The position numbers were made by a program, and so were the translations under genes. A model generated the notes under the pieces. The model did not search any database. It had not been told where the DNA came from and saw nothing but the letters and a program-made list of their open reading frames with translations. A stretch of 64,000 bases of DNA from Flaccisagitta enflata (lineage: Eukaryota), in assembly GCA_965153355.1 (NCBI GenBank), contig OZ231126.1, positions 2,728,001 to 2,792,000 on the forward strand, in the 5' to 3' direction. Position 1 is the first letter of the stretch, and the number at the start of each line of letters is the position of its first letter. Shown one piece after another: positions 1-64,000 of this stretch.

Positions 1-2350
1 TGGGTATTTTTGGTCATTTTTAAGTTATTTTAGGTACTTAAGGTATTTTAGGGTACTTTCAGATACTTTTGGGTACTTTTTGGTATTTTTGAGTATTTTT
101 GAGTATCTATGGGTATCTTTAGGTGTTTTTGGGTATCATAGGGTATTTTTGGGTATTTTGGGTATTTTGACAACTTTTTATTGGGCACTCGTTATAAGTT
201 CAGAATGTAACTTTTTTTGGGACAGTCGTTATGTAATTTGAAGTTGTAGAATGAAGTTATGTAGTCCGAAGTTATGTAGTCCGAAGGGATCTTTAATACT
301 ATTAAAGATCCCTTGTAAGTATGTAAGTATGTATGTATGTAAGTATGTAATTATCTAAGTACGTAAGTATGTAAGTATGTAAGTATGTAGGTTAGTATGT
401 AAGTATGTAGGTAAGTATGTATGTAAGTATGTAAGTAGGTAAGTGTGTAAGTATGTGAGTATGTAGGTAAGTATGTAAGTATGTAAGTAAGTATGTAGGT
501 ATGTAAGTATGTAAGTAAGTATGTAAGTATGTATGTAAGTATGTAAATATGTAGGTAAGTATGTAAGTATGTATGTATGTATGAAAGTATGTAAGTAAGT
601 ATGTATGTATGTATGTATGTTTGTACGTATGTATGGAAATAAGTATGTATGTAAGTATGTATGTAAGTATGTAAGTATGTAAGTAAGTATGTAAGTATGT
701 ATGTAAGTATGTATGTAGGTATATAAACATGTAAGTATGTAAGTATGTAAGTATGTAAGTAAGTATGTCAGTATGTATATAAGTATGTAAGTACGTAAGT
801 ATGTCAGTATGTAGGTAAGTATGTAAGTATGTAGGTAAGTATGTAAGTAAGTATGTATGTAAGTATGTAAGTAGGTAAGTATGTAAGTATGTGAGTATGT
901 ACCTAACTATGTAAGTATGTAATTATGTAAGTATGTAGGTATGTAAGTATGTAAGTAAGTATGTAAGTATGTGAGTGTGTAGGTAAGTATGTAGGTATGT
1001 AAGTATGTAAGTAAGTATGTAAGTAAGCATGTAAGTATGTGAGTATGTAGGTAAGTAGGTAAGTATGTAACTAATGTAAGTATGTAAGTATGTAAGTATG
1101 TAAGTATGCAAGTAAGTATGACAGTATGTAAGTACATAAGTATGTAAGTATGTATGTATGTAAGTAGGTAAGTAGGTAAGTATGTAAGTATGTATGTAAG
1201 TATGTAAGTAAGTATGTAGGTATGTAAGTATGTATGTATGTAAGTAAGAATGTAAGTATGTATGTATGTAAGTAAGAATGTAAGTATGTAAGTATGTATG
1301 TAAGTAAGAATGTAAGTATGTAAGTATGTATGTAAGTAAGAATGTAAGTATGTAAGTATGTAGGTAAGTATGTAAGTGTGCAGGTAAGTATGTAAGTGAG
1401 TAAGTATGTATGTAAGTATGTAAGTAGGTAAGTATGTAAGTATGTGAGTATGTATGTAAGTATGTAAGTAAGTATGTAGGTACAGTTAAACCCCGCAATA
1501 ACGAATGTCAAGGGACTAACAAATTTTATCCACTATAGCCGGATTTCCCTTATAGCCAACATAGAAATCAAAAGAAATTGATATGAAGGGACCATGTTCT
1601 TAGATTTGTTATAGGCGGATTTCCATTACTCTTGGATCCGTTATAGCGGGGTTTAACTGTATGTAAGTATGTAAGTAAGTATGAAAGTATGAAAGTATGA
1701 AAGTATGTAAGTATGTAAGTATGTAAGTATGTAAGTATGTGAGTATGTGAGTATGTGAGTATGTGAGTATGTGAGTATGTGAGTATGTAAGTATGTGAGT
1801 ATGTAAGTATGTGAGTATGTAGGTAAGTAAGTATGTAAGTACGTAAGTATGTATGTAAGTATGTAAGTAGGTAAGTATGTGAGTATGTAGGTATGTAAGT
1901 AAGTAAGTAAGTAAGTATGTAGGTAGGTAAGTAAGTATGTAAGTATGTAGGTATGTATGTATGAAAGTATGTAAGTAAGTATGTATGTATGTATGTATGT
2001 ATGTATGTTTGTACGTATGTATGGAAATAAGTATGTATGTAAGTATGTATGTTAGTAAGTAAGTATGTAAGTATGTAAGTAAGTATGTAAGTATGTATGT
2101 AAGTATGTATGTAAGTATGTATGTAAGTATGTAAGTATGTAGTATGTATGTAAGTATGTAAGTAAATATGTAAGTATGTATGTATGTAAGTATGTAAGTA
2201 TTTAAGTATGTAAGTATGTAAGTATGTAGTATGTAAGTATGTAGTATGTATGTAGTAAGTATGTAGTATGAAGTTATGTAGTTGTGTGTAGTATGAAGTT
2301 GTGTAGTTTTGTGTAACTTAGCACGCGACTGTTGGCCTGTTGGGCTTGTT
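1..2350 (+). mobile_element. Non-autonomous Helentron-like (HINE) element, 5' end outside the window, swollen by a (TAAG/TATG)n satellite
   Basis: Ends in ttagcacgcgact...ggcttgtt. This terminus and the internal gggtattttt-type repeats match the reverse-strand copy at ~32672-33047. About 2 kb of gtaagtat tandem repeat lies inside. Confidence 0.6.
1483..1659. mobile_element. Tc1/mariner (pogo/Tigger-like) MITE
   Basis: TA|CAGTTAAACCCCGC...GCGGGGTTTAACTG|TA: terminal inverted repeats with a TA duplication, inserted in the satellite. Confidence 0.85.
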
Positions 2351-2358
2351 TGTTTCGT

Positions 2359-2680
2359 TTTTAGTCGCGGACATGCAACTACACCTTGTGTCAGGTCAGT
2401 TGGTAGGTCGGTAGGTCACATTTTTAGTTGCGGACACGCAACTCTATAAGAGGCTTTGTCCGTCCGTCCATCAGTAAGTTGGTTGGTCGGTTGGTTGGTT
2501 GGTTGGTTAGTTGGTCCATAGAAGTGATCGAGTAAAAAAGTGGGAAAACGCACATTACCGCCCCTGCCTACCCGTCCGCAACTGGTGGCCGTGTATCCGG
2601 CCTTGTTGATTTGCGAGCGGTTTTCGCATTCATGCTCCTGCCCAACCTTTTGCGACTGGACTGCCGTTTATCCGGCCTTT
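2359..2680 (+). mobile_element. Two nested short HINE elements (inner ~2421-2607)
   Basis: ttttagt(c/t)gcggaca.gcaact 5' hairpin, GGTC/GGTT microsatellite, 3' sub-terminal inverted repeat and gccgtgtatccggccttgtt end hairpin. Confidence 0.75.
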
Positions 2681-2689
2681 TTTTTTTGT

Positions 2690-3070
2690 TTTCTTTTTTC
2701 AGTTGTTGCTTTTTTCGTTTGTTTTGCTTATTTCGTCTGTTGTGCTTGTTTCGTTTTGTTTGTATTGTTTGCTTTGTTAATTTTCTTTGTTTTGTTTGTC
2801 TTGCTTGTCTTGTTTCTCTTGTTTGTCATGTTTGTCTTGTTTGTTTTGTTGGGTTTGTTGGGTTTGTTGGGTTTGTTTGTTTTGTTTGGTTTGTTTTGTT
2901 TCGTTTGTTTGTTTTCTTTTTTGTTTGTTTTGTTTTTTGAATTGTTTGTTTTTGTTTGTTTTGTTTTTTGAATTGTTCATTTTGGTTTTTGTTTGTTTTG
3001 TTTTTACTGTATGTTTTGTTTTTTGTTTTGTCTTTTGCTTACCTACTTTTGTCTTCTTTGTTTCTTTTAT
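2690..3070. repeat. Low-complexity (TTTG/TTGT)n tract
   Basis: Directly visible degenerate T/G-rich repeat. Confidence 0.85.
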
Positions 3071-3285
3071 AATAAGATACATGATGATTAATTGTTGCTA
3101 GCTACTTTTGCAGACACCTATGTCTTTATGACACTTTAATACTTCATTATCTATAAGCCTCCTTTCAAAATCTGTATCATTATCTTGAGATCTGGCGACC
3201 ACTTCCAAAAATGACAAACAAATTTGCCTCCTCTGCATCTATCTCTCTCTTTCTAAATTGCTCTCCCTTTCAATTTCGTTTCTAG

Positions 3286-3665
3286 GTACCGGCAAGCCCT
3301 ACGTTCCCGCCGACGGCAATGTATTCATTCGTCAAAAGTTCCAACTCTGGACTCGTCAGCATCCTCTCATCCAAAACGTGTACGCTTCCGGTATGAAGCT
3401 GAACTCGAAGCGGCCCGACGGGAACAGCGTCAGCAGCGACAGCACCATGTGGAACTACGTCAGGAACGCCTTCAGCATCAATCTCAAGAGGCAATTGAGA
3501 ATCGCGTCCTTCAAGAATACCGAGGAAGTTTATGTCGGCGGGTTTGGGCCGAATGGTGGTGGTGGTGGTGGTGGTGGTGGTGGTGGTGGTGGTGGTGGTG
3601 GTGGTGGTGGTGGTGGTGGTGGCGGTGGCGGTGTTGGAGGTGGCAACGGAAATGTCTACAAATAA
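3286..3665 (+). CDS. Probable terminal coding exon of an unidentified gene (poly-Gly tail)
   Basis: Pyrimidine tract plus ttctag acceptor at 3285 (phase 1). GC-richer, protein-like frame GTGKPYVPADGNVFIRQKFQLW...GFGPN(G)nNVYK*. Family not recognised. Confidence 0.6.
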
Positions 3666-4396
3666 TTACAGGCCCTCGTTACAAACATTCCTCTCTCTAT
3701 GATGCTGTGTTGGTGTTGCATGTTGGTTGAATCCTGATTTCATTAATTATTGCTAATTGCTAAGCTCGACAAGTTTGGGTCACTCAAAACTGGCTCATCA
3801 TTCAAACGCATTTTCTGTAGAAATGAAGATTTTGTGATTTTTCATCATTCTGACAAAATTTAGTTCTGATTTTGCATTTGGACATCAAAATGTTTTAATC
3901 AACATGCAAATTTATTATTCGTTGGCAGGCCTGTATATAGGCCCAGGGGGAAAATACACCGCTTTTAGATCAGACTGTCGCGAAAAGAAGATATACTACT
4001 CCAAAACTATTCATAGTAATTAGTTTTTTCTTTTTTCTACTGATAGATAATTTGATTAAGTTTTGCTACTTGTAAGCAAAGAATGTCCCACCAACTAAAA
4101 GATTTAAGCCTCCTACTTACAATTAGAGATGCAGAAGCGGTAGATTTTTGGACCGCTTCCGCTTCCGCTTCCAAAAGGCATATTTGAGAATTGACAGCTT
4201 CCGCTTCCGCTTCCGCTTCCACCATTTCAAAAAGCATAGCTTCCGCTTCTGCTTCCGCTTCCACCCTTTTAGAAGGCATAGCTTCCACTTCTTCCGCTTC
4301 CGCTTCCGCTTCCGCTTCCGCTTCCGCTTCCGCTTCCACATTGTTGAGTATTTCACTGTAACATTCATTTAAGTTATGTAAGATGTTTTTTATGTA

Positions 4397-4566
4397 AAAC
4401 AAGGCCGGATACACGGCAATCCAGTCGCGGACGGTTGGGCAGGAGCAGTAATGCAAAAACCGCTCGGAATTCAAAAATCTGACGGATGGACCGACCGATC
4501 TACCGACCAACCGACCGACCAACCGACACGGTAAGGTGTAGAGTCGCGTGTCCGCGACTAAAAAAA
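4397..4566 (-). mobile_element. Short HINE element
   Basis: Reverse complement of the ttttagtcgcggacacgcgact...gccgtgtatccggccttgtt family. Confidence 0.8.
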
Positions 4567-4769
4567 GGGGGGATAAAATGGGGAAATATGAAAGATAATA
4601 GAAAATATGTTAATGACATAGATATTAGTATAATTTTTTTGTTGTCATTAGTTATTGCAATGAGTTTAAACAATCATTTTGTTTTTATTAATTTAAAAAT
4701 TTATGAAATCAGGTCTTAATGTATATGAGTCTTGCTCCTTTCCAATTAACCAATCAACTGTGAATAAAT

Positions 4770-4846
<77 letters not shown>

Positions 4847-4920
4847 GAATGAGTGAGCAAAACACAGACAGACAGAAAGAGATATACAGACAGACAGAAA
4901 AAAGTCAGATAAAGCAAATG

Positions 4921-5248
4921 CAGGGGTGTATATAGTTGAGCGGCTTTTGATTTTATTCCCCCCCCTGCCTTTGATTTTCTTCCCCGCGACGCGACGCGTC
5001 GCGTTACAAAATCTTTGATTTTCTTCCCCTCAAAGCTATAAAACGGTATATTTTAGGTTTAAATAGTGTTAAATTGTATTGCAGTAATTGCATTTTACCT
5101 TTTAGTACTACCAAAAGTGTTAGATCTTCAAAAATTTTCTTTTTTCTTTTTTTCAAACTTTTGATTTTCTTCCCCATCTCCAAACCCTTTGATTCTATTC
5201 CCCCCCCCCCCACCGGGGGGGGGGAATACTCAGCTTTATACACCCCTG
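4921..5248. mobile_element. hAT MITE
   Basis: caggggtgtata...tatacacccctg with a perfect 8-bp TSD agcaaatg. Related copy at 49372-49722. Confidence 0.9.
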
Positions 5249-6000
5249 AGCAAATGAAGAATGAAAGGATAGACCAACAGAGACAAACAGGTGAAGGAAA
5301 AATATACAAAAGCAATAAAAAAAATAATAACACCAAAAGAAAAAAAAAACAAAAAATGAATAAATTATACTAAAATAAGTATCATCAAAACTGACATGAT
5401 TATTGTCAAAATATTGTCAGGATCTGAAGTGGAAGCGGAAGCGGAAGCGGAAGCGGAAGCGGAAGCGCTTGATTATGTCCTTTCGCTTCCGCTTCCGCTT
5501 CCATTAGGCCTCAAAAAACGTTTTCGCTTCCGCTTCCGCTTCCACTTGATTTCAAAATTGCGCTTCCGCTTCCGCTTCCGCTTCCATGCTCAAACTACCG
5601 CTTCCACCCGCTTCCGCTTCCGCTTCCGCTTCCGCTTCTGCATCTCTACTTACAATAAATGAATATTGCATATTTCACATTGAAGGATTTTTTTCCCAAC
5701 AATTTTTTCTTTACTTTATTTCATAGTTGTCATTTCCACACAAATTGAGCTTAATTGCTAGAATATGTCTAGAATTTGAGAGAATTTAATGTAGTTAATG
5801 ATGTAAGGAAAAAAAGTTCTCTCTGATTTTAATTTTGAACAATTTTCAGACAATTCTTCAAATTATCTACCACAGAAAAAAAGGAATCAAGTGGTTGTCT
5901 TAAGTATTATTTGAGTAAGATATCTTCTTGTCCGATCTTAAAGCGGTGTAATCAAAGGGTTTGGAGATGGGGCAGAGAATCTAAGGGGGGAAAAAGAGAA

Positions 6001-6750
6001 AATAGTCGCAAAAGCGTTAGATGGTCAGCGGTACCCGTTGCCCCTATGTGAGTATATGTGATGTGTGATGGTGAGAGGGGCAGCGGCCCCGAAGGGGCCG
6101 ATGACCCATGCTTAGTAAGTTTGAGCCTCAAGACTGTGATTTGAGCCATGAGGCTGTGATTTGAGCCATGAGGCTGTGATTTAAGCCTCGAGGCTGTGAT
6201 TTGAGCCTCGAGGCTGTGATTTGAGCCTCAAGGCTAATATTTGAGGCTTGAGGCTGGGATATGAGGCTTTAGGCTGGGATACGAGCCTCGAGGCTGGGAT
6301 TTGAGTATCTAGGCTGGGATTTGAGCCATGAGGCTCCTATTTGAGCCTCGTGGCTGTAATTTGAAGCTTTAGGCTGTAATTTAAGCCATGAGGCTGTGAT
6401 TTGAGCCTGAAGGCTAGGATTTGAGGCTTGAGGCTTGGATTTGATGGTTTAGGCTGGGATTTGAGCCTTGAGGCTGGGATGTTAGCCTTGAGGCTGGGAT
6501 ATAGGCCTCTAGACTGGGATTTGAGCCTCAAGGTTGGGCTTTGAGTCTTGAGGCAAGGATTTGGGCCTTGAGGCTAGAATTTGGGCCTCTAGACTAGGAT
6601 TTGGGCCTCTAGACTAGGATCATGGCCGCAGGGCCAGGATATGAAGGGGGTGGACGGAGGAGAAGAAGAAGGAGAAGGAGAAGAAGGAAAAATTTCCCTT
6701 ATGTGTGAAAGCATAGGTCATCGGCCCCTTCGGGGCCGCTGCCCAAAAAA
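6001..6750 (-). mobile_element. HINE-like family B element with 20-bp tandem repeats (gaggctgggatttgagcctc)
   Basis: Reverse strand begins ttttgggcagcggccccgaaggggccgatgacc and ends near gggtaccgctgacc. Related copies at ~30413, 36071, 36739, 43177, 43900. Confidence 0.7.
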
Positions 6751-8473
6751 GCAAGTTTGGGGAAAATAAAACTTGGCAGTACCAAATCATAAAAACTGTT
6801 TAGTAAAACACAATTTAACACTATATTAACCTTTAAAAACACGATTCTATTGTTATATGGGGAAGAAACTCATATATTTTGTAACGCGTTGAAAGGCAAG
6901 GGGGGGTGAATTAATCAAAGGTTATGGAACTATACACACCCCTGTTCGGCGGAGATCCGCTGTAAATTAATTTTTACACTCTTATTTTGTCAGGATTTTT
7001 TTCGTTTCAATCTGAAAAATTTGCGTTGATACGTCTTGTTTTCAGTCGATAATAGAACTCCAGATAACTGATACAGTGATACCGAAAATTAGTTATTTCG
7101 CAGGAGGCTAGAGTAGATCCCGTGTAGAAGTGGGGAATGAATAGCTTAGTTGGTTGGAAAAAAGTCGAAGTTATGAAGAATCTTCGAATTTTGTTTGAAA
7201 AAAGTAATAGTTTCTCGACTTTTGTTTGGATGAAAATTAATGTTTTGAAGATTTTTAGAATTTTTTTGGAACTGTAAAAGAAAACGGGGTTCCCTTTGTT
7301 TTTGAGGCGTTTGAGCAAGTTGCTATATTTGGGGCTCAAAATGAAAATTATGTATACAATTTTGGGGTTTTGACCGTCTTTAGATGGCGCCAAGCAGAAA
7401 TCCGTGCGATCAATATTTTTAGTAACAAACCTTTAAACTGGATCATTTAATCATGCATATCAATTTTTTGCATTAAGCCCTTAACTCTGATCATTTCTGC
7501 TTAATTCTGGAGACAAGAGAAAAGAGAGAGAGAGAGAGAGAGAGAGAAATAGGGAGAGAGAGAATGTGTATGAGACGGAGAGAGAGTTGAACAAGGCCGA
7601 GAGATATCCAATGGATGCGTCCTCTTTAGATTAGTTATTAAGATATAAGTTTTTAAGATAGGAAGATATTAAGATTTTATGATATGAAGATATAAAGAAA
7701 CTGAGATTTATAGAAAAAAAAACTGATTCCTCCCACTTTCCTACACCTCCCCAGCCCCCACGCCTCCCCAACCCCACGCCTCCCCACCCACCACGCCTCA
7801 CCAGCCCCCCCACGCCTCCCTAACCCTCCCCAGCCCCCCACGCCTCCCTAACCCTCCCCACGCCTCCCCATCCCCATACGCCTCCCCTTTTTCCCACGCC
7901 TCCCAACCCCCTACACCTCCCCCATGCCTCCCCTCCCCCAACACCTCTTCCTCAAAAAGAGACATGAAGGGACTTGGAGAGACATGGAGAGACATGAGGA
8001 AACATGTGGAGACATGACAGACATGAAGAGACATTTAGAGACATGAGAGAAATAAGAGAAATAAGCGAAATAAGAGACATAAGAGAGATAAGAAAAATAA
8101 AAGAAGTAAGAGACATAAGAGATGTATAAGACGTAAGAGACGTAAGAGACAGTAAGAGACTAGGAGACATATAGGAGACAAAAGAGACATAAGAGACAAA
8201 AGAGGCAAAAGAGGTAAAAGAGACAAAAGAGACAAAAGAGGCGAAAGAGACATAAGAGACAAAAGAGATATAAGAGAGATAAATACATGAAGAGACATGA
8301 AGAGAAATAAAGAGATAAGCTCAGAAGTCGCTTTTAGAAATGTTTTTTTTCTTGTTTCCGACCTTCCAAGGGACAGAGCCTTTTATAGAGATGCAAGGAC
8401 GCATCCAAAAAGGTGTTGCAATAAAATATAATATGATAAAAGATGTCACACCACAACTCAGCTTCCAGAACAT

Positions 8474-10979
8474 TTTTAGGTGCGCCATAGCACCTCTATG
8501 AGAGGCTCTGTCTGTCGGTCGGTTGGTTGGTTTGTCGGTCACGTCACGCTCGAGTTGAAAATCATGAAAAGAAGCAAAAATCACTGGAAATGATTCAGAA
8601 ATATGCTAGGATGATTTTTAGATGCGCCATAGCATCTCTATAAGATGTTTGAAATCAATAGAAAACTCATTTCTTTCATCATAAATGATACTAATATATC
8701 AAAAATGATATATATCATAAATGATATAATATATATCATATCTATATCATCATATATATCATATATATCATATATATCATATATATATATATATACCATA
8801 TCTATATATCATATATCATATATCATATCTATATATCATATATCATATATCATATCATATATCATATCATATATCATATCATATATCATATATCATATAT
8901 CATATATCATATATCATATCATATATCATATATCATATATCATATCATATATCATATCATATATCATATCATATATCATATCATATATTATATCATATAT
9001 CTTATCATATGTCATATCATATCATATATCATATATCATATATCATATATCATACATCATATCATATATTATATCATATATCTTATCATATATCTTATCA
9101 TATGTCATATCATATCATATATCATATCATATATCATAACATATATTATATCATTTATCATATCATATATCATATATCATATCTTATATCATATCGTATA
9201 TCATATCATATATCATATCATATACCATATATCATATCATATATCATATCATATATCATATCATATCAGATATAATATCATATCATATGAAAGTTGGACA
9301 ACACTACTACTCAACCCTACTTTACTTAAGGATGAGAGCCTTTGGAGCTCTCACTGGTGTTTAATCCGGACCCATCACAACTATCCTTAGTATTCAAAAT
9401 AACTAAGTCTATCTCAACATAATCATGAAATAATTCAAGACAACAATCCAACCAGGAACCAACCAGGAAAAAATCAATAATTCTAACCTGTTTGCTACAA
9501 GTACCAGTGACAAGAAAGAGTACCAGACGATTGTGCTGTTTTGGACCACACATCCATCTGATCTTCCCATTGTAAAAGGTTCATGCAACCCACAACCTAA
9601 AATCAAAATCCTTTCCACTGATTGAGACCATTCCCTCAAACATTTCATGTCAACCCAAAATAAAAAGATGCAAAGTAGTCAGCACATCCCTATTATTTAT
9701 AGTGAACAAATAACCAAATGATGATGTAGCTATCCAAGGATAATCTAGATATCAAAGGCAATGTTGTCAAAAACCATACCATTAGAGGCAAGAATCGAGA
9801 ATCAACCATATGGGATCGCCGGCATTCTATACCATGGCACTGAAATATATGAAAGTTGGACAACACTACTACTCAACCCTACTTTACATAAGGATGAGAG
9901 CCTTTGGAGCTCTCACTGGTGTTTAATCCGGACCCATCACAACTATCCTTAGTATTCAAAATAAATAATCATATATCATATATTATATCATATATCATAT
10001 CGTATATCATATCATATATCATATCATATATCATATCATATATCATATCATATATCATATATCATATCATATATCATATCATATATCATATATCATATAT
10101 CATATATCATATCATATATCATATCATATATCATATCATATCATATATCATATCATATATCATATCATATCATATATCATATCATATATCATATCATATA
10201 TCATATCATATATCATATCATATATCATATCATATATCATATCATATATCATATATCATATATCATATCATATATCATATCATATATCATATCATATATC
10301 ATATCATATGTCATATCATATGTCATATCATATATCATATCATATATCATATCATATATCATATCATATATCATATCATATATCATATCATATATCATAT
10401 CACATATCATATCATATATCATATATCATATCATATATCATATATATCATATATATCATATATATCATATATATCATATATATCATATATATCATATATA
10501 TCATATATATCATATATATCATATATATCAGAAATGATACTAATATAATCAGCTACGGTTAGGTCTTATAGAGCTGGGGATAGGTCGGATAGGTCTGGTG
10601 ATAGGTCGGATAGGTCTTAGGATAGGTCTGATAGAGCTGGGGATAGGTCTGATAGAGCTGGGTATAGGTCTGATAGAGCTGGTGATAGGTCTGATAGAGC
10701 TGGTGATAGGTCTGATAGAGCTTGGGAAAGGTCTGATAGAGCTCGGGAGAGGCCTGATAGAGCTCGGGATAGGTCTTATAGAGCTAGGAATGGTCTGATA
10801 GAGCTAGGGATAGGTCTGATGGAGCTAGGGATAGCTATGGATTAATAATGCCCGGCGGGATAGGTCTGATAGAGCTAGGAATGGTCTGATAGAGCTAGGG
10901 ATAGGTCTGATGGAGCTAGGGATAGCTATGAATAAATAACACTCGGCGCACCGTCTTGGCCCGTGTATCCGGCCTTGTT
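8474..10979 (+). mobile_element. HINE element carrying (CATAT)n satellite and ~21-bp gataggtctgatagagctggg repeats
   Basis: 5' ttttaggtgcgccatagcacc; 3' ggcgcacc...ggcccgtgtatccggccttgtt. Near-identical family copy at 12268-13836. Confidence 0.8.
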
Positions 10980-11292
10980 TATTCTTAACTACCATACCAA
11001 AGATGAAGAACAATTGACGCATTGCAAAACATAAGAGCAATCGTGAGGAGGCAAATACATGATAGAGAGAGATGTCCCACTCCAACCCAGCTCCTGGAGC
11101 TTCTAATCCAAAAGCTACAGCGCTGCTACTGCGCGCGCTTATGTGTGTGTCACAAGACTCTCTGTTCACATACATTTATTGTCTGATAATACACGATATG
11201 TCAGTAACGATTTTCTGAACAGAATTTTTCACAGTTCCTGAACGCAATTTCATTCACTAAAAAGATCTTACAAAAAAATAGGAATGAAAACG

Positions 11293-11641
11293 ATGGATTC
11301 TGAAACGGAGAAAACACCTTGGCTCCTCCTCCTCCTCCTCCTCCTCCTGATTACGATTCTGCAATATCAATGGGTCCAACATTAAGTCCACGACATGACC
11401 GATTCAAGCCTCCTTTTGATTCTACTCCAACCACTCCAAACCAAACTATTTTTGAGCCCATAGGGTGGGCACCAAACCCGTATCAACCATCTGCAAGTCC
11501 CAGGCATGCGAATTTTCAACCACCAATTTCCATGGAAACGATTCCTTACCCACCGGTATCAACTCCTTACCCTTTGGTGATAACCCCTGAGGGTCCAAAC
11601 CCTGTCTTACGGGGCAACTCCCACCCATACCAACTTCCAAC
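11293..11641 (+). pseudogene. Proline-rich coding exon (PPPDY motif), frameshifted near the ATG and interrupted by a transposon
   Basis: ATG 11293 (MDSETEK) is out of frame with LAPPPPPPPPDYDSAISMG...PYQLPT across an A-run. The frame resumes as YYPEQK after the element ends at 14022. Confidence 0.55.
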
Positions 11642-14022
11642 CATTGTAAAAAACGTCCTTTCCGGTTTGCACAAACCGGGACGTGGTTTGTTGATTTTGG
11701 CTGATTTTCAGCCAACCACCGCCAATTTATGTTGTAAGTCAACAAGCCACGGGACAGGGGTTTGTTGGATTTGGGTGCTTCCGAGGTTTATAGGAATCCA
11801 GCTGTGGTTTGTTGTCAGTTTGCCAAAGTAACAGGGCAGGTTTGTTGCAAACCAAGAAATGTCACTTTATTGGTTTAGATACAAACCACGGTCTAAGAAA
11901 AAACCGTGGTTCTTTTTCAAACCACAAAGAGATTGTTTTTGGTTTTATGAATAATTTTTTTTGTTTAAACCAAAAATTTTGTAACCTCATCTTTTTTGGC
12001 AACCATTTGCATTATTTTCTACTTAAAATAAAAAAAACAGGCTGCTGTTTCGGTGGACTGATAATTTTTATAAAAAAACTCTCAGTAGTTTTGAACTCTA
12101 ACAACAAAGACAATGGCCAAGGGGTTAAAGGACTTTGCTTCATATCCAAAGGTACCAAGTTTGATTCTCACAACTACCAGGTAAATTAAATGAGGTTGTA
12201 TGTTTGAAATATATATAGAGAGAGAAAGAGCCACTTTGCATTGTATCGTGGTTTGTTATACAAGGTGGTTTTTAGGTGCGCCATAGCACCTCTATGAGAG
12301 GCTCTGTCTGTCGGTTGGTCGGTCGGTTGGTTGGTTGGTTGGTCACGTCACGCTCGAGTTGAAGTTCTCGAAAAGACGCAAAAATCACTGGAAATGATTC
12401 AGAAATATGCTAGGATGATTTTTAGATGCGCCATAGCATCTCTATAAGAAGCTTTGTCCGTCCGTCCATCCATCCGTCGGTCACGCTCGAATGAAAAATC
12501 GCTAAAATTGTTTGAAATCAATAAAAAACTCATTTCTTTCATCATAAATGTATATATCATCATATGTATCATATATCATACATCATATCATACATCATAT
12601 GATATATCATATATCATATCATATATCATATCAGATATCATATCATATATCATATATATCATATCATATAGCATATCATATATCATACATCATATCATAT
12701 ATCATATCATATATCATATCATATATCATATCATATATCATATCATAAATCATATCATATATCATATAATAATAATATAATATAAAAGTAAAGCTACCAA
12801 AGGAAGCAACCTTTTTATGAGTTGCTCATCGAGATGGTAGCTATTCCGACAGAATTACAATTATGTGGCAAAGAAAAAAAATAACATATCATATCATATA
12901 TCATATCATATCATATCATATCATATATCATATCATATATCATATCATATATCATATCATATATCATATCATATATCACATTATATATCACATCATATAT
13001 CACATCATATATCACATCATATATCACATCATATATCATATCATATATCATATCATATATCATATCATATATCATATCATATATCATATCATATATCCTG
13101 TCATATATCCTGTCATATATCATATCATATCTTATATCATATCATATCATATATCATATCATATATCATATATCAAATCATATCATATATCATATTATAT
13201 ATCATATCATATATCATATCATATATCATATCATATATCATATCATATATCATATCATATATCATATCATCAAATCATATCATATATATCATATCATATA
13301 TCCATATCATATATCATATCATATATCATATCATATATCATATCATATATCATATCATATATCACATTATATATCACATTATATATCACATCATATATAT
13401 CATTTATATCATATATACCATATATATCATAAATGATACTAATATAATCAGCTACGGTTAGGTCTTATAGAGCTGGGGATAGGTTGGATAGGTCTGGCAA
13501 TAGGTCGGATAGGGCTTAGGATAGGTCTGATAGAGCTGGGGATAGGTCTGATAGAGCTGGTGATAGGTCTGATAGAGCTTGGGAAAGGTCTGATAGAGCT
13601 CGGGAGAGGCCTGATAGAGCTCGGGATAGGTCTTATAGAGCTAGGAATGGTCTGATAGAGCTAGGGATAGGTCTGATGGAGCTAGGGATAGCTATGGATT
13701 AATAATGCCCGGCGGGATAGGTCTGATAGAGCTAGGAATGGTCTGATAGAGCTAGGGATTGGTCTGTTGGAGCTAGGGATAGCTATGAATAAATAACGCT
13801 CGGCGCACCGTCTTGGCCCGTGTATCCGGCCTTGTTTAAAAAAAGGGCGCCTGGCCAACTTCCAAATACCAAAGAAATTGACCCAAAAACCAAGCATTTG
13901 GCAATGGTTTCATAATTGCTTCAAGAACAGTCCATGGTTTGTGCAAACCACAATTTTTTCTTGAAGTCCCCTAACTTTTTGGTAAACCGGGCAACAAACC
14001 ACGAACCACATTTTTTACAGTG
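11642..14022. mobile_element. CACTG/EnSpm(CMC)-type non-autonomous DNA transposon with an internal HINE
   Basis: Termini cattgtaaaaaa / ttttttacagtg, 2-bp TSD 'ac', and many subterminal ggtttg/caaacc repeats. Confidence 0.75.
12268..13836 (+). mobile_element. HINE element (same family as 8474-10979)
   Basis: Same termini and internal CATAT and 21-bp arrays. Confidence 0.8.
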
Positions 14023-16327
14023 ACCTACTATCCAGAGCAAAAGTATGGCAAAACAATAAGACTTTATTTATTCATTCAATAAATGATACATAAAATGATT
14101 CTGAAATATATTTAATAATTGATGTTCATTTCTTGGGTATCAATGACATATCATATATCATATCATATATCATATCATATATCATATCATATATCCTGTC
14201 ATATATCCTGTCATATATCATATCATATCTTATATCATATCATATCATATATCATATCATATATCATATATCAAATCATATCATATATCATATTATATAT
14301 CATATCATATATCATATCATATCATATATCATATCATATATCATATCATATATCATATATCAAATCATATCATATATCATATCATATACCATATCATATA
14401 TCATATCATATATCATATCATATATCATATCATATATCATATCATATATCACATTATATATCACATTATATATCACATCATATATATCATTTATATCATA
14501 TATACCATATATATCATAAATGATACTAATATAATCAGCTACGGTTAGGTCTTATAGAGCTGGGGATAGGTTGGATAGGTCTGGTGATAGGTCGGATAGG
14601 TCTTAGGATAGGTCTGATAGAGCTGGGGATAGGTCTGATAGAGCTGGTGATAGGTCTGATAGAGCTTGGGAAAGGTCTGATAGAGCTCGGGAGAGGCCTG
14701 ATAGAGCTCGGGATAGGTCTTATAGAGCTAGGAATGGTCTGATAGAGCTAGGGATAGGTCTGATGGAGCTAGGGATAGCTATGGATTAATAATGCCCGGC
14801 GGGATAGATCTGATAGAGCTAGGAATGGTCTGATAGAGCTAGGGATTGGTCTGTTGGAGCTAGGGATAGCTATGAATAAATAACGCTCGGCGCACCGTCT
14901 TGGCCCGTGTATCCGGCCTTGTTTAAAAAAAGGGCGCCTGGCCAACTTCCAAATACCAAAGAAATTGACCCAAAAACCAAGCATTTGGCAATGGTTTCAT
15001 AATTGCTTCAAGAACAGTCCATGGTTTGTGCAAACCACAATTTTTTCTTGAAGTCCCCTAACTTTTTGGTAAACCGGGCAACAAACCACGAACCACATTT
15101 TTTACAGTGACCTACTATCCAGAGCAAAAGTATGGCAAAACCATAAGACTTTATTTATTCATTCAATAAATGATACATAAAATGATTCTGAAATATATTT
15201 AATAATTGATGTTCATTTCTTGGGTATCAATGACATATCATATATCATATCATATATCATATCATATATCATATCATATATCCTGTCATATATCCTGTCA
15301 TATATCATATCATATCTTATATCATATCATATCATATATCATATCATATATCATATATCAAATCATATCATATATCATATTATATATCATATCATTTATC
15401 ATATCATATATCATATCATATATCATATCATATATCATATCATATATCATATATCAAATCATATCATATATCATATCATATACCATATCATATATCATAT
15501 CATATATCATATCATATATCATATCATATATCATATCATATATCACATTATATATCACATTATATATCACATCATATATATCATTTATATCATATATACC
15601 ATATATATCATAAATGATACTAATATAATCAGCTACGGTTAGGTCTTATAGAGCTGGGGATAGGTTGGATAGGTCTGGCAATAGGTCGGATAGGGCTTAG
15701 GATAGGTCTGATAGAGCTGGGGATAGGTCTGATGAGCTGGTGATAGGTCTGATAGAGCTTGGGAAAGGTCTGATAGAGCTCGGGAGAGGCCTGATAGAGC
15801 TCGGGATAGGTCTTATAGAGCTAGGAATGGTGTGATAGAGCTAGGGATAGGTCTGATGGAGCTAGGAATAGCTATGGATTAATAATGCCCGGCGGGATAG
15901 ATCTGATAGAGCTAGGAATGGTCTGATAGAGCTAGGGATTGGTCTGTTGGAGCTAGGGATAGCTATGAATAAATAACGCTCGGCGCACCGTCTTGGCCCG
16001 TGTATCCGGCCTTGTTTAAAAAAAGGGCGCCTGGCCAACTTCCAAATACCAAAGAAATTGACCCAAAAACCAAGCATTTGGCAATGGTTTCATAATTGCT
16101 TCAAGAACAGTCCATGGTTTGTGCAAACCACAATTTGTTCTTGAAGTCCCCTAACTTTTTGGTAAACCGGGCAACAAACCACGAACCACATTTTTTACAG
16201 TGACCTACTATCCAGAGCAAAAGTATGGCAAAACCATAAGACTTTATTTATTCATTCAATAAATGATACATAAAATGATTCTGAAATATATTTAATAATT
16301 GATGTTCATTTCTTGGGTATCAATGAC
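13060..16327. repeat. Tandem triplication of a ~1.09-kb unit
   Basis: Junctions at 14147/14148 and 15234/15235. The transposon end ttttttacagtg recurs at 14022, 15109 and 16202. Confidence 0.9.
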
Positions 16328-16591
16328 CACCTTTGTAGGCCTCAGCATGCGTTTGAAAAGAGAATTTAGGAAAGTTATAAAGATTTTCCTTTAGACATAA
16401 AGGGTGATTCTTTTAAGCCTTGCTATGCAACCAAAGTTTCATGTCTCTTGCTTTGTAGCTGCTTTGTTTGAGACTAAAGTTGGGGTTGAGAACTAGACTG
16501 GCCGCCAGCCAACCACCAAAAAAATTCATGCCATGTTTTATGTGCTATTGCTTCCATCTAACAAACACTGTGTCAGAATGCTATCTCTTAA

Positions 16592-17596
16592 TACTATCTT
16601 CCAAAAAGAGTACTCTTTAACGATTCTTCCAATTTAACAAAAATTGGTGACTAAATTGAAGCCCTTTAAATTTCCGAGCTAGTCGTGCAAACCGCATCCC
16701 TCTAACCTACCCTGTAATTGGTTTAGAAGTTATCTCACTTAAAGTAAAAAGACTTCCTCTTGCAGGATTCATAATTTGACTTTTTTTATGGTAGTCGTTT
16801 CTTTTCAAACAATCGTAACTCATTTGTTTTTTGATGAATCAACAAAAAATTGGTGACCAAAGTGTAGAGTTTTTCAATGGGCATTTTAACCTTTTTTACA
16901 CCAACAAAATTGGTTCAGCCGTTTAAAAGTTACGGTCAATCAAAGTTTGAAAAGGGAAAAAATATGTGATTGCGCAAAATGCATGGAATACTATCACTCA
17001 AAAGAGTGCCTCAAGGGGCCCTAAAAATCACTTCCCTGGCAAATAGCAGCCAAAATTAGGTCATGATAAGCCCACATTAAAAATGAATTGCTTGGCAATT
17101 GAATGATATAGGTTCTTTAGTTAGGGGATGTTTCTAGTGAAAGTGAGACCATTGAAAAAAAGTCTCAGACCCATCAAGGATCGAACTACCGAACTATAGC
17201 AGGGGAGTTGGATGACTTATCAGTGCGCCATGAAGTACAACATACTCGGGGATGATGGGATCAGGCTAGTTTCAAAAGTGATTGGCAAATTATTGCCCAA
17301 ACGTAGTTCAAGACCTGTGCAAGAGTACCTTTTTCCAAAGATCGCAATATATGAAAGGGCATTCACAGTATAGTGGTCTATCCCCACGGTGGCGTACATG
17401 TAGCAAGCGCGACTGTGTTTCTAAAGGTGTGGGATCGAACCCTGCAATCCCCGGGAATTTTTTTCAATGGCCCTACTGCCTAAAACGCATTAATCTTGGA
17501 ATACGAGCAAAACGCGTTTCAGGCTTTCACTAGAAACATCCCCTTAATGAATAAAATAAATTCGGAGGTTGAAAGATTTTTTTTTGGAAGATAGTA
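16592..17596. mobile_element. TIR DNA element of the tactatctt...aagatagta family
   Basis: Inverted termini tactatcttccaaaaa / tttttggaagatagta. Internal similarity to 25193-25762; similar termini at 52885-53478. Confidence 0.6.
17124..17543. mobile_element. PIF/Harbinger-type MITE
   Basis: TTA|GGGGATGTTTCTAGTGAAAG...CTTTCACTAGAAACATCCCC|TTA: 20-bp TIR and 3-bp TTA TSD. Confidence 0.85.
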
Positions 17597-17916
17597 ACTA
17601 ACTGCAATTTTTTTAGCTATTTTTGATTTTGCGTAACAATTTTGTCTGTCTGTCATTTCAAAACGCTTTGACTTACATGAATGCAGTTTGCGTCATTAGA
17701 TCAGAAATTTGATCTAGTTTTAGAATCTCGCTGATTTTTATGCGGATTTTTGGTTCTAAGCAGAGATTTTGCTCAAAATATCTGTTGCCATACTTTTGCT
17801 CTAGATAGTATAACATTGGCTCCAATACAAACAGTTGCCAACCGGCCTCAATGACACCGACTGCAGCACCATCTGGTGGCCAGTTTGTGAGAGAGAGAGA
17901 GAGAGAGAGAGAGCAG

Positions 17917-18083
17917 TTTTTAGTCGCGGACACGCGACTCTACACCTTGCGCTGTCGGTCGGTAGGTCGGTATGTCGGTCCGTCCGTCCGTCTGTCCGTC
18001 ACATTTTTGAATTCCGAGCGGTTTTCGCGTTACTGCTCCTGCCCAACCGTCCGCGACTGGATTGCCGTGTATCCGGCCTTGTT
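17917..18083 (+). mobile_element. Short HINE element
   Basis: Family termini agtcgcggac / gtccgcgact and the end hairpin. Confidence 0.8.
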
Positions 18084-18640
18084 TCAAGTCGCGGACATGT
18101 GCTCATCCATTTGTCGGTCTGTCTGTCGGGTGGTCTCTCCGTCCGTGAGCATGAGTTAAAAAGTGGTTAAATGAGTGTTGTAGAAGCTTGTGTTTGTCTG
18201 GGGGTGAGGGGCGGATGGGGGTTAGAGGCCCCTACTCTGTAGTGTCGCCTTGCGGGTTTCTTGATCAGATACCGGCCTCTGCTTGTCTTATAACATTTTT
18301 GAATAAGGATTTGAATAAATGGTTACCAGGCTATCTAAATTCATAAAAATCACTTTTTAAGCCTCTTAGGTTGCCACCCTAGTCATCATTTTTGAAGAAT
18401 TCAATAGTTATGGTTTCCCTGTGAACTTGAAAGCACTGCATAGGCATAAGCGCGGGACTTGATCTTTTTGCTTACCTCGTCTCCTCGACAATCGGCAATA
18501 CATCCAACCACGCCTGTTTGGCACCTTCGATTGTCTGATTAAGGAGTCAAGACGAGGTTAGGTCGAGGAGAGATCAAGTGTACCGTATTTTTTTTCTAAA
18601 AAGCGCCCCGGGCGGTTTTGAAATTGAAATATGACTTTGC

Positions 18641-18830
18641 TTTTTAGTTGCGGACACGCAACTCTATAAGAGGCTTTGTCCGTCCGTCGGTCCGTCGGTC
18701 CGTCGGTCCATTGGTCCGTTGGTCGGTTGGTCCGTTGGTCCGTTGGTCGGTCCATCACGCTCGAGTTGAAGAGTGGGAAAACGCGCATTTCCGCCCCTGC
18801 CGCAACTGGTGGCCGTGTATCCGGCCTTGT
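18641..18830 (+). mobile_element. Short HINE element
   Basis: ttttagttgcggacacgcaactctataagaggc...gccgtgtatccggccttgtt. Confidence 0.8.
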
Positions 18831-19238
18831 TAACCTTTCATTAAGCGCCCTTTTATATTGTGGATAAACTGTCATTCAGTCTTATCTTGCCGGTCTGTTG
18901 GGTCACCCATTAGTCAGACGATGCTCCAGCCGCCCATGTTAGCCCAAGACAAGATGAAATACCTTCCTCACCTGAGTTTCCTTTCGGGCCGATCGGTCCT
19001 GTACTTCCGGTGTTTCCTGTGTGGTTGAATGATGGATTATTATGGACTGATTTGGCTCCTTATCATAACTTCGCGTGCCACGTTCGTGGCTGTCGCTCCT
19101 GCGTTTTCTCACAATAGTAGACCTCTTTTTTTATCTTATTTGATCACATCTTCTCGTATTCTTACTCACTCCGTAATTTGTATTACCTGGATTTCTTGGG
19201 TAGTTCTTTTTGCAAACTCTACGCGTAGGACACATCTA

Positions 19239-19302
<64 letters not shown>

Positions 19303-19346
19303 GTCGCTCTCTCGGTTTCGTTTGGTATTTGATACTGCTCCGCTCA

Positions 19347-19419
<73 letters not shown>

Positions 19420-20064
19420 TCTCTTGTATTATAATTGATCTATTCTTCCTTTTTTATTATTTTTTTTTCGCGTTCTCTCATTCTGTTCAATTTCGTATTG
19501 ATGTTTTTTTTCCATGAAAAAAAAAACGTTGTTACTATTGCTTATGGCAATGTCAGGGGCGTTCCCCTTGGGATTGCAGACTGTGACCACATGACGGACT
19601 CTTACTATGTGAATGAGTCGGTAGGGTTTCACCGTTGGACTCATTTTTTGTCTTATTGATTCCATTTCAGAAAAAAAATCACTCCCAGCAGGGCATCGGG
19701 TACCGCTGACCATGTGCAATCCTTGGATGACTTGTTTAGCTTTTGGTGGGGCAGCCATTTTAGGGACAAAAAGGATAAGTTTTAGGGTTCAAGACAGAAA
19801 TTCAAAAATTGCTCTGATGACGCCATTTATATTCCCCTTAGGTACTCAAAATAACTTCAAGCTTAAACATCAATGCAACTGAATTGACTGTAGGGGGGTA
19901 TGCTAAAACTTTTGCGCCTCCACATCTTATATTTTGCGTCCATGTGTACAGAAAAATATGTAATAAAGATGCGGCAAAGACCCCCTAAAAATGTTTATAA
20001 ATCCAAACCCCTGAAAATACAGAAAAATAGACTAAAAAGCAGCGGTAAAAGGGGAAAAAGCATA

Positions 20065-20895
20065 TCAACTCAACATATCGAGACCGGAAAGGTTGATGTC
20101 GGTGGCCGTGGCTCCGACTATTTCGCTGTCGTCACCCGCCACGGGGACAATGCATGACCAAGACAGACGTTTCCTTTTCTGGTTGACGCGACGAATTTCG
20201 TTGCGCGCGCAAGAACAACAAGAAACTTTGGATTTCTTCAAGTAAAAACTGTGAGCCTCGTCGAATTTGGGGTCCGTGGCTGAAACTGACATTTGCCCGC
20301 TGCCGCTCTGACAAATGACGATGTTGGTGACAATGGGATCAAGAGAGACTATCATGAGAGATTTATGTTACGCTGGTTAGCTTGGTAAAATTTATATATA
20401 CAAAAATCTTTTGGATTTTCTCATCCACTTGGCATTGATATTGTAACAGGGTGTGCAAAATTATCCACAATTTGCCATTTAATTTTTTTAAAAGACTTTA
20501 GAAGATAATGATTTATAGAAGCATGAGTAGTATTCAAAACTAAATTTAATAATGTTAGTAATAAAACTTTTTGGGTAGATTTTACTCTAATAAAACACAG
20601 ATTTTTTAAGATAATTTGAAATTCTGCAATTAGTTTTTCTTGCTTTATAGGCCTAGTTTGTTCACTTCAATGAGATCCAGTCATGTTGATATAATTTACC
20701 TCTTTCAGCATAATGTGTGCCAAACAAAGAAAATCATTATTGAGTAATCACAAATACAAGATTCTATGATTTTATAATCTATTTGGCCTATCAAATAAAA
20801 TCCTGTCATAATCAAAATCTTTGCGTCAAATAATTTGACTCCCACAGTCGAGGTCTGGTCACTGTCGTTATATGCAAGATTACCAATTCCACGTC

Positions 20896-20984
<89 letters not shown>

Positions 20985-21689
20985 CAACGGCCAAAGTCAA
21001 TCCCAAAGGGTCGGTCCTTCAATTCAAGGGGGGGGGGGGGGTGTGTGGCTACTTTATCTATTTATTCAGCTTTTCTTATGTTGAACTTTCTCTCTAGATT
21101 TGTAAATTCTCCATTCTTTGTACGTATCAATACCTAGAGCTGCGATACCTATTTATTCACCTTCCTATGTTGAATTTTGTTTTTTAGTATTTCTGTAGAC
21201 ATATAAAAAAAATAGAAACAAAATTCCCATTACTAGTACGTAACAATACGTAGATCTGCTGTCCGAATCTGCACTGACCAAAATGGGGAAAAAACAAGGC
21301 CGGATACACGGCTACCGAAGTCGCGTGCGGGTGGGCAGGGGCCATATTTGAGGTCACCAGACTATTTGGGCAGGAGCAGTGAGGTCAAAGAAATAAAATC
21401 ATAAAAAAAAGTAAAGTGTGACGGACCAACCGACAGACCGACAGACCGACCAACGGACAAAGCGGGTTGTAGAGTCGCGTGCACGCGACTAAAAATGTGA
21501 TTAACTTGATTTAGCTCTGTGCCTGGCTTATTTCTGACCCAAAAGGGACTGACTCTTTGGGAAAAGCTGACTACTTAGCTCTTACTACCATTTTTTTTTC
21601 TGAATGATAAACAAACAAATGATAAACAGGAGAAAAAATGTACTTACGACGGCGTACTTCCGAAGGCAACATTTGTGTTTCAACGGGGG
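20065..21689 (-). CDS. Last two exons of an unidentified gene (21689-21648 and 20307-20065)
   Basis: A 42-nt exon between ttttag and gtaagt (PPLKHKCCLRKYAV) joins in phase 0 to a tttgtcag acceptor exon SGSGQMSVSATDPKFDEAHSFYLKK...LDMLS*. Confidence 0.5.
21292..21495 (-). mobile_element. Short HINE element (agtcgcgtgc variant)
   Basis: Same family as 24018-24229 and 29993-30189. Confidence 0.8.
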
Positions 21690-22344
21690 CTAAAATCAAA
21701 AATTGAAAATGAATAAAACTGAATAATTATACCAAAATAATCATTGAAATATATCACAGTTGTTATTTTATTGCAAAATTTGCATTAAATCATGAAATAG
21801 AACCAAATATTGACAAAGCTGATAAAGAAAATATATTGCAAATTACAGAAAATTTCATATTTGGTTACTAACAGGGGGCCCGTTTAAATTCTAAGATTGC
21901 ATAGAAAATGAAAAAATGAGAAAATAAAAAACAAAGTTCTCTTCCAAAAACAATTATGGAGAGAACTATGTTTTTGAAAGTGCAAAATTTTCCTGTATTT
22001 GAAAGTCTTAGAATTTAAACGGCAAGAAAAGATAAAAAAATGTAAGCAAGATTTCATTAAAATCTTGATTTTCTTTTCTTTTTTTCATGTGAATTGCATA
22101 GTTTAAATTACTTTTGATGTCAGAATATGATAAATATGTATACACCAAGTGTCTTTAAAGACAATTTGTCTATTAAAAGCATTCTTATACCATTATTGTG
22201 CTGATAATGATGCAAAAAGTATGGTGAAACACTTAATTTTCCTTCGAAAATTTGCTGTCTTACATTTATCTTTTACCAGTAAAGGCGGCTCTCCCCGACC
22301 GGAAAAAAATTGTAAGGGCTGTTTTGTGTGTGTGTGTATGTATG

Positions 22345-23195
22345 TGTCTCTCTCTCTCTCTCACCCTCTCTCTCTCTGTCTCCCTCCCGTGCTCCCTCCC
22401 TCTCTCCCCCTCCCTCTCTCCCTCTCTCCCTCCCTCCCTCCCTCCTTCTCTCCCTCCCTATCTCCCTCCCCCTCTCCCTCCCTCTTTCTCCCTCGCTCTC
22501 TCCCTTCCTCTCTCGCTCTCCCTCCCGCTCTCACTCTCCCTCCCCCTCCCACTCTCCCTCCCCCTCACCCTCCCCCTCTCGCTCCCTCTCCCTCTGTCCC
22601 TCTGTCCCTCCCTCTGTCCCTCCCCTCTCCCTCCCTTCCTCTCTCTCCCTCCCTTTCCCTCCCCCTCACCCTTTTCCTCTCACTCTCCCTCCCCCTCTCT
22701 CCCTTTCCCTCCCTCTGTTTCACTCCCCCTCCCACCCTCCCTCTCTCCCTCCTGCTCTCCCTCCCTCCCTCTCTCTTCCTCCCTTTCTCTCCCCCTCATC
22801 CTCCCCCTCTCGCTCTCCGTCCCCCTCTTTCTCTCCCTCTCCCTCCCTGTCTCTCACTCTCTCTCCCTCCCTCCCTCTCTCCCTCCCACCATCTCTCCCT
22901 CCCCCTACCCCTCCCTCCTTCTCTCTCCCTCTCTCTCTTCATTTCCCTCCCCCTCCCCTCCCCCTCTCTCTCTCTCTCCCTCCCTCCCCCTCTCTCTTTC
23001 CTTCTCTTTTCCTCCCCCTCCCCCTCTCCCTCCTACTCTCGCTCCCCCTCCCTCCCCCCTCCCCCTCCCTCTCCCTTCCTCTCCCACCCTCCCTTACTCC
23101 TTCTCCCACCCTCCCTCTCCCTCCTTCCCTCTCCTTCCCTCCCTCTCCCTCCCTCTCCTTCCCTCCCTCTCCCTCCCTCCCTCTGCCCTCTGCTG
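22345..23195. repeat. ~850-bp polypyrimidine/polypurine (CT-rich) tract
   Basis: Almost exclusively C/T on the + strand. Confidence 0.9.
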
Positions 23196-23503
23196 AACTC
23201 ATTTTTGTTGTTATTTAGGGCCCAAAATTAAGATCGATGAAAAATAAACATTTTTGAGAAAAATGCGGAAAATGTGAAGAAATAAAAAAAGATTAAAAAA
23301 TTCATAGCGCCTAAAGTATTAGTCTGACAGTGCCCTGCTTTTTTCCATAAGATGTAAAAAAGTGCCCTTTTTCACCCTGTACCAATTTCAACCCCAGCCT
23401 CGGGCGAGCCTAGTCGCTCATCAACTTCCTCAAAACATCCCAAGCGAAAATGGAAAAAAATTAATTCCTAAGCGAAACTCAAAAAATCGAAAAACGTTTT
23501 TCG

Positions 23504-23669
23504 ATTTTTAGTTGCGGACACGCAACTCTATAAGAGGCTTTGTCCGTCCGTTGGTCGGTCGGTTGGTCGGTCGGTCGGTCCGTCACGCTCGAGTTGAAAA
23601 ATAGGAAAACGCGTATTTCCGCCCCTGCCCACCCGTCCGCAACTGATGGCCGTGTATCCGGCCTTGTTT
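23504..23669 (+). mobile_element. Short HINE element
   Basis: Family termini and GGTC microsatellite. Confidence 0.8.
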
Positions 23670-24017
23670 TCCCAATAAACTGATCAAACTGCTACGCCCA
23701 AGTGTCTCGCGAGATTGCGAGACCTCGATCAAAAACCGCTCAGCGTGAGACAGAACCAATATCTCTCTTTGACAAACTCATCATATCAATTGTTCTCATG
23801 TATGCTATGCGTGCTTTGCGTAAATGATGATCCGCTCACAGCGTTGGAAATGAAAAATGTAAAAAATTGCTATATGTAGGGGGTAGGGATGGTGTTCCCA
23901 TCCATATCGTCCTTTTGGTCCTTCCAATAAATCCCATTTTCTCTCTCATACCTTGTTAGGTTATCGAGGAGAGGAACCTAGAATCCTAGTCACAAAGCAT
24001 GAATCAGATGAGCGATC

Positions 24018-24229
24018 CTTTTAAGTCGCGTGCACGCGAGTCTACAACCCGCTTTGTCCGTCGGTCGGTCGGTCGGTCGGTTGGTTGGTCGGTCGGTCGG
24101 TCACACTTTACTTTTTTTTTAATCTTATTTCTTTGACCTCACTTTTTTTAGCCCAAATGGTCTGGTGACCTCAAATATGGCCCCTGCCCAGCCGCACGCG
24201 ACTCCGGTAGCCGTGTATCCGGCCTTGTT
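24018..24229 (+). mobile_element. Short HINE element
   Basis: agtcgcgtgc / gcacgcgact sub-terminal inverted repeats and the end hairpin. Confidence 0.8.
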
Positions 24230-24339
24230 TTTGAACGCCCTAGTCTAAAATTACTTCACTGTGTGCGCCATGCAGACAGGTGCCATGAATTTACATGCCT
24301 GCAATCTTGTCTTTCCTATCTTCAGATAATACAATCAAA

Positions 24340-27869
<3,530 letters not shown>

Positions 27870-28523
27870 ATAGAGCGTTCCGTTTCATGGAAACTAGGAA
27901 TGTTTTTTGCGCTTCCACTGATTTCCGCTTTCCCTTCCGCTTCCGCTTCCGCTTCTGCTTCCACTTCCGCTTCCGCTGGCCTTTTGCATCCCAAATACTA
28001 GTAGTAGCCATTCCAACCATAGAATTGGAAGTGGTCAACTACTATCACAACATAGTTAATATTATACAGTTATTATGTAAGTATTATGCCCTAACAGTAG
28101 CCAAAAAACAGAAACAATTATTTGAGGTTGCAAAAACCCCTTGAACTGCTGCCGTATTTGCCTTAAAGGATAAAAACAGTTTCTCTTATGCTGTGCTTAC
28201 TTGAGCCATGGCGCTAATGCCTTGTTTGCATTCAAAGAGGAATAGAAAATTTGTAAACATTTTGCAAAGTAAAGACCTACAATTTGTGTAAAAAAAGTTC
28301 TACTCCACTACAAATACTGCATTTGTTTTAAAGTCATGTGTATGATGTTTAAATGAATAATGCATTTTTCGCATTGTTTGATATTTCTACAGCTTTCCAT
28401 ACAATCTTTCATTACGAATTCTTTTTTTATTCAACTGAGATACATCATAAGTCATTGCCAATGGGAAGATAGTACAGCGATCATTTCCATATTTTAACCA
28501 AATAAGGAGGCGTTTTCAGTCCC

Positions 28524-28792
28524 AATTCAGTCAGTGGACAAAACGGTATTTGTAGATATGTCAGCAGTTTGGCATATCTCAACCCATTGAGATCTCTCAT
28601 TCTGGCATTTCTCAACCCCTTGAGATCTCTCATTCTAGCACATTTCAACGCATCTCTCATATTCAAGATTCATCTTAGTAGAATGAGAGATCTGAACGCG
28701 TTGAAATATGTCAGCATGAGAGATCTCAACGGGTTGAGATATGCCAAACTGCTGACATATCTACAAATACCGTTATGTCCATAGACTGAATT
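28524..28792. repeat. ~270-bp near-perfect palindrome (foldback MITE)
   Basis: acggtatttgtagatatgtcagcagtttggcatatctcaaccc pairs with gggttgagatatgccaaactgctgacatatctacaaataccgt. Internal 30-bp tandem subunits. Confidence 0.85.
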
Positions 28793-29226
28793 TATCTTCT
28801 CTGCATATGGAAGGTTTGATTACTCAACTCCGTAAAGAAAATATGGACAACTAGTCTTTCTTTTTGATGCATGCATTACGTTCCCTGCCAAGTTTTGTTC
28901 ATTAATGTTTGGAAGCTCCAAAATTTTGTCATGTCTATCTGGCATTTCAAAACCGAGTGTTAATGGAGACCAATTGTTTTTGACAAGTAGAACAAAAAAT
29001 TCTATCTCCTACTAATACTATTATAAAAAATCAGCATGTGAAAATATGCCAGGAAATTCAGCTGTAGGTCTAGTACACACCAGTACACACCAGTTAGTAG
29101 ACTAAAAGAAAAATAATGCATCACAATCGAACAAGTAGCGGCAGGGGTACATTTTAATGCTCAAAAGTGCAGGGTTACACCTTTGCAATAGAAATAGTAA
29201 ATGAGTTGTACATTAAAAGTGTGTAT

Positions 29227-30881
29227 TTAGACGTCGGGAAAATATCGAAAAATGGTAAAAACTCTTCAACCACCGGCTTAAATGATGACCAGATGTGTTG
29301 CAATGATATAATAATCATAAAAAGTCCTTAATTTTGAATATCCTATCAACGGAAAAAATAATGCGTCAAGAGCTACAAACCAGAGCAAATTGATAAACTT
29401 TTTAGATAAATCTTTGGACGAATTCTATTGTAACTCTGCAATAGCTTATATTTCTAGGGCAAAAATCTGAATTCTAAAGTGAATCTGACATAGTTTTCGA
29501 CGTAGAATCCAAATCCGGCGTCAAAAATGAGTTTGACTGACGCTAGATGGCGACAAATGACGCCCTTTATAGGCGCGCCACTTCCGGTTATGGTGAAATT
29601 GCTAATTTGGATATAATTCAGCCCAAGCGCATAAGAGAACGTGGTTATCTATACTATATCAGGTGGAACAAACCCAGTGTCACTCACTAAGTCGGCTTTT
29701 TTGGATACATTCTACCCAAGCGACGTCACTACCAGTTGAAAAAAAAACATTTTTGTAATGAAAATTTACAATAATGTAGACTGAAAGATGTATGGCGCAA
29801 CAACAAGTTACGGGGGCTCACGATATCATTAGGAGCGTGTACCCCCCTAAACACACACTTATATGCACATGTTTACACTTTTCGACCGACAGATGGACCG
29901 ACAGACAAAGCCTCTCAAAGTCTCGAGTATGTACCATAAAGCTTTCAACTCTTTGATGAGTAACGCCTTACATCCAGTTTCCGTTATAAAGAAACAAGGC
30001 CGGATACACGGCTACCCAAGTCGCCTGCAGGTGGGCAGGGGCAGTGATGAAATAGACCAGCTGGGCAGTTGGGCGGGAGCTGTAACCCCAAAACCGCTCA
30101 TGAACGCCAAAAAAGCAAAGTGTTACCGACCAACGGACGGACGGACCGACGGACAGAGTGGGTTGTAGAGTCGCGTGCACGCGACTAAAGAAAGAACAAA
30201 TGGATTTTCATGTGTCTTTCTTAAGATTTCTTTTATATTTCATCAGTATTTCAAAATTTCATCAGTATTTCAAATTTTCATGAGTATTTCATTAGATGTG
30301 AATGAATTTAACTTTCAAAATGTTAGTTTAGATATGAAAACGGAATACAAAACACAAACAATCAAAACAGCGCTAACTCCGTATCTTTTTGACCAAACCC
30401 TTTGATGAGTCCTTTTGGGCAGCAGCCCCGAAGGGGTCAATGACCTGTGCTTTCACACATATGGGGAATTTCCTCTCCTTCTCCTTCTCCTCCTCCTCCT
30501 TCTTTTCTGTCCCCCCCCTCAAATCTCAGTTTTGAAGCTCAAATTCCAGTCTTGAGGTCCAAATCCCAGGCGCCCCAAGGCCAAAATCCCAGCCTAGAGG
30601 CCCAAATCCTAGCTTCAAGGCCCAAATCCTTTCCTGGAGGCCTAGATCCCAGCCTTGAGGCCCAAATCTCAGCCTCAAGGTCCAAACCCCAGTCAAGAGG
30701 CCCTAGTCCCAACGTCAAGGCTGAGATTTGGGCCACAACGCTGGGATCTGGGCCTCCAGGCAAGGATTTGAGCCTCGAGGCTGGGATTTGGGCCTCGAGA
30801 CTGAGATTTGGGCCTCGAGACTGGGATTTGGGCCTCGAGACTGGGATTTGGGCCTCAAGACTGGAATTTGAGCTTGAGACA

Positions 30882-30968
<87 letters not shown>

Positions 30969-32043
30969 ATGATGTTGGGCGGACAGACAAAATGAGTGAC
31001 TGATTGAGCTAGAGACACAGAGACATGACACGCGGCGTTATTTGTACAAACTTGTTCACTATTCAGTCAGACTCAAGCATATTTGCCGCCTTTATAAAAT
31101 GATGAAGAATCAAAATCACAAGCTTCTAGTCACCGTCTTTTTCAATCTGTGTCAAAACGAAAGCCTGAAGAGTTTGGGATGGACAGATACACTTTTTGGT
31201 TGAAGCAATGCTGAAAATAATTTGACACAAGTTGCAACAAACGGAGAAGCGAGATGACGAAAAGAAATCGTGATTCACAGCGATTGAAGTCAAACCGAAG
31301 GTGGCATACTGCTTGGGAGGAACCCTAAAAAAAGAGAATTGCTAAATTCCACAGACTTCAGTTTTAACAAACAAGGGTGGATACACGGCTGCCCCAGTTG
31401 CTTAAGAGCGGGCAGGGACACTGATAGAAAAGGTCACAAGGGCATTTGGGCTGGAACAGTGAGCTCAAAAAGCTCAAGAATGCCGATAAATTAGAAAGGG
31501 GAACAACTGTTCAAGACGAATAACCAACCAACGGACAGATGGACTGAAAGACAGATGGACGGACAGACAGATGGACACAGTGGGGTGTAGAGTTGTGTAG
31601 CATGCGACTAGAAATACCTTCTGAGCCACGTTTAAGCCTGTGCTCCTACTAAATTAGGCTTATTAAACATATTTTCGCTCACCGGAAGTGACGCGCCACA
31701 TTTTGACGTCATCTTTTGGCCATTTACTGTAGTCAAAAAGTTTTTTTGGTGCAAAATTTGGATTCTACACTGAAATCTATATCACTTAGGGTTGTCTGCT
31801 AAGATTTTCTCTTCAAGAGAAGAAGCTAATTCATGTATAAAAGTGGATTTTATAAGAAATCTTGAAAACAATTTGGTCAATATGTTCTGGTTTGTAGTCC
31901 TGGACGCATTATTTTTTCCGTTGATAGGATATCAAAAGTTAAGGACTTCTTATGATTTTTATATCATTACAACACATCTGGTCATCATTTAAGCCGGTGG
32001 TTGAGGAGTTTGTACCATTTTTAGATATTTTCCCGACGTCTAA
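29227..32043. mobile_element. Non-autonomous DNA transposon with ~360-bp TIRs and nested HINEs
   Basis: 29227-29588 is the inverted copy of 31681-32043 (ttagacgtcgggaaaatatc / gatattttcccgacgtctaa). HINEs at 29993-30189, ~30413-30880 and 31369-31613. Confidence 0.8.
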
Positions 32044-32671
32044 GTGTGTATTGTGTAGCCTAAAAAAGTCAAAATTGAACTTCGTCTGGCAAAAATGTTT
32101 TTCTTTCGCAAAAATGCTTTCAAATGAGCCATTGCGCATTTTTCAAATCAATCAGGAACCATCTTTAGGGGGGCTTTAGATCTTGAAGAAAGAGACAAAA
32201 TCTGTATAAAATAAAAATAGATTCTAATGATGATTCAATGCAAACTTCAATCTCATCTAAATTGATTAGAAAGTTGTGCAATGGCTCATTTGAAAGAAAA
32301 ACATTTATGCTAGGTGAAGTACAATTTAGGCTTTCCCAGGCACTCTGACAGACGTAGTGTCTACAAGGTCATGAAGCTACAATTATACAAACTAAGATCA
32401 TTAACAAAAAAGAACATTAAGTAAAGACCTATTCACAATGTCACCGACAGAATTTGGCACTAATTCAAGACAGCTTGTTTCTAGCTAGAAAATGCAAGAT
32501 TATGTCAGGGCAGCCTTTCGACACATTTTGATTAGCTGCTAGATCTCTGCATTACGGCCTCGCAACAAACTCCTTTAAACAAGCCTTGTTTTCTGTATAA
32601 GTGAGGCCTCAGCGCGATACTTCAACCGATAATTGAAAGACTTGATATTCACGGTCCCCCCCCCCAAAAAA

Positions 32672-33047
32672 AACAAGGTCAACAAACCTTAGTCGCGTGG
32701 TAATAAAGGTAATATAGGTAATAAAGGTAATAAAGGTAATAGGGTAATGAATTAGAATAAAGTACTTAAATTACCTTTAAGTACCCTAATGTACCTAATG
32801 TACCCTAAAGTACCCTAAAATACCCTAAAATACTTAAAGTACCCCATAGTACCTTTAATACCTATAGTACCCTTAAGTACCCTAAAGTACCCTAAAGCAC
32901 CTTTAAGTACTCTAAAGTACCCTTAAGTACCTTTAAAATGAAGACAAAAGCTATATTTCAAAAATGTGACGGACCGACGGACCAACCGACCAACAGACCG
33001 ACCAACCGACATGGCGGCTTCTAGAGTCGCGTTCACGCGACTAAAAA
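32672..33047 (-). mobile_element. HINE element with 10-bp taccctaaag repeats
   Basis: Reverse-strand ttttagtcgcgtgaacgcgact start and cacgcgact...gaccttgtt end. Confidence 0.75.
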
Positions 33048-33483
33048 TCACAACATAAAAAACCCTATTGAAATCATTGACCATTGGAAAGAGCTTGAAA
33101 AAAATTTCAAAATGGCGACGAGCAGAGCTCAGTAGCTCAATTCGTTTAGATTTTAGAGCTAAAAAAGTGATAACTTCCACCTCAACAAAAAGCAGAAAGT
33201 ATGCAAAAAAGTGAGGGGAAAAAATTGATCTGTTTATTTTCAATTTTTCTTGGCTTATCATGATATAATCATATAAAAATTGGTGAAAGAGCTTCAAAAA
33301 ATCTGCCCAATGCTGAGCAGAATTTTCTTGTTTAAACCATTTATATTTCATATCAAAATGAATATAAAAATTGTTAAAAAAATCAAACTTGTTGTACAAA
33401 ATTGTTCAAAAATCCTTCTTCTATGTCTACCCAAATGATTACAAATAATTTTTGGTACTAAACCGTCAGAGGTTTTTCTATTT

Positions 33484-34444
33484 CTACAGTATGATTTTTT
33501 TCAAATGACACAAAAGATGACGACAAAAATCCTAAACGAATCAACATAATCAAATTTTGAAAAAAAGCCTGAAAGAGAAGGTTAGTGCATTTATTCATGC
33601 CAAATTTCAGCATTCCAACTCAAGTAGTTTAGCCTCAATCGTTTTTTTAAGTCAAACTATGAATCATCCGAAATAACTTTTTTTTAACTATGGCAAAAGA
33701 AAAAAAGTGAACTACTTGTTTGTCAGTGTTTAACATCCAAGCAATGAGAAAAACATAGCAAAATCTATGACCATTTTGAAGCTCTTCGAAAGATCTTTCA
33801 AATGAGACCTTGCTGGATATCATAGCTCTATCCGTTTAGAAATGGCATCAGAATGAAGACTAGGTAGTCAAAAATGCGGAATTTCACAACGTGATTTTCA
33901 TGGGTTATCTTTATTCTAACTTAAAAATCATTTTAAAGAAAATTTGAAGCTCTTTAAATTGCTCATGGATAACAAGTAGCTGAGACAATCCTGAGCTGCA
34001 TCATCGAAAAAAACGAAAAGACAAAAATTACTCATTGGAAAAAAATTGAAATGATCATTTTTTTCAATCAGTGATTTTTTTTCTTCAAACCTTTGTCATT
34101 TCTAAACGAATTAAGCTACAATTACCAGCAACGTCGCGTTTGGAAGAATTTTTGCAGAGCTTTCAAACGGTCATGGATTTTCTATGGTTCAGGTCCTTGG
34201 TTAAGCCAAAATTAGCAAAACAAAGTGTTTGCCTTTTTTCTTTGCCATAGGAGTAAAAAGAAATTGATATCTTCAGTTTAAATGTAAATTGAAGCTAAAC
34301 TACTTGAGACGGAATGCTGAAATTTGGCATGAATAAATGCACTAACCTACTCTTTCAGGCGTTTTTTTCAGAATTTGATTATGTTGATTCGCTTAGGATT
34401 TATGTCGTCATCTTTTGTGTCATTTGAAAAAAATCATACTGTAG
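33484..34444. mobile_element. ~960-bp foldback element
   Basis: ctacagtatgattttttt...gccaaatttcagcattcc is mirrored by ggaatgctgaaatttggc...aaaaaatcatactgtag. Confidence 0.8.
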
Positions 34445-35831
34445 CTCAAAGAAAAGGGGGGTCAAAAGGGCGAGTCCCCTGAAGTCCATCAAGTTGGGTC
34501 TTAAAATGTGCGCAACATCTTGGGGAACACTAATCCAGATTTGTTATACACAGTTTCAGGTGCTAGTTCGAATGTCTCCAAAAAAAGTGCCCAAAATGGC
34601 CAAAATTAGCTATTTTTTACCGTTTTTGGCCCTTAAACCTATCTTAAACTTGGAGTAGAGCCATGAAATTTTGAACACACATGTAATAGACCCTAATTTA
34701 GTTGTATGTAAAAAATTTTGAACCTCGGATAATTTCTAGGTACCTAAATATGGAAAAAACGTGTTTTTCGCAAATTTTGAAAAGAAAAAAAAATCGTTAC
34801 CCCCCCTAAAGCTCACCAATTTAGACAAAATTTTTACTGAAGATACTTCACATTATGAAGTACCTCCATGCAAAATTTCATCAAAATCGGAGCACTTTAA
34901 GTACCCAAATTTGTCATCGAAAATCAAAAAATGGAAAAAAATGACTTAAAAAATTGTCTTTTGGCTGGAGACAGGGCCATGCTATGGCAGGGACGTATGA
35001 ACCAAGGGCCAAAATTCCTTTTAGTGACTGTTTTTGATGCCCAAAAAAAATGTCATGACCCTGAGAGCATTTTTTGGGTGTCAAATAACACTTTTGTGGA
35101 GACCGTCACACCCAAAATTGCAAAATTTGACGATTTTTGGCCTTTTTTCAAGTTAAAACCTATAGAAAAGTTGAAATATGGGCCAAATATTTTGCACGGA
35201 CATATAGTAGACCTTAAAAAAGATTCACGGAAAAAAATTCAAAAAAAAAAAAATTTCTAGATGCCTAAATTAGGAAAAATCTGGTTTTTCGCGATTTTTT
35301 TAATGAAAACAAATGTCGTTACCCCCCTTAAAGTTCACCGATTTGGGCAAAATTTTTACTGAAGATACTTCACGTTATGAAGTACCTCCATGCAAAATTT
35401 CATCAAAATCGGAGCACTTTAAGTACCCAAAACTGTCATCGAAAATCAAAAAATGGAAAAAAATGACTTAAAAAATTGTCTTTTGGCTGGAGACATGGCC
35501 ATGCTATGGCCAAGCCCGGGCGATTTTGCATTTTCTTTAACAATACAATACACTATACAATTTTTCAAAGTATTGGGCCAATACAATACAATACCAATAC
35601 AATACAATATTGTTAAGAATTGTACCCAATATGTAACAATATTTTAATTCACTTAATAAAAAATCTTTGTTGAATTTTAAATAAATAGTTGAAGCTTTAA
35701 CTCATTTTTTATATGCTTGATCAAAAAAGAATTTTTGATTATTTTTTTAATATTCATATATCTATCAATATCTTTTTTCATATATCTTTTATCTTTGCTT
35801 CTTTAGGTAAGTCTCTTTGTCTGTGTTTGTC

Positions 35832-36074
<243 letters not shown>

Positions 36075-36738
36075 GGGCAGCGGCCCCGAAGGGGCCGATG
36101 ACCTATGCTTTCACATATGCAGAAATTTTTCCTTCTCCTCCTCCATCTTCTTCGTCCCCCCCCCCCCTTGGAGACCATATTCCAGCTCAGATCCCAGCCT
36201 CGAGGCTCAAAGCCTAGGTTTGAGGCTCAAATCCCAGGCTCAAGGCTCAAATCCCAGGCTCGATGCTCAAATCCCAGGCTCTAGGCTCAAATCCCAGCCT
36301 CGAGGCTCAAATCCCAGCCTCGAGGCTCAAATCCCAGCCTCGAGGCTCAAATCCCAGCCTCGAGGCTCAAATCCCAGCCGCGAGGCTCAAATCCCAGCCT
36401 CTAGGCTCAAATCCCAGCCTCGAGGCTCAAATCCCAGCCTCGAGGCTCAAATTCCAGCCTCGAGGCTAAAATAGGAAAAATCTGGTTTTCGCGATTTTTT
36501 TAATGAAAACAAATGTTGTTACCCCCCTTAAAGTTCACCGATTTGGACAAAGTTTTTACTGAAGATACTTCACATTATGGATTACTTTCATGTAAGTTTC
36601 ATCCAAGTTGGAGCACTTTACGTACCAATAATTGTCTTCGAAAATAAAAAAATTGGGAAAAACTAATTGAAAAATCATCTTTTTGTCTGAGACATTGCCA
36701 TATTATGGCAGGGATGTATGAACCATGGGCCCAGATTC

Positions 36739-37652
36739 CTTTTTGGGCAGCGGCCCCAAAGGGCCGATGTCCTGTAGGACACAGGGGTGAATTTCCTTAC
36801 GTCCGTCCGTACGTACGTACGTTGTCCGTCCGTACGTCCGTCCGTACATCCCCCCCTCCGAAGCTTCTTAAGCCTCTCAGGCCTCAAATCCAGCCTCTCA
36901 GGCCTCAAATCTGGCCTCTCAGGCCTCAAATCTGGCCTCTCAGGCCTCAAATCTAGCCTTTCAGGCCTCAAACTCAGCCTCTTAGGCCTCAAATCCAGCC
37001 TCTCAGGCCTCAAATCTGGCCTCTCAGGCCTCAAATCTGGCCTCTCAGGCCTCAAATCTGGCCTCTCAGGCCTCAAATCCAGCCTTTCAGGCCTCAAATC
37101 CAGCCTCTCAGGCCTCAAATCCAGCCTCTCAGGCCTCAAATCTGGCCTTTCAGGCCTCAAATCTAGCCTTTCAGGCCTCAAATCTAGCCTTTCAGGCCTC
37201 AAACCCAGCCTCTCAGGCCTCAAATCCAGCCTCTCAGGCCTCAAATCTGGCCTCTCAGGCCTCAAATCTGGCCTCTCAGGCCTCAAATCCAGCCTTTCAG
37301 GCCTCAAATCCAGCCTCACAGGCCTCAAATCCCACCTCTCAAGCCTCAAATCCAGCCTCTTGGGCCTCAAATCCAGCCTCTTGGGCCTTAAACCCAGCCT
37401 CTCATGCCTCAAACTCCCATTGAATAACATGGCAAATTGACAAAAAATTGAAAAAAATGCAAAATTCCCAATGAATATCACGGAAAATTACCCCAAATAT
37501 GCCCTCTCAGGACGTATGGAAATTCACCCCTGTGTCCTACAGGACATCGGCCCTTTGGGGCCGCTGCCCTGCTCTCACTCCACTTCTTCAGCTAATCACT
37601 CCAAGCAGGGCATTGGGTACCGCTGACCATGTGCGATCCTTGGATGACTTGT
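36739..37652 (+). mobile_element. HINE-like family B element with a 21-bp ggcctcaaatccagcctctca array
   Basis: ttttgggcagcggcccc start; gggtaccgctgaccatgtgcgatccttggatgacttgtt end. Confidence 0.75.
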
Positions 37653-39645
37653 TGGGATTGTTCTTGATGCCCCCCAAAAATTTCATGACCCTGAAAGCAA
37701 TTTTTGGTGTTATATAACAATTTTTTGAAGACCATTGGACCCAAAATCAGTCTTCAAAAAATTGTTATTTGACACCCAAAAAATGCTCTCAAGGTCATGA
37801 AATTTTTTGGGGGCATCAACAACAGTCCCTAAAAATAATTTTGGCCTTTGGTTCATACGTCCCTGCCATAACACGGCAATGTCTCTGGCCAAAAGACAAT
37901 TTTCAGGTCATTTTTTTTCCATTTTTTGATTTTTGAAGACAATTTTGGGTACTTAAAGTGCTTCGATTTTGATGAAATTTTTCATGGAGGTACTTCATAA
38001 TGTGAAGTATCTTCAGTAAAAATTTTTTCCAAATCGTGGGTGTAATGACGTTTGTTTTCATTTAAAAAATCGCAAAAAAACAGATTTTTTGTAATTTAGG
38101 TATCTAGAAATTTCTGTTACCAAATTTTTTTTTCATGAATCTTTATTAAGGTCTACTCTATGTCCATGCAAAATATTTGGCCCATATTTCAACTTTTCTA
38201 TAGGTTTTAACTTGAAAAAAGGCCAAAAATCGTCAAATTTCGCAATTTTGGGTGTGACGGTCTCCAAAAAAGTGTTATTTGACACCCAAAAAATGCTCTC
38301 AGGGTCATGAGATTTTTTTTTGTCATCAACAACAGTCACTAAAAGGAATTTTGGCCCTTGGTTCATACGTCCCTGCCATAGCATGGCCATGTCTCCCGCC
38401 AAAAGACGATTTTCGAAGTCATTTTTTACCATTTTTTGATTTTTGAAGACAATTTTGGGTACTTAAAGTGCTTCGATTTTGATGAAATTTTTCATGGAGG
38501 TACTTCATAATGTGAAGTATCTCCAGTAAAAATTTTGTCCAAATCGTGGGTGTAATGACGTTTTTTTTCATTTAAAAAATCGCAAAAAAACAGATTTTTC
38601 GTAATTTAGGTATCTAGAAATTTCTGTTACCAAATTTTTTTTTCATGAATCTAAATTAAGGTCTACTCTATGTCCATGCAAAATATTTGGCCCATACTCC
38701 ATGTTTAAGATAGGTTTAAGGGCCAAAAATGGTCAAAAATGGCCAATTTTGGCCATTTTGGGCACTTTTTTTGGAGACATTCGGGGGACTCGCCCTTTTT
38801 ATGAAGCCCTACAGAGAGAAAAACCTCTGACGGTAAAAAGGCCTAAACTAATCCTTTTTACAGGAAAATTAAATCTAGCACAAGAAATAACAGCAATAGA
38901 TATTGGCCAAGATGGTATTCAAGGTATTCAAGGAGTATTTGGGCAAGAACAGTGAGGCCCTTGTAAAAGTAACAGCAGTCCAAAGGCAGCATATGATGAG
39001 CGGTACTCATGCACTGCTTGAATCGCATCTGTTCCGCATCAATTATGGTCTGCTGCTCAATTTTAACCTTTATCTCTCCATTTGCATGACGCCTCTCAAT
39101 GCAAATAACCCTAGTGTTTGGCTCTAGATTACGATGTCATGGCCAAACATTAATGCCACAATCAAAGTTGATATAACCAAAACAAGAAACTCAAGGTCAA
39201 AAGTTCAAGTTAGGGAAGGGATAGGAAACAGATGAATGTATGTATGGATGGATAAATAATTTCATGGTTCACCGTACACAGACAAGGAAAGGAGCTAACT
39301 GAAGTGGAGATGATGACCGTGGGCTGAAAGCATTGATCATTAATTGCGTTGGGGCTGTGGCTCAAAAAAGATTCAGGATAAGTTACTATCTGGGCAAATG
39401 TTTTGGTTCCTTTTGTATGTTAGACTTATCGAGTTTGAGGTTCCAAAAAAAATTCTCAGAAATATAACAATTTCAGAATCAGTTAAAGAAAAGAAGCTTA
39501 AAGTAAAAAGGTATCAAAAAGTGTGACATCAATGTAACAGTTTGTGGATATAATTCATATTTTCAACGCGCGGATTTCAGAAAGAAACCTTTTCTTGCAT
39601 ACATTTGAGATGAAGGAGAATTCATCGAGCTTTTAAGTGTGATAC

Positions 39646-40676
39646 TCAGGTTTCAAAAGGAAACTCAAAGATAAGCATGTGATCAGGGTGCGTGCTCGAC
39701 CATGTATCAACAAACCCTCCGACACAAATCACAGACACGGCAGTTTCATTCCTCACTTCAAAGCACTGATGCTTTTTCAGTCCTCCTCCACTTCCGCTAA
39801 ACTGAGTTGGAAGTGGCGCTTCTTCATTCCATTCAGATTTGACGACGTCGTAAATCGCCGTTCGTTTGGAGATGTATGGATTTCTGCCAGGTTCCCCGCC
39901 AACGAGGAAGAGTTGAGAATGAGAGACTCGAGTGAGGGAATGAAGCCTCAATCCGTCTGGAATTCCCGAGTTTTTGATCTCGATCCACTCCATGCTTTCC
40001 ATGTTAAGCATGAAGAAATCACTGAAATATCCCCACTTGAACCCGCCATGTATGAATATGCGATGATCCAGTTGCGCGGCGGCGAAATGACGGCGAGGCG
40101 ATGGTCCGGCTCCTTTGGTGGTGGGTCGCGTCCAAGTATTCGTGTTTGTGTCAAACTTGAGTAGCTCGCTAGTGTAATCATATGACCCGTCTCCTCTCAC
40201 GGCCCAACCGCCAAAACAATAAAAATGTTTATTGTACGACCAAGCCTTATGCTCATCTCGAGGAGAGGGAATGTCGCCGTTTGGTTGAAGGCGCGAGAAT
40301 TCTCCGTTGGCGGAAAGAGTGGAGATGTCGTTGACACGCTTCCAGTTTCTATCTCTACCTCCGAAGATGTAGATTTTGCCGTTGATGGTTGTAGAAGCGG
40401 CATATGTGTTACCAGGATGAACATCGCCGGTTGCCTGCATCCGTTTCCATCCGCCGTCCGCGTTGCCGCTTTGACTGAGAGTGAAGGAGTAGACGAAGTT
40501 GGTGGGGAGATCGCGCCATCTCCTGTCTTCTTGCCTCTGTCTCCCGCCCCAGAGGAGGAGTTGATCATCGATGACGCCCCCGACGAAATAAACGCCGACT
40601 GGCCAACGGTTGGCGGATGCCCGGATGTCATTTTCAAATGTCGGCGGCGTGGAGATGAGGCGGCGATGGCGGACAT
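39646..40676 (-). CDS. Terminal exon: KLHDC1/KLHDC2-like Kelch beta-propeller
   Basis: Blades LLLWGG, IYIFGG, FYCFGG, IFIHGG, LFLVGG, ICVGG, plus PSPRD/PSPR motifs. ttcag acceptor at 40677 (phase 1). The frame is open upstream of the track's Met at 40440. Confidence 0.9.
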
Positions 40677-40682
40677 CTGAAT

Positions 40683-40755
<73 letters not shown>

Positions 40756-40823
40756 CAGAAAGAAAGCGATAAGATATCAGATAGGCTGACAAACAGACAA
40801 AAAGAGTTGAGAGAGAGAGAGAG

Positions 40824-40916
<93 letters not shown>

Positions 40917-40947
40917 AACAATCACAGACAGACATGTATAGTATAAA

Positions 40948-41013
<66 letters not shown>

Positions 41014-44000
41014 TTGTTTTGGCAAGGGTTGCTTAAAAATTCAGCCATATCTGAATATTTCATTAAAATTCAAAAAAGACAAAATCCATTTCTTTCCTTT
41101 GACTTACCACATGATGCACCACTCCATCCTGGAGGACATTGGCAGGAAAAAGAATTGAATCCATTTGTGCAGGTACCATTGTTTACGCAGGGATTGCTAC
41201 GACATTTGTCCAGATCTGTATCAATTATGGATAAAAGATCATGGCATCATTTTGAGCAATTTAATATGAGTACCATACAACAGTTGATTACTCGTACAAG
41301 TCCATTTCTTTCCTGGATTTACCTTTATCACATAATGTTCCACTCCATCCTTGAGCACATTGGCAGAAAAAAGAGTTTAATCCATCTGTGCAGTTTCCGT
41401 TGTTTTGACAGGGATTACTTTGACATTCATCCAAATCTGTATCATTTACATAAACATGTGAGATCATGACATCGTTTTTGAGCAAGTCAATATGAATATT
41501 GAAAATTGATTATTAGGACAAAATCCATTTCTTTCCTTTGACTTACCCTCAGCACATGATTCACCACTCCATCCTGGAGGACATTGGCAGGAAAAAGAAT
41601 TGAATCCATTTGTGCAGGTACCATTGTTTACGCAGGGATTGCTACGACATTTGTCCAGATCTGTATCAATTATGGATAAAAGATCGTGGCATCATTTTGA
41701 GCAATTTTATATGAGTACCATACAACAGTTGATTACTCGTACAAGTCCATTTCTTTCCTGGATTTACCTTTATCACATAATGTTCCACTCCATCCTTGAG
41801 CACATTGGCAGGAAAAAGAATCAAATCCATTTGTGCAGTTTCCGTTGTTTTGACAGGGATTACTGAGACATTCATCCAAATCTGTATCATTTACATAAAC
41901 ATGTGAGATCATGACATCATTTTTGAGCAAGTCAATATGAATATTGAAAATAAATTGTTAGGACGAAATACATTTCTTTTCTTTGTTTCACCTTCAGCAC
42001 ACGATGTTCCATTCCATCCTGGAGCACATTGACAGGAAAAAGAATTGACTCCATTTGTGCAATTTCCGTTGTTTTGACAGGGATTGCGTTGACATTCATC
42101 CACATCTGCATCATTTATATAAAAACAAGAAATTAATAAATCATTCCTGAGAATGTCAAGATCTAAATCAAATAACGATTGCTAAGTTCATTTCTTTTCT
42201 TTGATTTACCTTCAGCACACAATAATCCACTCCATCCCGGAACACATTGGCAGGAAAAAGAATTGAATCCATTTGTGCAGGTACCATTGTTTACGCATGG
42301 ATTGCTACGACATTTGTCCAAATCTGCATTGTTTATGGATGTAAGATCATGGCATCAATTTGAGCAATTTAACATGAGTATCAAACAACATTTGATAAGG
42401 CTCATACAAAGTTCATTTATTTTCTTTGATTCACCTTCATTACATGATGTGCCACTCCATCCTGGAGGACATTGGCAGGAAAAAGAATTGAATCCATTTT
42501 TGCAGGTACCATTGTTTAGGCAGGGGTTGCTACGGCACTTGTCAAGATCTGTATCATTTATGGATATAAGATCATGGCATCATTTTGAGCAATTTAACAG
42601 GAGCATCGAATAACAATGGATAGAACTTATGAATAAAAAGTTCATTTCTTTTCTTGATTTACCTTTATCACATAGTGTTCCACTCCATCCCGGAGCACAT
42701 CGGCAAGAAAAAGAACTAAATCCATCCGTGCAAATTCCGTTGTTTTGACAGGGATTTCTTCGGCAATCATCCGTAACTGGATTATAAGGAGTGAAAATTT
42801 CGCCAAGATTTAAACCAGGCTAGTTACGCGGTTGATCAGTGACGTGTCATGGGCTCATAGCTCATGGCCAGTATTTCAATGAATAAACGAAGAAATAATG
42901 AACTGATGGTCGGTAGGGGGGGGTTAAAGGCCTAAAATGGTTTTGAGTACTTATGCTTCCGCATACAGAAAAATGCCAACCTAAAAATCCTTATTTCTAG
43001 TTTTACTTATAATCCCTTACTTTTATTTCTATCTTTTTGGGTTTTTTTTTTTCTTTTTTACCTTTATCTTTTCATTTTCATTTTCATTTCTTTTTCTATT
43101 TCTTTATTTCTATTTTTGTTTCCATTTCTATTTTTTTTTTTTTATTCTTATCTTCTTTTTCATTTTCATTTTCATTTTTGGGCAGCGGCATTCACATATC
43201 TGGGGAATTTTTTCCTCCTCCTCCTCCTCCACCTTCGTCCACCTGTCCATCTGCCCCCCTCCATGGACGGAGGTGATGGAGGAGGAGGAGAAAGAGGAGA
43301 AAATTCTTCATATTTGTTAAAGCATAGGGCATCCCTCCCTCAACTTTAATCACAACCTACTTAGGCAGGGCACAGGTACTGCTGACCAGCAAATGCTTTT
43401 GCAACTCTCATTTTTTCCGTCTCTGTCTTCATTTTCATTTTCATTTTCATTTTCATTTTCATTTTCATTTTCATTTTCATTTTCATTTTCATTTTCATTC
43501 TCTTTTTTCCTGTTTAGTCGCAATCATGCTTTATTCATCTTTCCCCCCTCTGTCTGTCCGTCTATTGGTAGGTCCGTCCATAATCAGTAAGTAGGAAAGT
43601 GTAAAAATGTGCATTTCATTTGTTCCAACTCCCCTCGGCCCTCAGCAGCAATAATGCAACCCATTGTCACTTATTTTTCTTCCATTCATCATCTTTTTCT
43701 TTTTCTTGTTTTTTCATTTCTTTTTGTCATTCTTTTTGCTTTTCTTTATATTATTCTTTTCATTTTCGTTTTTCTTTTGTTTTTAGTTGCGGACACGCAA
43801 CTCTATAAGAGGCTTTGTCCGTCTGTCCGTTGGTCCATCCGATGGTCCGTTCGTGGTCATCGAATTGAAAAGTAGGAAAACGAGCGTTTTCGATACTTTC
43901 TGGGCAGCGGCTCCAGAGGGCCGATGTCCTGTAGGAACCGAGGGTGGATTTCCAGACGTCCGTCCATCCATCCATCCCTCCGTCCGTCCGCCCCCCCCCC

Positions 44001-47000
44001 CCCCCGCTTGACCATCTGGGCCCTACATCAGCTCTCCCGGGCCTGATTTTGGCCCTCCAAGCTCTTGAACTAGCCCTTCCAGGCCTAAACTTAGCCTTCC
44101 AGGCCACAATTTAAGCCTCCAGGCCCTAATTTAGCCCCCCAGACTTCAAATCAGCCCTCAAGGCCACAAAAATCCCTACAGACCTCAAATCAGCCGTCCA
44201 ACTCTCAAATCCGCCCTTCAGGCCCATATCCTGCTCTCCAGGCCTCAAATATGCCCTTTAGGCTTCAAGCCTGCCCCCCCCCCCACCTCAAGGCCTTTTC
44301 AGGCAAAAAATCTGCCCTCCAGACCTCATATCCATCTTCAATAACCTCCATCAGTCTTCTTAGGCCTGAGATACTCCCCTTGCAGGACGTCGGGAAATTC
44401 CCCCCTGTGTCCTACAGGACATGGGCCCTTTGGGTCCACTGCCCTTCTCTCACTCCACTACTTCCCTTGATCACTGCAAGCAGGGCAATCGTTACCGCTG
44501 ACCATGTACGATCCTTGGATGACTAGTTATGTATGTTTGAGTGTTGGGGGTGGGTTGGGGTGCGGATGGGGGTTGGATGCCCCTGCCCACCCGTCCGCAA
44601 CAATATTGTGACCCCGCGTCACTTGTTTTTCCTTTTTTCTCTACCTTGGGCCCAAATATTAACCTGAAGGCCCAAATCATTGTCTCCCTAATTCAGCGGA
44701 ATTGCTATAAAACGGTTGCCAAATTACCGCTCCTATCCAGTCTACATCCGAGCAGTACAATGCTAAGAAATTTGCATGGCTCACAATTGATAGTTATTAA
44801 AGGGTCCTCTGAAATTAATGATGATATGTATAGCACATTGTACTTACTTAGAGGTTGTAACATTCCCATGAGGATACACACAACAATGATGCCAAGCGCC
44901 GAGAGAGAAACAATCTTCAAACGTCGATATACCGGGTTTGTTTGCTGAGAGCCATCACCATCACTCATTTTTGGAAGGCATGGGAGACAACCGCATTCTT
45001 GCGACAAACATTTAAAGATAGTATTTCTCCGTGGGGTTTTAGGTTCCTGACTTCCTGCCTCATAAATCATCATGCGTGAGGATTTAGATGATTGCCCCAA
45101 AACATCATCTTTCAAATCATCAAGTTGGTACCAATCATCCGTTTCTGATTCATGTGCTAAGCGGGGTGAATAAGCTTTTGCTTTAGACAATCCTGTGGCT
45201 TCTTTGTCTTGAAAGAAATTCGATGAATCAAGAAAGAATTTGACGATTGTTTTGTTATCATGTCTCCAGACTTGAGTGATGTCTTTCTGGAACCTAGTAC
45301 CATTTGATCTGTTAATTAGCAGTACAATGGGACTAATGATAATAGTCCTTTGAAGTGCTAAAGACAGAGCCAATGACTCAGGAGGAGTTGGCCAAATGTT
45401 TAAGGTGGCACTTTTTCCAAGACACTGTTTCTCTAAGGATGAAACCTTTTCCAAAGAGACGGACATGGATACATCATCAGAGAGATTTTGCAAGTGCTGC
45501 CTATCTATGGAGGATTTATCATGGTACAAGATATTGATCCTGTCAGATCCATGAACGTGGTACATCTCTCTTGTACTTAACACTAGTTCTGATGTTTTAG
45601 CAAAGCGATTGACTAAATCGCAATGTATGAACTGTATGGGGAGAAAGCCAAAGATTGGAACTGGTTTTAATGCGGTGTTGACTATGCAGGTCAGAGAGGT
45701 CATGGCTCGAGATATGGCGAGCATGAGGTGGAAAGGATTAGCAAAGCATGAGGCCAAGTCGACAATTAAGACCAAGCATGGATATTGGCAACCATTTATT
45801 TCGATAGGATCTCCAAAATCTACGAGGCAATTTGGAGTTTTGTTTGCGATTCTCATTTGAAGGTCATCTGTGAATGTGTCACTCATTATGCAGGATACCA
45901 TGATTCTGCTTTTCCCTCTCGACATTTCTGTCAGTTCCCTCTCACAAACTGTCAAGAAAGCATTTCGCTCACTTGATTCGTCCTTTACAACTTCAATTCT
46001 TACTTTATCTCCATGGTTTTCAATTATTGACTGGGGAGACAAGATTCTATTGACTTCATAACCAGGAGCTGCTTCACCAAAAGACCGTAGAAAATCAGTG
46101 ACTTGCTTAGAGCAGCGTAGGTTTCCTGTCAGTGTAGCTGGTGTTAGATTGCCTCTCAGGAAATGGAAGGAAAATTTCACTTGTGATTGCTCAGCTCGAA
46201 GAGAAGCCAGTGAAGTGTGGCGGTGATATGGTGAAATGTGAATATGCTCATCCCAAAGAATCAAATCTGGCCAGGCTTGGTCCTTGTGAAATTCATTCTC
46301 ATCTCCTATCCGAAGTTGGTCAGATGGACTGAATTGATTATTCATCCATTCTCTCAGTTTCACATGACCAGACGGTATTACTATGAACAAATTTCCATCA
46401 GATTTGATCTTTAAAAACCGTTTAGCAATTTCGATAAGAAGTAATGTTTTCCCACTTCCTGGGCAGCCATTAACCAGCAGTTGCACAGTTTTGTTTTGAT
46501 AAAGTGCTTGGGTTACTTCATCCAGGATCTTTTTTTGCTGCTTTGTCCACACAATAACTCCCTTCTGACCCAGTTCTTGCGTGGACAAACGCTCATGGAA
46601 GGGCAAAAGATTGATGCTCGCCATATTCTGAAGAATGTACAACTTGGCAGCAAATTGACGAAATGCTTGCAGCTGTTTTGCTGATGATGAATGCATTATG
46701 GGTATCTTGATGGCTTCATGAAGCATCTTAAGATCCTCAGTTTGTAATGCATCTCTGAGAATAACCCTTTGTAAAACCCCCTGAGATTTGTGTTTTGGTT
46801 TTTCAATTTTGGGAACCTCTGCTCCAAGAATGATGTGGATTAATTTGAAGCTGCACAATCTTACTGCTGTCGGATGGATACTGCTGGCAAGTTTCATCTT
46901 GTTTTGCAGTTGTATCTTCGTAACTTGTTTGCTGGGATGTTCACTGATGGAAATCACAAAGATTCCCACTGGTTCAAAAACCACAACCATGTCGAATATC

Positions 47001-48013
47001 TGACTCCAAATATTGGAGATTAATTCAACCCATTCCCTGGAGATAGGTGAACTATCCTCTGACATGGAAACATTTTTAAGACCATCATGAAATGCATCCG
47101 GTGAATGATTGGTCATCAGCGCAATTCTGTGTTGGTTTTTTCTGTCATTCTTGACAAAAGTGTTGAGATGCGTCTTGACAGCATCAAAGATCTTTTGTTT
47201 GGCGCACAAGAATGCATAATCCTTATCCTCCTCACTTCTAGCACTGGTCACAAGAGGAATAGCAATGGGGCACTGAATATCTGGCAAAACTTGCAATTTT
47301 CCTTTGGTCCAATCAGGATAGAAAGCTTCTATAGTGGACACTACAGCTGGATCACTGAGAGATTTGCTTTCCTCAGATCCAGGTATCCTCAGTAATAGAT
47401 CATGTGATTTATTACCCTGAGCGAGCATCCAGTCACCAACAAAATGTTGGCAATTTTTGCTGATCAGATCGTAATTCTCTTGATCCAAGTTAAGCACTTT
47501 GACAATAGCCTCAACATCAGCCAGTGTGTTGACCAAACATGTCTCAAAACCTTCAGTGCCACACTCCTTGGTGGCTCCACGCTCCTGGCCAGAGACGTAG
47601 CACTTTAGCACCTCCACGCCTGATGATGACAGGGCATTGTTGATGTTAAAATCATCATCATTGTCATCCGAGTATTGGCAAATGAGCCCTTGTGTATCTC
47701 TCTCAAGTGACAGGACAGATGTATCGCCATTTTTCCAATCCATAAGTCTTAAGACAATAAACTCGTGGAAGAGGCCATGGTTTTCTGTGTGTGGGGCATT
47801 CCAGATTAGCCCACCAATGCGTCCAAGTGCGTGTAAGGGGGATCTGATTCGGTGCCAGGCTATGATTTTTTTGTTTCTGACCATAGTTTCAATCTTCCAC
47901 CGCCAAAAACGTTCATTAGGGGTAGAAAATTCGCTGCATGTCGAAAATTCATCACGATTGTGTTTATCGCGGTAGTAATGGCGGTGGTAAGTGTAGATTC
48001 GAAAACTAGCCAT
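39646..48013 (-). CDS. Predicted ~1700-aa type II membrane protein: permuted papain-like peptidase + NERD-like + Schlafen-like SF1 helicase + TM + 8 EGF + Kelch propeller. Exons: 48013-44848, 42776-42663, 42548-42435, 42323-42210, 42105-41992, 41881-41768, 41660-41547, 41436-41323, 41215-41108, 40676-39646
   Basis: All nine introns are GT-AG and phase 1. Exon sum is 5103 nt = 1701 codons including the stop. The junction between exon 1 and the first EGF exon is inferred from a GTAAGT donor right after the TM helix. Confidence 0.7.
41108..42776 (-). CDS. Eight tandem Notch-like (calcium-binding-type) EGF exons
   Basis: Seven 114-nt exons and one 108-nt exon, all phase 1-1, e.g. [38 protein letters not shown]. 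Confidence 0.92.
43781..44628 (+). mobile_element. HINE with a nested family B element, inside intron 1 of the chimeric gene
   Basis: ttttagttgcggacacgcaact start; inner gggcagcggctcc...gatgactagtt; end ccgtccgcaac...cacttgtt. Confidence 0.7.
44848..48013 (-). CDS. Exon 1: peptidase-like + NERD-like + SF1 helicase + TM
   Basis: HEFIVL (H83)...SLER...[11 protein letters not shown] (C188); [19 protein letters not shown]; Walker A GCPGSGKT (aa 516); Walker B ILWDE; LTGNLRC; INGCQY; LAISRA; TM segment [23 protein letters not shown]. Confidence 0.88.
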
Positions 48014-48272
48014 TTTGGCCTATTTGGATACCTTATATTGAATTTTTTTCACTCTGTCCGTGGTAGATGATTAGATGCGGAAAACTTGGAAATTGTCAGC
48101 GTTGAAAACATTCTTTTCTTTTCAAAACAAAAATCGTTTTCGGGAATTTTCTTAGGAACTGACGGTATAAAAAAAAGTTAGAAGAACTTGGAAAGGAAGT
48201 AAACGTGTCGGGCAAGTTTTGAAAATGATCGATAAACTTTGAAACAAAGAATCGAAATTGACTGATCATCAT

Positions 48273-48407
<135 letters not shown>

Positions 48408-49037
48408 AAACCTTATTCGATACCCTCCTTAGAACATTATGTCTAGCCAAGCATTGTTTTGTCTTCCGCTTCAAAGTATCGTTGAGAATGGTTTTTCATA
48501 AGCCTACAGAATCGCACTGACGTGAGATGGAGTTAACGAGTGGAATCAATGACCATCTTCCCCGTAGATTCATGGCACTACCTATTCCAAAGCAACTGAA
48601 CGACTGTATTGGGGTGGGTGGGCAAGGTCAGCTACTTGGCGGGTGGACAGGGTCAGCGATGAAGCGGCCAGGAGAGACAGGACCAAAGCCACGTATGATC
48701 AACGCACCAACTTACAAATTGTGTCCTATAGTGCACGCAACTTGGGAGAATTTCTCGTGGAAATAAGACCAGATACTTGGCTAGCCCAGTCGGGTGAAGA
48801 TGCCTAGGGTCAGTGACAGTGAGGTAGGAGGCTTCTAAAGCATTTTTGCTGTGGCAGCAATGCCGACTCAGCTCAGAGGTGACAAGGGTGAAGGACGGGT
48901 AAGCGGAAGGACATACGGATGAATGGATGGACCGACGAACGGACAGGCGGACAGTTAGATGAAAATCGGACAGAAGAACGGCAGTGACCATTGGCCAGGT
49001 TCAAAATTGTCCCACAATCCTTTCGCGAGCAATCCAG

Positions 49038-49099
<62 letters not shown>

Positions 49100-49101
49100 G
49101 C

Positions 49102-49183
<82 letters not shown>

Positions 49184-49371
49184 GCTTCAGTCTGTCCGTC
49201 GATCAGTCGGTCGGTAACACTTTTATAAAGACCTTTGATCGGTCACATCCATTTGTTCGACCATCCATTCATTCATTCATTCATTCATTCATTCATTCAT
49301 TCATTCATTCATTCATTCATTCATTCATTCATTCATTCATTCAGGCATTCAGGCATTCAGGCATTAATTCA

Positions 49372-49722
49372 TAGGCCTGTATATAGTTGCGTATTTCCCC
49401 CCCCCCCTCCCCCAGCAGGGGAGAATAAAGTCAAAGGATTTGGAAATGGGGAAGGAAATAAAAGGGTGGAAAAATGAAAAGATGAAAAATATAGAAGATT
49501 TTACCCTTTTGGCAGTACTAAAATGTAATATTTAGGTACACCAACACTATTTTATACTATTCAATTCAATATATTACTATAAAAGGAGTATATGGGGAAG
49601 AAAATCAAATGTAATTCGACCCCGCGGGGAAGAAAATCAAATGTAATTCGACCCCGCGGGGAAGAAAATCAAAGGACCAGGGGGGGGGGGAAGAAATCAA
49701 AGGTCGTGCAACTACACCCCTG
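49372..49722. mobile_element. hAT MITE (related to 4921-5248, opposite orientation)
   Basis: Perfect 8-bp TSD ttaattca; termini taggcctgtatatagttg / caactacacccctg. Confidence 0.85.
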
Positions 49723-49915
49723 TTAATTCATTCATCAGCGCGTCAGAAAACAGGTCTGTAGGAGCCTAAGAGGTCATATGAGATCAATGGTTGCTTGGTC
49801 GGTTGGTCAGTCATTTGGTCACGTTAACATTTAAATCGCGAAATCCGGGGATGTTTGAGCGAAAAAGCAGCACAAATATGTTTCACTATTTTTTTTCTCA
49901 TTTAATCAATCATTC

Positions 49916-50500
<585 letters not shown>

Positions 50501-50777
50501 TGTGTTAACCTTAGTGCATTACTGAGGGTGTGTTTCTGGTGACGAAAACAATCGCGAGTACCCCTCGTTAATTGCATTTTCAGTTCGAACATGATTGTTA
50601 ACTGTCATTAAGAAGTGGTATACCCCAGGAACCTGTTTTAATCTACCAAATGCTCAAACTGAATGTTGAATGTAAAAGAAATAAAGACCATTGTTCACTG
50701 TTCAGTGTTGCGGAAACTCTTGTGAAAATTGATGCGCAAGTACAAGTTTACAACAGAAACAACTACTATTAAGATAC

Positions 50778-52720
50778 CAAGGATGTCACGAACCTATCGA
50801 CTGGTCGATTAATCGGGCCGATTTTTTGCGTTTCAGAATAATTTTCCTGAGTCACAAAACTCATATGTATTGGGTTGATTTTTTGTCTTTTTTTCTCTGG
50901 CTAGCATAGATTCGATTTGACGATAAAACTGATTTATATCTTGCATTATAAGTAAGAAAAAGCTCAAAAATTGAATTCTTTTAATATGGAATATTAACAA
51001 TTCAAATCTAAATGTTAGTAAAATGCATTGCATAAGTAGAAGATCGTAGAAAATCGCGGAACCCGGGCGATTGGATGGCAGTGTGGGACAAACACGCCCC
51101 AAAACAAAAGCTTGTTTACACCTACCTAAGATTGTAACGCACAAAGAGCAACTTTTTGCTTTTACAGTACGATGGGAGCAAAGACGACCTAGACAGCACG
51201 CCACGGGAGAAACCTCTGCAGGCTGTATTAAATACTCGGTTGTAACGGCCACTGGTTTTGAGATGAGGCAGACTTCCTCTATCTTTTCCCATTCGAAATA
51301 AAAGAAATGCCCTTTAAAATTTGTTGAAAATCAACAATATATAGCTCTTTAACAATGTTTTTTGCCATGAATATTTTCACATAAAAATTTTGTAGGTTTC
51401 GAGTAGAGATTCGCATTCCTGGTAAAATTTCCAGTCGTTTGATAGGTCGCAATATATATTTCTGCTGTGAAATAAAAAAGTCCAATTTTCTTACAACACA
51501 AGATAACAACATTACACTTATGACAACCAACAGTAATGTAGGACAATATTGAACTTTTTTGTCTCTTAATAAAAACATATAGTGCGACCTATCAAATGAA
51601 TGGAAATTCTACAAGGGATATGATTCTTTTACAAAGAATTAAGATGGGCTCTCGCCATTCAACTTATCTGGCAAAATGTATCAGATATGACACATTTTGT
51701 TGATTTAAAAAAAATTTTGAAGGGGAATATTTTTCTCTTCAGTACCAAGTGATAAAATAGACCTCCCTGAAGCCCAAACCACTCGCCGTCATGACTGAGC
51801 ATTTTTCTTGACCTATGAAAGCCTCCCCCGTAGCGTGACAGGAGAATAGATTATATATATCTTAATTTTAATTAATTCTTTTAAAAAATGTGATCTATGC
51901 TAATTAAAAGTTGAATTTTGTTTGAACATATTTGGTTCTCTTATTTTCAAACTTGTGACTCGATTTCATCAAAACTTCATTTTTCAATGTTTTAACCTAG
52001 CTCATCAGACTAGGCAGAAAATATCATATATGAAAAAGAAATCAACTCAATTGAACCATTTTTTAAGCTTTGTTAAAATGCTGATTTACATTAGTGTTCC
52101 ATTTAAAAAATAACTCTATAAACCTGTAAAAATAGTCTAATTGAACTTGTTTTTTAAAATCATATGAAATATTTAACCCTATTTGATAAACTAAGTTAGA
52201 ATGTTGAAAAATGAAGTCCTAATGAAATGAAGTCGCAAGTTGGAAAATGAAATAGATTTATATATTCAAGCAATAAAGCAACCTTTGATAAATATAGAAA
52301 TCAATTCTATTATAAATCAATGGAATTAGAACACTTATAATCTATCCTCCGATCTAGGTTGTCTTTGCTCCCATGGTACTGTAGATGGAAGATATCGCGA
52401 TCTTGTCTCATCCAAAAATTCCCCCATTTTGGGAAACAGCCTTTGAGTATGTGCTTGAAGTGATGGGAAATCTTGCAAAATGAATGAAAAACGCAGTTGT
52501 CTCTCCTGATTAGTTTGTGCTTATTGGCTCTTTTTTCTATTTTCATAACATTAGCTTACAAAACATTTTGCTGTGACCGAGTAATATTTTTACTTGGTAA
52601 AATATTTAACTGGCAAAACAATCAACCTATGGTCGATTTTAAGTCGATTTTTTGGGGGTGTTCGACCATGATTCGTTCGACCTGGTCGATTTTTTAAATC
52701 AATAGTTCGTGAAACTTCTG
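50778..52720. mobile_element. hAT-type non-autonomous element
   Basis: Termini caaggatgtcacgaac / gttcgtgaaacttctg; TSD taagatac / aaagatac (7 of 8); subterminal ggtcgatt repeats. Confidence 0.7.
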
Positions 52721-52884
52721 AAAGATACAATACAAAAGGAAAAAAAAGATAGAAATGATGCTACAAACGTGATGTAGTTCAATTTTTTAACTGTAAAAAT
52801 GTCGATATTTTCATTCTGATATGAAAACAATCAGTTATTGATGAAGCAATGATTTGGAAAGAAAAGAGTTGAGAAGTGGTAACT

Positions 52885-53478
52885 TACTATCTTGGAAAAA
52901 ATAAAAGTCCAAGCTGGATAAAGGAAAGATTTGATTTCGAATTTGATAAAAGAATGATCATTTTTACTAGCCTACTATTTAAAATAACCTTTTTAGAGTT
53001 TAGAAATTGCTTGTATCTGTAAGGGCATGCCTTAGTAAAGAGTATAATGCCATTTTGAAGTACATTCCCTCCACACAATTTGTTTGCAATTTCTGAGAAT
53101 CAACATTCTGACTCTTTTTGATCTAGAACCCAAACAAAAAAAGCTAGGAGTCTCTGCTTGGGGGCAATAAATAGCCCTGATCAAGAGTTTCAAAATGGTC
53201 ACCAATTTTCCTTTCAAATTTTGCATATCAAAGCGACACTGTAACAAAACGTCATGCATTCATATTCTATCCAAGTTTTTTGTCTATTTCCTGAAATCAA
53301 CATGTTTACTTATTTTGATGTAAAATCTAAACAAACAAAGCATTGAGTCTCAGCTTGGCGCCATTTGCTAGCCCTGTTTATTGGCTTCATTTTGGTCACC
53401 AATTTTCATATCAAACCATGTATATCAAAGCTGTAATATGATTAAACGTCCTGGACTTTTATTTTTTCCTAGATAGTA
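52885..53478. mobile_element. TIR element (tactatct...agatagta family) directly downstream of the KDM2-like stop codon
   Basis: tactatcttggaaaaaataaaagtcca / tggactttttattttttcctagatagta. Confidence 0.7.
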
Positions 53479-53489
53479 CAGACAATCAA

Positions 53490-54501
53490 TCAAGAAAAAT
53501 AATACTTGTGGCTTCCTACACTGTCTTGTTGAAACCTCCAAGATGCCAATTCTTTCTCTTTTACAAATTCATGAAATTTGATCGAAGTGACGCGAAAACA
53601 AAAGGACAAATCGAGATGGCGCAACCGCGTCAATTCGACGAGCAACTCCAAAACACGATTGTCCAAGTTGGAATTGCCCGCCAACACGAGACTCTGGAGC
53701 GTATGTCGAAGTGGAGACGACTTCTTCTCTTCCTCATCCTCTTCTTCATCCTCATCTTCCTCATCCTCCTCTTCAACTCCTTCGTCATCAACATCGTCAT
53801 CTGCAGCACTTCGACCGTCGACGAGGGCTTGGATCCCCGCGTTAGTGATCCTCGTGCAGAAGGACACGTCGAGATGCTGCAACATGTTGACAAAATGCGG
53901 CAAAGCCCTCAGTGAGATGTCGGAAATGTTGGTCCGGATGAGAATCAAAGACTTCAGTTGACGGAATCTTGAGTTGACGATTTTAGGATGCAGATGAGGA
54001 TGCGGAAATCCCGTCGAGTCGACGAAAGCGTTGGCGTGACCCGCGTCATAATGATGATTATGATAGGAATGAGAAGCGCGGACGAGGCGTTGGAGGCATC
54101 TGTCATCGAAGCCGTCAACGTCGGTGAGATCGAGATGTTGGAGGAATCGAAGACCTCCTTGGGGAGAAGCGATCATGGCTTCGACGACGACCAAAGGCAA
54201 GCCTCTGAGCTTCAATGCAACCAATCGAGGAATTCGAGGCAGCAGCCAACCAAATTGAAGAGGGTTTAAGATGGACCAGGAAAGATCCAAAGCTTTGGGC
54301 TGTCTACGGACGAGATTCCGGAAATGGGCGCCAACCAACTTCCGGTTGGAAAGGTCGCAAAGACGCCACTTGGAAGCGTCGTGACGCAGGATGGCGGAAT
54401 GCCAATCCTTGGAGACGGTCAAACAGTTGGTCAAGTCGCGGCGAGGTAGATGCCGGAAGATGAAGGGGAGGAGGGCGTGAAGGTTGTTGTTTTTGTTGTT
54501 T

Positions 54502-54587
<86 letters not shown>

Positions 54588-57500
54588 GATTTGGAGATTG
54601 ATGATAGTTTGGTGATTTTCAGTTTCAATGTTCCTCTGGTGATCCATGTTATTTCCTGCTGACTCAATATCCACACTTTCCTGTTCTTCCTCTTCCTTTT
54701 CTTCCTCCTCTGGTTCCCAAGGCCTCACTGGTATCTTCTCAACCACTCCTCGAAGCCTTCTCAACTCTTCCGTCGGAATCTGTCGGTGCTTCACAACGAC
54801 TTCAGCATCTCCACCAACAACCTCGTCATCAACATCCTCCTCCTCTTCCTCCTCCTCTTCATCATCATCATCCTCGTCCATGTCTTCGTCCGCCGACGAC
54901 TCTTCAGCCGCATCCTCGACAATTTCGACAACTTCGACGACACCTTCCAGTCGACGAGCTACTGCATCCTCTTCATTGTCGATCTGGACCACCGCTTTGT
55001 CCTCATCATCCTCGTCGACATTTTCCCCGATTTTCATGTCTCCAAATCTTTTGGCGATTTCTTTTTGCGCCATTTTTATCCATTTTCCTCTTTGAATTTT
55101 TGTCATCATTTTAAGTTTTTGCTTCAAATATTTCTTAGCTTTGTTTGGATTTGCGAGGAAGTCCTCTTGTTCGTTGTTGTCGTTTTGCCGTAAATCATGA
55201 TGCTGTTGATGATGTTGATGTTGATGTCGATGATGTCGTCGATGATTTAGTTGATTTTGCGCGATTGAATGATGACTGTCTCCGTCTGCTATCATCTTTC
55301 GATCCATTTCATTGTCGCTTTTTCTCATCGTGAATTCATCTTCATCATCCTCGATTTCGTTATCCACGCCGTTATCGAGGTTACAAGCGTCATCGGCGTC
55401 GTCATTGAAAGAATCGTTGTCGTCGGCGTCCTTGCCTCCGGCGTCATCTCTTTCCAGCGGCGCCCTTTTCCACGTCATCGGCGTCATAATAGGCGCCACT
55501 TCCGTCGGACTCAAAGCGGAAAACGCGTTGGTTTCAAATGATTTCCTTCTTTTACCACCGGCGCTACTTTTAGAACCGGCGGCTGTTCTCCCGGCGCCGA
55601 AACCTGCATGAATCCGACCGGCGTCAACATCCTCCTCTTCCTCTTCCTCATCACTCGGATCGCTGAATTGAAAGTCGAATTCGTTGCTTCTTTTTACGGC
55701 GCCTTTTCCATCGGCGCTCACCGCGTATTTCTGCTTCTTTCTCTTTACGGCGCTGGAAGTCAATTTTGCTGGTGCAACTGTCGCGGCGCTCTTTTTACCG
55801 GCGCTTTTATTGTCGACGTTGCTTGATGCGGCGGCGTTCTTTTCTATTGTTATCTTGTTTTCTTTGGTCATGTTTTTGCTTTGTTTCTTGACAACCTTTT
55901 TGATATTTTTGGTCGGAGAATCTGATTTTGGTTTTGTTTGAGGATGGGTGTCGGATACAGACGACGATAGTGTTGAAGTGAAAGAGGATGCTGTCGACGA
56001 TAAGGTTGAAGTGAAAGAGGATGCAGACGACGATAATGTGGAAGTAACGGAGGATGCTGTCGACGATAGTGTGAAAGTAAAGGAGGATGCAGTCGTAGAT
56101 GGAGTGGAAATGCCTTCGGAGGCTGATGGTCTACTAACTTCTTCATAAGTGGATGTTCTTTTATCGGATAAATTCGGTGATGATTTTAGCACGTTGATTG
56201 AATCAGAATTTCCTTTTTTATCGCAGTCCAAGCAAATCCAATTACGAGAAACATCAATGTTCTTCATTCCAATCTTGTTGCTGTCGTTGATGTTGCTGTC
56301 ATTGATGTTGCTGTCGTTGATGCTGTTGTTGTCGCGTTTGTCACTTTCGTTTTGTATGACGTTGTCATCGCCGCCATTGATGTCATTGCTGCTGTTTCCG
56401 CTTCTATCGTTGCTGCTGCTGATGTCATTGCTGTCGCTGCTATTTTTGCCGCTGGCCTTGTTACCGTAAAGACATCGTAAAACTTGTTCCAGGGACATCT
56501 CAAACTTTTCCATGATGCAGATGGCGTGCATCCATTGTTTACACTTGCAGCATTGCAGCAGCCGCCATTTGCTTTCTGGAGATATTGCTGCAGCTGCAGT
56601 AGACGCATCTGCAACCGATCCTTGTTCAGTTTCCTCCTTAGCCTCCGCCACTCCTCCTCCTCCTCCTCCAGACTCTTCTTGCTTCTTCTTCAGCTCCATC
56701 TCAACCTCTTTCGTTGCTCCTCCACTCATCAATGTTGTATTTTTCCTCCATAATTTTGAGTAGAAACAAATCTTGCATCGCTTTGTGGTCAACTGTTTGG
56801 TCGGCTGATTGGTAAACGGATTGGTCAGCTGATTAGTTAATTGGTTGGTCAAAAGATTGGTCAACTGATTGGTCGTGGTAGGATTTGTCACAATGTGAGT
56901 GGTCGTCATTGGATTTGATGTAGCCTGTTTGGTTGAGGCGTCTGTAATGATGCTGCTTCCGCCGCCACCGCAAACTCTGCCACCACCTCCACCGACTCCA
57001 TTGGCCGTAAAAATGCCGCCATTCTGCAGTATTGGCGCCGAGCAGCGCCTCATGACGCATGGGCGTTTCAATTTCCCGGAACCGCCAAACTTTTTCATGT
57101 CTTTGCAATAAGGACATTGACCACAATCTGGACGCGTGCAGGCGGAACATTTCTCGCACCGAAGTTTTCTGTGACGTCGCATTTTGATGACCGGCGGCGG
57201 CCCCGGTAGTTGAAGTGGCGCCCCCGATGGTTGAAGTGGCGCCCCTGGTAGTTGAAGTGGCGTCCCCTGTTGTGATGGTGATGGAGCTACGACGCCGGTG
57301 AGAGGAAAGCAACCGGAGGTGGAGATGGAGCCGGTGATCAAATTAGGGTTGGCGCCTGGATTTGAGAGCACGCCGGTTTCACTAACTGATGAGAACTGCT
57401 GAAAGATGTGATTAGAAAGCGCTGGAGCCGATGGCACTGTAAGCGGTTTCAAAGACTCCATTGAAGAGTCTTGTTTAGGCGCCGCAACCGCTGGTGCCAA

Positions 57501-58397
57501 GGTTTGCGATGCCAAAGTCGATGGTGCCATGGCTATCAAGCCGGGGAAAACGGCGTTGTTTTGTATGCCATTGACGACGTTGGGTAAACCACCTGCACCA
57601 CTTATTAGATATTGAGATGAGCCCAACTGAATGAGGCGCATCGGCTGAGCTATCTGAGCTAATGGGTTTGTATTGTCAGAATGTGGCAACTGTAAAGTGG
57701 TGCCGCCATTAGAAGGTGGCATATTGATGTTGGAATTAGGAGGTGGTGCCAGTAAAAGGGTGCCATTAGAAGCCGTCGTGGACAGATTAGTGTTGGAAGG
57801 GGCCACCAAAAAGATGCCATTGGAACTTATACCATTTGATGGTATCATCGGGAAAGTGTTGTTTGATGAAGCATTTGTTGTCATAGCACTTGATGTTATC
57901 GTTGGTGTTGTTGTTGGTGTTGGTGTTGTTGCTGTTGTTGTTGTTTGTGAAGGAGGCGTCATGAACAGGATTGCATTTGAGGATGCGGAAGAAAGAATGC
58001 CGTTAGAGGCCAAAGTTGTTTGAGATTTGTTGGAAGGTGCCATTAAGATGAAGTTTGAAGATGGCATTGACAAGTTACTATTTACCAATGAGTTGTTGCA
58101 ATTTGAGGATGTAGTTTCATTGAGGCTATTCAAAGATGCCATCAAGTCAATTTCGTTTGCAGATGACGTTGAGTTTTTGCCATCTAAAGAAGCAGATGAA
58201 TTGGAGCCACGCGTAGATGTTGTGGAGATTGTTCCATTTGAAGATATTGATAAAATCTTATTTGTATTGTAAATATCGTTGCCGTTGGTTGCCATTGATG
58301 GCTGTTGATCTCCAAAGATAGCTTTGTTATTGTTGTTGAGGAACGAGGATGAGCCAATGTTGCTTTCATCACATTTCAATGTTGTTGTTTGCTCCAT
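53490..58397 (-). CDS. KDM2/FBXL19: KDM2/FBXL19-family protein (CXXC - PHD - F-box - LRR), no JmjC domain, single 4.9-kb ORF
   Basis: [44 protein letters not shown]; split PHD CKIC...[15 protein letters not shown]...WICLDC; F-box [35 protein letters not shown] and later LRRs typical of the KDM2 C-terminus. Confidence 0.9.
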
Positions 58398-58537
58398 CTT
58401 GCGCTTTATATAATTTCATGTGAATTTCTAAATTTTGTATTGGAAATGAAATATGACCATATATTCACTGAGCTGTGTATAGAGATTAACAGTCGCTTTT
58501 ATGGACTTCGTGGTCAAATACGGTGAAGAATATGTGT

Positions 58538-58588
<51 letters not shown>

Positions 58589-58922
58589 AGAGATATTGCT
58601 CAATAATGCGCCATTCAACACATAAACAATAAATTGTTTTTGAGCGAAATGTGGTACAATAAATAGTCTAATCTACAAGTGTTTAAATAATCATTGGAAA
58701 GTTATGAATATGGCATATGAAAATGGTAGTCATACAAAAATGGTAGAATATGAACATGTGGAAATATGAACATATGAAAATGGTAATGCATGAAAAATGG
58801 TAACATATGCGAAAATAAATGTAACTTTCCTTCTTTCATGGTCATTATTACAGTTGTTATGGTTCAATTGATAAAATGTATAAATTATCAATGTATGGCA
58901 ATCATACTATATTTTGCATGTT

Positions 58923-58965
<43 letters not shown>

Positions 58966-58971
58966 CCGATG

Positions 58972-61900
58972 CTAACATTGTTCCTTTTTCATTGTTCCAT
59001 GGGCGCAATTTGTATCCCATACCTTTTGAATTCTAGGGATGATGTCTCGTAGTATATCTACATCAGTGGAAAAAATGTTTTTAAATGGTATTTTTTGTTC
59101 ATGGTCATAATAATTGAAAGAACGGTATTTAATACAATGGTTCAAACGATGTTCCTCATCATCTACTTCACTACATTCATTACATGTCTCATCATTACTC
59201 CCTTTAAAATTGCGCCCGCAATCCAACATCCCAAATCGTGCTATGATAATTGTTTTTGTTTCTTGTTTAGTACATTGTAGGATTTCATCACATGGTTTTC
59301 TTGTATAAGCATGTGACAGGAGGTTATTTGGGATACTCGAGGTTTTTGTCTTTACTACTTGAACTCCATCAACTGTCTTGTGACAGTCATCGTAGAGGCG
59401 TCTTCTGTTCATTGCCTCTACTTTTTCTTTTACGAGATTGCCCCATTGTCTTTGCGTCATACTTTTTATTGTTTCATAGTCTGTTGGTAAATGATACTCT
59501 GTCAATGTGTCTTTTATGCTTTTACTCCACCCAATGTTCATGGAATCTAAGGTATTGAATGCCTTTTTTGTCCAATGGTCTTCTTCTCTGACAAGTATAC
59601 GATGGAGGTAGTTTAGTCTTTTAATTTCAACACGATGGTCAGTAAAGAGAGTGCCAAGCGTGAAAATGATGGCGGGTGTTGGGGTATGAGCTGGCAGATC
59701 AAATAGATGCTTGAGAGATTGTACCTCTATCTTCTCAAGCTCAGCTTTTTCCCCCCGGTTTAAGGTCCATGACTCAGCGTTGGTCAATAGGCCAGAAACC
59801 GTCACCTTTTCATGGAGTCTAAGTAGTACATCGGTTTCGATTCTTTTGAGTATTTCATTGGCGGCAAAACAGTTAATGCTAGTGGTAGTCGCAAAAGCAT
59901 TATTTTTCCTTGATTCAAGATTTTTCGCGTTTTTTCCGTCATTTGTTAGCAGGTCGCCCAGATATTTGTAAGAGGTCGTTTCTTCGATGGGCATATCACC
60001 AATCATCCATTGTTTTGATTCTTCTGTGTGTCGCCCAATCCTCATGACTTTGCACTTCTCTTGGCCCCAGCAAAGCTTATGTTTTAGTGCAAATTCATGA
60101 ATGTTCTCGAGCATTTTTTCTTGATTTTCGATTCCGTCGACGCATGAGACTACATCATCCACCCACAGTAGGACTGCAATGATGAAATCTGCATCAAGCA
60201 TGAACCCCTCGCCTGTCACTTCCAGTTCTTCGGCGAGGGAATCCATGAGTTTGGCGAACATTCGGCCTGTTAGACGAGAGCCCTGTTTCCCCCCAATTTC
60301 CATTGGGATTTCGCGTGTTGGGCCAAATCGAGTCTTCATGATAGCAGTTAGATTACTGTTAAGATTGTTCAAAATTCGCCATGATTTTCCTCTGAGTCCT
60401 CTGTCCCATAATAATGCAAGCATATCACTATTGCTTGCATTATCATAAGCTTTTTGTACGTCGTAGAAAGTGAAGAAGGAGGCCCTTTTTTGTTTGATGG
60501 CTATGTCAAACATTGCACGCATAAGGAAGAGGTGGTCAAAGGTTGATGCATTTTTTCTACCTCCACCTTGCGCTTGTGTGAAAGGGACCACACTTTCAAT
60601 CCTGTTATCTATGATGGTATCAAATATTGTGCCGATTGCTGAACAGGTGGTAATCCCTCTATAATTTGCTAAATTTTCCCGGTCGTTTTTCCCTTTCCAT
60701 AAACTAGTTATATATCCTGTTATCCATTCCTTGGGAATGGTTTCATCTTCCCATATAGTCTCGATCAAAGGCATGAGAAAGTAGATCATGGCTAGGCCTG
60801 GGCGTTTTAACATTTCATTTTTAATATCAGGTGTAGATTTACCATTCTTTTTAAGATTAATAATTTTTGTAATTTCTTCTATGGTGGGCGGCTGGTTGTA
60901 ACGTGTGTCTTCATGTTGATCATCTTCTGTGTAATTCCTGATCTTCTCTTCCACTTCAATATGGTATGGATGAAATGGATATTCTTTATCTTTATAAAGA
61001 TCCTGGTAGTAGTCCGCCGTTGCTTCTTTAATGCCTTCTGGTGAAAATTGCCTCTGACCATTTCTATCTTTTACAGCCATTGATTCGAGCGTTGGGTCTC
61101 TTGTCATTTGTCTTTTTAAACCCCAGAATGTTTTCCCCGTTGTATCATTTATTATATTCTCTAGTTTTTTCTTTATCTGTTCAGTTTTCTCACGTACGAT
61201 TTCCTCTCTAGTGGTTTCTTGGATCTTCTTGTGGTCTAGAATAAGAAGATCTCTTTTTTCTTTGTCGGTTTCTATTTGTATCTCTTTCTTTAGATCTTTC
61301 TTCATTTGTCTTAATTTCTTTATTTCTTCTGACGTTTTGCCAAATTTACCTTCTTTGAAGGTGGTTTTACCTATCGTTTCTCTGGCTGCATTCTCAATTT
61401 CTCTTAGCCACAAATTGTATCTCTTCTGCAGGGGTTGTGTTTTGTCTGTTATTATTTGTGTGGCTTTATTACGTCTCTTATCAAGTTCATTTTTGAAGTC
61501 TTCCCATTTTTCTGATGGGGCGTTAATGTTCCACCCTACATGTTTCATTACCTTGATCTTTTCTATGTTTGTAATGTTTATATCTATGCATATTGTATTG
61601 TGGTCCGTTTCGTTTATTCCTTTCAATTTGTACAGTCCATCTTCGTCAATCAACATCTCTGAAATCCATTTTTCGGCGTTCTCTGAGGCTAGCAAAAAGT
61701 CAATAGCTGAGTGCTCGTCAGGATTTTTTGTGTTGACTCGCGTTATCCTGCCTTTGCACTTCGGGGTATTATTGACGAGTTTTAGGTTGGTATTTTCTAC
61801 CAACTGTAAAAGGAGTTTACCATTGCGACTAATGGGCTCCCCAAGCAAGCCAATTTTGGCGTTCCCATCCATTGCTAGTAGCACTTCACCTTCTCTTTTC

Positions 61901-62562
61901 ATTTCCTCAATTTCTTCATTTAATAATTGCATTTCTTTTTCGATTTCGCTTTTGTTTGTACGGGTCTCTTGTTTCCCGTAGTAAGTGCCAATCAAAATGG
62001 GTGAAAGGCCTTTCCGATGTATGCTTACCCAGATGATTTCTATGTTGCGTGTGGAAATGATTGTAGTGGCATTAGATTTTAAGTCATTTCGGACATATAT
62101 TCCCACACCGCCACCTGTCCCTTTCTTTCTTATCCTGCTGTAAAACTCATAACCATCGATTTTTCCTCCAGAGTTGTTCCTTAGCTGTGTCTCTGTGAGG
62201 AGAAAAAGATGTGGTTGGTTTTCATCCAGGATTTCGATAAGGCTTGTTTTCTTTCCTTTAAGGCCTCGGATGTTTGAATACATGACCTTAATTTGATTGG
62301 AAAATGTGCCTTTTTTTCCGTTTTTGTGTTTACGGCTGTGGCCAGACTGATTGCCTATAATAGTGGGCATATCTGGTTTATTGTCGGTGTTTATGGAAGT
62401 GACACTTTTTTCTCTGGTGCATGTTATCGTGGTAGGTTCTGGCTCATTTGTGAGGGAGGTTGTTTCTGGTTTGTTAATTGTGTGTGTTGGTAAATGGTTG
62501 TAATCTTCATTATGGGTATTTATGAGTAAATTGGGATAGGTTGTTGTGTCATTGTGGACCAT
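58972..62562 (-). CDS. LINE ORF2: APE endonuclease + reverse transcriptase + CCHC
   Basis: MYSNIRG, LTET, MDGNAK, IDF, TDHN (endonuclease); NYRGI, FYDVQKAYD, KQG, WVDD, YKYLG (RT); CNEC...EEH...C. No stops over 1196 aa. Confidence 0.95.
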   Translation of the reverse strand: MVHNDTTTYPNLLINTHNEDYNHLPTHTINKPETTSLTNEPEPTTITCTREKSVTSINTDNKPDMPTIIGNQSGHSRKHKNGKKGTFSNQIKVMYSNIRGLKGKKTSLIEILDENQPHLFLLTETQLRNNSGGKIDGYEFYSRIRKKGTGGGVGIYVRNDLKSNATTIISTRNIEIIWVSIHRKGLSPILIGTYYGKQETRTNKSEIEKEMQLLNEEIEEMKREGEVLLAMDGNAKIGLLGEPISRNGKLLLQLVENTNLKLVNNTPKCKGRITRVNTKNPDEHSAIDFLLASENAEKWISEMLIDEDGLYKLKGINETDHNTICIDINITNIEKIKVMKHVGWNINAPSEKWEDFKNELDKRRNKATQIITDKTQPLQKRYNLWLREIENAARETIGKTTFKEGKFGKTSEEIKKLRQMKKDLKKEIQIETDKEKRDLLILDHKKIQETTREEIVREKTEQIKKKLENIINDTTGKTFWGLKRQMTRDPTLESMAVKDRNGQRQFSPEGIKEATADYYQDLYKDKEYPFHPYHIEVEEKIRNYTEDDQHEDTRYNQPPTIEEITKIINLKKNGKSTPDIKNEMLKRPGLAMIYFLMPLIETIWEDETIPKEWITGYITSLWKGKNDRENLANYRGITTCSAIGTIFDTIIDNRIESVVPFTQAQGGGRKNASTFDHLFLMRAMFDIAIKQKRASFFTFYDVQKAYDNASNSDMLALLWDRGLRGKSWRILNNLNSNLTAIMKTRFGPTREIPMEIGGKQGSRLTGRMFAKLMDSLAEELEVTGEGFMLDADFIIAVLLWVDDVVSCVDGIENQEKMLENIHEFALKHKLCWGQEKCKVMRIGRHTEESKQWMIGDMPIEETTSYKYLGDLLTNDGKNAKNLESRKNNAFATTTSINCFAANEILKRIETDVLLRLHEKVTVSGLLTNAESWTLNRGEKAELEKIEVQSLKHLFDLPAHTPTPAIIFTLGTLFTDHRVEIKRLNYLHRILVREEDHWTKKAFNTLDSMNIGWSKSIKDTLTEYHLPTDYETIKSMTQRQWGNLVKEKVEAMNRRRLYDDCHKTVDGVQVVKTKTSSIPNNLLSHAYTRKPCDEILQCTKQETKTIIIARFGMLDCGRNFKGSNDETCNECSEVDDEEHRLNHCIKYRSFNYYDHEQKIPFKNIFSTDVDILRDIIPRIQKVWDTNCAHGTMKKEQC

Positions 62563-62574
62563 TTGGATTTCATC

Positions 62575-63996
<1,422 letters not shown>

Positions 63997-64000
63997 ATCG

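Follow-up and report, generated by a model that had tools for sequence, protein, structure and literature searches.

A Flaccisagitta enflata locus that may join a Schlafen/Nhi-type helicase to an EGF-Kelch ectodomain through one membrane helix

A proposed gene of ten exons, read on the minus strand from 48013 to 39646, is contained in the window, that is, the whole stretch of 64,000 nucleotides of Flaccisagitta enflata DNA that was analysed. Joined in silico, the exons give 5103 nt, an uninterrupted reading frame of 1700 codons and its stop, as anticipated by an earlier annotation made from the letters of the DNA (hereafter the sequence-only reading), which had proposed an in-frame product of ~1700 aa. 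All 18 splice dinucleotides of this model are intact in a sequence check. The locus is real and unusual, and the sequence observation was confirmed at these coordinates. A single fused gene, with a putative splice between its two halves, is the best model for it and is given roughly an even chance. The helicase-TM-EGF-Kelch architecture that would result is unreported. What is documented below for this locus is its exon anatomy with the phases, the folds of its domains and the absence of any better first exon.

Proposed architecture

The ten-exon gene would encode a single-pass type II membrane protein of 1700 aa. Its cytoplasmic part (aa 1-1033) would open with a papain-like Cys/His domain, either hydrolase or acyltransferase, followed by a domain of restriction-endonuclease fold and an SF1 helicase of the Schlafen/Nhi type; a small alpha/beta domain and an acidic linker with a cysteine cluster would complete it (Table 1). 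The donor at 44848, which comes after the helix (aa 1034-1055), would be spliced to 42776, so that the eight EGF modules and the Kelch propeller would lie outside the cell or in a lumen. Both the use of this splice and the type II topology are inferred: the helix may serve as a signal anchor by which a nuclease-helicase module of the antiviral-defence kind is held at the membrane, and the EGF-Kelch part may mediate binding or clustering across the membrane from the cytoplasmic enzymes.

Table 1. Features of the locus, in positions of the window
Feature	Coordinates	Strand	Remarks
Exon 1	44848..48013	-	start codon at 48013; aa 1-1055 and first base of codon 1056
Papain-like Cys/His domain, aa ~46-205	47399..47878	-	NlpC/P60-LRAT-PPPDE kind; NCQHF motif 187-191
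Restriction-endonuclease-like (PD-(D/E)xK-type) fold, aa ~260-440	46694..47236	-	structural matches, conservation
SF1 helicase/NTPase, Schlafen/Nhi type, aa ~485-795	45629..46561	-	model, Foldseek, PADLOC, Pfam
Small alpha/beta domain, aa ~800-927	45233..45616	-	secondary structure of model; ends in conserved KFF (aa 925)
Linker, aa 928-1033	44915..45232	-	acidic/Ser-rich; CGCLPC 1007-1012, internal Met1016, RRLK 1030-1033
TM helix, aa 1034-1055	44849..44914	-	top Kyte-Doolittle score of the protein
Splice donor GTAAGT	44842..44847	-	phase 1; sole GTRAGT on sense strand of 3309-nt ORF
Read-through tail	44705..44847	-	47 codons and stop; translated only without donor use
Proposed intron 1	42777..44847	-	2071 nt; ~60% tandem and dispersed repeats
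Weak rival first exon	43233..43311	-	26 codons; donor AAG/GTGGAG, phase 1
EGF exons 1-4	42776-42663, 42548-42435, 42323-42210, 42105-41992	-	part of 41108..42776
EGF exons 5-8	41881-41768, 41660-41547, 41436-41323, 41215-41108	-	part of 41108..42776
Ninth EGF exon remnant	41010..41058	-	cut off by (GA)n microsatellite; skipped in model
Exon 10, Kelch beta-propeller	39646..40676	-	342 aa (P0077), opens in phase 1; stop codon 39646-39648

Domains of the cytoplasmic part

The papain-like domain at aa 46-205, already called from the sequence, has moderate support. In Pfam, Peptidase_C97 (PF05903; E 0.011, 16 bits vs 29.2) and LRAT (PF04970; E 0.2, 12.4 bits vs 24.3) both lie below their cut-offs, and the PDB profile match for this region is 4q95 (E 0.36). 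VIA-align returned TseH (Z 6.6), CLN5 (Z 5.8) and DeSI 2wp7 (Z 5.5), values in the range (5.5-6.6) that the tool itself calls common. Furthermore, C188 is invariant in 24/24 sequences and H83 in 19/19.

For aa 260-440 the best fold match is McrC (6hz4_M, Z 8.4), followed by SgrAI, Can2, Bse634I, Hjc and NucC, and the same region aligns to the linkers of SLFN11 (Z 6.1) and SLFN12 (Z 5.8). Acidic residues at 341 and 347 are each conserved in 14 of 16 sequences; no catalytic lysine was identified in this region by conservation analysis, and the Pfam scan listed no NERD match in the ORF. The sequence-only reading had given this region no name, so the restriction-endonuclease-like fold is an addition. 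With it, the cytoplasmic core resembles the nuclease-helicases of the Nhi/AbiO/Schlafen kind.

The assignment of aa 485-795 to the Schlafen/Nhi-type SF1 helicases is well supported, and the earlier Schlafen-like call is borne out. The structure model (pLDDT 82.9) retrieves SLFN11 first in Foldseek (7zel_A, E 1.9e-10), then SLFN14, nsp13, IGHMBP2, Upf1 and Dna2, the PDB matches to SLFN11 and SLFN14 ranging from E 1.9e-10 to 4e-9. PADLOC matches AbiO (3e-9) and Nhi (4e-8) over aa 490-616, covering only part of the profile, and an AbiO/Nhi match is present in 3/3 family members tested, this ORF among them. In Pfam, ResIII passes (23.4 bits vs a cut-off of 22.5) and SLFN-g3_helicase (PF09848) stays below (13.4 bits vs 24). 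Its motifs are Walker A GSGKT at 519, DE at 588-589, GCQYP at 741 and SRAMTSL at 768. The small alpha/beta domain that follows occurs in some relatives only (P0004, P0005, P0011). As a whole, the ORF family, which combines papain-like, restriction-endonuclease-fold and Schlafen-type helicase domains, lacks a Pfam family of its own.

Membrane helix and splice donor

The 1102-aa ORF from which exon 1 is taken is present at 44705..48013 (minus strand), and its N-terminus aligns with the N-termini of relatives. It has one strong hydrophobic helix, as had been proposed: in a 19-residue Kyte-Doolittle scan, aa 1034-1052 score 2.71, and the next-best segments (2.04 and 1.97) both form strands or helices within folded domains in the models. 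The RRLK and CGCLPC motifs lie ahead of the helix as described, and the supposed N-in/C-out charge bias was recovered as a net charge of +2 over the 15 residues ahead of the helix and of 0 behind it. A single internal helix, a positive N-side and an N-terminus aligned with soluble relatives together predict a type II topology. The preceding linker has no Pfam match, and this extension was found in no relative. From KFF, the usual end of the family, to Met1016 there are 85 stop-free codons, which ties the helix to the helicase ORF.

The consensus phase-1 donor noted earlier was found in the context ...CTA A/GTAAGT, the last exon base being 44848. GTRAGT is expected by chance ~1.6 times per 3.3 kb; here the only copy on the sense strand follows the sole TM helix by 5 codons (within ~30 nt) and has the phase that is required, a placement with odds of ~0.5% by post hoc arithmetic. 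The phase match by itself is a 1-in-3 event. It should be added, against the fusion, that the locus was picked post hoc from many windows.

EGF and Kelch exons

The first EGF exon opens after ...TAATCCAG at 42776 in phase 1, which confirms the acceptor proposed and matches the donor phase. Since this acceptor is a good one, an upstream phase-1 exon is needed. All eight EGF exons are 114 nt long except the last (108 nt), run from phase 1 to phase 1, have AG acceptors and GT donors throughout, are separated by introns of 104-114 nt and together keep 48/48 EGF cysteines. Between recent duplicates, exons are 94% identical vs 98% and 91% for introns; the exons are not better conserved, which counts against the fused gene. 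The (GA)n microsatellite that truncates the ninth EGF exon occupies 40685-41008.

Pfam matches bear out both the EGF stalk and the Kelch propeller of the sequence-only reading. EGF (PF00008) is above cut-off in all 5 exons tested of the 8 that exist, and EGF_Teneurin (PF23106) in 3 of these 5. Exon 10 matches a Kelch propeller (PF24681, E 3e-43) and Beta-prop_ATRN-LZTR1 (PF24981, 103.5 bits vs a cut-off of 50). Its relatives P0080-P0084 show 39-62% identity; in those close relatives with sequence upstream of the propeller, an N-terminal leader is clear in P0081 and weak in P0084. This makes the propeller family a secretory one, so that the EGF-Kelch part requires a signal or an anchor; the only good upstream candidate for it is the TM helix of the ORF.

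One gene or more

The strongest competitor of the single fused gene, and a rather unlikely one, is a pair of genes, with the helicase ORF ending at 44705 as a C-terminally anchored protein and the EGF-Kelch part forming a separate secreted protein with its own first exon. The relatives of each half speak for it. The ~63 relatives of the ORF in public data are stand-alone proteins of 819-1315 aa, and EGF, Kelch and a TM helix at the C-terminus are absent from all of them; the fused form was thus seen in 0/63. The interpretation given in the sequence-only reading is partly supported, namely in the domain calls, the charge bias and the missing first exon; for the fused form, neither these relatives nor the RNA run described below gave support. 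On the Kelch side, P0081 is secreted and stands alone, with a length of 396 aa, and no EGF Pfam domain was found in the close Kelch relatives, which also counts against fusion. Full-length ORF relatives mostly end 7-25 aa past the KFF/DFF motif. The relative P0001 has a CaaX-like C-terminus (CCIIA). Attachment to the membrane at the C-terminal end has therefore evolved in this family by a second route, which speaks for the fusion; fusion or not, two members have gained it independently. A comparable layout is that of human PLAAT, in which, according to an excerpt of PMC9338259, an LRAT domain is followed by a putative C-terminal TM domain.

The frame also stays open for 47 codons beyond the donor (estimated chance ~0.1), which favours two genes over the fusion, and the sequence of this read-through tail is unique in the window. 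Nevertheless, the 50 residues after the helix are long for a tail anchor by rule of thumb, and two genes would leave a perfect, correctly phased donor as a coincidence. Moreover, a separate start for the EGF-Kelch part is hard to find, as the earlier reading had noted. The minus strand was scanned over 42777-53489 for ATG-started, hydrophobic, phase-1 first exons, and no convincing one was found. At a donor score of at least 7/9, the sole hydrophobic candidate lies within the ORF's own TM segment, and a looser threshold adds only two, both weak. One of them, the phase-1 candidate leader exon at 43311-43233, would suit two genes, but its donor is weak (6/9), its hydrophobic core is short (8 residues) and its cleavage region reads as poor. 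It also overlaps a dispersed repeat (43265-43333) with copies at 36097-36157 and 30440-30502, and candidates of this quality turn up ~1 per 3-4 kb of scanned non-ORF sequence. The gap itself had been described as mostly repeats; ~60% of it consists of tandem repeats, or of dispersed ones that recur elsewhere in the window.

That the locus makes several products is improbable. The candidates are the long fusion, a tail-anchored form made by read-through and/or a short EGF-Kelch protein of type II started at ATG 44968; in a variant, the fusion may be young, having formed when the helicase gene extended into exon 1 of an EGF-Kelch gene that was older and already anchored. Taken with the helix and the donor, ATG 44968 indeed scores best among the stand-alone first exons of the scan, and relatives of each half exist separately. 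The short form would begin with an 18-residue cytoplasmic stub, followed by the helix. In addition, tails of ORF relatives diverge abruptly past a shared core (P0006 vs P0069/P0070; P0071; P0007 vs P0074), which suggests that alternative 3' ends occur in the family. Against several products stand the extra assumption of a promoter inside a coding exon and the lack of exon reads in RNA run X1, which counts against the single fused gene as well. In the 12,162,974 records examined (~6% of the run), 11 reads were placed, all on repeats at 43122-44413, and 0 on any of the ten exons; the reads within the proposed intron 1 come from other repeat copies.

A silent or decaying locus, in which a chance juxtaposition expresses no functional product, would agree with the absence of exon reads in that one run, the ninth EGF exon destroyed by the microsatellite and the EGF duplicates without excess exon conservation, but is very improbable given that the 1102-codon ORF and the 342-codon Kelch exon are both stop-free, that the 48 EGF cysteines and 18 splice dinucleotides are all intact, that the catalytic-type residues H83, C188 and Walker A/B are kept, and that one sampled RNA library cannot show silence.

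Comparison with known systems

In animals and bacteria, the Schlafen, Nhi and AbiO kinds of nuclease-helicase module are soluble enzymes of defence, and none is known to us that is connected across a membrane to an ectodomain of the adhesion type. A literature search for such a joined protein found none, only teneurin papers having surfaced; the sequence-only reading, too, knew of no described protein with this architecture. If the splice of the single fused gene is real, domain shuffling would have built a new membrane-tethered, possibly ligand-controlled nucleic-acid effector. From the architecture, and purely so, we infer receptor-to-effector signalling. That the EGF-Kelch head recognises a ligand (microbial, viral or self) and that clustering switches on the nuclease-helicase and the papain-like hydrolase is unlikely; were it true, a single polypeptide, built by fusing two gene families otherwise separate, would link surface recognition to a nucleic-acid-targeting immune effector.

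The group III Schlafens (SLFN5/11/13/14) provide the best structural match of the helicase and share a nuclease-type module placed before it, the pre-helicase domain aligning to the SLFN11/SLFN12 linkers. However, the Schlafen core (AlbA_2) has no Pfam match in the ORF (E up to 1) or in 8 relatives (E up to 0.1), and Schlafens are without the papain-like N-terminal domain, the TM helix and the possible ectodomain of the present protein. The bacterial anti-phage proteins Nhi and AbiO are co-linear with it, a restriction-endonuclease-type domain preceding an SF1 helicase, but the match spans only the first ~115-125 helicase residues, and the present gene is eukaryotic, with extra domains and a membrane anchor. 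Look-alikes in the Atlas are NERD+helicase clusters (score 0.86-0.87, a lead only).

Attractin and MEGF8 resemble the distal part in having extracellular EGF modules and a Kelch propeller, in line with the PF24981 match. Their topology is type I: they carry a signal peptide, contain CUB, PSI and lectin domains, and have cytoplasmic tails that are short. With the LRAT/PLAAT, PPPDE/DeSI and NlpC/P60 proteins the N-terminal domain shares the His-then-Cys order, an NCxHF-type motif around Cys188 and the TseH/CLN5/DeSI fold matches, and the C-terminal TM domain of PLAAT (excerpt of PMC9338259) is a further likeness; unlike in these families, all Pfam scores are below cut-off and the domain lies ~850 residues from the anchor.

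Teneurins have the type II layout that is predicted here and so provide a precedent for it, a point in favour of the fusion: according to an excerpt of PMC6428715, an intracellular N-terminal domain and one helix are followed by eight EGF repeats and a beta-propeller outside, and the family arose by gene fusion. The EGF_Teneurin matches add to this likeness. Neither the teneurin intracellular domain nor the YD-repeat shell has a Pfam match in the ORF or in the last exon. Judged from its sequence, the present protein would differ from teneurins in lacking a toxin-like C-terminus, in having a Kelch instead of an NHL propeller and in carrying an enzymatic cytoplasmic part.

Structure of the locus

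The window has the features of animal nuclear DNA: it carries microsatellites and a LINE-like ORF, and its EGF exons are of the classic phase 1-1 type. The sequence-only reading had described a long ORF with a single transmembrane helix, a splice donor just behind it, a matching phase-1 acceptor and an in-frame join of ten exons, all of which was confirmed at the sequence level (see table). The segment at aa 1034-1055 is the only strongly hydrophobic one in the ORF (Kyte-Doolittle 2.71), the next-highest segments (2.04 and 1.97) both lying within folded domains, and the RRLK and CGCLPC clusters that had been noticed ahead of the helix are indeed present, N-terminal to it. When the whole ORF was scanned on its sense strand, the donor proved to be the only copy of GTRAGT. 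The distance from this donor to the first EGF exon is 2071 nt, of which about 60% is tandem or dispersed repeat. The EGF exons are all AG...GT and all phase 1-1, are separated by introns of 104-114 nt and keep 48 of 48 cysteines; the Pfam EGF cut-off was passed in all five of the eight exons that were scanned. Joined in silico, the ten exons give 5103 nt and 1700 codons with no internal stop. No second copy of either the ORF half or the EGF-Kelch half is found within the 64-kb window.

Positions of the features of the locus and its surroundings
Feature	Position	Strand	Remarks
ORF	48013 to stop at 44705	minus	1102 codons
Small alpha/beta domain	45233-45616	minus	aa ~800-927
Acidic W-Y-Q-L stretch in linker	45000-45130	minus	aa ~960-970
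Donor A/GTAAGT	44848 (final exon base)	minus	phase 1; five codons past aa 1034-1055
Acceptor of first EGF exon	42776	minus	CAG after pyrimidine-rich stretch; phase 1
EGF exons (eight)	42776 to 41108	minus	seven of 114 nt, final one of 108 nt
Duplicated two-exon EGF unit	41108-41881	minus	tandem
Ninth EGF exon	41010-41058	minus	apparently truncated
(GA)n expansion	40685-41008		inside ninth EGF exon
Final exon, Kelch propeller	40676-39646	minus	opens in phase 1
Minisatellite arrays	37000-37413; 44072-44250		units of 20-21 nt
ORF of 1635 codons	53490-58397	minus	single ORF
LINE-like ORF	58972-62562	minus	
ORF of 473 codons	62575-63996	minus	ahead of LINE-like ORF

The EGF array contains a very recent tandem duplication, with exon pairs 94% identical and introns 98% and 91% identical; most of the exon differences alter amino acids while all cysteines are kept, and may reflect diversifying change, the numbers being too small for a test. 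An additional, ninth EGF exon has apparently been truncated by a microsatellite expansion inside it. The two minisatellite arrays are related to each other and form part of a dispersed repeat family, other copies of which are transcribed (reads 95-99% alike). Among the neighbouring genes, in the 1635-codon ORF a CXXC zinc finger (E 2e-11) and an F-box are accompanied by a weak LRR match, with no JmjC domain detected; this set resembles that of KDM2/FBXL19-type proteins. The LINE-like ORF has endonuclease/exonuclease/phosphatase and reverse-transcriptase domains, and the 473-codon ORF, with no Pfam match, may be ORF1 of this element.

The proposed cytoplasmic ORF and its family

The ORF belongs to an unnamed family. 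Relatives were sought with HMMER across all of 1.84 billion representatives, which yielded 63 at E<=1e-3, eight of them at E<=1e-30. Every one of the 20 whose records were consulted is an unnamed ENA entry, on a contig 0.85-5.7 kb long. When the ORF was put through a word-indexed protein search, 0 of 6826 candidates scored. In Pfam, ResIII alone lies above its cut-off (23.4 vs 22.5 bits), with Peptidase_C97, LRAT and SLFN-g3_helicase below threshold. Alignments of the relatives were used to feed two AlphaFold models, for aa 440-940 (pLDDT 82.9) and aa 1-480 (pLDDT 77.8). The first has human SLFN11 (E 1.9e-10) and SLFN14 as its top PDB matches, followed by nsp13, IGHMBP2, Upf1 and Dna2, and as modelled this region is an SF1B helicase of the Schlafen type. 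Walker A, the Walker B DE and later helicase motifs are present in the ORF, and the start of the helicase is matched by the PADLOC profiles AbiO (3e-9) and Nhi (4e-8) in all three family members tested. A PDB sequence search with two alignment profiles built from the relatives gave only P-loop-level matches (best E 0.005-0.009), and NCBIfam only P-loop noise. As a lead only, matches in a language-model atlas to Schlafen helicase/GTPase-like and NERD+helicase clusters of bacteria and molluscs (0.86-0.87) agree with the structure-based call.

For the model of aa 1-480, Foldseek found no match at E<=0.001, and an exhaustive structural aligner placed aa 260-438 on McrC (Z 8.4) and on a long series of restriction-endonuclease-fold nucleases (SgrAI, Can2, Bse634I, Hjc, NucC), as well as on the linker regions of SLFN11 and SLFN12. 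In this predicted endonuclease-like domain, two acidic positions, 341 and 347, are conserved (14/16 each) and the conservation check of the alignment found no catalytic lysine, so that nuclease activity is putative. Residues 46-202 were aligned with TseH (Z 6.6), CLN5 (5.8) and DeSI (5.5), scores below 8 being common according to the aligner's own warning; all three belong to the papain-like Cys hydrolases of NlpC/P60-PPPDE type. C188 and N187 (24/24 each) and H83 (19/19) are invariant among the relatives. The region is predicted to be papain-like because three fold matches of the same clan fall in one range, the sub-threshold Pfam matches lie on the same motif and these residues are conserved.

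The helicase is followed by a small alpha/beta domain, present in relatives P0004, P0005 and P0011 and missing from P0001, P0003 and P0006. P0011, the longest relative at 1315 aa, is extended at its N-terminus by about 390 residues that include a UBA-like domain (E 2e-9) and Cys-rich stretches, which hints at a possible ubiquitin-type signalling link in the family.

The C-terminal extension and the origin of the EGF-Kelch part

Full-length relatives mostly end 7-25 residues beyond a KFF/DFF motif, located at aa 925 in the ORF. From there to Met1016 the ORF has 85 codons without a stop, which makes the helix part of the helicase ORF. No Pfam domain is found in this extension; the acidic W-Y-Q-L stretch in the linker is a candidate motif, similar to the LC3-interacting-region type. 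A relative of 925 aa, P0001, bears a different 94-residue extension, with no similarity to that of the ORF, in which a proline-rich stretch precedes a CaaX-like CCIIA end. From its sequence, this end points to lipid anchoring in a relative devoid of a transmembrane helix, and C-terminal membrane attachment would thus have arisen in the family by a second route too. In clusters of relatives the tails diverge abruptly, a hint of alternative 3' ends in the family with no direct bearing on the locus at 39646-48013.

The first EGF exon opens with an acceptor and so needs a phase-1 exon upstream. The minus strand was scanned for one over 42777-53489, as far as the next same-strand gene. Four candidates have a donor score of at least 7/9, of which just one is hydrophobic, namely the helix segment of the ORF itself, read from an internal ATG at 44968. 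Lowering the score to at least 5/9 adds only two candidates outside the ORF, 43311-43233 (donor 6/9, an eight-residue hydrophobic core, within a dispersed repeat) and 51033-50856 (donor 5/9). Five close relatives of the Kelch propeller (39-62% identity) were found, with homology starting about five residues past the acceptor at 40676 and no EGF domain in them; in the class of longer proteins, the Kelch search gave two distant matches only and no EGF-Kelch relatives. The two Kelch relatives that reach further upstream start with a leader followed by Cys, clearly signal-peptide-like in P0081 and weak in P0084, which argues for a secretory propeller family that has to be directed into the membrane system.

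Is the splice used?

We give about even chances to the fusion of the ORF with the EGF-Kelch exons into one gene. In its favour are a strong donor at 44848 that has the right place and phase, the acceptor-led first EGF exon with no better first exon in the scanned interval, the secretory Kelch relatives, the helix tied to the ORF and the separate C-terminal attachment of P0001. Against it are the relatives of the ORF, none of which (0/63) possesses EGF or Kelch domains or a helix at the C-terminus, their short ends, the EGF-less Kelch relatives and a frame that stays open for 47 codons past the donor. This second set of observations would fit two separate genes, a helicase ORF and an EGF-Kelch gene, a clearly less probable reading. 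In that reading the ORF would give a read-through, anchor-only protein, a sensible rival since LRAT/PLAAT enzymes are themselves C-terminally membrane-anchored, as stated in PMC9338259.

Three further lines of evidence do not discriminate. One RNA run from the same study gave 11 reads on the window, all on intron repeats (95-99% alike) and none on the ten exons; this run may not carry the organism's unique sequence, and it therefore neither supports nor refutes the splice. The codon usage of the linker, helix and post-donor tail looked coding-like at first, but 25-45% of stop-free non-coding windows score equally high, leaving the test without power. AATAAA/ATTAAA is absent both from the 1170 nt past the ORF stop and from about 1045 nt past the Kelch stop, which does not separate the readings. 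A locus producing several isoforms is unlikely, and a silent locus more unlikely still.

Proposed working

If the fusion is real, the helix would serve as a signal anchor that keeps three cytoplasmic modules (papain-like, endonuclease-fold and helicase) tethered to the membrane, and the EGF stalk and Kelch head would lie outside or in a lumen. The cytoplasmic core is similar to enzymes directed against foreign nucleic acid (Schlafen, Nhi/AbiO), and the papain-like domain to enzymes that act on lipids or on peptide/isopeptide bonds at membranes. A conservative reading would be tethering to membranes near entry or replication sites, and a bold one ligand-induced clustering through the Kelch head, both of them putative. 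The sequence-only reading had interpreted the locus as a type II surface sensor with a ligand-binding head that triggers an intracellular effector; this is supported in part, for the folds, taken from models, and the conserved catalytic-type residues, the sensing step being the putative portion.

Comparison with known systems

By structure the ORF resembles a Schlafen or Nhi helicase, but it falls outside the Schlafen family, as the Schlafen core domain was not found in the ORF and the Pfam helicase score is under its cut-off. The Nhi/AbiO helicase profiles match the ORF over part of their length. The EGF-Kelch part parallels attractin/MEGF8 in ectodomain composition, with no other defining domain in common. 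A full-text search of the main texts of one collection found no paper describing such an architecture, and a related search returned teneurin papers only. Teneurins offer a parallel in topology, as described in PMC6428715, and share no other defining domain with the proposed protein. The fusion, if real, would be new, and built on a family that itself carries no name.
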